A program made the position numbers and the translations under genes. Under the pieces are notes generated by a model. The model was given only the letters and a program-made list of their open reading frames with translations. It was not told the origin of the DNA and made no database searches. DNA of 64,000 nt. Source: Candidatus Woesearchaeota archaeon (GTDB lineage Archaea; Nanobdellota; Nanobdellia; Pacearchaeales; GW2011-AR1). Shown piece by piece: positions 1-64,000 of the stretch. The stretch is from positions 161,420 to 225,419 of the forward strand of contig CAYLOQ010000001.1 of NCBI GenBank assembly GCA_964385425.1, given 5' to 3'. Positions within the stretch are counted from its first letter, which is position 1, and each line of letters opens with the position of its first letter.

Positions 1-199
1 TCCTCCTAAATCTCGCTATGAAATCTTGTTGAGAATAAGAAAAAGCATGACCGATGTGCATATCCCCCGAAACAGTGGGCGGCGGTGTGTCAATACTATA
101 GACTTTTCCCTTTTTCTTACTATCAAACTTATAAATTTTTTCTTTTTCCCAGAACCTTCTCCACTTATCTTCTACCTCTTTGGCATTATAATGTTTCAT
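1..199 (-). CDS. valS: Valine--tRNA ligase, N-terminal part (runs off the window edge; alternative start 208)
   Basis: Manual translation MKHYNAKEVEDKWRRFWEKEKIYKF...YSIDTPPPTVSGDMHIGHAFSY contains the class I HIGH motif in the ValRS context; not in the ORF track. Confidence 0.9.
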   Translation of the reverse strand, partial: MKHYNAKEVEDKWRRFWEKEKIYKFDSKKKGKVYSIDTPPPTVSGDMHIGHAFSYSQQDFIARFRR

Positions 200-279
200 A
201 AAAATCATAAATAAGACATGTTTTTAAAATTGTTCTTTCAATCCACAATATTTTTATACCCACATCCCCATAAAAAAAT

Positions 280-435
280 ATGGCAGATAATAAAATACAA
301 TTGCCCGGTGGATTCGGCGGGTTAATGAGATTCGAGGAAGAGTATTCCAGTAAGATTAATTTAAAACCAACACACGTAATCGCATTTGTAATTCTAATAA
401 TAGCTTTTAGGGTTTTCTTAGGGGTGTTCTTTTAA
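280..435 (+). CDS. secG: Preprotein translocase subunit SecG/Sec61beta (51 aa)
   Basis: Manual translation MADNKIQLPGGFGGLMRFEEEYSSKINLKPTHVIAFVILIIAF...; GGLMRF motif plus one C-terminal TM helix. Confidence 0.85.
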   Translation: MADNKIQLPGGFGGLMRFEEEYSSKINLKPTHVIAFVILIIAFRVFLGVFF

Positions 436-436
436 G

Positions 437-769
437 ATGTTTAATATAAACCCAAAAAAAATGCAGAGTGTCATGAAACAGATGGGAATGTCGCAAGAGG
501 AAATCTCTGCTTCTCGTGTAATAATTGAAAAACCAGACGATACAAAAATAGTTATTGAAAATCCTTCTGTATCTCGAATTGTAATGCAAGGGCAAGAAAG
601 TTTCCAGATTTCAGGAGAAGTAAAGGAAGACTCCGAAGAAGTGGGAATTTCTGAAGAAGATATTAAAACAGTTATGGAAAAAACAGGCTCCAGTGAAGAA
701 CAGGCAAAAAAAGTTCTTGAAAGTACGGACGGGGATTTGGCAGAGGCCATTTTAAAGCTTAGTGAATAA
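437..769 (+). CDS. nac: Nascent polypeptide-associated complex protein
   Basis: NPKKMQSVMKQMGM N-terminus, NAC domain, C-terminal UBA-like GDLAEAILKL. Confidence 0.92.
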   Translation: MFNINPKKMQSVMKQMGMSQEEISASRVIIEKPDDTKIVIENPSVSRIVMQGQESFQISGEVKEDSEEVGISEEDIKTVMEKTGSSEEQAKKVLESTDGDLAEAILKLSE

Positions 770-822
770 AACCCATATCTTACCACCAACAATTATATTA
801 ATTCTATAGCCTTGTAAGAAAT

Positions 823-1293
823 ATGGAAAAGTTCCTTGAAAACATTGAGGAAGCTGAAAAGATCATAAAGACAGCTGACCATATGGTTTATGTTACTTTC
901 CCACTAATAAAAGATAAAAGACTCTTATTAAAAATCCTCCAAGAGATAAAAATAGCAGTTACCCGCAGTATTAATTCCATATTACAATACGAATATCTTT
1001 ACAAAAGAATAACTTTGTATAAAAGTTCTAAAGCAAACTTCAAAATTTTCGTAGAGAAATGTGCTTCGAGGTATAAAATAGATCAAAAGGAAATAAAACT
1101 TATTTTAGAACTTTTTGATTTGGCAGAAAAACATAAAGAGAGTCCTTTCGAATTTGTAAAAGAAGGGAAGGTTGTGATTCTTTCAGAAAATTTAAAACCT
1201 GAAATTCTAACTGTTGAGAAAACGAAAGAATTTTTAATTCTTGCAAAAAATATTTTAAAGAAAACCAAAGAAAATTTTAAGGAGAATTTCTAA
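823..1293 (+). CDS. Conserved hypothetical protein (helical, ADHxxYV motif)
   Basis: 156-aa ORF on the coding strand with typical composition; shares a motif with the next ORF. Confidence 0.7.
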   Translation: MEKFLENIEEAEKIIKTADHMVYVTFPLIKDKRLLLKILQEIKIAVTRSINSILQYEYLYKRITLYKSSKANFKIFVEKCASRYKIDQKEIKLILELFDLAEKHKESPFEFVKEGKVVILSENLKPEILTVEKTKEFLILAKNILKKTKENFKENF

Positions 1294-1352
1294 GAAAAGT
1301 ATAAAAAGCCCATAATCCTAATAAGGTATACTTCTAGTAGAAGAAATTATAT

Positions 1353-1793
1353 ATGGAAGAGATAATTCAGGAAAAAATAAGTGCTGATCACCTACTATAT
1401 GTTAGTCTCAAGTATACAAAAACTTGTGATGTAATAATAAATCTTCTTTTGAGATGGGAAAAAATGATTGAGACCAGCATTAACGAGATCCTAAAACATG
1501 CAAAGAAAAAGAAGAAAATCTCCTTAGTCTCCTCGAATCCTATAGGAAAAATGGAACAAGTAAGAAAGTTATTCAAAAAAGACAAAAATTTCTTAGAAGT
1601 CATTGTTATGTATGAAATGTTCAGGAAAATAAATGAATTAAGGTATGAAAGGATTGGAGAATTTAGAAAAAATGTTACCTTAAAAGTATTTTATAAAGGG
1701 GGAGAAATAAATATAAATCTTGAACAGTTAAAAAATTACGCCGAAAAGTTGGAAAAGTTTATAAGTACTACAAAACAATTTCTTCTATCGTAA
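1353..1793 (+). CDS. Conserved hypothetical protein (helical, ADHxxYV motif)
   Basis: 146-aa ORF; SADHLLYVSLKYTKT. Confidence 0.7.
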   Translation: MEEIIQEKISADHLLYVSLKYTKTCDVIINLLLRWEKMIETSINEILKHAKKKKKISLVSSNPIGKMEQVRKLFKKDKNFLEVIVMYEMFRKINELRYERIGEFRKNVTLKVFYKGGEININLEQLKNYAEKLEKFISTTKQFLLS

Positions 1794-1822
1794 GAGAAGA
1801 TTAAAACTTCTTAAAATAAAAT

Positions 1823-2608
1823 TTGGATAAAATGAAAAAAGTCATTGTTATCACATCTGGGAAAGGGGGTGTAGGGAAAACCACAACAGCCATAAATCTG
1901 GCTTCAGCCATGAATAATTTTGGAGAAGATGTTCTGGTAATCGACGGGAATTTGTCTACTCCTAATGTGGGTATCCATTTAAATTCTCCAGAAGTCCCGA
2001 TAAACCTGAACCACGTACTAAAAGGAGAGGCAGATGTATTTGAAGCCGTTTACAGACATGAATCTGGAATAAAAATAATTCCTTCGTCCTTATCTGTCAA
2101 GGAATTAAAAAAAACAAGGCCTGAAAAAATGAAAAAATTCAAGAAAGATTTTAAAAAAATGGCAAATTATATTATCGTTGACAGTTCTGCGGGGTTGGGC
2201 AATGAAACAACTTCTGCTATGGAGTTAGCTGACGAATTAATCATAGTGACAAATCCTGAAATGCCTGCGCTCACAGATGCCTTGAAAACCATAAAGCTAG
2301 CAGAAGAACTTGGAAAATTGGTCTTAGGTGTTATTGTGACAAGAGTTAAAAAAAATGATTTTGAAATGCAGCCGGAAATAGTCAAAGAAATGTTAGAAAT
2401 CCCGATCCTTGGTATGGTCCCTGAAGATATAGCTGTTCAGAAATCAATAAGCCAAAAAGATGCAGTAGTTCATGTATATCCAAAAAGCAATGCAGCAAGG
2501 GCGTACAAAGAGATAGCTGCAAAAATGCTTAACGTAAAATATGACTCCAAAAAAGATCGTGAAAAAATGATTATAAGGATTCTACAAAAACTTGGTTTGA
2601 AAAAGTAA
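1823..2608 (+). CDS. minD: MinD/ParA-family ATPase (probable ATG start at 1832)
   Basis: Deviant Walker A SGKGGVGKTT; DGNLSTPNVG; typical archaeal MinD layout. Confidence 0.9.
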   Translation: MDKMKKVIVITSGKGGVGKTTTAINLASAMNNFGEDVLVIDGNLSTPNVGIHLNSPEVPINLNHVLKGEADVFEAVYRHESGIKIIPSSLSVKELKKTRPEKMKKFKKDFKKMANYIIVDSSAGLGNETTSAMELADELIIVTNPEMPALTDALKTIKLAEELGKLVLGVIVTRVKKNDFEMQPEIVKEMLEIPILGMVPEDIAVQKSISQKDAVVHVYPKSNAARAYKEIAAKMLNVKYDSKKDREKMIIRILQKLGLKK

Positions 2609-2748
2609 GTCAATTTCATTCACTTATTATTGCCTCACTAACGTTCGTAATTTTTTAAGTTATTAATGTAAATTCTTATTTATTAAAAGTCAAAAGTTGG
2701 GGGGTTGGTGGCGGATAGATTTAAAAACAATTTTAAACAAATCCAAAC

Positions 2749-3099
2749 ATGGAGAATATAAAATTTTCTGGCTGGCAAAAACTTGATTTAAGAACGGGAA
2801 AAATTCTTTCTGTAGAAAACGTTGAAGGGGCTGACAAGCTTTACAAAATTCTTGTGGATCTTGGAAAAGAAGAAGGCAAAAGAACTCTAGCAGCAGGACT
2901 AAAGCCATACTACAAAAAAGAAGAGCTTATAGGAAAAAGCTGCATTGTCTTCACAAACCTTGAGCCAAAAACTCTAAGAGGAATCGAAAGTCAAGGGATG
3001 ATTCTAGCTGCAGTCAGCGACCATGAAAATGGCTCAGAAAGCAAGGTAAGACTTTTACAGCCAGATGAAGATATAGAATTGGGAAGTAGAGTTAGATAA
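2749..3099 (+). CDS. tRNA-binding OB-fold protein (MetRS C-terminal/Trbp111/CsaA-like)
   Basis: LDLRTGKILSVE..GADKLY..VDLG; NLEPKTLRGIESQGMILAA. Confidence 0.88.
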   Translation: MENIKFSGWQKLDLRTGKILSVENVEGADKLYKILVDLGKEEGKRTLAAGLKPYYKKEELIGKSCIVFTNLEPKTLRGIESQGMILAAVSDHENGSESKVRLLQPDEDIELGSRVR

Positions 3100-3233
3100 G
3101 ACCTGAATTAATTTGAGAATTTAATAAATTTTACAATTCGTTCTAAATTTTAGCCAGGTAATTAATTTATCCTTTTCAGAATATTTTTTCAGATAACAGA
3201 AAAGTTTATAAATAATACGTATTTAATACGTAT

Positions 3234-4031
3234 ATGAAAAATGTGAAATTTATACACAAAGTTTCGAGAGGAAGTAAGTTTAACCAGATTTATATTCCAT
3301 ATAAGAACGGAAAGGAATTTGAACCGGGAGACCTGGTTGAAATAAGGTTATTAAAAAAGAATGTTAAAGTTTATTATTCCAAAAATTTGGCAAAGCTAAC
3401 AGGGTTCAAAGAAAAATTAATAGAAGACATTTTTAACTTTTTAATGAAGTATAAAGAAATAAAACAAATTTTTATATTTGGCTCCTTTTTGACAAAGAAA
3501 ATCGATTACAAAGACATAGATATTTTAATTTTAACCTCAGGAAAAAAGGGTTTTGATAAAATAGTTTATGATGATTTAATAAATACGTTTAATCTGAAGT
3601 TTCACCTTATTTCTTTTAACGAACAAAGGTTGAAAGAACTCTTGAAAATGTGTCCTTTAACAAAAAGCATGTTTTACTATTATGTTTCAAATAAAGAATT
3701 CAAAATTCCAAAAGAAACAAAGATTAATGAGGGACATATTAGGTTTCTGTTAATGATGCCTGAAGATTTATTGGAAGTTAATTTGGATTATGGGATTGAA
3801 TATTATGGTGCATTAAGGAAACTTTATGTCATAGAAAATTTCTTAATTGGAAAAGAAATCCCCCCTGATAAGATTGATGTCCAACTTAAAAATTTTATTG
3901 GTAAAAGAAAATTAGATTTATTAAAAAGAAATGATATTTTGGAGGAGGGTATTTTAAAAGAAGTGAAAAATATAATTAGAAATAAACTTGAAAAGATATA
4001 CAGGAGGATGAATTATGGGAAAAAGAGGTGA
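3234..4031 (+). CDS. Nucleotidyltransferase-domain protein with AbrB-like N-terminus
   Basis: IFIFGSFL...DIDILIL (GS/DxD polymerase-beta motif); N-terminal QIYIP...FEPGDLVEI swapped-hairpin-like segment. Confidence 0.7.
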   Translation: MKNVKFIHKVSRGSKFNQIYIPYKNGKEFEPGDLVEIRLLKKNVKVYYSKNLAKLTGFKEKLIEDIFNFLMKYKEIKQIFIFGSFLTKKIDYKDIDILILTSGKKGFDKIVYDDLINTFNLKFHLISFNEQRLKELLKMCPLTKSMFYYYVSNKEFKIPKETKINEGHIRFLLMMPEDLLEVNLDYGIEYYGALRKLYVIENFLIGKEIPPDKIDVQLKNFIGKRKLDLLKRNDILEEGILKEVKNIIRNKLEKIYRRMNYGKKR

Positions 4032-4329
4032 TATTAATGAATTAGTAACCCTGCTCTCACTCGCTTTAACTCATAGAATAGGAGGCTTTGTTAATCCTGA
4101 TGATATTTATAGTGAGAAATACCTGAAAGAATCAGATGCGTTTTTAAAAAAAGCTACAAAAATCTCTTTAAGGCAAAATTGGAGTAAATATGACAAAGCA
4201 AAAATCAGAGAGTTTTTAAAAAAGAAATTAAGGGAGGGATTGGAAAGAAGAGATTTTTTAGAAGATAAAAAATTTAAAATAATGGATAAAGAAATAAACA
4301 ATATTCTCAGGTTACTGGACTTGGATTAA
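4015..4329 (+). CDS. Hypothetical helical protein overlapping the NTase gene
   Basis: 104-aa ORF with a 17-nt overlap of the upstream gene. Confidence 0.6.
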   Translation: MGKRGDINELVTLLSLALTHRIGGFVNPDDIYSEKYLKESDAFLKKATKISLRQNWSKYDKAKIREFLKKKLREGLERRDFLEDKKFKIMDKEINNILRLLDLD

Positions 4330-4413
4330 AATTTTATTTTTTCCACAACCAGATGATGAAATCGAAACAGGAAGGGGAGTTAGTTAGGTAATTCTAAAAA
4401 GAAACATAGTAGT

Positions 4414-5223
4414 TCACTCTGGACCACCACTTTGTGTTGTTGCTGAAACGGTACTGGAAAGCCCAGAACAACCAACCCCATTACAAGCCCTAATTCTATA
4501 TGTATATCTGGTGCCGGGATCTAAACCCGCATTCACATAAATTATAACATTAGCACCTAAGGTAGCTATACGAGTTCTCAAAGAACCCTCCGGTGCCATC
4601 CAAACCTCATACGAATCTTCATTAGAGTTATCATTCCAAGTAACCAGTATAGATTGCGATGAAAGAGCGGATGCTGATACCCCTGAAGGAGTTGAAGGGG
4701 CGTTTGATGACTCTATAACCAATTCGCCAGTAATACGAACTACATCTGCAACGATGGTTAATCTACCATCTGCATCATTAATAATCCTAACATTATAATC
4801 AGTCAGTAGGGAACCACCATAATGAAAATCAATAAAAGGTGTTCCGGGGCTACGAGGATTAACAACACCATTTGGTGCCCCAAGCTCAATAGTTCCCCCA
4901 TGGCCTGTATTTAATTGGCTTTGAGGACTTGGTCCCCAAGTCAATCCACTAGGAAAACTACTTCCCCCACCACTAGGCCAGGATCCTCTACAATCAGCGC
5001 CAACACAAACCTGAGAACATGTTCCAGAAACATCACATCGTGTATCATCGTCTCCATCTGACAAACCAGAAGGCACGTCTCCCAGCTCACTCCAGGTATG
5101 TCCTGGATTAGGAGCCACAGCATACACTCCAACAGCCAACGCAAATATACCGATGATTAATGCAAAAGTATAGAGCCATCGATTAGTAAAATTTATATGA
5201 ATGCTCACCATCTTTATTATCAA
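4414..5223 (-). CDS. Secreted/anchored surface protein with C-terminal fibronectin type III domain
   Basis: N-terminal hydrophobic helix; Fn3 signature APSTPSGVSASALSSQSILVTWNDNS..E..Y...GLDPGTRYTYRIRACN. Confidence 0.8.
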   Translation of the reverse strand: MIIKMVSIHINFTNRWLYTFALIIGIFALAVGVYAVAPNPGHTWSELGDVPSGLSDGDDDTRCDVSGTCSQVCVGADCRGSWPSGGGSSFPSGLTWGPSPQSQLNTGHGGTIELGAPNGVVNPRSPGTPFIDFHYGGSLLTDYNVRIINDADGRLTIVADVVRITGELVIESSNAPSTPSGVSASALSSQSILVTWNDNSNEDSYEVWMAPEGSLRTRIATLGANVIIYVNAGLDPGTRYTYRIRACNGVGCSGLSSTVSATTQSGGPE

Positions 5224-5255
5224 TTAATAGGATTCTCTATTTAAATATATTCTGG

Positions 5256-6707
5256 TTATTTCTTCTCGAATAATATCTCGGATTTCTTTATTCTCTTAAC
5301 CACGATTGGTTTCTTGATATTTTCAAATTTTATCTCAAAACCAAGATTTTTAGCGATTTTCTCACTTGTCTCTGGAATAAATGGCCAGAGTAAAATTGCA
5401 ATAGCTTTTATGCTATCAAGAAGTTCATAAAGAATTTTCTTATCTTTGGTCTCCCATGGTTTTCTGCTTTGAACATATTCGTTACAGATATCAATAAAAG
5501 CAAATATCTCATTTAATGCCTTATCAAATTCATATTTTTCAAGATGTGTTTCTATTTTTTTCAGATTGAGTTTTTTCAGTAATTGGTTTTCTGTTTTTTC
5601 TATCCCAATCTTTTCCGCCAGTCCTGTAACCCTACTAACGAGATTTCCAAGCTTATTGGCAAGCTCGTTGTTGTATCTAGCTATTAACACTTTTTCAGAA
5701 AAATCTCCATCTTCTCCGAAAACAAAGTTTCTGCATATGAAATATCTTATACCATCGGTTCCATACTTCTTATATAAATAACTTGGAGAAATAACATTTC
5801 CTAAACTTTTACTTATTTTCTGACCATTTACTGTTAAAAATCCGTGAACGATTATTTCTTTTGGAAGGGGTAATCCAGCACTTAATAACATTCCAGGCCA
5901 AATCCCTGCATGGAATCTCAACATATCCTTACCAACAACATGTATATCAGCCGGCCAATATTTTTTATATTTCTTATCTGGAAATCCGATCCCAGTCAAA
6001 TAGTTACTCAATGCATCCGGCCATACGTACATTGTTTGATTTTCGTCTCCTGGAACCGGAATACCCCAAGGAAGACGATTCTTATCACGAGAAAAACTTA
6101 CATCTGTCAAACCATCTTTAATCAAACTTAAAAAATCATTTTTCCATGTTGTTGGGGTAATCTTTAATTTGTCTTCCCTTATTAGCTTCTTAATTTTATT
6201 AGAATATCTAGATAATTTAAAAAAATAATTCTCCTCAGAGATTTTTTCAATTTTTAAATTTTGGTGATTAGGACATTTTTCATCAACTAATTCTTTTTTG
6301 GTTATGAATCTCTCACAACCAGAACAATAATAACCAGCATATTTTTTCTTATAGATATCACCTTTCTCCGACAAAGATTTCCAAATATTAATAACACCCG
6401 GCCAATGAATTTTTTTATCTGTTGTTCTTATGAAATAATTGTTGGATAGATTTAATATTTTTTTTAATTCTCTAAATTTCTCCGAATTTTCATCAACGAA
6501 TCTCTTTGTGGAAACCCCTTCTTTTTTTGCTGTTTGATAATTCTTAACCCCATGCTCATCCGTCCCTGTCAAGAAAAAAACATCTTTTCCTCTTAAGGAA
6601 TTCCATCTAGCTAAAACGTCTGCTTGCACGATCTCCAATGCAAATCCAATATGTGGAGGGGCATTTGCATATGGTATTGTTGTTGTTACATAAAATTTCT
6701 TTGCCAT
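5256..6707 (-). CDS. metG: Methionine--tRNA ligase, short form without C-terminal tRNA-binding domain
   Basis: YVTTTIPYANAPPHIG, TGTDEHG, one Zn knuckle, YVWPDAL, KISKSLGN. Confidence 0.95.
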   Translation of the reverse strand: MAKKFYVTTTIPYANAPPHIGFALEIVQADVLARWNSLRGKDVFFLTGTDEHGVKNYQTAKKEGVSTKRFVDENSEKFRELKKILNLSNNYFIRTTDKKIHWPGVINIWKSLSEKGDIYKKKYAGYYCSGCERFITKKELVDEKCPNHQNLKIEKISEENYFFKLSRYSNKIKKLIREDKLKITPTTWKNDFLSLIKDGLTDVSFSRDKNRLPWGIPVPGDENQTMYVWPDALSNYLTGIGFPDKKYKKYWPADIHVVGKDMLRFHAGIWPGMLLSAGLPLPKEIIVHGFLTVNGQKISKSLGNVISPSYLYKKYGTDGIRYFICRNFVFGEDGDFSEKVLIARYNNELANKLGNLVSRVTGLAEKIGIEKTENQLLKKLNLKKIETHLEKYEFDKALNEIFAFIDICNEYVQSRKPWETKDKKILYELLDSIKAIAILLWPFIPETSEKIAKNLGFEIKFENIKKPIVVKRIKKSEILFEKK

Positions 6708-6737
6708 AATTTTTCAAGAAGAAATATCTATAAAAAG

Positions 6738-7094
6738 TTAACCCATCCAACCCATTCTCCTGAGATAAGGAAATAAAAATTCCTGGCTTCTATCAATGAG
6801 GTCTCTGTCCCACCTAAACTCTCTCAAATTATTATAGATCCTTTCAGGTTCATCTATAAGTCCAACATCACTAGAAAAAGAAAACACAATACAACGTAGC
6901 CCCCCTGCACGCGGTATGGTCCAATCACAAATATCAATAACATCAGCTGTAGGAGATAAATATTCTAAAAATCTCTCCTTAATCCTCCTTACTTCTCTAG
7001 AATCATTTATTATGGCAATAGTATATCTGTGCCTAAGTCTAATCTGCTCTCCAGTATCCGTAACTCTGTTCCATCTCACTTCGCGCCTTACCAT
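6738..7094 (-). CDS. Hypothetical protein
   Basis: 118-aa ORF with a TATA-like upstream region; no motif recognised. Confidence 0.55.
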   Translation of the reverse strand: MVRREVRWNRVTDTGEQIRLRHRYTIAIINDSREVRRIKERFLEYLSPTADVIDICDWTIPRAGGLRCIVFSFSSDVGLIDEPERIYNNLREFRWDRDLIDRSQEFLFPYLRRMGWMG

Positions 7095-7128
7095 CTAATT
7101 TTAAAATGCAAAAGAGTATATAATAATT

Positions 7129-8517
7129 GTGAAAATAAAAAAGATGGTGGAAAGAAAGGGTTCCTTAAAAGAATTGAAGCACGGGGCAAGAAGAGTTAGC
7201 ATAAAAGAAGGTATATTTTCTGCAACAAGAACCTCTCTCGGGAATAATTATTTATCTCCATTCGCAATAGCAATTAATGCCAGTAATTCTCTTGTGGCCT
7301 TGTTGGGTTCTATATCTGGACTTCTTGGTCCTTTAAGCCAAACATTTGGTTCAAAACTTATTGGAAAATATTCCAGAAAAAAAATAGTTCTAAGATCTAT
7401 TATTGTAGAAGCGTCAATTTGGCTCCCAATTATTGCAATAGCATTTTTATTTTATAAGGGAATCTTGGTAAATAGCCTCCCATTCCTGTTTCTTCTTTTC
7501 TTTTCAATTTATGTAATTGTTCTGAATATACATGCTCCGGCCTGGTTTTCATGGATGGGAGACATAGTAGACAAAAGGTTTAGGGGGAGGTGGTTTGCAA
7601 AAAGAACATTAATCACAGGTTTTATTGCTGTCATTGTAACAATCCTCGCTTCTATTTTCTTAGATTACTTTGGAAGAAAAGGCTGGCTTATGTTTGGTTT
7701 TATGATATTATTTTCTCTGGCAGCAATATCCAGATTAGAATCATGGAGAAGTTTCAGGAAACAATACGAACCAAAAATGAAATTGAAAAAAAGTACGTAC
7801 TTTTCATTTTGGGATTTCTTAAGAAATTCCCCAAAAAACAACTTTGGGAGATTCTCTATATATATCAGCCTTTTATCCTTTACCGTTTATATCTCTGTTC
7901 CACTCTTGGTAGTATATCTATTGAGAACTCTAGGATTCAGTTATACTCTCTATGTTATCATAGTCTTTGCAGGAACATCTTTAGCAGGATTCACAATAGA
8001 CTTATGGGGGAGATTTTCTGATAAATTTGGAAATTATAAAATTATAGTTATCACTTCAATCTTGATACCGACAATTCCCATTTTATGGGTTTTGCATCCT
8101 TCTCCAATTTATCTTATATTGATACCCTCTGTAGTAAGGGGAATTTCTTGGACAGGATTAAATCTAGCTGTCAGGAACCTCATATATGATAATGTAAGCC
8201 CTCCAAAAAGAGGCCTTGCTGTCTCTTATTTTACAATGCTGCAGGGTATTGGAATCTTTGTAGGTGCTGGATTAGGAGCAATTCTCATCAAGGTAGTTAC
8301 TACAACGATTATAGAACCTATTGTGATAATCTTCCTAATAAGTGGAATACTTGGCATGTTCGTAGTGTTTTTCGGACTTCTAAAAATAAAAGAGGTTAGA
8401 AAAACAGAGAAATTTAGTAGAAAAGAGATGAAAAATCTAATTTTCAAAGAAGGTAAAAGCAGTTTGGTCGAAGAATTCCATGAAATAATGTCAATAAAAA
8501 GCTACTTAAAGGAATAA
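7129..8517 (+). CDS. MFS transporter
   Basis: About 12 TM segments; motif-A-like WGRFSDKFGNYK. Confidence 0.85.
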   Translation: MKIKKMVERKGSLKELKHGARRVSIKEGIFSATRTSLGNNYLSPFAIAINASNSLVALLGSISGLLGPLSQTFGSKLIGKYSRKKIVLRSIIVEASIWLPIIAIAFLFYKGILVNSLPFLFLLFFSIYVIVLNIHAPAWFSWMGDIVDKRFRGRWFAKRTLITGFIAVIVTILASIFLDYFGRKGWLMFGFMILFSLAAISRLESWRSFRKQYEPKMKLKKSTYFSFWDFLRNSPKNNFGRFSIYISLLSFTVYISVPLLVVYLLRTLGFSYTLYVIIVFAGTSLAGFTIDLWGRFSDKFGNYKIIVITSILIPTIPILWVLHPSPIYLILIPSVVRGISWTGLNLAVRNLIYDNVSPPKRGLAVSYFTMLQGIGIFVGAGLGAILIKVVTTTIIEPIVIIFLISGILGMFVVFFGLLKIKEVRKTEKFSRKEMKNLIFKEGKSSLVEEFHEIMSIKSYLKE

Positions 8518-8556
8518 GTCAGAAAACTATTTAAACAAAAATAAACATATATTCTA

Positions 8557-9237
8557 ATGTTTAAAAGAAAAATCTGTAAAAATTGCGGAGAGAAGACGAA
8601 TGAAAAGCATAACTTCTGTCCTTACTGTAGGGCCCCACTAAATGAGCCTCTCGATGAAGATTGGGGAATGTTAGGAAAAAATGATTTCATATCTCCTCCA
8701 GAAGAGATAAGACTTCCAATGGGATTAAGTACTCTTTTCAATTCGGTAATGAAAAATCTAAATAAACAATTTACAGAATTAGACAGAAAAACCCAAGAAG
8801 AAAAATCTAGATCAAACACCAAGAAGGGAGGGATAAGTATTAGCATCTCTACTTCCGGAAGTCTTCCCCCAGAAATAAGGGTAAAATCTTTCGGAGATGT
8901 TCATGAATTCCAGGAGAAAGAGAAAAAAATAAATAAAAAAATTAATGGTCTAAGGGTGGGCGACCTTCAAAAAAAATTTAAAAAATCCTCAGGACTTCCA
9001 AAAAAAGAACCAGAGACAAATATCAGAAGATTCTCAAACAAAGTTATATATGAGATAAAAATGCCTGGAGTGAAATCAATGAAAGACATCTCCATAGCAC
9101 AACTAGAAAACAGTATTGAAATAAAAGCCTTGGCAAAAGATAAAGTTTATTCCAAATTAATCCCCATCAGTCTTCCAATACGAAAATACAATCTAGAGAA
9201 AGGAAAATTAGTTCTTGAATTAGAAGCTAAAGATTAA
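8557..9237 (+). CDS. Zinc-ribbon plus HSP20/alpha-crystallin-like domain protein
   Basis: CKNCG...FCPYC; C-terminal YEIKMPGVK..I.I...LEIKA....YSKLIP...LEKGKLVLEL. Confidence 0.7.
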   Translation: MFKRKICKNCGEKTNEKHNFCPYCRAPLNEPLDEDWGMLGKNDFISPPEEIRLPMGLSTLFNSVMKNLNKQFTELDRKTQEEKSRSNTKKGGISISISTSGSLPPEIRVKSFGDVHEFQEKEKKINKKINGLRVGDLQKKFKKSSGLPKKEPETNIRRFSNKVIYEIKMPGVKSMKDISIAQLENSIEIKALAKDKVYSKLIPISLPIRKYNLEKGKLVLELEAKD

Positions 9238-9287
9238 TAAAACTAGAGTATAAAAAAGCTTATAAACCATCCTACTAAAGAGAGGGC

Positions 9288-9686
9288 ATGGTTATGGATG
9301 GATTAGAAAGAACTGGAAGAACTATCTTAGATAAACTTCATGGAAAAGGTTGGGAAGTATATGAATCTGACGAAGGAAAAAGAGAGCTTTTTGATGCTTC
9401 TATTAGAAGAGGACCTGTCACAGAACTCAAAGAAGGGGTAAGGTACACTATAATGCCTAAAACAGATAGTCCTACAGACCCGGATGTTGTTTATAACGCA
9501 TTAGATCAATTAGCTATTGAACGTAGAGGACTTAGACCCACAATAGTTCTCTCTGGTGTTACACTCCCTTGGACCGGATTTAGTGCTAAACCTGAATATA
9601 TAGAGGTAGAAGGTGATCATCTTAAGATCATCCATTACGAGGATTTTATAACAGCCTTAAATAGTATTGTCGACGCCAAGGATTAA
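9288..9686 (+). CDS. Hypothetical protein
   Basis: 132-aa ORF with upstream GAGAGGG RBS-like sequence. Confidence 0.6.
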   Translation: MVMDGLERTGRTILDKLHGKGWEVYESDEGKRELFDASIRRGPVTELKEGVRYTIMPKTDSPTDPDVVYNALDQLAIERRGLRPTIVLSGVTLPWTGFSAKPEYIEVEGDHLKIIHYEDFITALNSIVDAKD

Positions 9687-9687
9687 A

Positions 9688-11487
9688 TTATTCTACTGTA
9701 ACAGACTTCGCAAGATTACGTGGCCTATCTACATCCAATTTTTTCAGATCTGCTATGTGGTATGCTAAAAGCTGAAGAGGGATAATATTTATTACAGAAG
9801 ATATCTCTTCTGAAACAGAAGGCACAGTTATTACATAATCAGAGAGCTTATCAATTACAGAATTCTTCTTGTCAGTTATAGTAATTATTCTTCCCCCCCT
9901 TGATTTAACCTCCTCCATACTATTAAGAACTTTTTTAAAAATGGTTCCGTTAGTCGCCAAAAAAACAACAGGCATATCATCATCAATAAGTGCTATTGGA
10001 CCGTGTTTCATCTCTGCTGCAGGATATCCTTCTGCATGGATATAAGATATTTCTTTGAGTTTTAATGCTCCTTCAAGAGCAACTGGAAAATTAATTCCTC
10101 TCCCTAGATAGAGAAAATTCTCACTGGAATAGAAATCATATGCAACTTTCCTAATCTCTTCTGATTTACCTAAAGTTTCTTCCACCTTCTCAGGCAAAAA
10201 CATGATCTCTTTAAGGAGTTCTTTATCTAAACTCAACCCCCTTTCCTGTCTAAAAAATAAAGCTAAGAGCAAAAGAGTAACAACCTGCGATGTGAAAGTC
10301 TTCGTACTTGCAACACCAACCTCTAGTCCTGCATGAGTATATATTCCTGAATCAACTTCCCGAGAAATTGTAGATCCTACAACATTTATAATTCCAAGCG
10401 TATTTGCATTTTTAGATTTCGCTTCTCTCAGAGCAGCAAGAGTATCTGCCGTCTCTCCTGATTGAGAAATAAGTATCACCAAATCATTTTCTTTTAAGAA
10501 AGGGTTCCTATATCTAAACTCAGACGCATAATCAACTTCAACAGGAACACTCACAATATTTTCAATTAGGTATTTACCTATAAGTGCTGCATGCCAACTA
10601 GTTCCGCATGCGGTAATGATTATCCTATTAATTTTTGCAGCATCCAGATTTAAACTCAGTTTTATTCTTCCATCTCTGATTCTTCCTCTTAAAACATTTT
10701 CTAAAGCTTTAGGTTGTTCAAATATCTCTTTCAACATAAAATGTTTAAATCCTTTCTTCTCTATCTGATCAAGGCTCCATTTAATTTCGTGAATTTCCTT
10801 CTTCACTTTTTCTCCTTCTATATTTCTAACATAATATGAATTTTTTTCAACACTAGCAATTTCATTGTCATGAAGATAAATAAGTCTCTTTGTGTGTTCT
10901 AATACTGCCGTAGCATCTGAGGAAACTATCATTTCATTATCCCCTATCCCTATAACCAAAGGAGAACCCCTTCTTGCGGCAACTATCTTTCTCTCGTGTT
11001 TGTGAATTACTGCCAGACCAAAAGTTCCTTCAACAAACCCCAGTGCCTTAGAAACAGCAGTTTCAAGATCTCCAGAATAAAAGTCTTCTATGAGGTGTAC
11101 TAAAATTTCAGAATCTGTTTCAGAAGTTATTCTATGCCCTTTTTTTATAAGCAACTCTTTAAGAGTATAATAGTTTTCTATTATTCCGTTATGCACAAGT
11201 GCTATTTCATTTTTGCAGTCTAAATGTGGGTGTGCATTCGTCTCATTGGGCCTCCCGTGTGTTGCCCATCTCGTATGAGCCACCCCAATCGTATTGCTAA
11301 TGTTTTTTAATTCAGGAGATTCCACAAACTCTGAAATCTTTCCTTGCTTTTTAATTATTTCAAGATTAGAATTATTCTGTATGCAGAAACCAAAACTATC
11401 ATATCCCCTATATTCTAGTCTCTTCAAACCATTAATCAAGAGGGGTACTATTTCTTTTTCCCCCACATACCCTATTATTCCACACAT
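9688..11487 (-). CDS. glmS: Glutamine--fructose-6-phosphate transaminase (isomerizing)
   Basis: MCGIIGY, EYRGYDS, HTRWATHG, SQSGETADT, C-terminal PRNLAKSVTVE. Confidence 0.98.
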   Translation of the reverse strand: MCGIIGYVGEKEIVPLLINGLKRLEYRGYDSFGFCIQNNSNLEIIKKQGKISEFVESPELKNISNTIGVAHTRWATHGRPNETNAHPHLDCKNEIALVHNGIIENYYTLKELLIKKGHRITSETDSEILVHLIEDFYSGDLETAVSKALGFVEGTFGLAVIHKHERKIVAARRGSPLVIGIGDNEMIVSSDATAVLEHTKRLIYLHDNEIASVEKNSYYVRNIEGEKVKKEIHEIKWSLDQIEKKGFKHFMLKEIFEQPKALENVLRGRIRDGRIKLSLNLDAAKINRIIITACGTSWHAALIGKYLIENIVSVPVEVDYASEFRYRNPFLKENDLVILISQSGETADTLAALREAKSKNANTLGIINVVGSTISREVDSGIYTHAGLEVGVASTKTFTSQVVTLLLLALFFRQERGLSLDKELLKEIMFLPEKVEETLGKSEEIRKVAYDFYSSENFLYLGRGINFPVALEGALKLKEISYIHAEGYPAAEMKHGPIALIDDDMPVVFLATNGTIFKKVLNSMEEVKSRGGRIITITDKKNSVIDKLSDYVITVPSVSEEISSVINIIPLQLLAYHIADLKKLDVDRPRNLAKSVTVE

Positions 11488-11546
11488 AGAATGGGATGAA
11501 TTAAATGGCTTTTAATTTTTATGCAATTCCATTCTATAGAATTGAA

Positions 11547-11680
11547 TGAGCCTGCACGGATTTGAACCGTGGACCCCTACCTAGCTGAGGATAAGAAAAT
11601 ACCCTTATCAGAATCACCTTCTGCTTGACTTTTATATCAAGGCAGAATGTAGTGCTCTAACCAGGCTGAGCTACAGGCTC
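11547..11680 (-). tRNA. tRNA-Ile(GAT) with two introns: 30/31 (36 nt, 11613-11648) and 37/38 (23 nt, 11583-11605)
   Basis: Acceptor GAGCCTG/CAGGCTC+A73, D arm GCTC/GAGC, T arm CACGG-TTCAAAT-CCGTG. Removing both introns gives a 75-nt cloverleaf with anticodon arm CTACT-CTGATAA-GGTAG; both junctions fit BHB geometry. Confidence 0.9.
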
Positions 11681-11704
11681 ATCAAAACTTGAAAGAATTA
11701 AAGT

Positions 11705-11712
11705 ATTTATAA
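11705..11712 (-). promoter_or_regulatory. Probable TATA box of tRNA-Ile, overlapping the stop codon of the LAGLIDADG gene
   Basis: TTATAAAT on the minus strand 25-32 nt upstream of tRNA G1. Confidence 0.5.
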
Positions 11713-12372
11713 GTTTTGTGAATTCAAAAATAAATTATATTTTTTAATATGCTTTGGATTCTTAGGTCTAATGTTTTCTATAAATTTATGAAACATTTTA
11801 ACACCCCTTATTGAAATAACATAAGCTCTTTGTCTTTTAGCATCTTTATTGAATAATTCGGAATGTCTTGTAACTCTAAAACCCAATTCTGATAATATCT
11901 GAAGAAGTTGTTCTGAAAGTTTAATAGAAATGGTTCTCATCTCCATCCTGGGATATAACTTTTTATTTTTCTTCTCTAAATAAATTCCCCCGTCAGTATC
12001 GAAAAGTCCCCTAATAATAGAAATCTTAAGATCCTTATTTTCAAAAAAGAGAGAAGGGATAGAAATATCAAACTTTTTTCCCAATGGAAGTCCTAGCTTT
12101 TGTTTAAATCTGATTAAATCATCATTCCAAATCTGAAAACCAAAAACTCTTGTAGAGGGCATCTTTCTCAAGCTTATATCAATATCATAAAGAAGCTTAA
12201 AGATTGGTTTAACTCTCTCTACATAATGAGGTTTATCATCTTCTATGTGACCTCTAAGTTGATATATTCCCCTTAACTTTCCTTTATTATTGTAATAATT
12301 CATGCTCCCATCACCTACATGCCAACCAACTTCCTCTGCTAATTCTTTAGTTATTTTTCTTGGGATATTCAT
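11707..12372 (-). CDS. Free-standing two-motif LAGLIDADG homing-endonuclease-like protein
   Basis: LAEEVGWHVGDGS and IIRGLFDTDGG motifs about 105 aa apart. Confidence 0.85.
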   Translation of the reverse strand: MNIPRKITKELAEEVGWHVGDGSMNYYNNKGKLRGIYQLRGHIEDDKPHYVERVKPIFKLLYDIDISLRKMPSTRVFGFQIWNDDLIRFKQKLGLPLGKKFDISIPSLFFENKDLKISIIRGLFDTDGGIYLEKKNKKLYPRMEMRTISIKLSEQLLQILSELGFRVTRHSELFNKDAKRQRAYVISIRGVKMFHKFIENIRPKNPKHIKKYNLFLNSQNL

Positions 12373-12521
12373 TTTAATATATTTTTTCGTATATACTTAC
12401 ACATTCCAGATACTCTCTGATGAATCACAAGATTTTGTTTTGCGTGGTGTTCAGAAAATCCAACTATATCTTTTTTACAATAAGGACATTTTTTTATAAC
12501 TTTTTTCTTTTGCTTAACCAT
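12369..12521 (-). CDS. Small zinc-finger-like protein (50 aa)
   Basis: Manual translation MVKQKKKVIKKCPYCKKDIVGFSEHHAKQNLVIHQRVSGMCKYIRKNILK; ATGA overlap with the LAGLIDADG start. Confidence 0.65.
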   Translation of the reverse strand: MVKQKKKVIKKCPYCKKDIVGFSEHHAKQNLVIHQRVSGMCKYIRKNILK

Positions 12522-12615
12522 ACCATATATAGGGTATATAGACTATATAAATCTTTCTAATAGAATGAAGACCCCTAATACTAAGTTTTAAAAACCATTT
12601 TTCTGTCAATAAAAC

Positions 12616-13188
12616 ATGGCTAAAGGAATGTATCATCATATCAAAGAAGCATGGAAAAAACCAGACAAAAAGGTTCTTAGAGAAAGAATGATCACATGGA
12701 GAAAGTCCGGTGTTTTCGAAAAAGTCGATAAACCCTTAAGATTAGACAGGGCGCGGGCATTGGGGTATAAAGACAAAAAGGGATTCGTAATAGTAAGAGT
12801 GAGGATTAAGAGGGGAGGTCATAAAAGACCAAGACCAAACAAAGGCAGAAGGAGCAAGAGGCTACACACTAGAAAAACTCTTGGGATGAACTATAGATGG
12901 ATAGCAGAACAGAGGGTTGCCAGAAAATACAAAAACCTTGAGGTGCTAAATTCTTACATGCTTGGAAAAGACGGGGTACATTATTTCTACGAAGTTATTC
13001 TCATAGACCCTGAAAGACCTGAAATAAAAAAAGACAGGACCACAAGCTGGATAACAAAACCGGGAAACAGAAAAAGACCTATGCGTGGATTGACTTCTGC
13101 AGGCAAAAAATCTAGAGGTTTGCGACACAAGAGTCCAGAGCTGAAAGTTAGACCTTCGATAAGAGCCAAAGGAAGATTAGGGAAATAA
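12616..13188 (+). CDS. rpl15e: 50S ribosomal protein L15e
   Basis: RLDRARALGYK.K.G...VRVRIKRGG; EVLNSY...DG...FYEVILIDP; RGLTSAGKKSRGL. Confidence 0.97.
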   Translation: MAKGMYHHIKEAWKKPDKKVLRERMITWRKSGVFEKVDKPLRLDRARALGYKDKKGFVIVRVRIKRGGHKRPRPNKGRRSKRLHTRKTLGMNYRWIAEQRVARKYKNLEVLNSYMLGKDGVHYFYEVILIDPERPEIKKDRTTSWITKPGNRKRPMRGLTSAGKKSRGLRHKSPELKVRPSIRAKGRLGK

Positions 13189-13191
13189 GAA

Positions 13192-13533
13192 ATGGGTAGA
13201 TTAACAGTGAATAGAAAGTATATAAAATTTGTACAAAAATTTATACATAAAAGGAAACTTATCGATTTAATTGATATCATTGACGAAGTACCTCCACCAA
13301 CTGTGATAAAAGATTCCGAAAATAATTTATATTATATGGTGGATGGAACTCATAGAGCTTATATAACTTTTAAATCTGGTAAAACTACAATAAGAGTTCG
13401 GGAGGGGTGGAAATACTTTCGCACTACATTAGCAGTAGAACAAGTCTATGAATTTTTCAGAAGGAGAAAATCAGACCCGCAATATGAATGTCCTTTTGTA
13501 AGGTTCGAAAACCTTGAGTTCCTAGATAAATAA
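13192..13533 (+). CDS. Hypothetical protein with ParB/sulfiredoxin-like motif
   Basis: VPPPTV...YYMVDGTHRAY. Confidence 0.5.
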   Translation: MGRLTVNRKYIKFVQKFIHKRKLIDLIDIIDEVPPPTVIKDSENNLYYMVDGTHRAYITFKSGKTTIRVREGWKYFRTTLAVEQVYEFFRRRKSDPQYECPFVRFENLEFLDK

Positions 13534-13573
13534 AATAAACAACCTTAAAAACATTTACTTCTTGATTTAAAGT

Positions 13574-14221
13574 ATGACTAAATTACACAAAAATAAACAA
13601 TATTATTCTGATGCCGAATGGACTTCCCAAAAAGTTAATCAGGAAATAACTAAAGGGTTAGAATTATTAAATCAAATAAACAAAAAAATAGTGACTTTCT
13701 TTGGATCACATAGGGCAAAAAAGAAGAGTAAATATTATAAACATGCTGAAAAACTTGCTTTTACACTTGGATTAAGAGGTTATGCTATTGCAAGCGGAGG
13801 TGGTCCTGGGATAATGCACGCCTCAAATACAGGAGCAACAAAAGCAAAAACCCAATCAATAGGACTAAGAGCAAGACTTCTTAAAGGAGAATGGATTAAA
13901 GATCCTATTTTTACGCATGATCTCTCATTTCATTTCTTATTTGTAAGACGTTTCATAATGTCTATAAAAAGTGAGGCACTCATCTTTTATCCAGGAGGTT
14001 ATGGAACACTAAATGAAATCTTTGAATATGCTGTTTTGATGCAAACAGGAATAGTAGATAAAGTCCCAATAATTTGTGTGAATAAGAAATACTGGAAAGG
14101 ACTATTCGAATGGTTAAAAGAAAATCCCTTAAAAGAGGGTTTTTTCATACGGGATAAAGATATTAAATTATTATATTTTATTGATGATCCTAAAGAAATA
14201 ATTAAAATAATAGAAAAATAA
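13574..14221 (+). CDS. LOG-family nucleotide phosphoribohydrolase (lysine-decarboxylase-like Rossmann fold)
   Basis: SGGGPGIM, FFVRR-like segment, PGGYGTLNE. Confidence 0.9.
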   Translation: MTKLHKNKQYYSDAEWTSQKVNQEITKGLELLNQINKKIVTFFGSHRAKKKSKYYKHAEKLAFTLGLRGYAIASGGGPGIMHASNTGATKAKTQSIGLRARLLKGEWIKDPIFTHDLSFHFLFVRRFIMSIKSEALIFYPGGYGTLNEIFEYAVLMQTGIVDKVPIICVNKKYWKGLFEWLKENPLKEGFFIRDKDIKLLYFIDDPKEIIKIIEK

Positions 14222-14230
14222 AAGAGAAAA

Positions 14231-14476
14231 ATGCCAATAAATATCTTTCAACTAATTGCAGTTATAGGACTTTTATCAATAATTTCCGGAACATTAATGA
14301 TTTCTCGTAAAAAAAGAATAAGGAGAAGATATACTTATCCCTTATTAATCTTAGGGGGAATTTTCCTAGAGATTTATAGTATCTACATACGGGATTTAAT
14401 ATTTATAATCCTTCAAGGAGTCTTTATCATATCAGCTATTTATGGACTAATAAAAATAAACGAACACAGAAAATGA
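14231..14476 (+). CDS. Small 3-TM membrane protein
   Basis: Three hydrophobic segments; overlaps the next gene (ATGA). Confidence 0.65.
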   Translation: MPINIFQLIAVIGLLSIISGTLMISRKKRIRRRYTYPLLILGGIFLEIYSIYIRDLIFIILQGVFIISAIYGLIKINEHRK

Positions 14477-15033
14477 AAAATAAACTTAAAATTCTTCTAC
14501 TATCATCATTTTTTATAAATCTATCTGCAGGTTTTTTTGGTCCTCTCTATGCAGTATTTGTAGAAAAAATTGGGGGAAATCTCTTAACTGCGGGTTCTAC
14601 TTACGCGGCATTTTCTATTGTGGCGGGTGTTCTCATCTTTTTTATAGGAAAATGGGAAGATCACATAAAACACCAAGAAAAATTACTTATTGTTTCAAGA
14701 TTTTTAGCTATCGTTGGTTTCATAGGATATTTAATAATAAGGAACCCTTTAGATTTATTCATAGTTCAAATAATATTTGGAGTTTCGGTAGCTATCGGAA
14801 CTCCTGCATTTGATAGTTTATATTCTAAAAACTTGCAGAAAGGGAAATTTGCCTCTCAGTGGGGAACGTGGGAATCAATGTACGCAATCACTGTAGGAAT
14901 ATCAGCAATAATTGGAGGATTCATAGCACAAATGTATGGATTTAAAACGTTATTTATTATAATGTTAATTTTCTCAATTTTCTCATTTATATCCTCTTTA
15001 TTTTTAATTAAAAAAAAGAAAAATAGAAAATGA
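14473..15033 (+). CDS. Half-size MFS-like transporter (about 6 TM)
   Basis: MFS-like helices and GKWEDHI motif-A variant; 186 aa. Confidence 0.7.
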   Translation: MKNKLKILLLSSFFINLSAGFFGPLYAVFVEKIGGNLLTAGSTYAAFSIVAGVLIFFIGKWEDHIKHQEKLLIVSRFLAIVGFIGYLIIRNPLDLFIVQIIFGVSVAIGTPAFDSLYSKNLQKGKFASQWGTWESMYAITVGISAIIGGFIAQMYGFKTLFIIMLIFSIFSFISSLFLIKKKKNRK

Positions 15034-16742
15034 GATACCAAAAACTTGCGGATTTATATGAAGAATTATCCAGCACCACAAAACGTCTGGAGAAGATAGA
15101 TATTCTCTCAAAATTTCTAAAACATCTTTCTGAAAAAGACAGAGATGTTCTTTACCTCTTGCTCGGAGACATCTATCCAGAGTATGACGAAAGGAGGATA
15201 GGCATTAGCAATCAGTTAGCGATAAAGGCAATTTCAAAAGCAACAGGAATAGATACAAAAAAGGTCGTGCATGAATGGAAGGTAATAGGAGATCTCGGAG
15301 AAGTTGCTGAAAAATTTACACATCACAAAAAACAAGCGACACTGCAGAGTCATATCCTCACGACAGAAAAAGTCTTGAAAAACCTGAGAAAGCTTCCTGA
15401 ATTAGAAGGGAAGGGGACAGTGGGTAAAAAACTCTCACTAATAACAGAACTTTTAACATCTGCGAGCCCTAAAGAAGCCATATATCTAGTAAGGACCCTT
15501 ATCGGAGATCTCAGAATCGGAGTCAAGGAGAGCACTATCAGAGAATCATTAGCTGCTGCATTCTTCAAAAGAGATTCCAAAACAGAAAGAGATATCCAAG
15601 ATGCGATAGATAAATCAAACGATATTGCCGAAGTCTTTGACGCCGCGAGAAAAGGTAAACTGAAAGACCTAGAGAAAATTCATTTACAGGTTGGAAAACC
15701 CATAAAAGTCATGCTGCCCCAAAAAATTAAAAATATAACAGAGGGTTTCAACGCTGTGGGAAAACCTTGTGCGATAGAATACAAATACGACGGCTTCAGA
15801 ATTCTTATCCATAAGAAAAACAAAGAGGTACTGTTATTCACCAGGAGCTTGGAAAACGTAACCAAACAATTTCCAGAAGTGGTGGACTACACAAACAAAT
15901 ATGTTAAGGGGGATTCCTTCATCCTGGACTGCGAGGCTGTGGGTTTTGACCGGAGAACCAAGGAATACAAACCATTCCAGAGCATCAGCCAGAGGATAAG
16001 GAGAAAATACCACATAGAAAAACTCCAGAAAGAGCTCCCTGTTGAGGTAAATGTGTTTGATATCCTCTACTATAACGGAAAATCCTTTTTGAACGAGGCT
16101 TTTGAAAAAAGAACAGTCTTTGTAAGGAAGATAATAAAAAATCACCCCTATAAAATAATTCATTCAAAACAAATAATAACAGGAGACGAAAAAAGAGCGA
16201 AAGAGTTCTATAAAGAAGCACTCAAGGAGAATCAAGAAGGAATAATGATGAAGAATCTCAAAAGCAGGTACCAGCCAGGAAGAAGGGTGGGTCACATGTT
16301 AAAAATGAAACCAGAAGATAGGGATTTAGATTTGGTGATAACCGGTGCCGAGTTTGGAAAAGGGAGGCGTTCTGGTTGGCTCTCCAGCTTTATTTTATCC
16401 TGTAGAGATGCTGAAAAAAAGAAGTTCTTAGAGATTGGAAAAGTTGGAACAGGAATAAAAGAGAAGGAAGAGGTAGAAGGAGTATCTTTCGCAGAACTTA
16501 CAAAAAAACTTTCTCCTTTAATCACAAAAGAAAAAGGGAAAAAAGTAGAAATAAGGCCAAAGGTTGTTGTTGCCGTTACATACCAAGAGATCCAGAAATC
16601 CCCAAATTATAATTCTGGATTTGCTTTAAGGTTCCCTAGGTTAACTGCGCTAAGACCAGATAAACCGTTGAGTGAGATAACAACTCTGAAAGAGATAGAA
16701 AAAGATTTTAAGAACCAAAAAAGAAACTGGATGTATGGTTAA
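15030..16742 (+). CDS. lig: ATP-dependent DNA ligase
   Basis: Motif I EYKYDGFR, EGIMMK, Y.PG.R, C-terminal LRFPR. Confidence 0.97.
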   Translation: MRYQKLADLYEELSSTTKRLEKIDILSKFLKHLSEKDRDVLYLLLGDIYPEYDERRIGISNQLAIKAISKATGIDTKKVVHEWKVIGDLGEVAEKFTHHKKQATLQSHILTTEKVLKNLRKLPELEGKGTVGKKLSLITELLTSASPKEAIYLVRTLIGDLRIGVKESTIRESLAAAFFKRDSKTERDIQDAIDKSNDIAEVFDAARKGKLKDLEKIHLQVGKPIKVMLPQKIKNITEGFNAVGKPCAIEYKYDGFRILIHKKNKEVLLFTRSLENVTKQFPEVVDYTNKYVKGDSFILDCEAVGFDRRTKEYKPFQSISQRIRRKYHIEKLQKELPVEVNVFDILYYNGKSFLNEAFEKRTVFVRKIIKNHPYKIIHSKQIITGDEKRAKEFYKEALKENQEGIMMKNLKSRYQPGRRVGHMLKMKPEDRDLDLVITGAEFGKGRRSGWLSSFILSCRDAEKKKFLEIGKVGTGIKEKEEVEGVSFAELTKKLSPLITKEKGKKVEIRPKVVVAVTYQEIQKSPNYNSGFALRFPRLTALRPDKPLSEITTLKEIEKDFKNQKRNWMYG

Positions 16743-16767
16743 ACCCAATTCAAATCCCCCCCGAGCC

Positions 16768-16807
16768 CTTTATAAAGCTTTATAAAGGTTTTTTTCCCTT
16801 TATAAAG
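16768..16807. promoter_or_regulatory. Three copies of the palindrome CTTTATAAAG (TATA boxes) upstream of tbp
   Basis: Exact 10-mers at 16768-16777, 16778-16787 and 16798-16807. Confidence 0.7.
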
Positions 16808-16853
16808 AAGATGGCACGAAGCTGTAAACAGCTAAGTCATTTTATAGAATAAA

Positions 16854-17414
16854 ATGCCTAAAGGAAAAAGTAATTATAAGATACAAAACATTGTAGCAAC
16901 TACTTCTCTCGAAAAACCTATTCCCCTAACAAAACTAGCAAGAACACAGCCAAATACAGAATACAATCCAGAAACTTTTCCTGGCCTAGTTCTGAGAATT
17001 AAAGAACCAAAATCAGCAGTCCTTGTTTTTTCTTCTGGGAACCTCGTCTGCACAGGAACAAAATCAGTGGCTCAGGTTAAAAAAGTAATCCAGGCTGTCA
17101 TAAAGCAACTCAAAAAAATCAATGTGAACATTACTACAAAGCCAAAAATAACCGTTCAAAATATTGTTGCCTCAGGAACGATCAATCTCAAACTAAATCT
17201 TAATTTCCTCGCCCTTGAAATGGAAAATACTGAATATGAACCAGAACAATTCCCTGGCCTGGTATATAAACTCATAGAACCAAATGCGACCTTCTTGCTA
17301 TTCAGCAATGGAAAACTCGTCTGCACAGGAACAAAGAACAAACAGCAATTAGAATACAGCATGTCTCAGCTCTTGAAGAATGTCAAAGCTGTTTTGAAGA
17401 ATTATAAGAAGTGA
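16854..17414 (+). CDS. tbp: TATA-box-binding protein
   Basis: Two repeats: IQNIVAT...EYNPETFPGLV and VQNIVAS...EYEPEQFPGLVY. Confidence 0.98.
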   Translation: MPKGKSNYKIQNIVATTSLEKPIPLTKLARTQPNTEYNPETFPGLVLRIKEPKSAVLVFSSGNLVCTGTKSVAQVKKVIQAVIKQLKKINVNITTKPKITVQNIVASGTINLKLNLNFLALEMENTEYEPEQFPGLVYKLIEPNATFLLFSNGKLVCTGTKNKQQLEYSMSQLLKNVKAVLKNYKK

Positions 17415-17415
17415 T

Positions 17416-18177
17416 TTAATCTAACCAAATTTCCACAAGAGCTGCCTTTCCTTTTAATTTAGCTATTAATTTCTTACTTATATCTAACTCGCCATCCCAG
17501 ATATCCATCACAAATTGACTCATCCCGGAGGCAAAATAAGTAGGATAAATACAAAGATCATAATGAATCTTGTTCAAATAAATTCCTTGTAAAAGTGTAG
17601 GGAGTTCTCCAAGAATATATGTCGCAAGCTTATCTAATTTTCTTTGATTCTCAAGAATTTTTAATTTTCCCCTTTTTCTAATATATTTTTTAACAAAAAA
17701 CAAAATTCCCGATTTGAATTCGGGATTTTTTCTATAACTCTCTAAAAAATAATTATAAATGTCTTGATAATGTTTACTCTGTTTAATTTCACTCCACTTA
17801 TAGATTTTAACTTTATTTTTATCCTTATTTGACAATCTATTAGTTGCTTTCTCAAAAATTTTCTTAAAATTTTCCCCTTCTTTCTCTGCTCTTTTTCTAG
17901 ATTTACCAGAACTATAACTACTAAAAATTTCGTAATTGACTATATCTAGCTCATCTGCAATTATCACAGCAACTTTTTCTTTTGTATTTTTAACAGCCCA
18001 TTTAAGATAATCATAAGCCATATTTTCGTCAAGTTTTTTATTACTAATACTAACTCCAATAAAGATATTATATTTCTTTTTTGATATTTGCTCAGAAGTA
18101 GCCCCAAAGAAGCGCATTTTTCTTTCTATTTCATAATCCCATTTAGGCAAAGTTATTGTCTTTCCTTTCATTTCCAT
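17416..18177 (-). CDS. tRNA-dependent cyclodipeptide synthase (CDPS) family protein
   Basis: GVSISN (GxSxxN), IIADEL..VN, YILGELP (YxxxExP), IYP (XYP-type). Confidence 0.75.
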   Translation of the reverse strand: MEMKGKTITLPKWDYEIERKMRFFGATSEQISKKKYNIFIGVSISNKKLDENMAYDYLKWAVKNTKEKVAVIIADELDIVNYEIFSSYSSGKSRKRAEKEGENFKKIFEKATNRLSNKDKNKVKIYKWSEIKQSKHYQDIYNYFLESYRKNPEFKSGILFFVKKYIRKRGKLKILENQRKLDKLATYILGELPTLLQGIYLNKIHYDLCIYPTYFASGMSQFVMDIWDGELDISKKLIAKLKGKAALVEIWLD

Positions 18178-18299
18178 TAAAAGAAAATCTCTATTAAAAA
18201 TCTTTTCAAACTTCCACCCCTCAAAAGTAATTCACAATTTTCTAAAACTACTAAAGAATATATATAAATCTATAAAAACTATTGTCATTTTCCATAAGC

Positions 18300-20330
18300 A
18301 TGGTAGAACAGACACAAACGAGCAAGTCCAAAAATGACGAGATGATGATAGAAGCAAAGAGCTTTTTCGATTTTCATAAGAAAGAGCTAGGAGAATCCAT
18401 ACGTAAAGGGAAAAACATAATAGCGCTGGATTTTATGAAACTTACAGAATATTCCAATAAACTCTCTGATGAAGTAATTACAAATCCTGAAGAGACCTTA
18501 AGAGTCATAGAACTGGCGGTTGAAGAATCTGGCCTAGTAAGTAACGTGAGAATAAGGCTAACAAATCTTCCACAAAGTCAGGAAATAAAAGTCAGGAATA
18601 TTCGTTCTAGAAACCTAAATGAGATAACCATTATAGAAGGCATAGTCAGGCAAGCGAGTGATGTCAGACCTCAAGTAATAAATGCAAAATTCGAGTGCCC
18701 TAGTTGTGGAACAGTAATCACTGTATTACAAATTGAAAAAAAATTCAGAGAGCCCACGAGGTGCTCTTGTGGAAGAAAAGGAGGTTTCAAATTGATAAGC
18801 AAGGAGATGGTAGATACCCAGAGACTCATAGTGGAAGAAGCTCCAGAATCTCTCTCTGGTGGAGAGCAGCCAAAGAGGATAAACGTATTTCTAAAAGAAG
18901 ATCTAGTTGAGCCAAAAATGGAAGAAAAGACCACGCCTGGAAGCAGGGTCAAAGTTATTGGAATTTTGAAAGAGGTTCCTGTACCACTCAACTCTGGAGG
19001 GCTTTCAACCAGATTCGAGCTAGCCATAGAGGTTAATAATCTGATACCAATGGAAGAAACTTTTGAAGAATTGGATATAAGTGAAGAAGACGAGAGACAA
19101 ATCCTTGAACTGTCCCAGGATCCAGATATATTTGAGAAACTAAAGAAGAGCATCATTCCTAGTGTGTGGGGATATGACGAAATAAAGAGGACCCTTGTCT
19201 TACAATTGTTTGGTGGAGTAGCAAAGATGCACGCAGACGGACAGAGGAGCAGGGGAGATTTACATATTTTACTGATAGGAGATCCAGGGGTAGCAAAATC
19301 AGCGACCCTTGGTTTCATGGCAAGAATTTCTCCAAAAGGAAGATACGTGGTAGGAAAATCAGCGTCGGGGGCCGGCTTAACTGCCACTGTTGTAAAAGAC
19401 GAGTATTTGCGTGGCTGGTCTCTGGAAGCTGGTGCAATGGTTCTTGCAAACAAAGGACTCGTCTGCATAGACGAGTTAGAGAAAATGGATCCAAACGACA
19501 GGAGTGCCATGCACGAGGCAATGGAGCAACAGACAATAACCATTAGCAAGGCCACTGTTCAGGCAACCCTGCGTGCAGAAACATCTGTTCTGGCTGCTGC
19601 AAATCCAAAATTTGGCCGCTTTGATCCCTACCAATCTATAGCTCAACAGATAGATTTACCTCCAACGCTAATCAACAGATTTGATGTTATTTTCCCATTG
19701 AGAGACATCCCCAACAGAGAAAAAGACGAACTTATCGCAATCCATGTACTCTATGAACATCAGAAAGAAGGAGAAAAAATGTTAATTCCTAAAGAACTCT
19801 TTAGAAAATACATAGCTTATGCAAAACAAAGAATAAAGCCCATCTTGACTGACGAGGCAGTAGAAGAGATAAAAAAATTCTACGTGGATTTGAGAAACAT
19901 GCCTGTCTCCTCAGAGAGTGTTATGAGGCCAATCCCAATCTCTGCCAGGCAACTGCAAGCCTTGATAAGAATGTCAGAAGCTTCTGCAAAAATGAGGCTC
20001 AGTGAAAGAGTAACAGAAGACGATGCGAAAAGAGCTATAAATATCATGAAGTATTATCTCATGCAGGTCGGTTATGACTACGAGTCAAAGACGTTTGATA
20101 TAGACAAAGGAACAGGAGGGATGCCTTCTTCCCAGAGAAACAAAGTCTTTTTAGTCAGAGACACAATAACCCAACTAGAGAGTCGTTTAGGTAAAATGAT
20201 TCCAATAGAAGAGATAGAAAAAGAATTGGAAGGGAATCTAACAAAGGATGAGATTGAAGAGGCAATAACCAAGCTAGATATCAGCGGAGTAATCTTCAAG
20301 CCGAGAAGGGGTTATGTGGGAAGGACTTGA
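18300..20330 (+). CDS. mcm: MCM replicative helicase (no intein)
   Basis: Zn finger CPSCG...CSCG, GDPGVAKS, IDELEKM, LAAANPKFGRFD, INRFD, SARQL; ATG at 18300 preferred over TTG at 18282. Confidence 0.98.
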   Translation: MVEQTQTSKSKNDEMMIEAKSFFDFHKKELGESIRKGKNIIALDFMKLTEYSNKLSDEVITNPEETLRVIELAVEESGLVSNVRIRLTNLPQSQEIKVRNIRSRNLNEITIIEGIVRQASDVRPQVINAKFECPSCGTVITVLQIEKKFREPTRCSCGRKGGFKLISKEMVDTQRLIVEEAPESLSGGEQPKRINVFLKEDLVEPKMEEKTTPGSRVKVIGILKEVPVPLNSGGLSTRFELAIEVNNLIPMEETFEELDISEEDERQILELSQDPDIFEKLKKSIIPSVWGYDEIKRTLVLQLFGGVAKMHADGQRSRGDLHILLIGDPGVAKSATLGFMARISPKGRYVVGKSASGAGLTATVVKDEYLRGWSLEAGAMVLANKGLVCIDELEKMDPNDRSAMHEAMEQQTITISKATVQATLRAETSVLAAANPKFGRFDPYQSIAQQIDLPPTLINRFDVIFPLRDIPNREKDELIAIHVLYEHQKEGEKMLIPKELFRKYIAYAKQRIKPILTDEAVEEIKKFYVDLRNMPVSSESVMRPIPISARQLQALIRMSEASAKMRLSERVTEDDAKRAINIMKYYLMQVGYDYESKTFDIDKGTGGMPSSQRNKVFLVRDTITQLESRLGKMIPIEEIEKELEGNLTKDEIEEAITKLDISGVIFKPRRGYVGRT

Positions 20331-20396
20331 TTAAAATTATAAATTCCTATCCTAACATTAAAAAAGATTTATATATTTCTAAAAAAATATTCTCCT

Positions 20397-20813
20397 ATGG
20401 ATATCTTTGAAAAAAAATATAAGGTAAAAGAAGATGCAAAAACAAGAGCATTTCATCTAAGCAGAAGAATGTTTTATATTTATCAAAATAAATTATTTGT
20501 TGCTGAATCAGATTTGCCATATTCTCACGCTGTTTGGTTTGAAAAAAAAGGGTTGATTTCAAGAAAAAAAGATAAATTAATAGATGAAATAATTAGGGGA
20601 ATTATTGATGGTGATGGAAATATTTATTTCTATGTTGGATATGATTTTGAAATAAACAAAGAAATAGAATCTCTCTTTTTTTCTCATCTGAAGGAATTAA
20701 CTGAGAAATTGAAATTGAAATTTAACGCTAAAATTTTTGGAGGATTGATTAAACAAAAAGTTGGAAAATGGCCTCCAAGAAGAGCATATGGTAAAATAAA
20801 AGATAATTTGTAA
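20397..20813 (+). CDS. Hypothetical protein
   Basis: 138-aa ORF; SHAVWF and RG...YFYVGYDF. Confidence 0.65.
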   Translation: MDIFEKKYKVKEDAKTRAFHLSRRMFYIYQNKLFVAESDLPYSHAVWFEKKGLISRKKDKLIDEIIRGIIDGDGNIYFYVGYDFEINKEIESLFFSHLKELTEKLKLKFNAKIFGGLIKQKVGKWPPRRAYGKIKDNL

Positions 20814-20895
20814 TTATTCCTTGTTTGGGGTGGTGCCTTATTCCTATCTCAAAAACCCCACAAATCTTTAAAAACAACTCCTTGTTTTTACAAAC

Positions 20896-21525
20896 ATGCC
20901 AGAGGAACAACAATTCAAGAGAAACACAGCCTATAAATTCAGGATCGGAGATCTCTTGTTCGGAAAGCCGATAATGAATGAAGAAAAATTTTCTTTTCTA
21001 GAGTTGGGAGATAAAAAAATTGTAAGGGTAAATTTGGTGGGAAACATCGTAGATAAATATGAAAGTGGGGAAGAAAGAAAGTACCTTTCTCTAACCCTGG
21101 ATGATGGATCTGGTCAGATAAAATTAAAGTCTTTTTCAGAAAATGTAGATAAATTTAAAGACATCCACCAAGGTCAGACAGTCGCAGTCATCGGGGTTTT
21201 GCGACATTGGAACGATGAAACATATGTTTCACCAGAAATAATAAAGGAACTAGACCCAAAATATTTATTGGTAAGAAAATTGGAAACAGAAAAAGACAAG
21301 ATTCTCAATTCTGCCCCTGTTAAAAAAGAACAGATCGTTGCAATAAAAGATAAAATATTAGGTATGATAAAAGATTCTGAAGATGATGGTGGAATAGATA
21401 CAGATAAGATAATTACAAATCTACAAAATATTTCTCCTGAAATAATTAATCAGGAAATTAAAAAGCTTTTAGAAGAAGGTATTATCTTTGAACCGAGACC
21501 TGGAAAAGTCAGGTATTTGGGTTAG
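20896..21525 (+). CDS. RPA32-like OB-fold ssDNA-binding protein with C-terminal winged helix
   Basis: RVNLVGNIV...LTLDDGSGQI; C-terminal LLEEGIIFEPRPG. Confidence 0.8.
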   Translation: MPEEQQFKRNTAYKFRIGDLLFGKPIMNEEKFSFLELGDKKIVRVNLVGNIVDKYESGEERKYLSLTLDDGSGQIKLKSFSENVDKFKDIHQGQTVAVIGVLRHWNDETYVSPEIIKELDPKYLLVRKLETEKDKILNSAPVKKEQIVAIKDKILGMIKDSEDDGGIDTDKIITNLQNISPEIINQEIKKLLEEGIIFEPRPGKVRYLG

Positions 21526-21526
21526 A

Positions 21527-21847
21527 ATGGAACCAGAAATTCCAAAATTTATAAAATTAAGAGGATGTATAAACTGTGATATTTCTAAACAACACAAAAA
21601 GAATACAGGAAGTGATTATGGATTTGATCATGAATTAGTTGCAGGGTGTTTATTATTAGGTTGTATTAATCATGGTTATGGACTTTACAAACCTTTTCTT
21701 GATCCAGAAGAAGTTCTAACAAAAGCAAGAGAAACTGGTAACTCACAATTTATTGAAAATGCTAAAAGATACCTATTAGCTATAGAAAAAAGATTTGGAG
21801 AATTTTATAGAAGAATGAAAATAGATCTTACTAGTTTTTTAGATTAA
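21527..21847 (+). CDS. Hypothetical protein
   Basis: ATG immediately after the RPA stop; GCINC and C..GC Cys pattern. Confidence 0.55.
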   Translation: MEPEIPKFIKLRGCINCDISKQHKKNTGSDYGFDHELVAGCLLLGCINHGYGLYKPFLDPEEVLTKARETGNSQFIENAKRYLLAIEKRFGEFYRRMKIDLTSFLD

Positions 21848-22393
21848 CTATTTCCTCTTCTTTTTCCCTTTCTCAAACTTCTTATTAAAGTAATACGCAA
21901 CCCAGATCACAATCACAAGTCCTATGAGAGAAAGGATGAACTTTAAGAAGTCATCTGCAAACCTCCAAAAGCTTCCAACACCCCACAAAACTACTCCAAC
22001 ACCTCCACCCATCAAACCAGCACCCACAGCCTCTAATCCAAAAACCAGAGCACCTAGAGCAATAATTGCAATCCCTATAGGAAGAGTTATAAGAAATAAT
22101 GTCCTTGAATATGATTCTCTAGCGTCTTCAAGTTTATTTCTGCATGTAAAATCTCTGTCACAGAAACCTTCTATACCATCTACAACACCTACAGACCTAG
22201 GACCTGTAAAAGAATTCCATTGACCCCCTATAGCTTCACACTGCTCAGAACTATTTATTATTTCGGCTGTCTTGAATTCCCCACAAAAATCTTCATATTT
22301 AGGGGAATCATGAAATATATTTATTCCTGTAACTGCAACAGAAATGGTTAAAATAATTATTGCTATTCCAATAATAATGTTCTTTAAACCCAT
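21848..22393 (-). CDS. Hypothetical membrane protein with Cys-containing extracellular loop
   Basis: Four TM segments and a Cys-containing loop. Confidence 0.7.
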   Translation of the reverse strand: MGLKNIIIGIAIIILTISVAVTGINIFHDSPKYEDFCGEFKTAEIINSSEQCEAIGGQWNSFTGPRSVGVVDGIEGFCDRDFTCRNKLEDARESYSRTLFLITLPIGIAIIALGALVFGLEAVGAGLMGGGVGVVLWGVGSFWRFADDFLKFILSLIGLVIVIWVAYYFNKKFEKGKKKRK

Positions 22394-22431
22394 AATCCAT
22401 AAAGATATAAAAGATTTATAAAGCTTATTAA

Positions 22432-23172
22432 TTAAGAGAATTTTGTCTTATGGGCATTCCATAATAATTCAAAATTAATTTTCTGGGTTTCATAAAATTC
22501 TTCATTGTCTATAACAATCGCATAATATGGTTCTTTAGAAAGCATTAAAATAGCTACCTTAGTATTGTAAATAAAAATGTTTGATTTAAAGGCAAATTTA
22601 TCCGGAACAAATACGAATTTACGGAGTTCTTTTTTCTGACTCCTTATGAGTTTATTATGTATATCTTCTTTCTTTCCAATAATTCTAATTGGAATTTTCT
22701 TTCCAACTCTTTTAACAATAAACAGGGGGAATACAAAAGGTAGTGCATTCGTCAAAGAACTAATGTCCCCATAATGTAAAATTTCTTGCTTCGCTTCCAA
22801 AACATCTTCTAAAACAGATCGAATGCCTTTTACACCCTCAAAAATGGTTGCTTTTGGTTTTTCTCTGATAGTTCCAATTAATGAATTAATTTGTGGTAAA
22901 ACAGTTTCAAGTCTTTTCTTCTTATCTTCCAGTTGTTGAATGATCACCTTCGGATGATTTGCTTGGAAATAGGTAATTGACTTTTTTGTAACGGAACCAA
23001 CCAATCCCTTGTTCAATAAACGATCTAAAATATGATACACCGTTGTTCTTGGAATTTCAGAGATCCTAGCTATTTCTTGGGCAGTAGATTCTCCTTTTTT
23101 TAAGAGATTTATGTAAACACTAACTTCTGCTTCTCTCAAGTCAAATTCTCTCAAAATTTCCTTATAGTCCAT
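22432..23172 (-). CDS. TrmB-family transcriptional regulator
   Basis: L...EVSVY..LL..G..TAQEIA....IPRTTVY.IL..L..KGLV; FEG..GI effector domain. Confidence 0.88.
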   Translation of the reverse strand: MDYKEILREFDLREAEVSVYINLLKKGESTAQEIARISEIPRTTVYHILDRLLNKGLVGSVTKKSITYFQANHPKVIIQQLEDKKKRLETVLPQINSLIGTIREKPKATIFEGVKGIRSVLEDVLEAKQEILHYGDISSLTNALPFVFPLFIVKRVGKKIPIRIIGKKEDIHNKLIRSQKKELRKFVFVPDKFAFKSNIFIYNTKVAILMLSKEPYYAIVIDNEEFYETQKINFELLWNAHKTKFS

Positions 23173-23266
23173 AAAAAGTAAAGGGGTTCTAGTAGTTTAT
23201 AATTCTTTCTTTTGTTGACCTTTTTGGACAACAATATATTAAAAACTATCTGAAAGAAGAGGATTT

Positions 23267-23620
23267 ATGGAAACAGGTTATTGTTTATTTATTGACAGGA
23301 GATTTGGAAACGGAGAGGACTTTACAGACTTACCTTTCGGGGATCAAACTAAATTACAAACAGTAGCAGAAGCAGCATTGAGAATACCTTATGTAACTGC
23401 AGTAAGATTACATAGGAAAGACGGTGAAATGCAGGGAGGCCACCCTAGGTGGGAATTTCCCCCTTATTTTGAAAGAGAGAATTCCGATGTAAAAGAATCC
23501 TACACAACTGAAGATAAATTTAGAAAAGACTTGAGATTTCATTTAGGAGATAATCAACTTTTTGATAGTTTGTATGAGAATAAGGAAGCATGGGTATCAT
23601 TTCTTGAGTCCCTAACATGA
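23267..23620 (+). CDS. Hypothetical protein
   Basis: 117-aa ORF with GAGGA RBS. Confidence 0.6.
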   Translation: METGYCLFIDRRFGNGEDFTDLPFGDQTKLQTVAEAALRIPYVTAVRLHRKDGEMQGGHPRWEFPPYFERENSDVKESYTTEDKFRKDLRFHLGDNQLFDSLYENKEAWVSFLESLT

Positions 23621-23728
23621 ACTAAGATGTCAAATGAGTAAAAAGATTTGTGTTAATTATGAAAAAGTTAAAGATTATGTCCTTTAAGGACACTAAAAAC
23701 TTATAAACTCTTTCTTTAAAGTTATATC

Positions 23729-24139
23729 ATGGATGCCTACGAAAAACTACTCGAAGAAGCTTATGGAAAAATAAAACAAGTTGAAAGTTCTACTAGCAGG
23801 TTTGAAATTCCTAAGGCAGAAGGACATTTTGAAGGAAGAAAGACAGTTATTTCAAATTTTTGTCAAATAGCCTCATATCTAAGAAGAAAACAAGAACATT
23901 TCCAGAAATTCCTATTGCGAGAACTGGCAGCTTCAGGTCAGATAGAAGGAGATCGTTTAGTTCTAAACATCAAAGTCCCAAGTTCAAGAATAAACCAAAA
24001 AATAGAAGAGTATGCGAAAGAGTTTATCTTGTGTAAGGAGTGTGGGAAACCAGATACAGAGCTCATAAAAGAAGACAGGATAAGCTTTGTCCATTGCTTA
24101 GCCTGTGGGGCAAAGCATTCAGTTAGGAGTAAAATTTGA
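23729..24139 (+). CDS. eif2b: Translation initiation factor 2 subunit beta
   Basis: RFEIP...G.KTVI.NF; C..C.KPDT...C.ACGA. Confidence 0.95.
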   Translation: MDAYEKLLEEAYGKIKQVESSTSRFEIPKAEGHFEGRKTVISNFCQIASYLRRKQEHFQKFLLRELAASGQIEGDRLVLNIKVPSSRINQKIEEYAKEFILCKECGKPDTELIKEDRISFVHCLACGAKHSVRSKI

Positions 24140-24226
24140 TATTAAGCATAGTCTATAAGGTCTCTGATGTCCATAAAGTGTCTATAAAAGGGCTTTGCGC
24201 AATAAGTCAGTTCTGCACAAAAAGCC

Positions 24227-24793
24227 CTAAGGATTAGGAATATTTACTTCTTTAACATCATGGTCTAATGTTGGTTTTACTCCAAACTTTTTTCTCCACT
24301 TATCCAAGAACCAACCATAGGGTCTACCCATAATGGTTGCAGTAGTTATTCCTGCAGGCAAAGCTAAGGCTATTTCTTCTGGGGACACTCCGTTTGCCCA
24401 CATAATAGTTGAGTAAATGGGTGTATAGAATATTAAATTACCAGATACATCTGTAACAAATTTCCTTAATCTAGAGCTATCTGGATTTGTTTTACAACGT
24501 TTTGTCCAATATTCACGAAATCTTCCATATGGTCTTGAGATAAAAAGTGCTGCAATGCTCATACCAATTCTTGTACTTAATATTTCTTCTGGTTCTAGTC
24601 CCCCAACAAAGTATTCACTTGCTGCAAAAGGAGGATTATAGAATATTAATGCTGCAGAGGTGTCAGTTAAGTATCCTTTAGCCTCTCTTTTTACTGTTGA
24701 GAGAATATTCGGAAGCCTAGACGTGTTTTTAGCCATACTTTCTAAATCTTGAGTGGGATTTTTGTTTTCCATACTTTTTCCTTGGGCATTCAA
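24227..24793 (-). CDS. AlaE-like (L-alanine exporter family) membrane protein; true start probably downstream
   Basis: Internal repeat ..SRPYGRFRE / ..GRPYGWFLD and hydrophobic helices typical of AlaE. Confidence 0.7.
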   Translation of the reverse strand: MNAQGKSMENKNPTQDLESMAKNTSRLPNILSTVKREAKGYLTDTSAALIFYNPPFAASEYFVGGLEPEEILSTRIGMSIAALFISRPYGRFREYWTKRCKTNPDSSRLRKFVTDVSGNLIFYTPIYSTIMWANGVSPEEIALALPAGITTATIMGRPYGWFLDKWRKKFGVKPTLDHDVKEVNIPNP

Positions 24794-24867
24794 TTTATAA
24801 ACATTCCTGTGATAGAAAATCGCCCACGCCGAAGGTCTAACAAAATGTTATCTAAGGGTAATCTACC

Positions 24868-25074
24868 TTAACTTTTCTTCTTAACCATTATCCTAGTATA
24901 AGCTTCTAACAAATCTTTCTTAATCATCTCTAAACTTGTTAGTGCTAAACTAAGGTCATTTGCTGTACACCCTTCCCACCTACCCTCATGTCCTACTTTC
25001 CCATCAACGACGCGAACCATAATGAATAAACCTAACTTTTTCTTCTTCTTAGTCATTCTATTCCTCCTATCCAT
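24868..25074 (-). CDS. Small hypothetical protein
   Basis: 68-aa ORF. Confidence 0.5.
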   Translation of the reverse strand: MDRRNRMTKKKKKLGLFIMVRVVDGKVGHEGRWEGCTANDLSLALTSLEMIKKDLLEAYTRIMVKKKS

Positions 25075-25118
25075 TTTACAATACTCATTTTAAAATCAAA
25101 TATTATTAATATTTAAAA

Positions 25119-25232
25119 TTATCCAAATAACCCTTTAAAGAAGCCAGCTTTCCATACAAGATATAAGAAAATTAATAAAAGAATCACCCATAAAATTCTT
25201 GGGTCAATCTGTCCCTTATTGTTGTTAAACAT
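25119..25232 (-). CDS. 37-aa mini-protein with class III (prepilin-type) signal peptide
   Basis: Manual translation MFNNNKG/QIDPRILWVILLLIFLYLVWKAGFFKGLFG. Confidence 0.6.
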   Translation of the reverse strand: MFNNNKGQIDPRILWVILLLIFLYLVWKAGFFKGLFG

Positions 25233-25273
25233 TACTACTAAAAACTTATAAAATAAGAAACCATTTTTATTTT

Positions 25274-25411
25274 ATGACAGATGAACAAATAAACAACGAA
25301 AGGGATGAGCAAATCGCAAAAAAAGATAAGCAAATAAGAGAACCTGAGAATACCCCTGAACCAAAAGACAATCAAGAAGCTCAACCAGATGAGCAAATTG
25401 AAGAAAAATAA
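25274..25411 (+). CDS. Small acidic, probably disordered protein (45 aa)
   Basis: Manual translation MTDEQINNERDEQIAKKDKQIREPENTPEPKDNQEAQPDEQIEEK. Confidence 0.45.
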   Translation: MTDEQINNERDEQIAKKDKQIREPENTPEPKDNQEAQPDEQIEEK

Positions 25412-25528
25412 GCTTTTTATTTTATAGACATTAAATAGACGTATGGGGGGTTTATAGACTGAGTTTTGATATTAAGAAGGTTTAAAAAACAAACTCTCCT
25501 AATAGTTTAATAAATTCATGGAGGAAAA

Positions 25529-25717
25529 ATGGTAGAAGGAAGATGTATGAAATGTAAAAAACAAACAGAAATGAAAGATCCAGAAGTTAGTCAGACTGCT
25601 AGAGGAGGATATATGGCTAAAGGAAATTGCACGAATTGTGATACTAGAATGGCCAGAATCCTTTCTAAAGACAACGCAGAAAAAGCTGTCCAAGACGGGG
25701 CAAAGAAATCTTTTTAA
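25529..25717 (+). CDS. Small zinc-ribbon protein (DUF5679-like)
   Basis: CMKCK...KGNCTNCDT; GGAGG RBS upstream. Confidence 0.75.
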   Translation: MVEGRCMKCKKQTEMKDPEVSQTARGGYMAKGNCTNCDTRMARILSKDNAEKAVQDGAKKSF

Positions 25718-25740
25718 ATTATATAAGCCCCATAATTTCT

Positions 25741-26040
25741 ATGGTACTTGTAAATGTAATTAAAACATACAGAGACGTTGTTACTATTTGTGATCCCGAA
25801 TTACTTGGAAAGAGGTTTGAGGAAGGTAAATTTCAACTAGATGTAAAAGAGAGCTTCTATAAAGGTGAAGAAGTTTCTGTAGAAGAGGCAATAAAAATAA
25901 TAAAATCGTTTTCTACAGAAGATGCTACTTTTAATATTGCCGGGGAAGAGTCTATAAATATCGCCTTGAAAGCAAAAATAATTTCTGAAGAAGATATCAA
26001 AAAGATCCAAGGGATTCCTTTTGCTCTTGTCCTTTTATGA
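25741..26040 (+). CDS. DUF424 family protein
   Basis: VVTICDPELLGK.F....LDV.ESFY.G. Confidence 0.85.
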   Translation: MVLVNVIKTYRDVVTICDPELLGKRFEEGKFQLDVKESFYKGEEVSVEEAIKIIKSFSTEDATFNIAGEESINIALKAKIISEEDIKKIQGIPFALVLL

Positions 26041-26076
26041 AGTTATATTTATAAACAAATTTCTTCTAAAATAAAT

Positions 26077-26409
26077 GTGGGATACTATAAGAAACAAAAC
26101 CAAAATCAGGAAGAAGAAAAAGTTACAAGAGTTCGGCTTCCCAGAGGAAAAGAAGTGATGGGGATTATAGAACAGAGGCTGGGTGGAAATAAGATGTTGG
26201 TAAATTGCCTGGACGGAAAAACTAGAAACTGCAGGGTCCCTGGAAGATTAAGAAGACGGCTTTGGTTGAGGCCAGACGATGTGGTTATTATAGAACCTTG
26301 GGAACTAGACAAAGATAAGAGGGGGGACATAATATTCAAATATCGTTTAAACCAAGTAAATTGGCTAAAAAAACAGGGTTATCTCAAAACAGAAGAAACA
26401 GAGTTCTAA
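26077..26409 (+). CDS. eif1a: Translation initiation factor 1A
   Basis: G.IEQRLGGN...C.DGKTR.CRVPGR...W...DVV...PW. Confidence 0.95.
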   Translation: MGYYKKQNQNQEEEKVTRVRLPRGKEVMGIIEQRLGGNKMLVNCLDGKTRNCRVPGRLRRRLWLRPDDVVIIEPWELDKDKRGDIIFKYRLNQVNWLKKQGYLKTEETEF

Positions 26410-26909
26410 TGGAAACCATATACTGTGAAAAAATTCCCAGAATAATAAAAAATAAGAAAAGGTTGGAGGAAAAATTACACGTTAAAATAAGCAACAGAGG
26501 AAAAGAAGTTACTATAGAAGGAAAACCAGAAGACGAATATATCGCAGAAAAAGTTATTGAAGCATTAAACTTCGGATTTCCTTTCTCCTCTACATTATTG
26601 ATAAGAAATGAGGGCTATACTTTTGAGATATTAAATATAAAAGATTACACAAAAAGAAAAGATTTAGAAATAATCAGAGCCAGAATAATAGGGAAAAAAG
26701 GGAAAACTCTTCAGACCTTACACCAACTGACAAAATGTGACCTTGAGTTAAAAGATAATCATGTTGGAATTATCGGAGACCCAGAACATATAGAAAATGC
26801 TCAGGAAGCAGTTATTTCCATTATCAAAGGTTCAAAGCAATCGAATGTTTACAGTCACTTAGAAAAACATCAGGTAAAACCTGTAGTTGATCTAGGTTTG
26901 AAAGAATAA
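26409..26909 (+). CDS. KH-domain RNA-processing protein (Dim2/Pno1-like)
   Basis: RARIIGKKGKT GxxG loop; ATG overlaps the aIF1A stop (TAATG). Confidence 0.85.
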   Translation: METIYCEKIPRIIKNKKRLEEKLHVKISNRGKEVTIEGKPEDEYIAEKVIEALNFGFPFSSTLLIRNEGYTFEILNIKDYTKRKDLEIIRARIIGKKGKTLQTLHQLTKCDLELKDNHVGIIGDPEHIENAQEAVISIIKGSKQSNVYSHLEKHQVKPVVDLGLKE

Positions 26910-26959
26910 GCGTCCGAGGAAGAAAAATTAGATATTAAAAAATTAGAAAGAAGATGTAA

Positions 26960-26985
26960 TAAAAAAAGAGCCCCGATAAGGGGCC
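26960..26985 (-). terminator. GC hairpin plus U-tract downstream of tRNA-Asn
   Basis: GGGCCCC-TTATC-GGGGCTC followed by a T-tract on the minus strand. Confidence 0.6.
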
Positions 26986-26994
26986 CGAGATCCA

Positions 26995-27123
26995 CGTTTC
27001 CCGTTTACTTATGACATATAAAGCCGTAAGCAAAACCCGGGTAGGACTCGAACCTACGACCTAACGGTTTCTACGAAATAAAACCTAACAGCCGTTCGCT
27101 CTACCAGACTGAGCTACCGGGAC
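26995..27123 (-). tRNA. tRNA-Asn(GTT) with two introns: 37/38 (17 nt, 27069-27085) and acceptor-stem 70/71 (38 nt, 26998-27035)
   Basis: 5' GTCCCGG, D arm GCTC/GAGC, anticodon arm AACGG-CTGTTAA-CCGTT after splicing, T arm GTAGG-TTCGAGT-CCTAC. Splicing at 70/71 restores CCGGGAC+G73. Confidence 0.85.
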
Positions 27124-27195
27124 TTAACAATCTTAAATTATGTTTACTTTTAAAGATTACTAATTTCTTTAAAATCCACCATAAAAATTTTTAAA

Positions 27196-28797
27196 TTAAT
27201 CACTAGCAAATTCTTCCACAAAATATTTGGGAGTTAATTTTTCACCAGTTGCCTTCTCTATTAAATCATCCCATTTATACATCATTCCCGGTTCAAAAAT
27301 ATGTTTTTTTAAATATTCCCCCATTTCCTTCTTTCCAGAATAATCAACATCCACTAAGGAATTTTTCTCTAAAATGTCTTTTGTTATTTTATTATGCAAT
27401 TGTGAAGCGAGTAATTCCCCAAGCACATAGTTATGATAATAAACAGGAGCTGAGGCAAGATGTAGTTTTGAGGCCCAGTCTGGCTTATCCCTATAAAAAT
27501 CAATAAACTGGTATTTTTTTACAAGATCCCACCAAAGTTTATTTAAATCCTGATCTGGATTCTCATAAAGACTCCCCTCAAAATTTACCATTACTTGGGC
27601 CCATCTAGAAAAGATCAGCTGAGTCATTTTCAACATATTTCTTATTTTCTCCCCCATCTCAGAATTTTCATCATACTTCTCAGAGTAATTCTTTAAGAAA
27701 GAAGGGTTTTTTGATTGTCTTCCAAAAAACATTGCAATAGATTCTGTTACAAAGGTGTGAGCTGTGTCCCTTAACACAAAGGGCAAATCAGGATTTATAA
27801 ATTCCCAATAAACTGCGTGACCTAGCTCATGAAGGGTCGTTGACATCCAGTGTTCATCATTTTTTATATTTTGCAGGATTCTTATATCTCCTCCCCTATC
27901 TAAATCCATTGCAAAAGCGTGTTGTGATTTTCCTTCTCTTTCATATAAATCGCTTCTTTTCAAAATTTCCTCAACATTGATTCCAATACTGTCATAAAAT
28001 TTCTTAGCAATCTCTAAAATATCCTGTTTAAAAAAACCATCTAAATCTACACCATATATCTCTGGGGCTTCTTGGAAAAACAAGTCCTGATAATGCCAAG
28101 GTCTTAACTCATCGATCTGGATTCCGAGTTTTTTAGAAAGGCTATTATCAATTTCATTTTTTATCTTCCTAAATGCTACATCTGTAGATTTTTCTAATTC
28201 TTCAAAGATATTTTTTACATCGGATATGTTTTGTTCATCTACTTCCAGAGACATAACATAATAATTCTCAAAACCCAACGATCTTGCAAGTTCATTTCTC
28301 AATTTTATAACATCTATAATTTCTTTTTCCACAAAAACTCCTTGTTCTTTGTTGGATTCCCAGGCTTCTTTTAACTTTTCGGAATTAGTTTCTGTTTTCA
28401 GTATTTTTTTTATTTCATTATCTGTAACCTTCTTATCTCCAATTTTAGCCCTAAATGTATTGAATTTCTGTTCTATTTCTATTTCCTTGGCAATGAGCTT
28501 ATTTATTAACTCCAGATCTCCCTGAGAAACTAAATATTCGTTGTGTAATATTTTTAATTGTCTCTTCAATAAGGGATCGTCTATATCTTCTTTTAAAAAA
28601 TTCTTTATTTTTTCAAATTCTTCCCTGTTATTATGTAATTTCTTTATCTCCTTCGCTGTTTCCTCATATTCCTGAAAATATTCTTGCTTACCTGTTGTAT
28701 AGGCCCCCCACCATGCTAAAGTTACTTTTTTAAATAAAGGTTTATATTTTTCTAAATAAGATTCGATAAAGGTTTCTATTTCCTTTTTGTCCATCAA
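27196..28797 (-). CDS. Zinc metallopeptidase (M3/M2-like gluzincin)
   Basis: HELGH and downstream TES; HLASAPVYYHNY. Confidence 0.85.
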   Translation of the reverse strand: MMDKKEIETFIESYLEKYKPLFKKVTLAWWGAYTTGKQEYFQEYEETAKEIKKLHNNREEFEKIKNFLKEDIDDPLLKRQLKILHNEYLVSQGDLELINKLIAKEIEIEQKFNTFRAKIGDKKVTDNEIKKILKTETNSEKLKEAWESNKEQGVFVEKEIIDVIKLRNELARSLGFENYYVMSLEVDEQNISDVKNIFEELEKSTDVAFRKIKNEIDNSLSKKLGIQIDELRPWHYQDLFFQEAPEIYGVDLDGFFKQDILEIAKKFYDSIGINVEEILKRSDLYEREGKSQHAFAMDLDRGGDIRILQNIKNDEHWMSTTLHELGHAVYWEFINPDLPFVLRDTAHTFVTESIAMFFGRQSKNPSFLKNYSEKYDENSEMGEKIRNMLKMTQLIFSRWAQVMVNFEGSLYENPDQDLNKLWWDLVKKYQFIDFYRDKPDWASKLHLASAPVYYHNYVLGELLASQLHNKITKDILEKNSLVDVDYSGKKEMGEYLKKHIFEPGMMYKWDDLIEKATGEKLTPKYFVEEFASD

Positions 28798-28865
28798 TAT
28801 ATTTCAGCATAAACCCTTATAAATATTTAGTTGATGAAATACGAAAAGTTCGATAAACGGGAGAA

Positions 28866-29270
28866 CTATTTACCCTTCTCAAAATCCAAGGCAGCAGAAT
28901 TAATACAGAAACGTTTTCCGGTTGGACAGTCTTTACTTTCTGGATGATCAAAAACATGTCCTAAATGTCCTCCACACCCGGAACAAAGAACTTCAGTTCT
29001 TGGAATTCCCAAACTAAAGTCTTTTTTTAACTCGACACTTCCACTTTTTTCCAAACCATAGAAGCTGGGCCAACCTGTTTTAGAATCAAACTTATCTTTA
29101 GAAGAAAATAACTCTTGCCCACAACCAGCACAAACACAGATCCCCTTAGATTTGTTATGCAAAAGTTTCCCCACCCCTGCAGGTTCTGTTCCTTTTTCCC
29201 TTAAAACTCTAAATTGTTCTGGACTAAGCTTTTTTTTCCATTCACCTTCAGATAAATTAATTTCATTCAT
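28866..29270 (-). CDS. msrB: Peptide-methionine (R)-S-oxide reductase
   Basis: [32 protein letters not shown]. Confidence 0.97.
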
Positions 29271-29320
29271 GATATGTAAAAAAACTAAACCTTTTTAATT
29301 ATTTACAAACTATAAAAATT

Positions 29321-30421
29321 ATGAAAAAATCAAAAGTCCTTGTAGCAATGTCTGGCGGCGTGGATTCTAGTGTGGCAGCGCTCTTGGCTAAAAAAGCAGG
29401 ATATGAAGTAATAGGGGCTTTCATGAAAAACTGGAGCGATACAAAAGATCCAATCACAGAGGAATGCTCATGGAAGGAAGATAGAAAAATAGCTATGAAA
29501 ATTGCTGCAAGACTGGAAATTCCACTCATCACATTAGATTTTGAGAAAGAATACAAAGCCTTGGTTGTTAACGAGATGTTCAAAAATTATAAGAAAGGCA
29601 TTACTCCAAATCCAGATATAGACTGTAATCAAAAAATAAAATTCCCTTTTCTGTGGGAAGCTGCAAAAAAACTAAAAGCGGATTTCATTATAACAGGGCA
29701 TTACGCGAGGATAAAAAAAAATAAAAAAGAAAAGTACGAACTCCTAAGGGCCAAGGATGAATCAAAAGATCAATCCTATTTCCTCTACAGGTTAAATAAA
29801 AATGACTTGAAACACTCCCTATTCCCGATTGGAGATTATACTAAAAAGAGAGTTAGAGAAATAGCCCACAAAAACAACTTCCCAAATTTTGATAGAAAAG
29901 GCACTGTAGGGATATGTTTTATTGGAAAAATAAACCTAAAAAAGTTTCTGCAAAAAAAGATTAAACCAAAAAAGGGAAAAATTTTCGATCCTGAAAGGAA
30001 AATTATTGGTGAGCATGACGGAATATATTACTATACGATAGGCCAAAGACTAGGACCTAGATTTGGAATAGAAATTAAAAAAGGCAAGGGAAAAGTAGAA
30101 AGATGGTACGTGGCTTCCAAAAATTTAAGAAAAAATGAAATTATAGCTGCCCCCATAAACCACCCTCTTTTGTATCGTAAAGAGATCATAGTAAAAAAAC
30201 CACACTGGATTTCAGACAAACCAAAGAAGAATAAAAAAATAAAGGTTTTGTCTAGAATAAGACAGGTCGGAGAACTGCTTCCAAGCAAACTCTCTTATGA
30301 TAAAAAGAAAAAAAGATTCGGAGTTGTTCTAGATACACCCATTACAGGAGTTTCAGAAGGCCAGGCAATTGTTCTCTACATCAAAGAAAAAGTTCTCGGG
30401 GGAGGTGTGATTGAATTTTAA
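29321..30421 (+). CDS. mnmA: tRNA U34 2-thiouridylase, bacterial MnmA type
   Basis: AMSGGVDSSV, TPNPDIDCN..IKF, TGHYA, KDQSYFL, GICFIG, YTIGQR, GQ..VLY. Confidence 0.95.
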   Translation: MKKSKVLVAMSGGVDSSVAALLAKKAGYEVIGAFMKNWSDTKDPITEECSWKEDRKIAMKIAARLEIPLITLDFEKEYKALVVNEMFKNYKKGITPNPDIDCNQKIKFPFLWEAAKKLKADFIITGHYARIKKNKKEKYELLRAKDESKDQSYFLYRLNKNDLKHSLFPIGDYTKKRVREIAHKNNFPNFDRKGTVGICFIGKINLKKFLQKKIKPKKGKIFDPERKIIGEHDGIYYYTIGQRLGPRFGIEIKKGKGKVERWYVASKNLRKNEIIAAPINHPLLYRKEIIVKKPHWISDKPKKNKKIKVLSRIRQVGELLPSKLSYDKKKKRFGVVLDTPITGVSEGQAIVLYIKEKVLGGGVIEF

Positions 30422-30422
30422 A

Positions 30423-30785
30423 ATGGTGAATTATCATGGAATAATTATCGACATAAGTCAAAAAGATAAATTTATCTTAGATAGATTAAAGGTTTTAAGT
30501 AAAAAGAAAGTTGGAAATTGGGTTCTTCATAATGTTGAAGTTAAGCCAAATAACATAGATAAAATAATAAAAGACTTACAAGAAAATATGATTGATAGTA
30601 AATTTTATTTTCATTTTTACAGAAATGATGAGTTAATAATTATATTCAAAAATAAAATTTTTAGAGTAAATACAGATAAATCATCTTGGAAAGATGCTAT
30701 TGAATGTGGAAAAAAATTAGGAATTCCAAAAGAACAATTAGATTTTTATCCTTACAGAATTGAAGATGAAAAATACTGGATTTGA
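30423..30785 (+). CDS. Hypothetical protein
   Basis: About 120-aa ORF directly after mnmA; FYFHFY and GIPKEQLDF. Confidence 0.65.
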   Translation: MVNYHGIIIDISQKDKFILDRLKVLSKKKVGNWVLHNVEVKPNNIDKIIKDLQENMIDSKFYFHFYRNDELIIIFKNKIFRVNTDKSSWKDAIECGKKLGIPKEQLDFYPYRIEDEKYWI

Positions 30786-30819
30786 ATAATTTTAAAAACA
30801 TCTCTATTCTCTATAAACC

Positions 30820-31377
30820 ATGGAACTTGACAAAGCAATCCAATCCAGAAAGAGTGTTAGAAAATTCAAGTCCAGAAAGCCAGATTACCAGCTCATTATT
30901 GAATGTATAGATGCCGCCAGGTATGCTCCAATGGCTGGAAACAATTATACCTTGAAATTTATTCTTATCGACAACCAGGAAATGATACAAAAAATAGCAG
31001 ATTGCGCACAACAACCATTTATTACTCAAGCACAATATGTTGTCGTTGTTTGCTCAAATCCGTCAAGAACAGCAAATTCCTATGGAAAAAGGGGGGAAAT
31101 GTATTGTAAACAACAGGCAGGTGCTGCAATAGAAAACTTCTTGCTTAAGATAGAAGAACTCGGGCTTTCCACCTGCTGGATTGGTCACTTTACAGAGGGT
31201 GAGATTAAGAGAGAACTAAAAATTCCAAAGGAAGTAAATGTAGAAGCTATGTTTCCCATAGGTTATGAATACGACAAAAAAAGAACGAAAAGAGTAAATA
31301 TCGATTTAGATAGGATTTTATATTTCAATAGATACAAACAAAAAAAACTTAGAAAACCAAGAAGGTTCAGTGCTTAA
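30820..31377 (+). CDS. Nitroreductase family protein
   Basis: AIQSRKSVRKF, ARYAP.AGN, GLSTCWIG, IGY. Confidence 0.92.
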   Translation: MELDKAIQSRKSVRKFKSRKPDYQLIIECIDAARYAPMAGNNYTLKFILIDNQEMIQKIADCAQQPFITQAQYVVVVCSNPSRTANSYGKRGEMYCKQQAGAAIENFLLKIEELGLSTCWIGHFTEGEIKRELKIPKEVNVEAMFPIGYEYDKKRTKRVNIDLDRILYFNRYKQKKLRKPRRFSA

Positions 31378-31421
31378 CAGAGCATACAAACCCTTAAATA
31401 ATTCTAGAGATATGTTTCTTA

Positions 31422-31880
31422 ATGCCCCATATTCATGATAAAATAGATTTCACTGTAGAAGTTTTTGTAGTTTGTAATAACCAGGTTTTATTAAGAAAGC
31501 ATGACAAATACAAGAAATGGTTAAGCGTTGGAGGACATATAGAACTAGATGAGGACCCAAATGAAGCCGCCGTTAGAGAAGTCCAAGAAGAAGTTGGGTT
31601 AGATATAAAACTTTCAGGGGTTGCTCCCTCATTCCAAGAAGAAAACTACCAAGAATTAATCCCCCCAAGATTTCTTAATAGACACAGGATAAATGAAAAT
31701 CATGAACACGTTACACTGGTCTTTTTTGCCAGATCAGATTGTAACGAATTAAAACTGTCCCAAAAAGAAATTAGTGAAGAATGTAGGTGGTTCTCTAAGG
31801 AAGAAATTGAAGAAAATTCCCACAATATTAGTGAAAGTATTCGGCATTATGCCTTAATAGCTCTATATGAATTAAAATAA
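31422..31880 (+). CDS. NUDIX hydrolase
   Basis: GGHIELDEDPNEAAVREVQEEVG. Confidence 0.92.
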   Translation: MPHIHDKIDFTVEVFVVCNNQVLLRKHDKYKKWLSVGGHIELDEDPNEAAVREVQEEVGLDIKLSGVAPSFQEENYQELIPPRFLNRHRINENHEHVTLVFFARSDCNELKLSQKEISEECRWFSKEEIEENSHNISESIRHYALIALYELK

Positions 31881-31891
31881 AAAATCAAAAC

Positions 31892-31912
31892 TCCGGGGAT
31901 TTTTTCCCCGGA
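31892..31912. terminator. Hairpin between the convergent NUDIX and ftsZ genes, followed by T-tracts on the ftsZ strand
   Basis: TCCGGGGA-TTTTT-TCCCCGGA, perfect 8-bp stem flanked by A-tracts. Confidence 0.65.
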
Positions 31913-31938
31913 ATAAAAAAATAAACCTTGTTTTCTGC

Positions 31939-33018
31939 CTACTTCCAGACTTCTATGCCTAGATCAGATATTTCTTTAGCCACTGGTTGTGCTTGCTCGT
32001 CAACAGATTTCCCTAGAACATACGGGGAACTAACTCCGGTCATGATAGTTATTACCCTAACTTTTCCTGTAAATTCCTTACTAATTCTAGCACCAATTAT
32101 TACCTGCGCTTCAGAACTCAAGTTTTCAGAGACGATTCTTCCGATCTGGTCAAATTCTTCTAACTTTAGATCAGGTCCACAAGTCACATGTATTAAAGCT
32201 CCACTAGCACCCGTGTAATCCACGTCAAGTAGAGGATGTGTAAGTGCTTGCCTTACAGCTTCACTAACACGTGCTGATGTATTGTCTTCTCCCATACCAA
32301 TAACTGCCACTCCACCTCCCCTCATAATCGTAGAAACGTCTGCGTAATCTAAGTTTATTAAACTAGGTAAGGTAATTGTCTCAACAATTCCCTTAATCAT
32401 TGTACTAACAAGCTCATTCGCAACAGCAAAAGCATGTTCTATAGGCAACTGTCCTGCGATATCTACTAGCCTATTGTTGTCAAGAACAATACATGTATCT
32501 GTTACTTCTCGCAACTCCTGTAATCCAAACTCGGCTTTATCAATCCTGGCTTTTTCAGATTCAAAAGGCATTGTAACAACACCAATAACCACTGCTCCTG
32601 TTTCCTTAGCAATCTGAGCAATTACAGGTCCTGCTCCTGTTCCTGTTCCGCCACCCAATCCCATCAAAACAAACACCATGTCTGCATCTGAAACAGCTTT
32701 CTTTATATCTACTAGAGCTTCTTTTGCAGCTTCTCTTCCTACTTGTGGCCTTCCCCCAGCACCGAGACCTTTAGTCATCTCCTTGCCCAAAAGGAGCTTT
32801 TCATCTGCCTTTGAAACACTCAAATGAAGTGCATCTGTGTTTGTCGCATAAATCGTGGCACCATTGATTCCCTGATTAAAGAGCCAAGTCACTGCATTAC
32901 AACCCATGCCCCCAACACCAATAACCTTAATATTGGCTTTCCCGGCACGCAACTCATCAAAGTTGATACTATGGGTTTCTGTTTTTTCTATTGCCTCTTT
33001 TGCAAAATCTAACACCAT
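31939..33018 (-). CDS. ftsZ: Cell division protein FtsZ
   Basis: VIGVGGMGCN, tubulin signature GLGGGTGTGAG, NLDYADV; GGAGG RBS. Confidence 0.98.
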   Translation of the reverse strand: MVLDFAKEAIEKTETHSINFDELRAGKANIKVIGVGGMGCNAVTWLFNQGINGATIYATNTDALHLSVSKADEKLLLGKEMTKGLGAGGRPQVGREAAKEALVDIKKAVSDADMVFVLMGLGGGTGTGAGPVIAQIAKETGAVVIGVVTMPFESEKARIDKAEFGLQELREVTDTCIVLDNNRLVDIAGQLPIEHAFAVANELVSTMIKGIVETITLPSLINLDYADVSTIMRGGGVAVIGMGEDNTSARVSEAVRQALTHPLLDVDYTGASGALIHVTCGPDLKLEEFDQIGRIVSENLSSEAQVIIGARISKEFTGKVRVITIMTGVSSPYVLGKSVDEQAQPVAKEISDLGIEVWK

Positions 33019-33236
33019 TTTTTTTAACCTCCTTCTAGCTCTATATTGGAAGCCAAACTCAAACCTTTTACAAAAGGTTTAAATAGTTTATGCACTTCCA
33101 ACTAACAATAAAGAATTCACCTCATACAAAAAATATTTCATTCGACTTGGCGGTTTGAATAAAATATTATAGAAAAACTAATATCTCTTTCTTTAAAAAT
33201 ATTTTGATTCTTGAAAATATATTTTTTTGAGCTTTT

Positions 33237-33902
33237 TTAGTCTTTTTCCAAAATTTCTGCCCGGATATTTTCCTCCTTACACAATTCCACAAACTCCTTA
33301 GCATCATCCTCACTTCCAACAATGCTCCCCCAATGCATCGGAATTGCCAGGGTTGGTTTTATTATCTTCGCTGCTTCTACAGCTTCTTCAGCACTCATTG
33401 TAAATCTTCCCCCAACAGGTAACAAGGCCACGAATTCTCTATCTGATTGTTTATAGCCTGTAAGTTTCTGCATTTCTGGAATAACATCTGTGTCTCCTGC
33501 GTGATATATCAAAACACCATTCGTCTTTACCAGATATCCAACCCAACCTTCTTCTTCAGGATGAAAATGTTTATCAATATTATAAGAAGCAATAGTAGAT
33601 ATTTCAACATCCCCCAAATCTAACTCCTGACCTGGTTCTACAATCTCTATCTTAATAGGAACATCGAACTTTGTTATCTTGCTCTGACAATCTGCAGGAG
33701 CAATTATTCTTGTTCCTTCTTTAACAATTTTATTCATATCTGCAACACTGCAGTGATCGTAATGGCTATGTGTCAAAAGAATTAAATCGGCTTTTTCAAA
33801 ACCTTCTTTAATATTGTAAGGGTCTATATAGATAATTCTTGAATTCTTAATCAAAAATCCTGCATGCCCTAGCCATTTTATTTCAACTTCTCCAATTTTC
33901 AT
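33237..33902 (-). CDS. MBL-fold metallo-hydrolase
   Basis: WLGHAGF, THSHYDH, YHAGDT, IPMHW. Confidence 0.92.
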   Translation of the reverse strand: MKIGEVEIKWLGHAGFLIKNSRIIYIDPYNIKEGFEKADLILLTHSHYDHCSVADMNKIVKEGTRIIAPADCQSKITKFDVPIKIEIVEPGQELDLGDVEISTIASYNIDKHFHPEEEGWVGYLVKTNGVLIYHAGDTDVIPEMQKLTGYKQSDREFVALLPVGGRFTMSAEEAVEAAKIIKPTLAIPMHWGSIVGSEDDAKEFVELCKEENIRAEILEKD

Positions 33903-33949
33903 ATCTTAAAGAAAAGCTATTAGTTTTTAAGGATTTTGCTACAAAATTC

Positions 33950-34444
33950 TTAATTTCCCCACGCAATTTTTTCTCCTGTTTTCAGCTTTTTATCTAAAAT
34001 CTCCAATTCCTCATAGATCCCTTCTATCAAATCATACTCTTTGGCTTCTTCCAAATCCACCCATTTAAAATCGGTGAGTGAATGGCAAAGCCTAACCTCT
34101 TCTCCAATAGGTTCGGCCCATAAACTAACAATAAGGCAAGGAACCTTATCTGGTCTAATATAAACCATGCTTGTTACATAGCCAATATTTTTAATCTCTA
34201 CCCCAACCTCCTCTTTAATTTCCCTCTTCAATAAATCCTCAAAAACATTATACCAATGGTGGGGTGTGTCTTTTTCCCTCAATACATAATCTAGTACTTC
34301 CATTTTCCCTCCAGGAACTGTCCAACGACCTGGAAAAGCCTTTTCCCAATCAGCTCTTTTAGTAATAAGAAATTTACCGTCCTTGACCAATATTCCTGTA
34401 ACAACGACATAATGTAATAAATTCCGATTATACATAGTTTCCAT
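33950..34444 (-). CDS. NUDIX hydrolase
   Basis: WTVPGGK...LKREIKEEVG. Confidence 0.88.
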   Translation of the reverse strand: METMYNRNLLHYVVVTGILVKDGKFLITKRADWEKAFPGRWTVPGGKMEVLDYVLREKDTPHHWYNVFEDLLKREIKEEVGVEIKNIGYVTSMVYIRPDKVPCLIVSLWAEPIGEEVRLCHSLTDFKWVDLEEAKEYDLIEGIYEELEILDKKLKTGEKIAWGN

Positions 34445-34487
34445 CTACTATAATTATATTTAAATAGTTCCTCAAAAAGTTTGACTA

Positions 34488-35090
34488 ATGGAACAAAAGA
34501 TACTTAGAGCATTTCTCCACAATCACGAATTAAAATTCAACGAAATAGAAAAGATAACACAAATTCGTTCCAACAACCTTACATATCACTTAAAGAAATT
34601 AATCAACAAAAACATTCTAAATAAGAAGGCAGGAAATTATCAATTGACAGAAATTTCTGAGGTCCTCATACCCTATATCTCGGATAAAAAATCTGTTCTT
34701 CCGGTGATCCTAATCTCTATAAAAAATACAAAAGGTGTTTTTCTTCATAAAAGGACAAAGAGACCCTATAAAGATAAATTAAGTCTCCCAGGGGGAAGAA
34801 TAAAATTAGGAGAAACAATTCCCCAGGCAACAGAAAGGATGATGAGAGAGAAATTTAAAATCAATTGTAAATTTAAAAAGATCAATTCAATCTCTCTGGA
34901 ACATGTAAAAAAGAACAGAAAAATTCTACATTCTTTCCTATTGGTTCTTGTAACAGCAACGACAAAAGATAAAATAAAATATACGAATATGAAAGACAGA
35001 GAAAAAATAATCTCTAGCGATTATAAATTAATAACACATGATTTTGACAAGGAGATAAAAATCAAAAATATTACTTCTAGAATCACTTAA
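34488..35090 (+). CDS. Winged-helix plus degenerate NUDIX domain protein (probable regulator)
   Basis: LKFNEI...SN.LTYHLKKL N-terminus; LSLPGGRIKLGETI C-terminus. Confidence 0.7.
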   Translation: MEQKILRAFLHNHELKFNEIEKITQIRSNNLTYHLKKLINKNILNKKAGNYQLTEISEVLIPYISDKKSVLPVILISIKNTKGVFLHKRTKRPYKDKLSLPGGRIKLGETIPQATERMMREKFKINCKFKKINSISLEHVKKNRKILHSFLLVLVTATTKDKIKYTNMKDREKIISSDYKLITHDFDKEIKIKNITSRIT

Positions 35091-36864
35091 TCAGTCCTTT
35101 CTTCTGATATTTCCAAAGTCTTGCGTATTCTCCTTGCTTTTTCAATAATACATTGTGGCTTCCTTGTTCAACTATATTTCCACCCTTTAGAACAATTATT
35201 CTATCAGCACTCTTTATAGTAGATAGCCTATGTGCAACAATTATCGCCGTCTTTCCTCTTAAAAGTTTTTCAATTCCCTCTTGAATTTTATTTTCGGTCT
35301 CAAGATCAAGAGAAGATGTGGGCTCATCTAAAACGAGTATTTTCTTACTCGCTAACAATGCTCTTGCAATTGCAATTCTTTGTTTCTCACCTCCTGACAG
35401 ACGTATACCTCTTTCTCCAACAGAGGTTTTTTCTTTTAAAGGTAAATTCTTAACAAAATCTTCTGAAGAAGATAACTTAATTACATCTAATACTTCGTCA
35501 TATTTGGCATCGGGGTTTGAAAATTTGATATTATTATAAATAGAATCATGAAATAAAACAGGTTCTTGTGGAACAACGCTCAGTTGATTTCTAAGAGAAT
35601 CTTGTTTCATATATTTTATATCCTGCCCATCAATTAAAATTTTTCCAGAATCAGGATCATAGAGTCTAAACAAAAGTCTTATCAAAGAAGTCTTTCCTTG
35701 GCCAGAGGGACCAACTATTGCAATTTTTTCTCCTGACTTAATCTTAAGGTTTAATTTATCAAAAATTCTTCTCTTTCCATAACTAAAAGTTACATTTTTA
35801 AATTCTACTTCTCCTTGGTTAATCTTAAACTCCTTAGCATCTGGAGAATCTGAAACGTTACTCTTTATTTTATCATATGAAAATAGTGCCTGAATATCTG
35901 ACATCGATTCATTAAAGCTACGCAAAGAATCAGAAAGCCCCACAATAGGAGCAATCATCCTACCGAAAGTTACAAATATAAAAACGGTTGTTCCAAGAGT
36001 TATATTCCCTTTTAAAAAACTTAAAAGTGAAAAATAGAGCAATAAAACAGTTCCAAGGCCTAAAGTAAATGACATCAAAACATTATAAATCCTATAATAA
36101 TCGTTAAATTTAATAAAAGATTTCCTAGACTTGCTTGTGAAACCAAGGTACTTCTTCTTAATTGAGTTTTCTTTTCCAAAAAGTTTGACTGATTCAAAAT
36201 TACTTAATATATTTGATAAAAAACCTTTTTCATTATCCAGATCTTCGTTATGGGATAATTTTGTTCTTGCCTGAATGCCGAATATTTTCCAACTAAAAAT
36301 TAATATTAGAACTCCTGTCCCTGTAGTGATTAGGGCAGGAATTAAATCAAAGTATGCAATTGAAAATAAAACAACAACAAGAGAAAAAATAGGAGGAAAC
36401 AATCTTTGAAAAGATAATTCAGTTAAAGAAACCGCTGCCTCACTCCCCCTATTTAATTTTGAAATCAGCTCTCCAGTTTTGTGTTTAGTATGGAATTCAT
36501 AATCGAGATCTATAACCTTATCAAAATATTTCTTTTTTGTATTCAAATCAATATTAGACATTAACCTATTCCTCCAATGCAATTGGAAGAAACGAAGAAT
36601 AGATCTAAATATGACAATTCCTAAGAACACAGATAAAATTACTGTGAAAATACTTAAAACCTCTGAGCTCAAATATTTTCCAGATAGATAAGCTTCTCCA
36701 TTATCAACTAGGAATTTTATTAATAAATTATCTGCAATCATCAAAACCTCAATTATTAAAGCAAGAAACATCAAAATAAAGAAATACTTTCTTTCACCTT
36801 TTATTAGGTTGTAAACTATTTTTAGATTTTCAAGAAAATGAATTTCCTTGTCTTTATTTTTCAT
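35083..36864 (-). CDS. ABC exporter, fused permease/ATPase (MsbA-like)
   Basis: 6-TM domain, GPSGQGKT, LSGGEKQR, LVLDEPTS, IVAHRL. Confidence 0.95.
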   Translation of the reverse strand: MKNKDKEIHFLENLKIVYNLIKGERKYFFILMFLALIIEVLMIADNLLIKFLVDNGEAYLSGKYLSSEVLSIFTVILSVFLGIVIFRSILRFFQLHWRNRLMSNIDLNTKKKYFDKVIDLDYEFHTKHKTGELISKLNRGSEAAVSLTELSFQRLFPPIFSLVVVLFSIAYFDLIPALITTGTGVLILIFSWKIFGIQARTKLSHNEDLDNEKGFLSNILSNFESVKLFGKENSIKKKYLGFTSKSRKSFIKFNDYYRIYNVLMSFTLGLGTVLLLYFSLLSFLKGNITLGTTVFIFVTFGRMIAPIVGLSDSLRSFNESMSDIQALFSYDKIKSNVSDSPDAKEFKINQGEVEFKNVTFSYGKRRIFDKLNLKIKSGEKIAIVGPSGQGKTSLIRLLFRLYDPDSGKILIDGQDIKYMKQDSLRNQLSVVPQEPVLFHDSIYNNIKFSNPDAKYDEVLDVIKLSSSEDFVKNLPLKEKTSVGERGIRLSGGEKQRIAIARALLASKKILVLDEPTSSLDLETENKIQEGIEKLLRGKTAIIVAHRLSTIKSADRIIVLKGGNIVEQGSHNVLLKKQGEYARLWKYQKKGLIK

Positions 36865-36938
36865 AAAAGAATAAGAGAAAAATCATTTAAAAATCTAGGG
36901 CTTCCACTCAACATCGTCCTCGGGAAAGGAATTTCTTA

Positions 36939-38243
36939 TCATAATCTCTTTTCAATAGATCTAGCAATCTGTAAAAGTTTTTGTTCCTGAAATTTATCTG
37001 CAATTATTTGTATTCCTACAGGAATTCCCCTTATTTCTCCTCCCGGAATAGAGATTGCGCAATTACCTGCCAAACTAGAAGGTATTGTTAAAGCATCGTA
37101 AGCATACATGTCTTCAACCGAAATTTCATTTCCTATTTTATGGGGAAGTTTAGGAATCGTTGGGGAAACAACACAATCCACCTGTTTAAAAACACCATCA
37201 AACTCTTTTTCAATTAGCTTCTTTGACTTTAATGCAAGATTATAATATCTTCCAAAATATTCTGCCCTAGAAATCTCGCCCCCTCCTAATATCCTTCTTA
37301 ATACCTCAGGTCCTGCAAAATTTTCTATTTTTTTACCATATCTCCTGCCGTCAAACTTCCTAGTAGCTGAAAAAAATTCTACATAAACTAAAAGGTAATA
37401 GGTTTCAATTGCAAGATTGATATATTCAAATTTTATTGGTTTTATTTTCCATGAATATTTTTTTGCGATATCTTTTATTTGTCCTTCAACCAACTCCTGA
37501 ATTCCTTTATCTTGAATCCCAAAATCCAATAAACCAACAGTAATATCTCTTGGAACTTTCTCAATATCATTTATGTTGATGGGCTTGGAATCTTGGCTGA
37601 TAGCATCTTTATTATCTTTACCTTTTATAACACTTAATAAAAGAGCTGCATCATAAACATTTTTCGTTATAGTTCCGATCTGGTCAAGGCTCATGCTTAA
37701 ATCAATAAGTCCATATCTTGAGACGCTAGAATAACTTGGTTTTAGACCAACAACACCACAATGGCTTGCTGGATTTCTTATACTCCCCCCTGTATCAGAT
37801 CCTAGAGCCATGTCACAAAAGCCTGCTGAAACAGCCGCAGCACTACCAGAACTAGATCCTCCAGAGACCAATTTCAAATTTCGTGGGTTTTTAGTAGGAC
37901 CAAAAGAACTAGTTTCACCACTACCCCCTGCTGCAAATTCATCCATATTAGTCATTCCAATAATTACTCCCCCCTCTTTCCTAATTCTGTCTATAACCGA
38001 AGCATCATAAGGAGCCTTATAATTCTCAAGTGTCTTGGAAGCACAGCTAACATTCAAACCCAGAACATTTATATTGCTTTTTACACCAATAAATTTTCCA
38101 GAAAGTTTTCCCTTTATCTTTTTAGAGCCAACATTCTTTGCCTCTTCCAGAACCTTTGGATTTAATTGTAAAAAGGCATTTATCTTATTTCCAGATTTAT
38201 CGTTTTTTTTAATCTCTTTTAGATAGTTTTCTAATCTCACCAT
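36939..38243 (-). CDS. gatA: Amidotransferase subunit A
   Basis: Amidase signature GGSSSGSAAAV, GSDTGGSIRNPA. Confidence 0.95.
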   Translation of the reverse strand: MVRLENYLKEIKKNDKSGNKINAFLQLNPKVLEEAKNVGSKKIKGKLSGKFIGVKSNINVLGLNVSCASKTLENYKAPYDASVIDRIRKEGGVIIGMTNMDEFAAGGSGETSSFGPTKNPRNLKLVSGGSSSGSAAAVSAGFCDMALGSDTGGSIRNPASHCGVVGLKPSYSSVSRYGLIDLSMSLDQIGTITKNVYDAALLLSVIKGKDNKDAISQDSKPININDIEKVPRDITVGLLDFGIQDKGIQELVEGQIKDIAKKYSWKIKPIKFEYINLAIETYYLLVYVEFFSATRKFDGRRYGKKIENFAGPEVLRRILGGGEISRAEYFGRYYNLALKSKKLIEKEFDGVFKQVDCVVSPTIPKLPHKIGNEISVEDMYAYDALTIPSSLAGNCAISIPGGEIRGIPVGIQIIADKFQEQKLLQIARSIEKRL

Positions 38244-38488
38244 TTTTTCTTATCTGCAATAATAAAATTTTTATTCTTTTTCAGAGCATTATCAAACATG
38301 ATTTCTCGAGAGATGTATTGGCAATCCTCACCTTCTTTCCTTTCTGACTCAGGTCTCTCTATTTTAGGTTCAATTATTTTACCGACAAAAGATAGCTTTT
38401 TAGAAAAATTATTCATTCTGATCTTAGATTGCTTCTTTATCTCCTTCTTTTCTCTTTCAGAAACCATATGGAAAAGAAAATCTGCCAT
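38237..38488 (-). CDS. gatC: Probable amidotransferase subunit C
   Basis: 83 aa between aspS and gatA, overlapping gatA; REIMFDNA resembles the GatC C-terminus. Confidence 0.6.
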   Translation of the reverse strand: MADFLFHMVSEREKKEIKKQSKIRMNNFSKKLSFVGKIIEPKIERPESERKEGEDCQYISREIMFDNALKKNKNFIIADKKKW

Positions 38489-38522
38489 TAAAGAAGGAGG
38501 TAGAATAAGTTTAAAAAAGTAA

Positions 38523-39860
38523 TCACGGTGTTAATCTCTCTGTATCTCTGGGGAATAAAACAGCCTCCCTCACATTTTGTAAACCAAGTAATATCATGGT
38601 AATCCTTTCTATTCCTAAAGCAAAACCCCCATGAGTTGGAACCCCGTACTTGAAAAATTTGGTAAACCACTCAACAGATTTAGGATTCATATTTCTATCT
38701 TTCACATTCTTCATTAATTCATCATACCTATTCTCTCTTTGTCCTCCTGATGACATTTCCATTCCCTTATAGTACAAATCAGTACTTCTTGCGTATTTTG
38801 AATCATCTTCTCCCCTTACATAAAAAGGTTTTGTTTTATGAGGAAATTTATTTAGAAAATAAAAATCACATCCGGGATGTTTTTTTTGTGCATATTCCCA
38901 AAGCAACTTTTCAGCATCTGTATCTAAATCATTGCCTTCTTTAATTTTTTTCCCCATTTTCCCAAGAATTTTATAAACATTGGGAAACTCAATTACAGGG
39001 AATGGCGCTTTAGGGATTTTCAATTCAATTTTTAATTCTTTTAACTCTTCTTTGCATTTTTCATTAACTCTCCTAAGTGCGGAAATAACAACTTGTTCTT
39101 CAATTTTCATAACATCATACTCATTATCAATAAATGCTAATTCGGCAGCACATGTTCTATGCTCTGTTAAATGTTTTGTGGTGTGGGACTTTTCAGCTCT
39201 CCAGCTAGGCCCAATATCATAAAGTTTCTCTATTCCTCCTGCAATGGCTAATTGTCTATGTAACTGGGGATCTTGTCTTAAAAATGCTTTTTTATTGAAG
39301 AATTTCACTTCAAACACCTCGCTTCCAGATTCTGATGGAGTTCCGATTAGACAAGGGGTAAAAACTTGGTAAAAACCATTTTTGTTTAACCACTCCTGCA
39401 TACCTTCCAAAAGATTAGCTTGAATTTTAAAAGTGATTTGAGATCTTCTAGATCTTAAGCTTAAACACCTCCAATCAAGCCTGTTTGGTAATTCTACATT
39501 TGAGTAATCAAAAATATTAATTGGTAACTCTTCTGCTTTTGAAGAAACAACAATTTCGTCTGGATTAATTTCTTTTCCTCCAGGAGCTTGCTTTGAATCA
39601 ACAATTGAGCCAGAAACATAAACTACTGATTCTCTTGGTATCTTTTCCATATCTTTAAAAATTTTCTCAGGGGTCTTTCCTTTAACTCCTGTGACCTGAA
39701 TAATTCCAGAGGTGTCCCTTATAATAATAAATTTAATTTTACTAAGATCTCTTACTCTATCTACCCAACCAGCAATGACTACTTTTTTGTTGTTTTTTTT
39801 GAAAATATCTCCTATCTGAATTCTTTTTTTCCGCATGTCTTGCAAATTTATTTTATTCAT
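38523..39860 (-). CDS. aspS: Aspartate--tRNA ligase, archaeal type (probably non-discriminating)
   Basis: OB-fold N-terminus, FLRQDPQL, WRAEKSHT.KH, SSGGQR, HGGFALGIER. Confidence 0.93.
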   Translation of the reverse strand: MNKINLQDMRKKRIQIGDIFKKNNKKVVIAGWVDRVRDLSKIKFIIIRDTSGIIQVTGVKGKTPEKIFKDMEKIPRESVVYVSGSIVDSKQAPGGKEINPDEIVVSSKAEELPINIFDYSNVELPNRLDWRCLSLRSRRSQITFKIQANLLEGMQEWLNKNGFYQVFTPCLIGTPSESGSEVFEVKFFNKKAFLRQDPQLHRQLAIAGGIEKLYDIGPSWRAEKSHTTKHLTEHRTCAAELAFIDNEYDVMKIEEQVVISALRRVNEKCKEELKELKIELKIPKAPFPVIEFPNVYKILGKMGKKIKEGNDLDTDAEKLLWEYAQKKHPGCDFYFLNKFPHKTKPFYVRGEDDSKYARSTDLYYKGMEMSSGGQRENRYDELMKNVKDRNMNPKSVEWFTKFFKYGVPTHGGFALGIERITMILLGLQNVREAVLFPRDTERLTP

Positions 39861-39920
39861 AAAAGAACAAAAAAAGAGAACTATAAAAAGCTTATTAAAT
39901 AAAGCAAACTTTTATTCTTA

Positions 39921-41276
39921 ATGGTAAAAATTGGCCTGGAAATTCATGGATATCTTTCAACAAAAGAAAAACTTTTTTGTTCATGCAAATCCGAACACGG
40001 GATAAAGCATTCAAGACCAAACACAAATATTTGTCCTATTTGCACAGGTCAGCCGGGAGCAAAACCTCTTCTCCCCAATGAAAAAGCAGTTGAAAAAGCA
40101 GTAAAAATAGCTCTAGCGCTTGGATGTAAAATAAATAAAAGTGTAATTTGGCAAAGAAAACATTACGATTGGCCAGATTTACCGAAAGGGTATCAAAATA
40201 CCTTATCAGGCCCCTATGCAATCCCAACAGGAAAAGGAGGGAATTTTCTTGGAATAAGAATAACAGAAGTACACTTAGAAGAAGATCCTGCGGCATGGAA
40301 TCCAAAAACAGGAGAAATTGATTACAACAGATCTGGAGTTCCTCTAATAGAAATAGTTACAGAACCGGATTTTGAGAGTCAGGGACAAGTCATAGAATGG
40401 TTAAAAGAACTCATAACAACACTAGAATACATAAGAACTATCGATAAAAAATCAGGGATAAAAGTGGATACAAATATTTCTATCCCAAGAGGAAAAAGGG
40501 TGGAAATAAAAAATATAAACAGCCTCAATAATGTGGAAAAAGCCATAGAATATGAGATAAAAAGGCAAAAAAAGGACTTGCCTAAATCACAAGAGACTAG
40601 GAGATTTGATGAGATCAGAGAAACTACGATCAGGATGAGATCTAAAGAACAAACAGAAGACTATAGATTCATTTCAGATCCGGATCTTCCTTCAATAAAA
40701 ATAACTCAAAAAAGAATAGATGAAATAAGATCAACTATCCCTGAAACCTCAAAGAATAAATTAGAAAAATTAATAAAGAAATACAGGGTGGAAAAGAAAT
40801 ATGCAGAAATTTTAGTTAAAAAAATAGAAATAGTGGAATTTTTTGAAAGTGTGATAAAAAAAACCTCCCCACAACTTGCAGCACGATGGATCATCGGAGA
40901 ACTCCTAAATATATTAAACTACAATAAAAAAGAACTTGATGAGGTTGATATTAAGCCAGATCATTTTATAGAATTATTAAACTTAATTGAAAAAAGAAAA
41001 ATAACTGAATTAAAAGCCCAGGAAATTCTTAGGCAGTTTATCCCAAAATCATTTTCTCCTAAAAAATTTGGGAAAAAACATTCTATGATTTCTGGTAAGG
41101 ATGAATTGGAAAAACTTGCGGATACAGTAATAAAAGAAAACGAAAAGGCCGTATCAGACTATAAAACAGGGAAAAAATGGGCCATAAATTTTCTCATAGG
41201 AAAAGTCATGAAACTAACAGATAAAAGAGCCGATTTTAAGGGTGTGAGGAAAATACTAGAAGAAAAATTAAAATAA
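39921..41276 (+). CDS. gatB: Amidotransferase subunit B
   Basis: IGLEIH, CPICTGQPG, HLEED, NRSGVPLIEIVTEPD, VEIKNINS, DYRF. Confidence 0.95.
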   Translation: MVKIGLEIHGYLSTKEKLFCSCKSEHGIKHSRPNTNICPICTGQPGAKPLLPNEKAVEKAVKIALALGCKINKSVIWQRKHYDWPDLPKGYQNTLSGPYAIPTGKGGNFLGIRITEVHLEEDPAAWNPKTGEIDYNRSGVPLIEIVTEPDFESQGQVIEWLKELITTLEYIRTIDKKSGIKVDTNISIPRGKRVEIKNINSLNNVEKAIEYEIKRQKKDLPKSQETRRFDEIRETTIRMRSKEQTEDYRFISDPDLPSIKITQKRIDEIRSTIPETSKNKLEKLIKKYRVEKKYAEILVKKIEIVEFFESVIKKTSPQLAARWIIGELLNILNYNKKELDEVDIKPDHFIELLNLIEKRKITELKAQEILRQFIPKSFSPKKFGKKHSMISGKDELEKLADTVIKENEKAVSDYKTGKKWAINFLIGKVMKLTDKRADFKGVRKILEEKLK

Positions 41277-42713
41277 TCAACTAACAAATCTTTTAATGAT
41301 TTCTGAAGCTTCTCTGCCATCTATTTTTCCTTTAAATTCTTTCATAACAAGGCCCATATATGCTTTTTCAGATAATCCAGGTTTGCTCTTAACCAGATTC
41401 ATAATTTTCTCCTCAACAGTATGAATATCTACTCTTTTGAATTTAGGTATTTTCTCCGGAGATTTTCCATCCACAATAGATTCTAAAACATGTTTAATAT
41501 TATGCTCTGAAATTTTTCCTTTTTTAACCAAATTTAAAACATCTGAAATCTTATCTTCCAATATTTTTTCAACTTTCTCTAGTTTTATTTTTTTACGCTT
41601 TGCAATATCTTTAGGAAATATCAAAAGGATTTTCGCGATTAACTTGGGTTCCCTAACAATTCCTAAGAGTTCTTTAAACTCTTCAAGTTTGTTTTGTTTA
41701 AACAAAAGAGAAATCATATCTCTATTCAGTCCTTTTTTCTCTAATTCAATTCTATCATCTTCTCTGGATTTAGGTAGATTCTTTTTAACTTCATTAATCA
41801 TCTGCCGAGAAATTTTCAACAACGGGAGATCTGTTTCGGGATACATCCTAGCTGCCCCTGGCAACGGACGCAAAAATCTTGTTTTTCCATCGGGTAAAAC
41901 CATCCTGACTTCTTCCACGCTCTTGCCTTTTTTAACCAGCTCTATCTGTCTTTCTATCTCAATTTTTATCGCTCTTTCTATATTTCTTATGTCCTGAAAA
42001 CCTTTCATCTCGATTCTCTCTCCACCTTCGATAGAAAGGTTAACATCTTGTCTTATAGTCCCCAAGCCACGTTTAACTTTACAACTCCGTAAAATATCCC
42101 CAATATGTAAAGCAGCTTCTTTGGCTTGCTCTGGTGTTTTAATATCTGCTGCTGTAGCAATTTCGACCAAAGGGATCCCCAGCCTATCTAACCTGAAAAC
42201 TCCCTTCTCCTTATCAACAATCCTGGCAGCATCTTCTTCAAGACAGATTGTTTCAATACCAACTCTTCCGTTTTCTGTTTCAATATATCCATCTCTCGCA
42301 ATTAAAACAGTTCTTTGGAAACCACCTGTATTAGAACCATCTATAACAGTTTTTCTCATGATTTGTGTTAAAGGAATAATTTTAGCGTTCAACAGAAGAG
42401 AGACTTGTAGCGCAATTTTAAGAGCTTCAGGATTTATTTCGTGTGGAGGTTCCTCGTCAAGTTCAACAAGACAAATAGTATCATATCCCTGATAAATAAA
42501 TTTCTTTCCCAAAGAAGCCTGATAAGCTGTAGCCACATCTACTTCCCCTGATTCTCCTGCAACAGCATGAAGCCTCCTTTCTACAATAAAATCAGGTTCT
42601 TCTTTTCTCAATAAAGAAGGGCAATTACAAAAGAGTTTCCTCGTATCCAGCTGCTGATGAATTTCAAGCCCACATTTCAATCCTAACTTTTCATAATCCA
42701 ATTTCTCCGACAT
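41277..42713 (-). CDS. gatE: Glu-tRNA(Gln) amidotransferase subunit E, shortened
   Basis: GLKCGLEIHQQL, MRKTVIDGSNTGGFQRT, RGLGTIRQDVN, RPLPGAARMYPETD. Confidence 0.95.
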   Translation of the reverse strand: MSEKLDYEKLGLKCGLEIHQQLDTRKLFCNCPSLLRKEEPDFIVERRLHAVAGESGEVDVATAYQASLGKKFIYQGYDTICLVELDEEPPHEINPEALKIALQVSLLLNAKIIPLTQIMRKTVIDGSNTGGFQRTVLIARDGYIETENGRVGIETICLEEDAARIVDKEKGVFRLDRLGIPLVEIATAADIKTPEQAKEAALHIGDILRSCKVKRGLGTIRQDVNLSIEGGERIEMKGFQDIRNIERAIKIEIERQIELVKKGKSVEEVRMVLPDGKTRFLRPLPGAARMYPETDLPLLKISRQMINEVKKNLPKSREDDRIELEKKGLNRDMISLLFKQNKLEEFKELLGIVREPKLIAKILLIFPKDIAKRKKIKLEKVEKILEDKISDVLNLVKKGKISEHNIKHVLESIVDGKSPEKIPKFKRVDIHTVEEKIMNLVKSKPGLSEKAYMGLVMKEFKGKIDGREASEIIKRFVS

Positions 42714-42751
42714 GCAATAAAAAAAGAAGAATAGTTTATTAAATTAATGAC

Positions 42752-43882
42752 TTAATCCATTTCAGAAAGAGAATCTGTCTTGTCTCCGTTATAAATCGCC
42801 CAACTTCCGACATAAAACTGATATCTATCAAGAATGGGGACTATTGATTTTTCCTTATCTCTTTTCAGGGTGGCAATCCTAATTTCTCTAGGATAAACAT
42901 TTTCCAATTGGTTTAGTATCCCCCTTAAGGTATTTCCCGTAGTAACCCAGTCTTCAACAATAAGTAAATCTTCACCTTCCAGACTTTTTCCTAGGAAATC
43001 TGAGTCATTACCAATCCAAGGATACCTGTGTTTTCTTGTTTTTATGGAATAAAAAAGAGGATAAGTCACTGGCAGGTGTCCTTTGTCCTCATAAGCCATA
43101 GAGAGTCTTATTCCAAATTCATTACCCCCTTGAGCTATAGGGAAGATAACTCGTGGTGCAAACCTAAAATCTCCAGTTTCATCCTTCTCAGTAATCTCAT
43201 CTTGAAGTTGTTTCATTAACCGATTTCCATGATGTATATGCTTTTGGTCTGTAGGTACAAGCTCAAAAGAACGTATGTATTTTAGTTGGGCCATACTCAA
43301 AAGATTTCTGAAAGTTCTCCCTTTTTTTTTGAGTTCCATATTCATACGAACCTCATCCATTTCAAAGTACTGGTCTACTTCCCTTAAGGCTCCCTTGGCC
43401 AAATCTACAGCCACAAGCTTCGACATTCTGGCCTCTTCATTAGGGATGTACTCGTCCGCTACAGCCCCTACTATAGAATGTAAATAAGCAAGACCAAGAT
43501 TATGAATATCCTTAAAAATTGAGTTAGAGAAAGAATTTCTTCTTGTGAAATAAGGCAAAATTAGATTTCTTGAAATAGACTCTACCAATTTCAATGATTC
43601 AAGGGCCTCATCTTCAGTAGTTATTTCTCTTTCGCCTCCAGCAATTACCTTTCTTGCTCTTTTTCTTCTTAAAGTATAATAGTCTGTAATGTCTGTTAAA
43701 ATAGGGGCAGCAAAATAGTCTGAAGGTTTATCTTCTTCTGGTGGATGATAACCGCTTAAAAATAACAAATGGGCCTTGGATAGGGTATTTTCTAAGTCAG
43801 GGACGATGTTTCCTCTAGCAAGATCTTCCAGCGACCCCACAATTTTTCTATAAATTCTCCTACTTTTCTCAGGATTGCTCAT
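42752..43882 (-). CDS. Helical domain fused to type I phosphoribosyltransferase domain
   Basis: IAQGG and PRPP-binding loop LLIVEDWVTTGNTL. Confidence 0.7.
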   Translation of the reverse strand: MSNPEKSRRIYRKIVGSLEDLARGNIVPDLENTLSKAHLLFLSGYHPPEEDKPSDYFAAPILTDITDYYTLRRKRARKVIAGGEREITTEDEALESLKLVESISRNLILPYFTRRNSFSNSIFKDIHNLGLAYLHSIVGAVADEYIPNEEARMSKLVAVDLAKGALREVDQYFEMDEVRMNMELKKKGRTFRNLLSMAQLKYIRSFELVPTDQKHIHHGNRLMKQLQDEITEKDETGDFRFAPRVIFPIAQGGNEFGIRLSMAYEDKGHLPVTYPLFYSIKTRKHRYPWIGNDSDFLGKSLEGEDLLIVEDWVTTGNTLRGILNQLENVYPREIRIATLKRDKEKSIVPILDRYQFYVGSWAIYNGDKTDSLSEMD

Positions 43883-43999
43883 ACAGAATTCAAGCTATTT
43901 TATCTTAAAAACCTTCCTATATGTAACCCCTTTAGAGTTATTACTCAAATCACATAAGAACAAGCCAACATTTATAATAACTGGTTTATAACTAAGAAT

Positions 44000-44440
44000 A
44001 TGGGGAAAAAGGAGAAGCTTAGTACTAAAGTAGAAAAATTAGGAGATAAGATGGTGTCTTTTAAACCAGGCCATCCTCCATTCAGACTACCAAGAACTCT
44101 TGGCCAAAGAGCATCAGACTGGCTCACAAAATGGGCCGGTAGTTGGTTCTTCATCATCGGTCTCGGCATTTTAATGTTCATATGGATTGCAGTGAATACC
44201 TCATGGTTGATATTTGGAAGGGAATGGGACCCTTACCCATTCATACTTCTAAACTTTGTCTTATCGACACTCGCAGCAATACAGGCACCCATAATTCTTA
44301 TGAGCCAAAACAGGACAGGACAGAAAGACAGGGCAAGAGCAGAATACGACTATGCTGTAAATAGAAAGGCAGAAAAAGAAATAAGAGAAATCAAAGGCCA
44401 GCTTAAAAGAATTGAAAGACATCTAGGAAGGAAAAAATAA
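44000..44440 (+). CDS. DUF1003 membrane protein
   Basis: GSW.FI...DPYPFILLN..LS..AAIQAPIILMSQNR. Confidence 0.9.
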   Translation: MGKKEKLSTKVEKLGDKMVSFKPGHPPFRLPRTLGQRASDWLTKWAGSWFFIIGLGILMFIWIAVNTSWLIFGREWDPYPFILLNFVLSTLAAIQAPIILMSQNRTGQKDRARAEYDYAVNRKAEKEIREIKGQLKRIERHLGRKK

Positions 44441-44442
44441 AT

Positions 44443-45720
44443 TTATTCTAACCAATCATTAAACTCACCAGAAATATTTTCTAGCATTTTTTCCTTAACC
44501 TTTTCTTTACTCTTTGCCCATTCCTTATGCCCAAGAACCCATCCAAGTTTAATCAAAGCTGTTTCTGCAAGCATATCTTCAAGGTAAATAATTCCTGTTT
44601 CCAAGAGCTCTCTTCCATTGGAATAAACCAAAGGATCCAGCCTTCCATAAATAGTCTGGCTAGCTGCACAGACGATCATCTTTTTCTGAACTTCCTTAAG
44701 TTTTTTTATCCAGCTATTCCTGGACCTCTTTGTAGGAGCATGTCCTAATCCAGACATTTCTAAAACAATTCCCTTATACCCCTTTCCCTTATAATAATCT
44801 AAAATTCCAGGGTCTTGTCCAGGATAAATTTTTATCAGGGCGACTTTTTCCTCAAATTTCAAATCAAGTTTAACTTTTCCCTTTTTTCTAATATTATAAT
44901 CTGAAATTCTCTCTATTCTATCTGGAAAAATCCTAGCAAACGGAGATGCATTAACAACCTTGAAAGCATCTCTTCTAGACGTGTGAAGTTTTCTCGTCTT
45001 TGTTCCAGGCATTGCATAACAATAATCATCGTTAGTGCTTGCATGTCCAACTAACATAACCTCGGCAATATCTGAAATTGCTGCCAAGGCAGAACACTGC
45101 AAATTAAGATTAGCATCTGAACTCGCACGGTCAATACTTCTCTGACTATAAGTCAAAACAACCGGTTTATTCAAATCCTTTAAAAAGAATGAAAGCGCTG
45201 CAGAAGTGTAATGCAAAAAATCTGTTCCATGGGTTATTATTATTCCTTTTATATTTGAATCATTTAAAAGTTTCTGGGCAACACGGGCAAGTTTTTGCCA
45301 GTCTTTAAAATCCATATCTTCAGAGGCTTTAGTGAAGGGAACTTCAACCCTAACAACATTAACCCTATCAAAAATACCAGGATAAAACCTAAACAAACTC
45401 TCCGGAGTATCTAACCAGTCAACCCCTCCCTTCTTAGGATTTAATCTTGCAGCAATAGTCCCTCCTGTAATAATCATCGCAATATTTGGTTTTTCTCTGT
45501 CTCTCTTTATCTCTAGTTTCCCTTCTTCTTCTCTAGATCTTCTTTTAACTTTTATCTCTAAAATATCTTTTTTATTAAGTCCTATATTATAACCAGAATC
45601 CAACTTAAGTAAAACAATTCCATTCTCAGACTCAGAACTTTCCAAAAGAATTCCCTCATAGATGTGTTTTGTTAGATGAACTTCTACAAAGTCTCCAGGA
45701 TTAGCATTTGTTTTTTTCAT
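44443..45720 (-). CDS. gatD: Glu-tRNA(Gln) amidotransferase subunit D
   Basis: N-terminal KLDSGYNIG domain; asparaginase TGGTI, HGTD, SQRS.DR.SSD, HTSRRDAF. Confidence 0.96.
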   Translation of the reverse strand: MKKTNANPGDFVEVHLTKHIYEGILLESSESENGIVLLKLDSGYNIGLNKKDILEIKVKRRSREEEGKLEIKRDREKPNIAMIITGGTIAARLNPKKGGVDWLDTPESLFRFYPGIFDRVNVVRVEVPFTKASEDMDFKDWQKLARVAQKLLNDSNIKGIIITHGTDFLHYTSAALSFFLKDLNKPVVLTYSQRSIDRASSDANLNLQCSALAAISDIAEVMLVGHASTNDDYCYAMPGTKTRKLHTSRRDAFKVVNASPFARIFPDRIERISDYNIRKKGKVKLDLKFEEKVALIKIYPGQDPGILDYYKGKGYKGIVLEMSGLGHAPTKRSRNSWIKKLKEVQKKMIVCAASQTIYGRLDPLVYSNGRELLETGIIYLEDMLAETALIKLGWVLGHKEWAKSKEKVKEKMLENISGEFNDWLE

Positions 45721-45753
45721 GGAATGAATAATGGTAAGAGATATAAAAAGTTA

Positions 45754-45862
45754 TAGGCTCGGGGGGATTCGAACCCCCATCGGCCGGGTTTTTCAAAATA
45801 TTTTATGGTAATCATAAACTAAATTCCGAAACCGGACATTCTATCCGTTGAAATACGAGCCT
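45754..45862 (-). tRNA. tRNA-Arg(TCG) with a 37-nt 37/38 intron (45789-45825)
   Basis: Acceptor AGGCTCG/CGAGCCT, A20, G37, T arm GGGGG-TTCGAAT-CCCCC; intron GAAA pairs with T32-C35, followed by the AA|C bulge. Confidence 0.85.
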
Positions 45863-45892
45863 ATAAAAATATTGAGAAAGTTAGGTTTTTAT

Positions 45893-46762
45893 ATGTTAAT
45901 ATTTTCATATTTAAAGAGAATGCCATTAAAAAGACACCACAAATGGATTATTGGAAGTTTCAGTTCACTAATCATAATTTTCATGATAACGATAAGTGTA
46001 TTTACCTATCTGGCTTTTGCAAAACAAGAACTCAATTATAATTTGTTAGATCAAAGAATAATCAATCTGCAAACAGAAACCCAGAGTAACATAAATACGA
46101 TAACAGAGAACATACTTCAAACCAAAGAGGAATTAGGTGTGATAGGAAAAGAGTTCAGTGTATTAAAGGCGACCGCAGGAGAAGATTTTTCAGGGATAAT
46201 AGATGAAGCAATAAAATCTGTGGTAACTATAAGAACCGATGTGGGACAAGGAACTGGATTCATAATTACTAACGAAGGATATATCGTGACAAACGCCCAT
46301 GTGTTGGCTGGAAGAAGTGAGGTCAATTCAATAACCTATGAACAAGAAGTTTTAACAACAAACCTCATTGGATTCGATGATGTTTTAGACATAGCTCTTC
46401 TAAAAATCTCTGGAACACACACACCTTTAAAATTTGGAGACTCAAATAGTGTTCAGATAGGTGAAAAAGTAATTGCGATAGGGAACCCCTTAGGGTTACA
46501 ATTCTCCGTTACAGAAGGGATTGTCTCTGCAGTCGAGAGGACAGGACCAAATAATTTAGATGCCTATATCCAGACAGATGCAGCCCTAAATCCAGGAAAC
46601 TCGGGAGGTCCTTTAATCGACAAGGAAGGGAATGTCATAGGAATAAATAACTTCAAGGTCGGGGGCAGCGAGAGTCTCGGTTTTGCCCTTGGATCAGATT
46701 ACATAATTGAAGCTGTGAATAATATAGCCTTACAAACATTAAATCAGACCCTGATAGGATAA
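45893..46762 (+). CDS. Membrane-anchored trypsin-like (HtrA/DegP-type) serine protease without PDZ; start at 45893 or 45920
   Basis: GTGFII, TNAHV, DIALLK, IQTDAALNPGNSGGPL; the track start at 45848 overlaps the tRNA. Confidence 0.92.
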   Translation: MLIFSYLKRMPLKRHHKWIIGSFSSLIIIFMITISVFTYLAFAKQELNYNLLDQRIINLQTETQSNINTITENILQTKEELGVIGKEFSVLKATAGEDFSGIIDEAIKSVVTIRTDVGQGTGFIITNEGYIVTNAHVLAGRSEVNSITYEQEVLTTNLIGFDDVLDIALLKISGTHTPLKFGDSNSVQIGEKVIAIGNPLGLQFSVTEGIVSAVERTGPNNLDAYIQTDAALNPGNSGGPLIDKEGNVIGINNFKVGGSESLGFALGSDYIIEAVNNIALQTLNQTLIG

Positions 46763-46763
46763 A

Positions 46764-48203
46764 ATGTCAAAGAAGAATAAAGACGGATTAAAAGAAAAAA
46801 AAGAGGAGAATTTTAGTTCGTGGTACAGTAAGATACTCGATAGAGCAGAAATAGTTGATTTAAGGTTAGGTATCAAGGGTTTTATTGTTATAAGGCCCTG
46901 GGGAGCCTCCATAATAGAAAATACCTACAAACTCTATGAAGCCGAGTTGCAGGAAAAAGGTCATAAGCTAACAATTATGCCCTCGGTAATTCCAGAATCA
47001 AACCTAAAAAAGGAAGCGAATCACATAAAAGGATTTACTCCAGAAGTTTTTTGGCTCCAAACATTAAAAGGAGAAGAAAAACTGGCGCTAAGACCGACGA
47101 GCGAAACTCTCTATACTCCAATGTTTGCATTATGGATAAGAAGCCACAGGGATCTACCCTTAAAATTATATCAAAAGGGTTCTGTTTTTAGATATGATAC
47201 CAAAGCAACAAGACCTTTGATACGTGGTCGTGAATTTCAATGGATAGAAACACACAACGCATTTGCAACAAAAAAAGCAGCAGAAGCACAAGTCCAAGAA
47301 GACATTCAAATAACAGAAAAGATCCTGCACCAGAAATTAGGTATTCCTTTTCTACCAATGAAAAGACCTGAATGGGATAAGTTTGCAGGAGCAGAATATA
47401 CAATTGGATCAGATGTCTTAATGCCTGATGGAAAAGTCATCCAGCAACCTTCAACCCATTTAATGGGGCAGAAATTCTCAAAAGCGTTCAACGCAAAATT
47501 CAAAAATGAAAAAGGGGATGAAGAATATTTATGGACTACTGCTTATGGTCCTGCGATGTCCAGAATTCTTGTATCTATAATTTCTACTCATGGAGACGAT
47601 AAGGGACTAATTCTACCTTTCCATATTTCCCCTTTACAGATTATCATAGTCCCAATTTACACTAAAAAAAATAGAAAAAGAGTTCTTGAAGAATCAGAAA
47701 AAATAAAGAAAAAGATAGAATCTTTTGAATTGAGGGTTGAAATTGATAAAAGTGAAAAAAGACCAGGAGAAAAATATTACGAATGGGAGATTCGTGGAGT
47801 ACCTTTCAGATTAGAAATCGGTGAAGCAGAAATTAAGAATAAAGGAGCCACCCTCTTTACAAGAGACACTGGAAAAAAAGAAAATATTTCTATAAAAAAT
47901 TTATCTAGATTAAAAGACTATGGAGAAAAATTTGATGAGAGATTAAGAAAAAAAGCAGAAAAATTTATGAATGGAAAAATAGTAAACAGCAAAACTAAAG
48001 ACCAAATAAAAAAAGCTATGAATGATAGAAAAATTGCTAGGATAAACTGGTGCTCTGAATTAAGATGTGCTGAAAAGATTGAAAAAGAAATAAATGCAGA
48101 GGTTAGAGGAACCCTAGCAAATAAAAGAGAAAAACCAACAGGTAAATGCATTATCTGTAACAAACCAGCGAGGGAAGTCGTATACGTTGCTAAAAGCTAT
48201 TAA
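46764..48203 (+). CDS. proS: Proline--tRNA ligase, archaeal/eukaryotic type
   Basis: LRPTSET, FRYDTK.TRPLIRGREF, C-terminal Zn domain ending VAKSY. Confidence 0.96.
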   Translation: MSKKNKDGLKEKKEENFSSWYSKILDRAEIVDLRLGIKGFIVIRPWGASIIENTYKLYEAELQEKGHKLTIMPSVIPESNLKKEANHIKGFTPEVFWLQTLKGEEKLALRPTSETLYTPMFALWIRSHRDLPLKLYQKGSVFRYDTKATRPLIRGREFQWIETHNAFATKKAAEAQVQEDIQITEKILHQKLGIPFLPMKRPEWDKFAGAEYTIGSDVLMPDGKVIQQPSTHLMGQKFSKAFNAKFKNEKGDEEYLWTTAYGPAMSRILVSIISTHGDDKGLILPFHISPLQIIIVPIYTKKNRKRVLEESEKIKKKIESFELRVEIDKSEKRPGEKYYEWEIRGVPFRLEIGEAEIKNKGATLFTRDTGKKENISIKNLSRLKDYGEKFDERLRKKAEKFMNGKIVNSKTKDQIKKAMNDRKIARINWCSELRCAEKIEKEINAEVRGTLANKREKPTGKCIICNKPAREVVYVAKSY

Positions 48204-48225
48204 AATCTTTCTTGTTAAATTCTGG

Positions 48226-48516
48226 CTACTGTTCTGATTGGACAACCATGCTCAACTCATGCTCTAACTTAAGAGTTATCTCCATCAAAAAGTTAAGCTC
48301 TCTTTCCACCAATACTCGCTCAGTTGTTTCCATTAAGGCTTCCATTGTTTTTTTGTAAGCCGCAACAAAATTCAAATCTTTCCAAGCTGAATTAATAAGA
48401 AATCTTTCTCAATTCAACCCAGACAAAAGACTGAATTAAATTGAGGCGTCTATATTTTTTTTAATAGTGTAAACTAGAACAAAAGAATAAAATGTATCTT
48501 CTATTCTAGCACTCAT
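48226..48516 (-). pseudogene. Possible degraded ORF (97 codons, two internal stops)
   Basis: ATG at 48516 with a TATA-like upstream; coding-like frame interrupted by TAA and TGA. Confidence 0.3.
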
Positions 48517-48564
48517 AGGTAAATTAAGAAAAACTAGTTTTTATATGTTTCTGTAATAGGGTAT

Positions 48565-48819
48565 CTATTTTTTAGTGGGGAATTCTCCATCTAAAAATAT
48601 TCCTGGAGTAGTTACGCCAAGTGCCTCTGCTATTCTCACAATAGCTTCTAAACTAGGATTAGCAGTAGCATTTTCAATTCTTGATAAATATGATTTATCA
48701 TAACATGATTCTTTTCCCAATTCGGTTAAGCTCATCCCACTACATTCCCTAAAGAAACGAACATTATATCCAAAATTTTTTCTTATTCTATGATATCTTG
48801 GCGATTCTTTATCTGTCAT
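48565..48819 (-). CDS. XRE-family helix-turn-helix protein
   Basis: R...GMSLTELG....YDKSYLSRIENATANPSLEAIVRIAEALGV. Confidence 0.9.
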   Translation of the reverse strand: MTDKESPRYHRIRKNFGYNVRFFRECSGMSLTELGKESCYDKSYLSRIENATANPSLEAIVRIAEALGVTTPGIFLDGEFPTKK

Positions 48820-48820
48820 T

Positions 48821-49549
48821 TTAATTTAAACCCTTAACTCTAACAGAATGTCTATTTGGACAATAAGCACCACTACCTCCAATTCGCATCTCGTTTCTTA
48901 CAGAAGATGGCACTAATTCTGATATGACCCCTATGCACTTTTCTCCCAATTCCCAATTAAGCGGTTGCCTACTTACTAGAAAATAAACCTTTGAATTAAA
49001 TTGTCCGTAAAACTTTGAAATTCTTTCGGCATTCTCTTGTCCACCAAATAGTCCAATAGCTGCTGGATTTTTGGAAAGTTGTGAAAGATTTTGTTTTCCA
49101 ACTTTGAATCCATAAGGAACAAATCTTATTTTTCTATCATCAGAAAATACAACTCCTTCCCTCTCATCTGAACCCAATCTTGATTCTAGAGTTTTCTCAT
49201 CCATAAGAATTAATCCAGAAAACCCAAATTTATCATGATCAACAGTAACGACACAAGGATTATCCTGAAAAAACAATCCTTCTTCCCCATATGAAATTCC
49301 TGTATCCCCTGTTAAACCATAACCAAAAAAATTCTTAATTAGCTTTGCGGCCCTTTTATCTGGATTTTCAAAAGAATATTCAGCTAAACAAGATAATTCA
49401 GAAACAGTAGGAATTCTAAGTTCTTTTGCATGAGCTTCATGCCTTAAACTCTCAAAGTAAGTCGGTCCAAAGAGTTCTAGATTAAACAAGAGATTAGAAT
49501 CATTTAAAGCTAGAAAATTTCCTTCTTCTAATGCTATTTGGTTTGTCAT
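48821..49549 (-). CDS. AvpA-like / C-type-lectin-fold-like protein (resembles DPANN DGR variable proteins)
   Basis: RIPTVSEL, GLTGDTGI, QDNP, GVVFSDD..IRFVPYGFK, KNP...L.GG...AE pattern recalled from the AvpA family. Confidence 0.5.
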   Translation of the reverse strand: MTNQIALEEGNFLALNDSNLLFNLELFGPTYFESLRHEAHAKELRIPTVSELSCLAEYSFENPDKRAAKLIKNFFGYGLTGDTGISYGEEGLFFQDNPCVVTVDHDKFGFSGLILMDEKTLESRLGSDEREGVVFSDDRKIRFVPYGFKVGKQNLSQLSKNPAAIGLFGGQENAERISKFYGQFNSKVYFLVSRQPLNWELGEKCIGVISELVPSSVRNEMRIGGSGAYCPNRHSVRVKGLN

Positions 49550-49553
49550 TTTC

Positions 49554-49928
49554 TCAAATCCCTGAACAATGGTTTATTGTTTGCATCCTTCTTGTGGAAG
49601 ATACAGTTACCTTAAATCCATGCTCTCTTTCCAAATATATTCTAACATAATTGGACATAATGATCTTTGTATCATAATTTAAACTTAAATCCCCATAGGA
49701 TATTGGTATTTCAAAAGGAAGTTCTTCGTCAAAGAGAATTTCATAAGCTCTTTTCGCTTTTACTTCAGAGCCAAAATCCACGATAACTCTACATTCTAAT
49801 TCAAGAAGTTTTTTTGCTAAATCTTGTTCTGGTTGATCAAAAGTTTTTTCTAAAGTACCACTGTTGGTCACCGTGCCTAAACCAAGAAGAGAAGATAATA
49901 AAAAATTACGTCTTGTTGTTTCTGGCAT
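49554..49928 (-). CDS. Hypothetical protein with twin-arginine-like signal
   Basis: TTRRNFLLSSLLGLG. Confidence 0.55.
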   Translation of the reverse strand: MPETTRRNFLLSSLLGLGTVTNSGTLEKTFDQPEQDLAKKLLELECRVIVDFGSEVKAKRAYEILFDEELPFEIPISYGDLSLNYDTKIIMSNYVRIYLEREHGFKVTVSSTRRMQTINHCSGI

Positions 49929-49929
49929 T

Positions 49930-50835
49930 TTAAGTAAAATCTAGTCCCTTCTCACCCCTCATTCTTGCACGGCTTTTTTGGAATCTTAGCATCTCGTGAT
50001 AGTTTATTATTCTGTAAAGGGTAAAATCATTTTTCTCTTCAATTCTCTGACAAGGAAGACTGGTTACACCATCAGGAAAACTTTCTATATAGGAAACACT
50101 ACATTCTCCAAGGCTTATTTCAAAAGGCCCTCTACCGCCCCCGAATTTTGCATCTGCTCCCCTCCATACAGAAATTTGAACCAAATCTCCAAAATTCCTG
50201 TATTTATCATAAAATATGGATGAATCAAAGTGAGATACATCATCTCCAAAATTTTGCTCTGCTTTATCAAAATCCTCAGAAGTCTCAACTGGCCATCCAG
50301 TATCTTTATCGTATTCTACAACCCAACCACTGTAAGGCACTTCAATTTTTGTTCTTTTACCGCCTTCGGCTCGCCATCCAAATCTATCACTACGATAAAT
50401 TAATTCTGGGAGTTCTACTAATTCTTCTCTTTTGTAAAGAAAAGTAGATGTGTGACTCTCTCCAACATCTCTCTTCCAGACATCTCTAAATTCTGGGCTT
50501 ATCCACTTTCCATTTTCATCCTGCCCAAAATAAGCACAATTCAGCTCAGCAAGTGTCGGAGCATTTATGAAAAAATATTCCTCATTAAAAGAATGTGTTT
50601 TATGCTTTTTTCCCAGATAAAAACTTGTATCAACACCCCCCCTAACATCTCTTTGTGCTTCTATAAGAACTTTGGATTCGAGTTTTAATTTTGGTATTTT
50701 ACTTAAATCTCCTTTCCATTTTCTTTCTGGTGTAAAGGTTGATTGTTGCTCTGTCATAAATTTTTCAACCCACCCCCCTATAAATAATATCTTGATAAAA
50801 ATATTCCAATAGGAATATTTATAAAATCCATCCAA
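49930..50835 (-). CDS. Hypothetical protein, possibly C-type-lectin-fold-like
   Basis: APTLAEL motif; YDKDTGWP..TS...FGDD.S.F; RG...GPF. Confidence 0.55.
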   Translation of the reverse strand: MDGFYKYSYWNIFIKILFIGGWVEKFMTEQQSTFTPERKWKGDLSKIPKLKLESKVLIEAQRDVRGGVDTSFYLGKKHKTHSFNEEYFFINAPTLAELNCAYFGQDENGKWISPEFRDVWKRDVGESHTSTFLYKREELVELPELIYRSDRFGWRAEGGKRTKIEVPYSGWVVEYDKDTGWPVETSEDFDKAEQNFGDDVSHFDSSIFYDKYRNFGDLVQISVWRGADAKFGGGRGPFEISLGECSVSYIESFPDGVTSLPCQRIEEKNDFTLYRIINYHEMLRFQKSRARMRGEKGLDFT

Positions 50836-50846
50836 GTAATAATAAA

Positions 50847-51389
50847 ATGATATTTGACATTACTCATCTCAAGAAAATAAGAAGGCAGTTAGATCTGACA
50901 CAACATCAATTCGCTCGAGAGATTGGGATAAGTCAGTCAATGATAGCAAAAATAGAGGCGGGTAAATTAGATCCTACTTATTCTTATGTTAAAAAAATTG
51001 AAGGTGCTATTAATTCATTAATGAAAAAGGAAGAAAAAGAAGCAAAAGACATAATGATAAAAAATCTGATAAAAGCAAAACCAAAAGATAAAGCGAGTGA
51101 TATAATTAAACTAATGAATAAACATGCTATTTCTCAATTGCCTGTTTTACAGGGTGGTAAGGTTGTTGGTTTAATAACTGAATCAAGCATATTGGAGAAA
51201 GATTTGGAAGAAATTAAAAATTTAAAAGTTAAAGATTTAATGATAGAGGCACCTCCCTTAATAGCAGAAGATACAGGGATTTCAGTTATACTTTCCCTGC
51301 TTAAATATTATCCCTTAGTTATCATTTCAAAAAAAGGAAAACTCATTGGTTTGATTACAAAAGCTGATTTGATTAATAGTTTGCTTTAA
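50847..51389 (+). CDS. HTH plus CBS-pair transcriptional regulator
   Basis: LTQHQFAREIGISQSMIAKIEAGKLDP; two CBS motifs (ISQLPV, GLITKADL). Confidence 0.92.
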   Translation: MIFDITHLKKIRRQLDLTQHQFAREIGISQSMIAKIEAGKLDPTYSYVKKIEGAINSLMKKEEKEAKDIMIKNLIKAKPKDKASDIIKLMNKHAISQLPVLQGGKVVGLITESSILEKDLEEIKNLKVKDLMIEAPPLIAEDTGISVILSLLKYYPLVIISKKGKLIGLITKADLINSLL

Positions 51390-51428
51390 GCACATAAATC
51401 TTTATTAATAAATTAGGCAAGTTAAGCT

Positions 51429-51740
51429 ATGGTTTTAGATACTAAAAATATTGTTAATATAATAATAGGAATAATTGTTGCAATTTCGATTTCTATATTA
51501 TTTACATATGAATTATATACTTTTCAGTCATTATACATTTTTTTGATTCTTACATTAATTCTTCTTTTAGCAATAATATGGGCAGCAAATGCAAACACAA
51601 ATGAAATAAAAGATGAATTGGAAATTCAAAAATTAGAACAAAAACGATTAAGCGAAAAACTTAAAATACACGAAAAACTTATAGATATTAAGTCGGATAT
51701 AAAAAATTTACAAAAAATGGTTCATGGCAAGAAAAAGTAG
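51429..51740 (+). CDS. Two-TM membrane protein with coiled-coil tail
   Basis: Hydropathy pattern. Confidence 0.6.
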   Translation: MVLDTKNIVNIIIGIIVAISISILFTYELYTFQSLYIFLILTLILLLAIIWAANANTNEIKDELEIQKLEQKRLSEKLKIHEKLIDIKSDIKNLQKMVHGKKK

Positions 51741-51831
51741 CCCAGCAGACACAGTTTTGGAAATAATAAAAATTATAATTATAATTATAATAGGATTTAT
51801 AATAATTAAAGCTCTTCTTGGAGTCGCTTAA
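51724..51831 (+). CDS. Possible 35-aa single-TM peptide
   Basis: Manual translation MARKSSPADTVLEIIKIIIIIIIGFIIIKALLGVA. Confidence 0.4.
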   Translation: MARKSSPADTVLEIIKIIIIIIIGFIIIKALLGVA

Positions 51832-52867
51832 CCAACTTCTCCAAATTCTCTCTAAATCTTTCTATATCTTCAACACCTATTTGCCCCCCAATAGCGTCCT
51901 CGTGTCCTCCCCCTCTAGCCCTTTCAATTCCTTCAATTGCCTTTAGAAAAATTCCCCTGATTTTTTTCCCCCTCATAGAGATATTTGCCCTAATTCCTTT
52001 AATGTAAGCAACAATAACAATTTTATCAGGAAACAAATAGGCTAACTCATTCGCTAGTTTTCCACTTATACTCAAATCTCCCCCATACTGAAAAAACAAT
52101 AGTTTTTCTTTTTCCTTTCCAATTAAAATAGCTTTCTTCAAGAATTTTTGGTGGTGTGACTCTATTTGATTGAACCTCTGATGCATTGAATGGTTCTTAG
52201 GAGTTTCTTCTAAAACTTCATAAGGTGTTTTAACTTTCATTAAAAACCTCAACATATTTATGACATTCGTCGTCCTGTCCTTTAAACCGGCCCCAAAGAT
52301 CTTTGCTATTCTTCCTATCTGAGATTTATAGAAGATATCAAAAGGTTTTTTTGATTTAATAGTTAGATCAGGATATTTTTTCTTAAATTCTGGATAAAAA
52401 TCAGGAACAAACCTATCAAAGATGCATCCAACAATTGCGAGCCAGAGGTCTTCCTTTCTATTAGCTATTTGATAACAGAGAGCTGTAACTGGCTCATCAC
52501 CCTTCTTTTTATTAAAAATAGGGTTATAATAATTAACAAAAGAGGGTACGTCTTCTTTATCTATCAGATGGTGATCTATCCAGACTATAGGTATATTTAC
52601 TTGATATATCATCTCAAGAAATTCTATAGAAACAATAGGTTTATCTAAAATAAAAATGTAATCCGCATTTAACTCTTTTATTTTTCTAAAATATTCTGGT
52701 ATTAATTCTGGGAACGATTTTATAGGGATCCCTTTCCCCCTTCCTAAATATCTCTGCAACAAGAGAAAAGAACACAAACCATCCTGATCATTATCAAAGA
52801 AAAACAAAGGATTCTGCGCCTTATCCAAATGTTCTCTAATTTCTTTAACTTGTTTTTTGGTCAGCAT
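51806..52867 (-). CDS. DHH-family phosphoesterase with DHHA1 domain
   Basis: D.DQDG, FILD, WIDHH, C-terminal GGGH. Confidence 0.88.
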   Translation of the reverse strand: MLTKKQVKEIREHLDKAQNPLFFFDNDQDGLCSFLLLQRYLGRGKGIPIKSFPELIPEYFRKIKELNADYIFILDKPIVSIEFLEMIYQVNIPIVWIDHHLIDKEDVPSFVNYYNPIFNKKKGDEPVTALCYQIANRKEDLWLAIVGCIFDRFVPDFYPEFKKKYPDLTIKSKKPFDIFYKSQIGRIAKIFGAGLKDRTTNVINMLRFLMKVKTPYEVLEETPKNHSMHQRFNQIESHHQKFLKKAILIGKEKEKLLFFQYGGDLSISGKLANELAYLFPDKIVIVAYIKGIRANISMRGKKIRGIFLKAIEGIERARGGGHEDAIGGQIGVEDIERFRENLEKLVKRLQEEL

Positions 52868-52890
52868 AAATTAAAATAATAACAAGGTAT

Positions 52891-53886
52891 TTAATATTTC
52901 GCAAAACTTTCCGCCACCAAGATAGGGAACAAAATAGTTGCATCTCCAAACACCTTCACCCTATCGCTCTTCACAGTCAGTTTCCCCCATGAAACAGCCT
53001 CTTCAGGAAGGGCACCTGCATCGCTTCCGTCAAACTCTGCAGCATTATTAATATAAACAGCATAATCAGCACCATTTCTATACATATTTGCATTGAGGAT
53101 GCTGTGTTTTACAATTCCTGCTCCAAGAATTATTACACCTGATTTCTCCAACCCAATTGTAGAATTATTAAATTCTTTCGTATCCTCTGAAATATCAATG
53201 ACAAAATCTTCACGCTTATGTTTGAAAAAATATATCATATCCCCCAGGCTTCCATCCATTATTGTAGGACAGTGTATCCTGATCTGATTTTTCCAGGCCC
53301 AGTAACAAATACTCTCTTTATTATTTATCTGTTCTCCGAGCTTCCAAACAATTTCATAGGTCAAAAGTGGTCTTCCTCTTCTTTTTTGTTCTTGATAAAG
53401 TTCTTCGAGAACAGGAAGAACGAATTCCTCAAATTTTACATACCTAGAATTAGGTACAAAAATATTTCCGATTCTATTGACAGATTTTTCTCTTAATTCA
53501 GATCCTTTTGCACGGAAATCTCCCAGAATAAAATCTCCTAAACACTTGATTATGTCCTCTTCAATACCCCCTCCTGTTGTAACGCAAATATCTACTTTCT
53601 TATGTTCGATGAGGTATCTTATAACTTCTCTTACACCAGAACTCACCATGTTAGAGGTATATCCAAGATATATATTTGCCTTGTCCCTTATCATCTTATT
53701 GACAATCTCTATCGCCTTAGAAAAATTACTCGCCTGAAAACCAGAACTCGAGAAGGTCTTTACAATCTCTCCATAATCAATTCCCTTGTTAAAATCATAT
53801 CCCTCTATCCTTATCCCAGAGATTTCTTCTCCGACCCTTAAGAGATTCTTCCTGGCGATCTCTTCCTTGTCAATTTTTTCTTCCAT
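52891..53886 (-). CDS. dys: Deoxyhypusine synthase
   Basis: GYTSNMVSSG, TGGGIEED, DGSLGD, DGSDAGA.PEEAVSWGK. Confidence 0.96.
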   Translation of the reverse strand: MEEKIDKEEIARKNLLRVGEEISGIRIEGYDFNKGIDYGEIVKTFSSSGFQASNFSKAIEIVNKMIRDKANIYLGYTSNMVSSGVREVIRYLIEHKKVDICVTTGGGIEEDIIKCLGDFILGDFRAKGSELREKSVNRIGNIFVPNSRYVKFEEFVLPVLEELYQEQKRRGRPLLTYEIVWKLGEQINNKESICYWAWKNQIRIHCPTIMDGSLGDMIYFFKHKREDFVIDISEDTKEFNNSTIGLEKSGVIILGAGIVKHSILNANMYRNGADYAVYINNAAEFDGSDAGALPEEAVSWGKLTVKSDRVKVFGDATILFPILVAESFAKY

Positions 53887-54039
53887 TATGCAAATGACTG
53901 TGTCGATTTGTATTTATTTTTCATATGTGATATCCTAATGAGCATTTTTTCTTCCATAAACATTCGTAAAAACCTGATTTTAAAAACATATGTATTTCTT
54001 CAGCATAATCTTTTTAAACAGATTGAAACTGATAATCTC

Positions 54040-54255
54040 ATGAATAAATGGCTAGAACTTTTAGGAGGATTGGTCCTTCTCATAGGAGCAATTTTAATAG
54101 CCTGGTCATCCTCAGCATATTCATGGGGGTTATTTGGTAAAGATTTTAATTTCCTACACTCTGCATGGATTTTTCTTAAAGGAGGAATATTTTGGTTCGT
54201 TATAATGATCTCCCTTCTTCTTATTCTGCTAGGAATCAACGATATTAAAGAATAG
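54040..54255 (+). CDS. Small two-TM membrane protein
   Basis: MNKWLELLGGLVLLIG...; ATG at 54040 preferred over the longer track ORF. Confidence 0.6.
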   Translation: MNKWLELLGGLVLLIGAILIAWSSSAYSWGLFGKDFNFLHSAWIFLKGGIFWFVIMISLLLILLGINDIKE

Positions 54256-54308
54256 AATAATTTTTCTCAGTTTACTAAAAAATAAAGTAAAAATAAAAAT
54301 TTAAAGGT

Positions 54309-54437
54309 TTATTTAACAAAAAGAGTTATTAATACCAAAACTCCGCCAATCGCAGATAGGTAGAAACTCGTGCCCCAAAAAGCACCGACAATTGCAGCCA
54401 CTGCCCCAATCGCCCCCCAGGTAGTTTGCCAAGCCAT
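54309..54437 (-). CDS. 42-aa Gly/Ala-rich hydrophobic hairpin peptide
   Basis: Manual translation MAWQTTWGAIGAVAAIVGAFWGTSFYLSAIGGVLVLITLFVK; strong SD AAGGAGGT 7-8 nt upstream of ATG. Confidence 0.65.
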   Translation of the reverse strand: MAWQTTWGAIGAVAAIVGAFWGTSFYLSAIGGVLVLITLFVK

Positions 54438-54506
54438 GTTAACCTCCTTTTTTATTTAATTTAATACCCCTATTAATAAGATATAGTATATAAAACTATC
54501 TTCTAA

Positions 54507-55118
54507 TTATCTAACCAGAAAAATAAGACCCCCTTCTATAATTGACGCAATGATCAAAAGAGGGATAACGACGAATATAAAAACCCTTAAAGAATCCCAA
54601 AAATATTTCTTGAAAGTTTCTATTCTATTCTTCCGTAAGATGAAAGAACCTAATTTTAGACCCAACCCAAGAGAAATAAAAAGCGCAGGAATTTCAAAGA
54701 TCCCATGAGGAAATAACTTCAATAAAATTAAAACACCCCCTGTTTGTACACTTAATGAAGCCACAAATCCCAGCAAATAACCATTAGCAATAACAGATAT
54801 TAGAGGGAAGATTCCCAATAAGACACCAAGAATCATTCCAAAAAAACTTCCCTGGACATTATTAAAGAAAATAAATCTTGTTAACTCTCCTTGAGACATT
54901 CCCTGGGTTTTTTGCAATAAGTCCTGTATAAATCTAGCTATCTGCTCTGAGATATATTCTGGAACAGGAAGAAAAAAACCAATTAAAGAGAACAAAAAGA
55001 AAATGATGATTATAGAATAAATGAAATTCCTCGATTCTTTTATATAGTTCCAACTCTGAACATAATTGTCCTGAAAAAATCCTTTTTTTCTCTTTATTTT
55101 TTTTGTTGCCATCTTCAA
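54507..55118 (-). CDS. SpoIIM-family membrane protein
   Basis: FIFFNN, NGYLLG, PHGIFEIPA, IASIIEG. Confidence 0.88.
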   Translation of the reverse strand: MKMATKKIKRKKGFFQDNYVQSWNYIKESRNFIYSIIIIFFLFSLIGFFLPVPEYISEQIARFIQDLLQKTQGMSQGELTRFIFFNNVQGSFFGMILGVLLGIFPLISVIANGYLLGFVASLSVQTGGVLILLKLFPHGIFEIPALFISLGLGLKLGSFILRKNRIETFKKYFWDSLRVFIFVVIPLLIIASIIEGGLIFLVR

Positions 55119-55124
55119 AAATAA

Positions 55125-55802
55125 TTAGCTAAAATGCCTGCTGATATAACTCGTCTTTCTTTTATATTTTTTTCTTAAATAAATGCCGTAAATTATGCCG
55201 GCAAAAAGTCCTCCAAAGTGAGCCGTGTTTCCAATAGGAACATCTCCTGCGATAGAGATCAACCAAAGGACAAATAACAACCCAGGAATTGCGTATTTTG
55301 CTTTTATGGGAATTGGAATAAACATTATATAAAGGGGGAGGTTTGGTGTTAGAATTACCATAAGGCCTGCTACACCAAACAAAGCTCCTGAAGCTCCTAC
55401 AGCAAAAGAGTTAAAATCTGCGGGGAAGATCAAGGAAAGTAAAACGAAAAACAATCCAGCAATTAATCCTGAAGCAAGATAAAAGTAAAGATACCTCTTT
55501 GCCCCGAGAATTCTTTCAATAAGAGTCCCTATAAAAAAAAGGGAAAACATGTTTGCAAAAATGTGGAAAAGTCCTCCGTGCATAAACATGCTTGTAACAA
55601 AAGTCCAGAGATATTTTCCTTGAAGGATGTTCGCCGGTTTTATAGCTATAGATTCAATTGAAATAAGATTTGTTCCCAAAAGAATCGTAAAAACAAAAAA
55701 AGCGGCAACATTGATAAGAATCAAAGTAAATGTCACACTAAAGGCTGTAAAAATACTTTTTCGTTTTCTATGATTGATTCTATACATCCCCATCATTTTC
55801 AA
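55125..55802 (-). CDS. Rhomboid intramembrane serine protease
   Basis: TSMFMHGG..HIFANM, GASG, AHFGG. Confidence 0.93.
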   Translation of the reverse strand: MKMMGMYRINHRKRKSIFTAFSVTFTLILINVAAFFVFTILLGTNLISIESIAIKPANILQGKYLWTFVTSMFMHGGLFHIFANMFSLFFIGTLIERILGAKRYLYFYLASGLIAGLFFVLLSLIFPADFNSFAVGASGALFGVAGLMVILTPNLPLYIMFIPIPIKAKYAIPGLLFVLWLISIAGDVPIGNTAHFGGLFAGIIYGIYLRKKYKRKTSYISRHFS

Positions 55803-55804
55803 AA

Positions 55805-56572
55805 TTATTTTTTCTTTCTATACTTCTTTTTTGGTTTAATCTTTCCTTTCTTTTTTTTCCCAATTGTTTTCTTAATGCTTTTCTTTGATTTCATTGCTTT
55901 TTTTAATTTCTTTTTTATTCTTTTCCTTGTTTTCTTCTGTTCTGGTTCCTTTTTTAATTTTTTTCTGGCTCTTTGTTTAATTGCTCTTTTTTTGGCAGAA
56001 ATCCTTCCTTCTTTTTTACGTTCCTTCAACTTCTTTTTCTCTAGTTTACTCTTCTCAATTCCAATTTCCTGCTCAACCAACTCCAAATCCTTTTTTATCT
56101 TTTCCAAATGTTTTTTAAGATCCTTAATTAATTTGGTATTATCTTTTAGGGTAAAAATTGCACCACACTCATTACAGGCAAAATTATATAAAAGGGCGTT
56201 TTCCTCACTGACCTCGATCCCACACCTCTCACACACATAGAATCTCTTAGTCTCTCGACTTTTTATTTGGTTATCGAATTGACTTATTTTTTTATTTAAG
56301 TTGGCCTTCAAAAACTCTAATGACTTAAGGACTTCTATCTTCCAAAAATAAGTATACCATCCCTTCCTCTTATCTTTTTTTCGTATAGAAGAAACCAGAC
56401 CATGATCCGAAATTTTATATAAGATGTTTCTAGTCTGATTTATAGTTAAGTCTAGTTTTTTTGCGAGCACAAATTCATTAATGTATTTATTAGTATCTAA
56501 TAGGTCAACTATCTCTTCTGTCTGTTTCCCAACAACAATTGCCACAACCTCTTTCAAAAATTTTTTTAGCAT
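55805..56572 (-). CDS. tfe: Transcription factor E alpha with Lys-rich C-terminal tail
   Basis: Winged helix ..LAKKL...NQTRNILY, GWYTYFW, Zn ribbon C..C...F.C.ECG. Confidence 0.85.
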   Translation of the reverse strand: MLKKFLKEVVAIVVGKQTEEIVDLLDTNKYINEFVLAKKLDLTINQTRNILYKISDHGLVSSIRKKDKRKGWYTYFWKIEVLKSLEFLKANLNKKISQFDNQIKSRETKRFYVCERCGIEVSEENALLYNFACNECGAIFTLKDNTKLIKDLKKHLEKIKKDLELVEQEIGIEKSKLEKKKLKERKKEGRISAKKRAIKQRARKKLKKEPEQKKTRKRIKKKLKKAMKSKKSIKKTIGKKKKGKIKPKKKYRKKK

Positions 56573-56696
56573 CCAAGAGTTAAAAAGTGTCTAAATAAAT
56601 ACCTTTCGGTTTTTTTTAATTCTATTGCTCATAAAAAATAAAAGTTTTTAAACCTGTATTGCATTTTATATATATCACAAACTCTATATTTAATTA

Positions 56697-57308
56697 TTGG
56701 TTTGGAACAGAAAAATGGGGTTATTCAAGAAAAAAAATAAGAAAGATAAAAAAGAGGACATTCCTTCCTTACCAGAACTTCCCAAACTTCCAGAATTCCC
56801 TAGATTGGAAGACGAAGAAACTCCTAATCTGAAAAGATCGATACATCAATTACCCGGTTTTCCTTCTAACTCCCTTGGTAAAAAATTTTCTCAAGACAGT
56901 ATCAAAGATGCTGTAGCCGGGGAGAAAAGAGGTATTGGGGGTTTAGATGTAGATGAATTCGAAACAGAAGACGAGATACGAATGATGCAAGAACCCCTAA
57001 AAAGACCCTTAACAAAAGAACTGCCTTTTGAAGACATGGAAGAAGATGAATTTTTAGAAAGACCCAAAATTTCTGAGAGAATAACAAGAGAGGCAGAACC
57101 TGTATTCATAAGGATAGATAAATTTGAAGAAGGGTTACGTATATTCAGAGAAACAAAAAAGAAGATTCACGATATAGAAAGGACATTAGAGGAAACAAAA
57201 AGAATAAAAGAAAAAGAAGAGAGAGAATTACGGGAGTGGGGAAACGAAATTAGAACGATAAAGAATCAGATTGAGAAAATAGATAGGGATATTTTTTCTA
57301 AGATATAA
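56697..57308 (+). CDS. Hypothetical protein, Pro/acidic N-terminus and coiled-coil C-terminus
   Basis: 203-aa ORF; composition. Confidence 0.7.
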   Translation: MVWNRKMGLFKKKNKKDKKEDIPSLPELPKLPEFPRLEDEETPNLKRSIHQLPGFPSNSLGKKFSQDSIKDAVAGEKRGIGGLDVDEFETEDEIRMMQEPLKRPLTKELPFEDMEEDEFLERPKISERITREAEPVFIRIDKFEEGLRIFRETKKKIHDIERTLEETKRIKEKEERELREWGNEIRTIKNQIEKIDRDIFSKI

Positions 57309-57682
57309 TGACCAGCGAAAACCTGATACATCTAAAACTAGAGAATAGAGAAGCTCTTCAATTAAAAAAGGATCTTCTCTCTACAGAAATGGGTCTATTA
57401 AAAACAGCAAAAATAATAAGAAATTACGGTTATTTTAGATCAGAGGAACTAAGATTAAAATTAATATTGTATAAAAAAATAAGGGAAGTAAAAATGAATA
57501 TCGGAAGATTACAGAAAGTTCTTCCAAAATTAAAAGTTCCAGAAATATTAAGAAAAAATGACGAGGCAACAGTTCCCACAAAACAAGAGATGAGAAAAAA
57601 GGTCTATCGCGATAATAGTCTAGAAACCCAACTCCAAGAAATTCAAAACCGACTCAATGAATTGCAGAGAGATGGTATTTAA
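57308..57682 (+). CDS. Hypothetical coiled-coil protein
   Basis: Start overlaps the upstream stop. Confidence 0.7.
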   Translation: MTSENLIHLKLENREALQLKKDLLSTEMGLLKTAKIIRNYGYFRSEELRLKLILYKKIREVKMNIGRLQKVLPKLKVPEILRKNDEATVPTKQEMRKKVYRDNSLETQLQEIQNRLNELQRDGI

Positions 57683-57729
57683 TTTTTACAAATCAAATAG
57701 TTTTTAAAATTCTTTTTCTATCTAGAATA

Positions 57730-59559
57730 ATGAATAGGAAAGAATTGATAAAAAAATATCTAGAATTTTTTAAGTCTAAAGGTCATAATGTAATTCCTTC
57801 TGCATCTCTTGTGCCAGCAAACGACCCTACGACATTATTCATTTCAGCAGGTATGCAACCCTTTGTGCCTTATTTACTAGGAAAAAAACATCCTTCTGGA
57901 AAAAGGCTCGTTAATGTCCAAAAATGTATAAGAACTACAGATATCGAAGAAGTCGGCGACCCTTATCATCACACCTTCTTTGAAATGCTTGGCAATTGGT
58001 CTCTCGGAGATTATTTCAAGAAAGAAGCCATAGAAATGAGTTTTGAATTTTTGACATCTAAAAAATGGCTTGGACTTGATAAAAATAAGATATCTGTTTC
58101 TTGTTTTGATGGAGATAAAAAAAAGGGTGTGCCTAAAGATTTAGAGTCAGCTAAAATTTGGAGATCATTAAAAATTCCTAGATTGGTATGGATAAAAAAT
58201 GATAACTGGTGGGGTCCTGCAGGTAAAACAGGACCTTGCGGACCAGATACAGAGATGTTTTATTGGTCTTCAAAAGAAAAAGTTCCTAAAGAATTCGATC
58301 CCAACAAATCAACCTCTGCAACAGACGGAAAGGATTGGGTTGAAATTTGGAATGATGTTTTCATGGAATACAATAAAACGTCAAAAGGGAACTACGAACC
58401 TTTAAAACAAAAAAATGTCGATACAGGTATGGGTGTTGAAAGAACAGTTGCAATTCTAAATGGTTTAGATGATAATTACATGACAGAAGCTTGGAAACCT
58501 ATTATAGATAAAATTTTAGATCTATCTCCCCACTTTAAAAAGTATGATGGAAATAAAAGAATTAGAATTATTGCTGACCATATTAAAGCTGCCGTTTTCA
58601 TAATCGCTGATGGAGTAACACCAAGCAACACAAAACAAGGATATGTTCTAAGACGTTTAATAAGAAGGGCTGTAAGACATGGAAAAAGATTCACATTAAA
58701 AGATTTCACCGACAAAGTTGCAGAACCTGTTTTTGATATTTATGATGATTACAAAGAATTGAAAGAAAATAAAAAACATATTCTAAAAATTCTAAATGAG
58801 GAGGAAGAAAGATTCAATAAAACTCTTGAAAAAGGATTATTAGTATTTACAAGAAAACAAGTTAAAATTATAGATAATATTAAAAAGAAAAAAGGTAAAT
58901 TACCTCGAAGAATAAAATCGTTTGGTATTCTTTCTGGAAAAGATGCATTTTTATTATACCAATCTTATGGATTTCCATTGGAGTTAACACAAGAAGAGGT
59001 TAAAAATAGAGGTATGAAATTTGGTAAAAAGGAATTAAAAGAATTCCAAGAAGAACTCAAAAAACACCAAAAACTTTCGCGAACAGCCTCTTCAGGAAGT
59101 TTCAAGTCAGGACTTGCAGATCATTCAGAGCAGACAACAAAGCTTCATACAGCAACGCATCTTCTCAACCAGGCATTAAGAGAAGTTCTTGGCAGCGACG
59201 TGAAACAAAAAGGTTCAAACATAACTCCAGAGAGATTAAGGTTTGATTTTAATTTTCCGAGAAAACTTACGGATGAAGAAATAAAAAAAGTGGAGGACCT
59301 TGTTAACAAGAAAATTTCTGATAACATAAAAGTAACTTCTGAAGAAATGTCTCTAAAACAGGCGCTAAAATCAGGAGCGCAATCAGAATTTGGTGCAAAA
59401 TATCCTGACAAGGTTAATGTTTACACTATCGGAAAATTCTCAAAAGAAATCTGCACAGGACCCCATATAAAAAATACAAAAGAGCTGGGAATATTCAAAA
59501 TAACCAAGGAAGAATCTTCAAGCGCAGGAATCAGAAGAATTAAGGCTGTTGTTGAGTGA
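57730..59559 (+). CDS. alaS: Alanine--tRNA ligase, short form lacking the C-Ala domain
   Basis: LF.SAGMQP, HHTFFEMLGNWSLGDYFK, WGPAG.TGPCGP, HTATHLL, EICTGPH; ends after the editing domain. Confidence 0.96.
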   Translation: MNRKELIKKYLEFFKSKGHNVIPSASLVPANDPTTLFISAGMQPFVPYLLGKKHPSGKRLVNVQKCIRTTDIEEVGDPYHHTFFEMLGNWSLGDYFKKEAIEMSFEFLTSKKWLGLDKNKISVSCFDGDKKKGVPKDLESAKIWRSLKIPRLVWIKNDNWWGPAGKTGPCGPDTEMFYWSSKEKVPKEFDPNKSTSATDGKDWVEIWNDVFMEYNKTSKGNYEPLKQKNVDTGMGVERTVAILNGLDDNYMTEAWKPIIDKILDLSPHFKKYDGNKRIRIIADHIKAAVFIIADGVTPSNTKQGYVLRRLIRRAVRHGKRFTLKDFTDKVAEPVFDIYDDYKELKENKKHILKILNEEEERFNKTLEKGLLVFTRKQVKIIDNIKKKKGKLPRRIKSFGILSGKDAFLLYQSYGFPLELTQEEVKNRGMKFGKKELKEFQEELKKHQKLSRTASSGSFKSGLADHSEQTTKLHTATHLLNQALREVLGSDVKQKGSNITPERLRFDFNFPRKLTDEEIKKVEDLVNKKISDNIKVTSEEMSLKQALKSGAQSEFGAKYPDKVNVYTIGKFSKEICTGPHIKNTKELGIFKITKEESSSAGIRRIKAVVE

Positions 59560-59613
59560 TTAATTTGAACTTGACACTCTAAAATGTAGATAAATAACAC
59601 GGCAAAAAAATAC

Positions 59614-60054
59614 TTAAAAGTCTATTTCATCACTAAAATCAAATTCTCTTTCTACCCAAAAACTATTTATCTCTTCAGAATCTGGATTAACTGCTATGTC
59701 TCTAATATTTACTCCTTGTTTTCTTAATTCTGGAACAATTAATTCAGCAAATGTCTGAGCTACCAGCTTTGGAATTGCACGATAATCCATAGAATAGTCA
59801 TCTAGAACTAATTGTCCTTGAGCATTTGTATAACAACTTCCACCACCAACTAGTGCCGATTCAGATAAATTAAATCTTCTAGTAACATCGCTATGTTTAC
59901 CACCCCCTGCAACATAGATAGAAACTACATTTCCTAGCGCTTCAGCTACAAATTTATGATCTGCATTACGGGGGTTATCTCCTTCATACCGAATTAAGTC
60001 TGGATGGATTTTCAAACCACCTATCCTATATTCTAAATCCTTATTTTCTTCCAT
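59614..60054 (-). CDS. Janus/Ocnus (PHPT1 phosphohistidine phosphatase)-like protein
   Basis: HKFV...KHSDV...VGGG...YSMDY matches the recalled PHPT1 pattern FKYV...HADI...LGGG...YSMAY. Confidence 0.55.
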   Translation of the reverse strand: MEENKDLEYRIGGLKIHPDLIRYEGDNPRNADHKFVAEALGNVVSIYVAGGGKHSDVTRRFNLSESALVGGGSCYTNAQGQLVLDDYSMDYRAIPKLVAQTFAELIVPELRKQGVNIRDIAVNPDSEEINSFWVEREFDFSDEIDF

Positions 60055-60088
60055 AATTTTCTAAGAAATAGACTACTTATAAACCTTA

Positions 60089-61150
60089 TTAATTGGGATT
60101 ATATTCATCTACCAAACCATATTTTTTTCTTAATTTAGTCAATCTTAATTTTTGGAGTATGCTAATCTTTCCACTGTCTCTTATAGCTTTATTTATTTTA
60201 GAAATTTCATCAGCATCTCTATATTCATACAGACTTTTTCCCAGAGAATCCCCAGAAGAGATCATAAGCACTTCTGGTTCTGATTCTAAGGTTATCCCAC
60301 CTATGTATTCTATAGAATTGTCTGTGATTATCGACGGCCCTGTTGTTTCAATGAAACAATAACCTGTATTATTCAGGCTTTTCTCAATAGGACATTTTAT
60401 ACCGAGAGATTCGTGATTCTCATCAGCATGATAAAAAAATACAACACCATACCCCATTTCTCTCAATATAAATGCCAGTAATTCAGATTTCTCCCCACAG
60501 ATTCCTCCTGTATCATAAAGGACCTCATAAGGGCGCCTAGAATAACTTAAAGTCCTATTTCCCCCTAGATTAATGACTTTTTCCGAATAACCAAAGGGGA
60601 TGTTCTGAACCATACTCACAGCTATTCTGAACTGATCTTCTCTATTGTTAGTTATGTTTTGTATTTTTTTAACCAAAGGGAGTAAGAGTTCTCTCTGCTC
60701 TTCTTCATCAATATTTTTAAGTTTGAAATCGGTTCTTGAAGGATCTTCACCAGAAGAATAATAGATAAAACCAGGAATAGTGAAAAGATAATCTACCATC
60801 CCTTCATAAACTGTAAAGTTTATTTCATTTTCATCTCCCCTTAAAACATAATTCAGTGTTATATCTTTAGGATTTGTCTGATATTTTGAGGAACATAGGT
60901 CTCCTTCTTGAGTCAAAAGATTAGGACAACCACAAACAGATGCTTTCTCAATCAGGGTTCCCTGTGAACAGAAATAAGGTTTTGATAAAGAACAAGTTTC
61001 ATAAAGGGTTTCATCACCACAAGTTAGACTTTTTTCATCAAAGACATTTCCTATAATAACTAAGAATAAAACAAAAAGAAGAGATAAAATAATGATGGTG
61101 TATTTCTTTATGTTTAATGGTTTCTCCACCTCTTTTTCTTTTTTAGACAT
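60089..61150 (-). CDS. Membrane-anchored transglutaminase-like protein
   Basis: N-terminal TM, Cys-rich segment, GICGEKSELLA..LREMGY, HESLG, IETT. Confidence 0.75.
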   Translation of the reverse strand: MSKKEKEVEKPLNIKKYTIIILSLLFVLFLVIIGNVFDEKSLTCGDETLYETCSLSKPYFCSQGTLIEKASVCGCPNLLTQEGDLCSSKYQTNPKDITLNYVLRGDENEINFTVYEGMVDYLFTIPGFIYYSSGEDPSRTDFKLKNIDEEEQRELLLPLVKKIQNITNNREDQFRIAVSMVQNIPFGYSEKVINLGGNRTLSYSRRPYEVLYDTGGICGEKSELLAFILREMGYGVVFFYHADENHESLGIKCPIEKSLNNTGYCFIETTGPSIITDNSIEYIGGITLESEPEVLMISSGDSLGKSLYEYRDADEISKINKAIRDSGKISILQKLRLTKLRKKYGLVDEYNPN

Positions 61151-61155
61151 TTGAA

Positions 61156-63627
61156 TTATTCCAAATATATAGCTGGTTTGTCTGGCTTTGTTTTCTTTGA
61201 TTTGTTTTCAGGATCATAGATCTTTTTATCATTCACAGAATATATCTCTAAATCAAACCCTGTTCTCTTCTTTATAAATCCAGAAGATTCTGTATAGCTA
61301 TTTTTCTCCTTGGGCAAGACATAAATAAATGCCTTACTAATTTTCTTTCCCTTTTCTTTTATAAGATTTGACACATGATTGATATCTCGGATAAGTTTAT
61401 CGATATTTTGATCTTGTCTTTCCATTTTTTCATCAATCTTTTTTTCGTCAGCCTTGGGCCATTTTTCCAAACTAAGAAATCCTTTATTCCCAATTTTTTC
61501 CCATATTTCTTCTGTTGTATGCGGACAAAAAGGATGTAATAATTTCAGGAAAATTTCTGCATTCTTCTTTGAAATTTCTTTTTCAGAGAAATAATTAAAC
61601 AACCCCCTAATTTTAATAATAGCCAAATTATACTTGAAATGTTTTATATCTTCGGTGACTTCTTTAACTGCCCTGTTCAGTTTACTTTCTGCTCTTACAT
61701 CAGCTTTTCCAAATTTGCCAGATTTGAAATAATCCATAAATTTATTAATAAATCTTAGACTACCTTCTATTCCTTTTTCACCCCATTCGATATCCTTATC
61801 AGAAGACGCTATCGAGACTAAAAAGAGTCGCGCAGTATCTATCCCATATCTCTTAGAAACATCCTCTGGGAGGATCACATTCCCCCTTGATTTCGACATT
61901 ACATAACCATCAGAACCATGAAGCATTCCTTGATTGAAAAGTTTTGTAAATGGTTCATCAAATTCTAAAAAACCGAGATCTCTCAAGGCCTTTGTGAAAA
62001 ACCTAGCATAAAGCAAATGCATGCATGCATGCTCGGCTCCACCAATATATTGGTCAACAGGCATCCAGTAATAAATTTTCTTATTCTCAAATGGCTTTCT
62101 AGAATTTTTGTTATCGCAATATCTTAGATAATACCACGCACTGTCAACAAAAGTATCCATTGTATCTGTCTCTCTCCTCCCCTTTCCCCCACATTTAGGA
62201 CACTTAACTTCGAGGAATTTCTTATTGGTTTCTAAGGGATTTCCCTTACCAAATTTAACATTCATTGGTAGTTTTATGGGTAAGTCTTTTTCAGCCACAG
62301 GAATAATCCCGCATTTGTCACAATAGACGACAGGAATGGGTGTGCCCCAATATCTCTGACGAGAAATAAGCCAGTCTTTTAATTTAAATTGGACTACTTT
62401 TTTTCCCAAACCCCTTTTCTTTAGATGTTTTGTTATGGCTTCTGCCGCTTTCTGACTTTCCATCTCGTTGAATTTTTCAGAATTTACCAGGGTTCCTTCA
62501 CCAGTATAGGCTCTTGGGATTTTTCCTTCTCTAGAATAAATTTCAAAATCTTTCGGTTCTATAACAATTCTGGTGGGGATGTTATATTTCACTGAAAACT
62601 CAAAATCCCTCTGATCATGAGCAGGAACCCCCATAACCATACCACACCCATAATCAGCGACGACAAAATTTCCAACATAAACGGGTATCTTTTCATCATT
62701 AATCGGATTTATAGCATAACTCCCTGTAAATATTCCTTCCTTTTCTAGTTCTTCTAAATCTTTCTCACCCACAGATTTTAGTTTTTTCAAAAATTCCTCT
62801 ACTTCTTTTTTCTTTTCTTCTGTAACTATCTCAAAAAGCCTTTGGTGTTGGGAAGAGATAACCATAAAAGTAACCCCGTAGATAGTATCAGGTCTCGTCG
62901 TAAAAATAGGCCATCTTTCCCGATTTATTTCAAAGTCAATTTCTGTTCCATGACTTTTCCCTATCCAGTTTTTCTGCATTATCTTTATTTTTTCAGGCCA
63001 CCTTAACCCACCAACAATATCTAAAAGCTCTTCAACATATTCTGTAGTTTTTAGGAACCACTGCTCGAGTTGTCTAATTTCTACATCTACATCTCCATGT
63101 ATCCAGCATTTTCCTCCATGTACCTGTTCGTTAGCCAATACAGTATTACATTTAGAACACCAATTAACAGGGGCTTTTTTTCTATAGGCCAGTCCTTTCT
63201 CTAAGAATTTCAAAAAGAAAAACTGATTCCATATGTAATAATCTGGTTTATGGGTCATAAGAATCCTTGACCAATCATAACTCAATCCAAGTTCTTTTTG
63301 TTGTTTTATAAAATTCCTGATAGATTTTTCTGTATATATTTTTGGATGGACTCCTTCTTTAATCGCCGCGTTTTCAGCGGGTAGACCAAAACTATCATAA
63401 CCCATGGGATAGAGCACATTGAATCCCTGCATTCTCTTAAACCTCGCATAGACATCCCCTACGGTGTAATTAAAAGCGTGTCCCATGTGTAAACCAGAAC
63501 CAGAGGGATAAGGATACATCTCTAGAACATAGAATTTCTTTTTCTTTCCTTCCCTTACTTGGAAAATTTTCTTGGCCGCCCATTTCTTCTGCCACTTTTT
63601 TTCTATTTTTTTAAAATTGTATACCAT
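61156..63627 (-). CDS. leuS: Leucine--tRNA ligase, bacterial type
   Basis: [46 protein letters not shown]. Confidence 0.96.
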
Positions 63628-63682
63628 TGTGATACATGAACACGTCAGCAACTTTTAAATATTGTCCTTGATTCATAAGAAT

Positions 63683-64000
63683 ATGAAAAGGATTCAGACA
63701 TATATTGTAGGAGAAATCATTTCAAGCAATGATCCTGAAGCAAATTCCCTTTACAAAAAGAGTCATTTTGGAGAACCTGTTGGAGAAAAAATCCAATATT
63801 CAATCCCGGAGACATTGTTCCTTTCTGAAAAAGGAAAAATAGAAGTATTTTTAAGAGGTAAAAAGATTACGAAAAAAGATTTAATAAAAAAACTCCAAAG
63901 GGTGGATAAAAGGATTCAAATAAAATATCCTGTCTTCAGGGATTTAAGGGAACGGGGTTACATAGTAAAAACCGCACTCAAGTTTGGAGCTGATTTCAGA
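63683..64000 (+). CDS. endA: tRNA-intron endonuclease, partial (runs off the window edge)
   Basis: Manual translation ...KYPVFRDLRERGYIVKTALKFGADFR; not in the ORF track. Confidence 0.92.
   Translation, partial: MKRIQTYIVGEIISSNDPEANSLYKKSHFGEPVGEKIQYSIPETLFLSEKGKIEVFLRGKKITKKDLIKKLQRVDKRIQIKYPVFRDLRERGYIVKTALKFGADFR

Follow-up and report, generated by a model that had tools for sequence, protein, structure and literature searches.

The tRNA-Ile(GAU) gene and its introns

The window, that is the whole stretch of 64,000 nucleotides that was analysed, carries on its minus strand (11680..11547) a tRNA-Ile(GAU) gene of 134 nt with discriminator A73 and no encoded CCA. Two introns in the anticodon arm set apart a micro-exon of seven nucleotides. 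Upstream on the same strand lies an endonuclease gene of the LAGLIDADG type, and the gene for the tRNA-splicing endonuclease (EndA) begins at the far end of the window. The features are given below, with the central, outer and inner helices of the bulge-helix-bulge (BHB) motifs denoted H, h and h′.

11547..11680 (-), tRNA-Ile(GAU) gene, recognised by its RF00005 match and by a spliced form equal to the intronless orthologue L043
11649..11680 (-), exon 1, tRNA nt 1-30 (acceptor 5′ strand, D arm, A26 and C27-C30), parsed by hand and by orthologue comparison
11613..11648 (-), intron 1, 36 nt, between nt 30 and 31, reading AUUCUGCC...GGUGAU, found by BHB scan (H=4, h=2, h′=6)
11606..11612 (-), micro-exon UCUGAUA, 7 nt, nt 31-37, with the whole anticodon G34-A35-U36, placed by orthologues and metagenome contigs
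11583..11605 (-), intron 2, 23 nt, at the canonical 37/38 position, reading AGGGUAUUUUCUUAUCCUCAGCU, found by BHB scan (H=4, h′=5)
11547..11582 (-), exon 3, nt 38-73 (A38, anticodon stem 3′ strand, variable loop, T arm, acceptor 3′ strand and A73), parsed by hand and by orthologue comparison
11707..12372 (-), free-standing double-motif LAGLIDADG gene, 221 aa, matching Pfam LAGLIDADG_3 (PF14528) with 35.9 bits
63662..64000 (+), 5′ part of the EndA gene, which runs off the end of the window, matching PF01974 and PF02778

The match to Rfam RF00005 over 11680..11547 scores 47.8 bits (E 4e-07 for the window, gathering threshold 29). Its alignment covers model positions 1-71 of a full-length cloverleaf, with 64 nt inserted in the anticodon arm, and the insert was parsed by hand and with a BHB scan. 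ARAGORN did not call the 134-nt gene in the window, and a genome-wide RF00005 search missed it together with a tRNA-Ala and a tRNA-Tyr gene; tRNA gene counts from that search are lower bounds. The first-pass annotation had placed a two-intron tRNA-Ile(GAT) at 11547-11680 and left its strand unstated; its coordinates are correct, and both the RF00005 match and the identity of the spliced form to an intronless gene bear it out.

Removal of both introns yields a tRNA of 75 nt with the anticodon arm CUACU-CUGAUAA-GGUAG (the arm foreseen at first pass), anticodon GAU, A37 and A73. This predicted product is identical over all 75 nt to the intronless gene L043 of a congeneric genome, which scores 68.6 bits with RF00005 and is called Ile-GAU by ARAGORN; because the two agree letter for letter, a chance origin of the two-intron parse is excluded. 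The mature sequence is predicted from the DNA of relatives. In metagenome contigs from samples of the source type, an allele joins 11582 to 11649 through exactly the seven letters of the micro-exon. A search for RNA runs from the organism turned up DNA metagenomes only. As these runs are of DNA, the joined allele was taken to be the intronless allele of co-occurring relatives and not spliced RNA. An alternative parse as tRNA-Gln(CUG) was rejected, since it places C at position 37 and has no supporting orthologue, while the Ile parse reproduces the intronless genes exactly.

The BHB motif of intron 1 (BHB1) has a central helix of C25-A26-C27-U28 (11654..11651) paired with GGUG of the intron (11618..11615), a 5′ bulge A29-C30|A and a 3′ bulge A-U|U31. 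Its inner helix of 6 bp (UUCUGC/GCAGAA) goes on beyond a bulged C as UUGA/UCAA to about 10 bp overall, and its outer helix has 2 bp only (G24-C32 and A23-U33). Forming this motif opens the last pair of the D stem and the top of the anticodon stem. The scan agrees exactly with the helices, bulges and hairpin for which the 30/31 intron had been termed a strict BHB, but in the folding model BHB1 is not a textbook strict motif, its outer helix being predicted at P = 0.003 only. For intron 2, the motif (BHB2) was found as proposed earlier, with C32-U33-G34-A35 paired with UCAG of the intron; the bulges are U36-A37|A and C-U|A38, the inner helix is GGGUA/UAUCC and the outer helix is the 5-bp anticodon stem. 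Both introns therefore have H = 4 bp and bulges of 3+3 (3-4-3 BHB), and the predicted cuts yield a tRNA identical to that of the intronless orthologues. The flanking helices are of at least 2 bp in both (intron 1, h=2 and h′=6; intron 2, h′=5 and h=5 after removal of intron 1, 3 before).

For comparison, 60 relatives were searched for tRNA-Ile(GAU) genes, which were then extracted, while the order-wide set comprised 401 genomes. All four intron states were met. The gene has no intron in at least 10 close-relative genomes, the 37/38 intron only in at least 6, the 30/31 intron only in two (G132 and G320) and both introns in 16. These single-intron states imply that the two introns are modules independent of one another, each of which can be spliced alone. 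At least 18 genomes from 3 families of the order carry the 30/31 intron in tRNA-Ile(GAU), always with H=4, h=2 and h′=5-10 and with an invariant 3′ end GGUGAU|U. An exact search of the order with the 13-mer GGTGATTCTGATA gave matches in 35 of 401 genomes, of which only those in a tRNA context were counted; about half of the matches lay outside tRNA genes, in coding sequence, and were left out of the count for intron 1.

In an alignment of 16 genes with intron 1, 97% of the cells of the drawn structure are paired. Seven of the ten pairs of the inner helix change on both sides, a result equalled by none of 500 shuffles and by no slid register. The central and outer helices are invariant in this alignment apart from one change of U-G to C-G, and as their pairs do not vary, covariation is silent on them. 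The 3′ strand of the central helix of intron 2 varies among orthologues (UCAG, UUAG, UCGG, UUGG) and always pairs with CUGA, by wobble changes only.

With ARAGORN and the genome-wide first-look search both giving no call, the gene might be thought a decaying, non-functional copy with unspliced insertions in place of introns, a reading that has no positive support otherwise. It is the sole Ile-GAU gene among the approximately 39 tRNA genes found in a genome that is 91.6% complete, and for that reason must be functional. Its exons are identical to those of intronless orthologues, both insertions have the exact 3-4-3 geometry, and intron 1 is kept with compensatory changes throughout the 16 aligned genes. 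Decay of the gene is accordingly regarded as highly improbable.

In four orthologous loci (L046, L048, L050, L054), a partial direct copy of the first 15-23 nt of tRNA-Ile is present upstream of the gene, followed by 55-110 nt of unrelated sequence. These copies may have been left by an element that formerly occupied the D-loop or that supplied a replacement 5′ half.

Splicing enzymes and the order of intron removal

The two motifs share C32-U33, as the first-pass annotation had pointed out, these nucleotides serving as the outer helix strand of BHB1 and as half of the central helix of BHB2. The strict hBHBh′ versions are consequently incompatible, and to this extent the earlier view of the motifs as mutually exclusive holds. 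It does not extend to the cores, which do not overlap and lie 3 nt apart. By the BHB scan, the central helix, both bulges and the inner helix of BHB2 are all intact in the unspliced precursor. What intron 1 alters is the outer helix. The 5-bp anticodon stem that the 37/38 intron had been said to need is available only after intron 1 has been removed, but a substitute of 3 bp exists before that, made of U31-G39, U-G40 and A-U41, with the last two nucleotides of intron 1 contributing. This substitute uses A-U-U31, the 3′ bulge of BHB1, and is the sole outer helix possible with intron 1 present.

Explicit-structure energies were -37.7 kcal/mol for the cloverleaf with BHB2, -38.6 kcal/mol for the cloverleaf with BHB2 and its substitute outer helix, -34.1 kcal/mol for strict BHB1 and -38.2 kcal/mol for both cores together. 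The nearest-neighbour energy of the conformer with both cores is thus equal to that of the cloverleaf/BHB2 fold and 3-5 kcal/mol better than that of strict BHB1, and the same ranking was obtained in 12 further two-intron orthologues. In partition-function folding, the central helix of BHB1 has a probability, P(H1), of 0.84-0.88 in the precursor, rising to 0.93-0.98 without intron 2; P(H2), the value for the central helix of BHB2, stays below 0.01 with or without intron 1. The folding model misses the cloverleaf even for the mature tRNA and is therefore uninformative for BHB2. For the same reason, free RNAfold predictions were rejected as evidence on BHB2 or on order, and only the signal for H1 and its inner helix was kept. 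Folding with each intron deleted, which had been proposed as a check on ordered splicing, consequently gave a usable answer for one motif, P(H1) rising from 0.88 to 0.98 without intron 2, and none for the other.

The modelling shows that BHB1 would form readily and independently of intron 2. It gives no indication from the sequence that the presence of intron 1 hides BHB2. In an obligatory order the later motif would be unable to form before the earlier intron leaves; here the clash is confined to the strict outer helices. The structures permit either order, and the ordered splicing that the first-pass annotation had taken the sequence to imply does not follow from it.

The EndA encoded at the end of the window is a protein of 179 aa with the N-terminal and catalytic domains (PF02778, 43.2 bits; PF01974, 102.5 bits in the genome scan and 101.2 bits with the protein) and is the sole tRNA-splicing endonuclease gene found in the genome. 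It aligns over residues 26-179, without insertions, to the Methanocaldococcus jannaschii EndA (1a79), with the Tyr/His/Lys triad aligned, and in this it differs from the N. equitans and ARMAN-2 enzymes, which carry extra residues in a region where it has none. No paralogue or beta subunit was detected at E < 0.1 among six-frame ORFs, although at 91.6% completeness of the genome the absence of a beta subunit is not certain. A weak second match to PF01974, considered as a beta subunit, was rejected as it is SepF. By sequence the enzyme is of the alpha4 type, with a single catalytic alpha unit bearing the triad and no beta or fused units found.

Relaxed motifs are cut efficiently only by enzymes that have loops broadening their specificity (PMC5829648; PMC6379350), and the alignment suggests a narrow specificity for the enzyme described here. 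The 14 other parsed intron-bearing tRNA genes of the genome have one canonical 37/38 intron each, which fits an enzyme that needs well-formed BHBs. An RtcB gene is also present in the genome. The source of the DNA was marine sediment and the host is a tiny DPANN archaeon of the Pacearchaeales type, SCGC AAA011-D5 being a genome of the same genus. The closest genomic relatives of its EndA are found in MAGs labelled Candidatus Pacearchaeota, Woesearchaeota or Nanoarchaeota, and orthologues of the same length occur throughout MAGs with the first two labels, so that the description of the genome as Pacearchaeota-like can be retained.

From these features we infer the following route, which we consider likely, with room for doubt. 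A single functional gene would be transcribed as a precursor of 134 nt with two BHB introns. The 30/31 intron would be offered to EndA by an alternative fold, in which GGUG pairs with C25-A26-C27-U28 and melts the end of the D stem and the top of the anticodon stem, and the 37/38 intron would be offered in the ordinary way on the anticodon stem. EndA, presumably as a homotetramer of its single alpha unit, is expected to cut both introns, and RtcB would ligate the exons, in two successive cut-and-ligate rounds and not simultaneously. The 30/31 intron would be removed first, and the 5-bp anticodon stem would then be restored for a strict-specificity enzyme acting at 37/38.

That splicing takes two successive rounds rather than one is very likely, because the strict motifs overlap, because cores 3 nt apart are too close for two EndA tetramers at once, and because simultaneous cutting would free the micro-exon with the anticodon. 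After a double cut in one round, this 7-nt exon would be held by at most four base pairs, and these to an intron that is discarded. Either sequential order would keep it covalently attached to one neighbour, with the acceptor stem holding the halves for RtcB.

As to which intron leaves first, removal of the 30/31 intron probably comes before that of the 37/38 intron, as a preferred order that is not proven obligatory. It is favoured because its motif is independent, because its removal restores the 5-bp stem and because EndA looks to be of narrow specificity. The evidence for independence can also be read as leaving the order free. In that case the introns would be independent modules and EndA would take whichever BHB it met first, on a precursor that flips between folds or holds both cores, so that both single-intron intermediates would occur. 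BHB1 does not depend on intron 2, BHB2 has its core and a 3-bp outer helix before intron 1 is removed, conformer energies lie within about 1.5 kcal/mol in 13 orthologues, both single-intron gene states occur in nature, and the micro-exon stays covalently attached in either intermediate. The outer helix of BHB2 in the presence of intron 1, however, consists of two G-U pairs and one A-U pair and is reduced to 2 bp in orthologues with a CUGCU stem. By analogy with the M. jannaschii and M. kandleri enzymes, an EndA that lacks insertions broadening its specificity would be expected to cut such a site poorly (PMC5829648). A free order is therefore held to be the less likely course, though not a far-fetched one.

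The reverse order, with the 37/38 intron removed first, appears unlikely. It would start from a mostly cloverleaf precursor with intron 1 protruding from the anticodon stem as a hairpin, and refolding would then expose BHB1. The cloverleaf/BHB2 conformers (A, A2) are indeed 2-4 kcal/mol more stable than strict BHB1, and the rise of P(H1) after removal of intron 2 points the same way. Against this, the full precursor already forms H1 with high predicted probability, C27-U28 are claimed both by H1 and by the anticodon stem that BHB2 relies on, and the outer helix of BHB2 is interrupted one pair from its 3′ bulge. Removal of the 30/31 intron first thus remains the preferred order.

In the crenarchaeal cases of Tocchini-Valentini et al. 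and of Sugahara et al. from 2007 and 2008, the later motif is reportedly unavailable until the earlier intron has been removed. The gene described here differs from these reported cases in that the core of its second motif is already there in the precursor and only the outer helix is impaired. The hosts differ as well, this being a DPANN archaeon with a single-unit EndA and not one with an (alpha-beta)2 enzyme bearing the Crenarchaea-specific loop. The likeness to the multi-intron pre-tRNAs of Crenarchaeota and Thermoproteales lies in the two BHB introns, one canonical and one in the anticodon stem, in a motif that is completed only after the other intron is gone, and in processing over repeated rounds, each with two cuts and one ligation. 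That pre-tRNAs with several introns are spliced in order is no new concept (Tocchini-Valentini et al. 2009, as cited in PMC6379350).

Within the same superphylum, disrupted tRNA genes are known from N. equitans, ARMAN-1/2 and other DPANN archaea, and alpha4-type EndA is associated there with non-canonical and multiple tRNA introns (PMC5829648). Candidatus Pacearchaeota RBG_13_33_26 was included, with counts per genome, in the survey of Kaneta et al. (2018), in which DPANN alpha4 EndA enzymes with an 'L3' loop accompany disrupted tRNA genes (PMC5829648), a finding that counts against a narrow specificity of the present enzyme. Multi-intron tRNAs and ordered splicing are hence already known, the disruption of tRNA genes in Pacearchaeota was surveyed in 2018, and the earlier remark that the class is not new agrees with the cases cited in the two papers (PMC6379350; PMC5829648). 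The two-intron tRNA-Ile adds one well-documented Pacearchaeales case to this class and changes little in it. With one orthologous gene in all four intron states, identical exons and a host with an apparently one-subunit EndA, it does lend itself well, as a natural system, to studying how an alpha4-like enzyme deals with a non-canonical anticodon-stem intron and whether RNA folding enforces the order of splicing.

The adjacent LAGLIDADG endonuclease gene

The association with the LAGLIDADG gene is of more interest than the two-intron tRNA itself and is worth following up. The gene is intact and ends 26 nt upstream of tRNA-Ile (29 nt from the last aligned residue). Among the 401 genomes of the order it has 22 close orthologues (56-71% identity), all intact, and every one of these is followed on the same strand, after 27-70 nt, by a tRNA-Ile(GAU) gene, whatever the intron state of that gene. 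What lies further upstream varies, so the endonuclease gene tracks the tRNA gene and not the surrounding synteny. The motifs GWH[IV]GDGS and FDTDG are invariant in 21-22 of the orthologues, and the acidic catalytic residues are retained.

Among the 22 linked tRNA-Ile genes, 6 have both introns, 1 has the 30/31 intron only, 5 have the 37/38 intron only and 10 have none, so that introns are not required beside the endonuclease. All 10 of the intronless linked genes have altered letters in the D stem or the anticodon stem. The common uninterrupted sequence of the anticodon arm is found in none of the 22 linked genes versus 8 of 27 unlinked ones (Fisher p = 0.006, uncorrected for phylogeny and biased sampling).

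This pattern would fit a LAGLIDADG enzyme specialised on tRNA-Ile(GAU) that cuts the DNA of the uninterrupted anticodon arm (approximately nt 25-43, a candidate target), with the introns as its immunity partners, spread by co-conversion. We put this forward tentatively, as a possibility somewhat short of probable. Alleles beside the endonuclease would survive only if the site were broken by the 30/31 intron, the 37/38 intron or both, or were substituted, and co-conversion driven by repair would let the endonuclease gene and the introns spread jointly. The introns would then lie so close to each other, with the micro-exon and the need for sequential splicing that result, because both have to fall within a single recognition site of about 20 bp.

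Collaborative homing, in which a free-standing endonuclease acts with an ORF-less intron, is known from F-CphI and the psbA group I intron of cyanophage S-PM2 (PMC6083498), and a literature search found no paper that describes it for archaeal tRNA introns. As in the phage, an intact free-standing gene of the homing-endonuclease type sits beside a conserved gene with ORF-less introns, its presence is patchy among close relatives and decayed copies occur. Unlike in the phage, the interrupted gene is an archaeal, cellular tRNA gene, its introns are of the BHB type and spliced by proteins instead of being self-splicing group I introns, 10 of the 22 linked tRNA genes have no intron at all, and the target of the endonuclease is a candidate only. 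If the proposal is true, it would amount to an archaeal, protein-spliced version of collaborative homing and explain in concrete mechanistic terms how non-canonical tRNA introns are gained. If functional, such a link would also put the long-standing question of how archaeal tRNAs gain introns, and how these spread, within reach of a direct test.

Several further observations concern this gene and its relatives. An overlapping ORF of 50 aa with a CxxC...HH pattern resembling a Zn finger (12369-12521, minus strand) precedes the LAGLIDADG gene and was found only in this genome. In G153, the region from -327 to -27 of a two-intron, unlinked tRNA-Ile (L072) holds an ORF of 100 aa that ends in ...SDSQSL at the position where the LAGLIDADG proteins end (...NSQNL or ...DSKSL elsewhere); this ORF is probably what decay has left of the endonuclease gene.

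The genome under study (G000) has four other LAGLIDADG paralogues (C5:22549-23151, C5:34674-35306, C1:227785-228405 and C3:62380-62988). Three of them lie less than 100 nt from tRNA-Arg(CCU), tRNA-Leu(CAA) and tRNA-Met(CAU) and the fourth 420 nt from tRNA-Thr(CGU), a proximity far above chance for about 39 tRNA genes in 847 kb. A homologue of 44% identity in another genome (L197, G246:C28:2471-3091) ends right before an apparent tRNA-Lys-like 3′ half and may be an endonuclease gene inside a tRNA intron. Homologues of 36-37% identity (L198, L200-L202) are situated just upstream of tRNA-His(GUG) genes.

Other intron-bearing tRNA genes of the genome

In several of the other tRNA genes, nested introns were initially considered. 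With correct end padding these resolved into single canonical introns, and the notion of many multi-intron genes was rejected. Two tRNA genes with canonical introns lie in the window on the minus strand, tRNA-Arg(UCG) (45754-45862) with an intron of 37 nt and tRNA-Asn(GUU) (27032-27124) with one of 17 nt, the end of the latter gene reading ...CCGGG|UUUUGCUU...AC. Elsewhere in the genome, a custom scan for acceptor and T-arm sequences was the only search to find tRNA-Tyr(GUA) (C11:1295-1490), which has 196 nt with an insert of about 120 nt, and tRNA-Ala(UGC) (C4:64599-64732), which has 134 nt.

Eight canonical 37/38 introns of this genome, each in a different tRNA, have at their start a common module some 25 nt long, CGCAGAACCGAGGTTCCGCACCTCC or a close variant of it. 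The tRNAs are Lys-CUU, Arg-UCU, Lys-UUU, Gly-UCC, Val-UAC, Ser-UGA, Ser-CGA and Ala-UGC, with loci such as C1:141165-141278, C6:3463-3579, C2:9188-9317, C5:21927-22039, C2:74444-74579, C3:64574-64699, C2:76711-76833 and C4:64599-64732. The recurrence of the module suggests either duplication or transposition of introns among tRNA genes or a common binding site.

Follow-up and report, generated by a model that had tools for sequence, protein, structure and literature searches.

A probable archaeal tRNA-Asn intron at position 70/71 with a conserved trailer pairing and a linked LAGLIDADG endonuclease gene

Background

An intron between positions 3 and 4 of the acceptor stem, found in tRNA genes of the Thermoproteales, has been described in a review as 'an extreme case' (PMC4090602). 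Similarly, the pre-tRNA-Cys of ARMAN-2 harbours an intron at 59/60 with a relaxed hBH motif, which is cleaved in vitro by the epsilon2 EndA (PMC3239211), and relaxed motifs of the HBh' or bulge-helix-loop form are a recognised variant of archaeal bulge-helix-bulge (BHB) introns (PMC3239211, PMC4090602). Variants of EndA in DPANN archaea, Pacearchaeota included, have been linked to disrupted tRNA genes (PMC5829648). In the split and permuted tRNA genes of Nanoarchaeum equitans, Caldivirga, Thermofilum and Cyanidioschyzon, pairing between leader and trailer sequences assembles the substrate for splicing (PMC4033280, PMC3218864). Endonuclease genes may also be associated with introns that do not contain them, as in collaborative homing, examples of which are provided by F-CphI and the psbA group I intron of cyanophage S-PM2, and by mobE and I-TevIII of phage T4 (PMC6083498, PMC2790892).

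The gene described here encodes a tRNA-Asn(GUU) of a DPANN (Pacearchaeota-like) archaeon and lies on the minus strand, from 27123 to 26995, of the window (the whole 64,000-nucleotide stretch of DNA that was analysed), with two inserts, at 37/38 and 70/71. The second of these is a genuine feature and, by its position, probably a new variant among archaeal tRNA introns; no mention of an intron at 70/71 was found in the literature accessible outside the primary catalogues of intron positions. Read jointly, the features of the sequence make it very likely that the insert is an archaeal intron of the BHB type, the splicing of which is probably assisted by the trailer and which is probably tied to a mobile endonuclease cassette. 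Like the acceptor-stem introns of the Thermoproteales, it is short, is defined only by the bulge-helix-bulge fold at the exon-intron junctions and presumably needs EndA and an RNA ligase. Unlike the 3/4 intron, it interrupts the acceptor stem on its 3' strand, only 3 nt before the mature tRNA ends, leaving a last exon of 3 nt and separating the discriminator from the body of the tRNA; the DPANN host and a conserved pairing of the trailer with the 5' acceptor strand are further points of difference.

Results

Structure of the tRNA-Asn gene

ARAGORN and Rfam RF00005 (51.7 bits) both identified a tRNA-Asn(GTT) at 27032/33-27123/24 on the minus strand. The 3' end that they assign reads ...CCGGG-TTT, with a 2:71 mismatch marked by Rfam, in agreement with the remark in the initial annotation that the gene looks broken when read straight through. 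The accompanying expectation that standard finders would call it truncated or a pseudogene did not hold, as both tools returned a normal tRNA with the wrong 3' end. The features of the locus, in window coordinates, are as follows.

27147..27155, minus strand: TATA-like archaeal box (CTTTAAAAG), a putative promoter some 25-33 nt 5' of tRNA position 1
27086..27123, minus strand: exon 1, tRNA positions 1-37, with the acceptor 5' strand GUCCCGG, the D arm, the 5' strand of the anticodon stem and the anticodon (ARAGORN, Rfam RF00005)
27069..27085, minus strand: canonical 37/38 BHB intron of 17 nt (GGUUUUAUUUCGUAGAA), an anticodon-loop insertion in Rfam
27036..27068, minus strand: exon 2, positions 38-70, ending C66 C67 G68 G69 G70
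27041-27038, minus strand: C65-G68, within exon 2, the 5' strand of the BHB central helix
26998..27035, minus strand: putative 70/71 intron of 38 nt (TTTTGCTTACGGCTTTATATGTCATAAGTAAACGGGAA), between G70 and A71
26995..26997, minus strand: last exon of 3 nt, A71 C72 G73 (discriminator)
26979..26994, minus strand: spacer separating the last exon from the trailer element, forming a hairpin in the window jointly with the trailer element
26970..26978, minus strand: trailer element UA-UCGGGGC, complementary to tRNA positions 1-9 (GUCCCGGUA) with two G.U pairs
26961..26969, minus strand: U-rich run (UCUUUUUUU), the likely terminator of pre-tRNA transcription, in the same arrangement in all copies of the intron
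26916..26969, plus strand: relic comprising the last ~17 codons (EEKLDIKKLERRCNKKR) of an I-DmoI-like LAGLIDADG gene

The geometry of the 37/38 intron was read by hand, and L001, a relative, carries a homologue of this intron. No CCA is encoded after G73. A AACTTTAAAAG box stands at an equal distance upstream in the other intron-bearing loci examined, and the spacer, 12-24 nt long across the copies of the intron, is poorly conserved. The relic on the plus strand directly follows the stop codon of the KH gene (26909). The window lineage copes with non-canonical introns, and its tRNA-Ile contains introns at 30/31 and 37/38 (read by hand); in relatives, D-loop and T-loop tRNA introns are found, as well as one instance of a group I intron in a tRNA-Asn gene beside the same endonuclease gene family.

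A relaxed bulge-helix-bulge motif

The fold put forward in the initial annotation could be traced in the sequence in each of its parts. C65-G68 pair with the CGGG of the intron in a central helix of 4 bp, which lies between two bulges of 3 nt on opposite strands, G69 G70|U on the 5' side and A A|A71 on the 3' side, each with its predicted cut after the second base, and the hairpin of the intron has an inner helix of 8 bp (UUUGCUUA/UAAGUAAA). The intron is therefore ordered as U, the inner helix with its loop, CGGG (the 3' strand of the central helix) and AA, and the register is constant in all ten copies of the intron found in this study. The exon-side outer helix is absent (A64.C72), again as described previously, such that the strict hBHBh' form is not reached, h' being present (6-8 bp, covarying) and h absent; the motif is a relaxed HBh' or bulge-helix-loop form. 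As the 3' splice site has no outer exon-exon helix, its cleavage would need an EndA that accepts relaxed motifs. On local folding the T arm forms, as do the central helix and the hairpin inside the intron. When the 120 nt downstream of G70 were shuffled, ACG with a central helix and an inner helix of 5 bp or more, consistently offset, occurred in 0 of 200,000 sequences, and ACG with a central helix alone in 183.

Removal of both inserts gives a 74-nt tRNA-Asn, as called by ARAGORN, with seven Watson-Crick pairs out of seven in the acceptor stem and G73, bearing out the proposal that excision restores a complete tRNA. This sequence agrees with uninterrupted orthologues in 71-72 of 75 aligned columns, an identity of 95-96%, and its predicted junction is ...UCCUACCCGGG|ACG-CCA, in which the CCA would be added post-transcriptionally. 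The UUUU at the start of the intron could cause some premature termination.

The resemblance to the pre-tRNA-Cys of ARMAN-2 extends to the DPANN host, the short intron, the non-canonical position on the 3' side and a relaxed BHB in which two helices flank only one bulge. By contrast, the ARMAN-2 intron is found in the T loop and its cleavage has been verified, whereas the 70/71 intron is found in the acceptor stem and its cleavage is predicted from sequence. The two motifs are also relaxed in different halves.

Conservation and covariation in related genomes

Homologous loci were collected through synteny of the KH protein. About 47-55 orthologous tRNA-Asn genes with an uninterrupted 3' end (...CCGGGACG) occupy the same locus, downstream of a KH/eIF-1A cluster; these finish ...GGGACG with G73, and in one of them, L012, the 3' part (GTAGGTTCGAGTCCTACCCGGGACG) is identical to the spliced 3' part of the window gene. 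The closest relative by peptidase synteny (L001, 77% identity) also has an uninterrupted tRNA-Asn 3' end, and in other relatives this synteny is lost. A search of related genomes for the same site, as suggested in the initial annotation, yielded nine further distinct tRNA-Asn genes with an insert exactly at 70/71, in Pacearchaeota-like contigs, in all of which the 4-bp central helix and the inner hairpin persist with compensatory changes. This comparative evidence backs the core of the earlier proposal, a BHB-type intron at 70/71 that leaves a last exon of 3 nt.

Two of the three window tRNAs were missed by ARAGORN in its default mode, as was every multi-intron tRNA-Asn of the relatives when the intron option was used; the latter genes were found by regular expression and by eye. 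The canonical-intron pattern AGAGCGNNNGGCTGTTAGG...GNAGNAACC, which matches the window and L001, is too lineage-specific and so had no matches in genome_contigs or metagenome_contigs. In species-representative genomes, the pattern T loop + N8 + TTTTG + N20-32 + AAACG revealed no 70/71 intron, all 59 of its matches being chance occurrences outside tRNA genes.

Across the ten copies the intron is 23-39 nt long, with the variation in length falling in the distal stem and loop of the hairpin. What every copy keeps is the pair of bulges, the central helix and, of the inner helix, the first six pairs; the 23-nt and 27-nt variants retain the BHB core alone. In an alignment of the ten sequences, which are related to one another and were aligned by hand with fixed offsets, all 140 cells of the BHB helices and four T-stem pairs form standard pairs and six pairs change on both sides, values reached by none of 500 shuffles; slid controls were 37-59% paired. 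Position 65 covaries with the intron base opposite (C-G in five copies, U-A in five), with position 49 changing jointly with these two, and the 2:71 pair covaries across the intron (U-A in nine copies, C-G in the one with the last exon GCG). With every cell paired and six compensatory pairs, it is structure rather than sequence that is conserved among these introns.

The gene might instead be a damaged or pseudo tRNA-Asn, from which a small deletion removed A71-C72-G73 and brought CCGGG up against the former T-rich trailer, such that ...CGGGAA-ACG is a coincidence and a functional copy exists elsewhere. This would fit the TTTT that follows both the tRNA in uninterrupted orthologues and the CCGGG of the window, and the genome scan covered 64 kb of a 505-kb contig. 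It is nevertheless extremely improbable: ten distinct lineages keep the arrangement, with compensatory changes in the helices as well as across the splice junction; fewer than 1 in 200,000 sequences would be expected to match it by chance; the promoter box and terminator are conserved; and the gene sits at the syntenic tRNA-Asn position, with no second tRNA-Asn copy in any locus examined.

A trailer element complementary to the 5' acceptor strand

The conserved trailer element, which was located by motif, pairs with tRNA positions 1-9, and 70 of 70 cells are paired in the ten sequences. A match at seven positions out of seven is present in all ten intron-bearing genes versus 2 of 47 intronless genes. 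Unconstrained MFE folds also contain this helix, and for seven of the ten precursors the splicing-competent fold equals or exceeds the partial cloverleaf in stability. Variation in the element consists entirely of transitions, each of which preserves pairing with positions 1-7, and the helix reaches U8-A9 in nine of the ten copies. Covariation in this helix is weak, with a single double-sided change, a value reached by 48 of 500 shuffles. The trailer helix probably tethers the 3-nt last exon to the body of the tRNA during splicing.

The possibility that the trailer element is itself the true 3' acceptor strand was rejected, as the base that follows it is never G in the ten copies, whereas the orthologues all have G73; such a reading also requires an insertion of ~70 nt between positions 65 and 66. 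It is somewhat unlikely, too, that mobile DNA left the insert and the trailer duplicate behind as a neutral scar, for example through repair of an endonuclease-induced break or as a footprint of integration and excision, with the insert being tolerated because EndA can remove it. The intron would then still be spliced, and the trailer would be the displaced original 3' end (CGAGAC and a T-run) with no role in processing. The element does look like a 3' acceptor strand with a T-run after it, a LAGLIDADG gene is linked to the locus, parts of the tRNA 3' end recur farther downstream in several intronless tRNA-Asn loci, and the limited covariation of the trailer helix is compatible with such an origin. 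By contrast, the pairing-preserving transitions, the lack of G in the place of G73 and the extension to U8-A9 argue against the scar reading, as does the consideration that a 3-nt exon would otherwise have no obvious means of staying attached during splicing.

As a tether, the trailer would be comparable to the flanks of split and permuted tRNA genes, in that a sequence outside the tRNA pairs, gathers the exon ends and presents a BHB to EndA. Unlike those genes, the window gene is contiguous and its trailer pairs with the mature 5' acceptor strand; the trailer, unlike the leaders of split and permuted tRNAs, would also later be displaced by the true 3' strand.

A linked LAGLIDADG gene

I-DmoI and other LAGLIDADG endonucleases are encoded within archaeal rRNA BHB introns. 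In nine of the ten copies of the 70/71 intron, an I-DmoI-like LAGLIDADG gene is found tail-to-tail with the tRNA-Asn gene, and alignment of both DNA and protein with L059, L017, L151 and others identifies the relic of such a gene in the window. The adjacent ORF matches no Pfam family at E-values up to 1, and a sequence search of the PDB returned nothing significant; its identity is derived from a paralogue in the window that matches Pfam PF14528 (E = 9e-9), from distant homologues and from structure prediction. The AlphaFold2 model (pLDDT 94.9) has I-DmoI among its top Foldseek matches (probability 1.00, target-normalised TM 0.72-0.79, rmsd 2.7-3.0 A), and by these two methods the ORF family has the double alpha-beta-beta-alpha-beta-beta-alpha fold with two LAGLIDADG helices. 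The acidic motifs G129-D130-G131 and D236-T237-D238 (GDG and DTD) are invariant in 42 members, and their acidic residues would correspond to I-DmoI D21 and E117. Like I-DmoI, the protein is archaeal, has a predicted monomeric double-LAGLIDADG fold and is tied to a BHB intron of a stable RNA. Unlike that of I-DmoI, its gene is outside the intron and on the opposite strand, the host gene is a tRNA, and the protein has an additional N-terminal domain of ~110 residues.

The initial annotation had raised the disruption of an integrase attB site at the tRNA 3' end. No evidence for the involvement of an att site was found, and this explanation was rejected: there is no integrase, and the mobile gene beside the tRNA encodes a LAGLIDADG endonuclease instead. 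Nine of the ORF-positive loci have the 70/71 intron and four do not, compared with one and ~62, respectively, of the ORF-negative loci. The four ORF-adjacent tRNA-Asn genes that do not have the 70/71 intron (two have a T-loop intron, one a group I intron and one only the canonical intron) indicate that it is not obligatory beside the endonuclease gene. On the KH-protein tree, ORF loci and intron loci alike have a scattered distribution. In the loci L039 and L151, the flanks of which are 97.5-99.6% identical, the whole cassette is present in L151 and absent from L039, and the tRNA-Asn alleles are only 82% identical. This polymorphism, the patchy distribution and the loss of the ORF in the window suggest that the cassette is mobile, and the linkage of the intron to an endonuclease gene hints at how such introns spread.

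Alternatively, the LAGLIDADG-like protein could be a domesticated host factor, such as a maturase-like chaperone or regulator of pre-tRNA-Asn, with the intron distributed through vertical descent and losses. The family has ~100 members, which are full-length, 42-88% identical and share the conserved N-terminal extension; Foldseek also matches the LAGLIDADG maturases bI3 and I-AniI; and the gene remains beside tRNA-Asn regardless of the introns of the tRNA. Such a role is unlikely, in view of the invariant acidic residues in both LAGLIDADG motifs, the scatter of loci on the KH-protein tree, the difference of an entire cassette between the near-identical L039 and L151, with their divergent tRNA alleles, and the clean loss of the ORF in the window. 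In addition, BHB introns are not known to require a maturase.

Discussion

If the 70/71 intron is spliced with the help of the trailer, a sequence of events can be proposed. Transcription from the TATA box would end at the U-run, after crossing the intron, the last exon of 3 nt and a trailer of ~25 nt. Within this precursor, positions 1-9, the 5' acceptor strand, would pair with the trailer element, freeing C65-G68 for the CGGG of the intron. The resulting 4-bp central helix would lie between the two 3-nt bulges with the inner hairpin at one side, while the T stem may stack at the other, replacing the missing outer helix. EndA would then cut after the second base of each bulge and RNA ligase would join G70 to A71. 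The continuous 66-72 strand would displace the trailer, and only afterwards would cutting after G73 and the addition of CCA follow.

At the DNA level, the intron is probably part, or a leftover, of a mobile cassette composed of the intron-bearing tRNA-Asn allele and, convergent with it, a free-standing gene for an I-DmoI-like LAGLIDADG endonuclease. The cassette would likely follow the logic of collaborative homing: the endonuclease would cut tRNA-Asn genes that are uninterrupted, close to where the intron inserts, and the intron would shield its own copy of tRNA-Asn and be co-converted. In the window lineage, the endonuclease gene would later have been deleted and the intron kept. As with F-CphI and mobE, the endonuclease gene is beside but outside the interrupted gene, the intron has no ORF, near-identical genomes are polymorphic, and the window corresponds to a state in which the endonuclease has been lost and the intron kept. 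Unlike those systems, this would involve a protein-spliced BHB mini-intron in an archaeal tRNA, in place of the self-splicing group I introns of phage genes, and the linked endonuclease is a LAGLIDADG enzyme. That this represents an archaeal form of collaborative homing, with an endonuclease targeting the tRNA-Asn 3' end, and a trailer-aided BHB mini-intron that makes its own allele immune and spreads by co-conversion, is a plausible but tentative proposal.

Introns in this position have consequences for annotation, as ARAGORN and Rfam read past the splice site to give a mismatched acceptor end and the wrong discriminator. Incomplete-looking tRNA sets have been noted in DPANN genomes (PMC5829648), and introns so near the 3' end may partly explain them. 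For the tRNA itself, formation of the acceptor stem, 3' trimming, the addition of CCA and aminoacylation would all await splicing, and the conserved trailer pairing would represent a testable, new kind of cis-acting helper for EndA substrates. Similarly, the endonuclease linkage, the presence or absence of the cassette in near-identical genomes and a lineage in the state following endonuclease loss make a homing-type mechanism testable. Were such a mechanism to operate, the locus would provide a directly observable, DNA-level route by which BHB introns gain new positions in tRNA genes, and would also connect group I and BHB introns.

The tRNA-Asn gene and its acceptor-stem insert

The window has a G+C content of ~33%, forms part of a 505 kb contig and encodes proteins matching those of Pacearchaeota, Nanoarchaeota and Woesearchaeota-type DPANN archaea. 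ARAGORN called a single tRNA within it, tRNA-Asn(GTT) (27032-27124, minus strand), flanked on one side by the plus-strand KH-domain gene of an aIF2-beta/DUF5679/DUF424/eIF-1A/KH cluster and on the other by a minus-strand M2/M3 peptidase gene. The match to the Rfam model RF00005 (51.7 bits) flags the 2:71 pair as non-standard and, when read without splicing, the acceptor stem contains U2.U71 and G1.U72 and the discriminator is U. The initial annotation proposed instead that 38 nt between positions 70 and 71 are an intron of the bulge-helix-bulge (BHB) type.

Features of the tRNA-Asn gene, 5' to 3'
Minus strand: exon 1, GTCCCGG TA GCTC AGTCTGGTA GAGC G AACGG CTGTTA
27085-27069, minus strand: canonical 37/38 intron, GGTTTTATTTCGTAGAA
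Minus strand, to G70 at base 27036: exon 2, A CCGTT AGGTC GTAGG TTCGAGT CCTAC CCGGG
27035-26998, minus strand: 70/71 insert of 38 nt, TTTTGCTTACGGCTTTATATGTCATAAGTAAACGGGAA
26997-26995, minus strand: last exon, ACG
Minus strand: sequence following the last exon, in order TGGATCTCGGGCCCCT TATCGGGGC TCTTTTTTT

The proposed splice geometry is exact in the sequence: a central helix pairs C65-G68 with CGGG, the bulges are G69 G70|U on the 5' side and A A|A71 on the 3' side, and the inner helix comprises 8 bp (UUUGCUUA/UAAGUAAA); the outer helix is absent. Local folding recovered these helices. As had been predicted, excision of the 38 nt restores the acceptor stem GUCCCGG/CCGGGAC followed by G73, and removal of both introns yields a textbook 74-nt tRNA-Asn. 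When the 120 nt downstream were shuffled, ACG together with the central helix occurred in only 183 of 200,000 shuffles, and the combination of both with an in-register inner helix of at least 5 bp in none of 200,000.

Uninterrupted orthologues

In most of 80 metagenome contigs retrieved through the KH protein, a tRNA-Asn gene follows closely on the KH gene, on either strand. The 3' end of these orthologues is uninterrupted, reading ...CCGGGACG or a compensated variant, with G73 in every case; that of one locus, L012 (GTAGGTTCGAGTCCTACCCGGGACG), exactly matches the predicted spliced 3' part of the window gene. Across 75 aligned columns, the spliced window tRNA is identical to those of L005, L012 and L054 at 71-72. 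Relatives thus encode directly what splicing is predicted to produce in the window.

In L001 (2324-3601), the closest relative when ranked by peptidase (77% identity), the tRNA-Asn is reversed in orientation and flanked by two small ORFs missing from the window, of 256 and 135 residues, the former resembling by eye an HTH and restriction-endonuclease-like (DUF559-type) protein. In five loci (L025, L037, L064, L070 and L075), part of the tRNA 3' end recurs 60-110 nt downstream of an uninterrupted tRNA-Asn; the arrangement resembles att-type direct repeats flanking a small insert, and the tRNA-Asn 3' end appears to be a mobile-DNA hot spot in this lineage. A few kb from the window tRNA-Asn are MnmA-like (bacterial-type tRNA 2-thiouridylase) and MsrB-like ORFs (29321-30421, plus strand), recognised from their translations only, and an apparent start of the same MnmA-like gene, seen by eye in translations only, directly follows tRNA-Asn in L005, L006 and L012.

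Conservation and covariation of the 70/71 intron

A search of relatives for the same site with a covarying helix, a check that the initial annotation had put forward, returned nine further distinct genes with inserts at exactly 70/71 and compensatory changes, recovered initially from the KH loci and later by way of a neighbouring ORF.

Lengths of the further 70/71 inserts
38 nt: L017, L029, L068, L144
37 nt: L059
39 nt: L151
23 nt: L147, L154
27 nt: L158

The short inserts lack only the distal hairpin region; L158 differs in hairpin sequence and has the acceptor stem GCCUCGG and the last exon GCG. In an alignment of ten sequences, hand-anchored by fixed offsets around the splice sites, the BHB helices and four T-stem pairs form standard pairs in 140 of 140 cells, against 37-59% in slid controls. 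Six pairs show double-sided changes, and the observed values were reached in none of 500 shuffles; because the sequences are related, these counts should not be read as probabilities. Position 65 is split evenly between C and U (five sequences each), and both its T-stem partner at position 49 (G/A) and the opposing intron base (G/A) track it in all cases. The acceptor stem is paired across the intron in every cell; pair 2:71 is C-G in L158 and U-A in the other nine. Natural alignment of only the first five copies led to the same result. Such conserved, covarying copies at 70/71 are hard to reconcile with the window gene being a pseudogene or the motif a chance resemblance.

A trailer element complementary to the 5' acceptor strand

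Downstream of the last exon, each of the ten copies has a variable 12-24 nt spacer, then a 7-mer YYGRGRC, 1-5 further bases and a U-run. The 7-mer, UCGGGGC at 26970-26976 in the window, is complementary to tRNA positions 1-7 (70 of 70 cells pair); UA precedes it in nine of ten copies, and the helix including UA spans positions 1-9. Its variation consists almost entirely of transitions that keep G.U or Watson-Crick pairing, with one compensatory change (C4-G in the window, U4-A elsewhere). A 7/7 match in the 48 nt downstream occurs in only two of 47 distinct tRNA-Asn genes that lack the 70/71 intron. The element could simply be an old tRNA 3' end, but the base following it is G in none of the ten copies, which argues against this.

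Unconstrained minimum free energy folds of the full window, L151 and L158 precursors contain both the closing helix and the BHB, and a fold forced to contain both is at least as stable as a partial cloverleaf in seven of ten precursors. By sequestering the 5' acceptor strand, the trailer element would leave positions 65-68 free for the central helix, and it would hold the 3-nt exon on the tRNA body through cleavage and ligation. Covariation support for these roles is only suggestive, the value for the trailer helix being reached by 48 of 500 shuffles.

Association with a LAGLIDADG-like gene

All but one of the ten intron-bearing loci carry an ORF of ~350 residues that is convergent with the tRNA-Asn and whose stop codon lies at the tRNA U-run. 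No sequence match to it was found in Pfam or PDB. A window protein (11707-12372, minus strand) homologous to the ORF product matches LAGLIDADG_3 (E = 9e-9), distant database relatives of the ORF carry PF14528, and the GDG and DTD motifs of the ORF family are invariant. An AlphaFold2 model built with 42 family members (pLDDT 94.9) has among its best Foldseek matches I-DmoI, an archaeal intron-encoded endonuclease (target-normalised TM 0.72-0.79, rmsd 2.7-3.0 A); others are LAGLIDADG enzymes and maturases. In every contig retrieved through the ORF family, the ORF adjoins a tRNA-Asn, which is unusually interrupted.

Introns of ORF-adjacent tRNA-Asn genes
70/71 intron: nine loci
T-loop, D-loop and canonical introns: L146, L157
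Group I intron in the anticodon loop: L149
Canonical intron only: L011

The 70/71 intron is present in 9 of 13 ORF-adjacent tRNA-Asn genes versus 1 of ~63 without the ORF, in raw counts of distinct genes that ignore phylogeny and with an ORF-positive set partly gathered via the ORF; the single exception is the window. In the three-intron genes (L146, ~2576-2740, plus strand; L157, minus strand, downstream of the ORF at 1201-2271) the 3' acceptor strand is intact, and the T-loop insert lies ~10 nt upstream of the 70/71 site. The group I intron of L149 (2624-2815, minus strand; RF00028 in Rfam, 81.3 bits, E = 2e-19) comes from a Nanoarchaeota-labelled MAG, GCA_030648155.1.

Probable mobility of the endonuclease gene and its loss in the window

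In a tree of the KH protein, loci with the ORF and intron are scattered among loci without them. Two loci, L039 and L151, have 97.5-99.6% identical flanks (the KH and nitroreductase genes), between which L039 has only an uninterrupted tRNA-Asn, whereas in L151 this space holds the LAGLIDADG gene, a tRNA-Asn with the intron and a 144-residue ORF; the two tRNA-Asn genes are only 82% identical. The two loci thus show a presence/absence polymorphism within a single population, accompanied by replacement of the tRNA allele. The KH stop codon of the window is followed by 54 nt (26916-26969, plus strand) encoding EEKLDIKKLERRCNKKR, about the last 17 codons of the ORF, which aligns with the C-terminus of the family (GRLDIKKLEEICKKR in L059); the DNA is alignable for ~50 nt, then breaks off into the KH gene. 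This relic shows that the endonuclease gene was formerly present in the lineage and has been lost by deletion, while the intron and trailer were retained.

Other interrupted tRNAs of the window

Both other tRNAs of the window, read by hand, are also interrupted.

11547-11680, minus strand: tRNA-Ile(GAT), good BHB introns at 30/31 (36 nt) and 37/38 (23 nt)
45754-45862, minus strand: tRNA-Arg(TCG), 37-nt canonical intron

The 30/31 intron indicates that this genome already relies on splicing at a non-canonical site. Default ARAGORN misses both genes, and its intron option labels them tRNA-Arg and tRNA-Pro, respectively; tRNA-Arg(TCG) has U10.U25 (D-stem) and U27.C43 mismatches. The 221-residue LAGLIDADG_3 protein of the window ends 27 nt upstream of tRNA-Ile(GAT), the second case within the window of an interrupted tRNA associated with an endonuclease gene.

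Discussion

The 70/71 insert in tRNA-Asn is confirmed, and its identity as a BHB intron is strongly supported by comparative evidence. Non-canonical BHB introns are well known: a 2014 review gives positions from 20/21 to 59/60 'etc.', with the 3/4 intron of Thermoproteales as an extreme case (PMC4090602), and tRNAscan-SE 2.0 lengthens its candidates by 60 nt so that introns close to gene ends are not missed (PMC8450103). EndA variants of DPANN archaea have been linked to disrupted tRNA genes and incomplete tRNA sets (PMC5829648). In the literature searched, primary intron-position catalogues apart, we found no mention of a 70/71 tRNA intron; nor did the literature searched mention any comparable trailer element, or a BHB tRNA intron accompanied by a free-standing LAGLIDADG gene. 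All 39 of the archaeal group I introns reported by Nawrocki et al. are in rRNA genes (PMC6125680), so that the one in the tRNA-Asn of L149 may also be new.

The distribution of the putative endonuclease gene fits the cycle of invasion, fixation and loss of homing endonuclease genes, and its arrangement beside the intron-bearing tRNA fits collaborative homing, known for F-CphI and psbA (PMC6083498) and for mobE and I-TevIII (PMC2790892). The interest of this intron is raised by the trailer-assisted presentation proposed for its 3-nt exon and by its linkage to a putative mobile endonuclease cassette.
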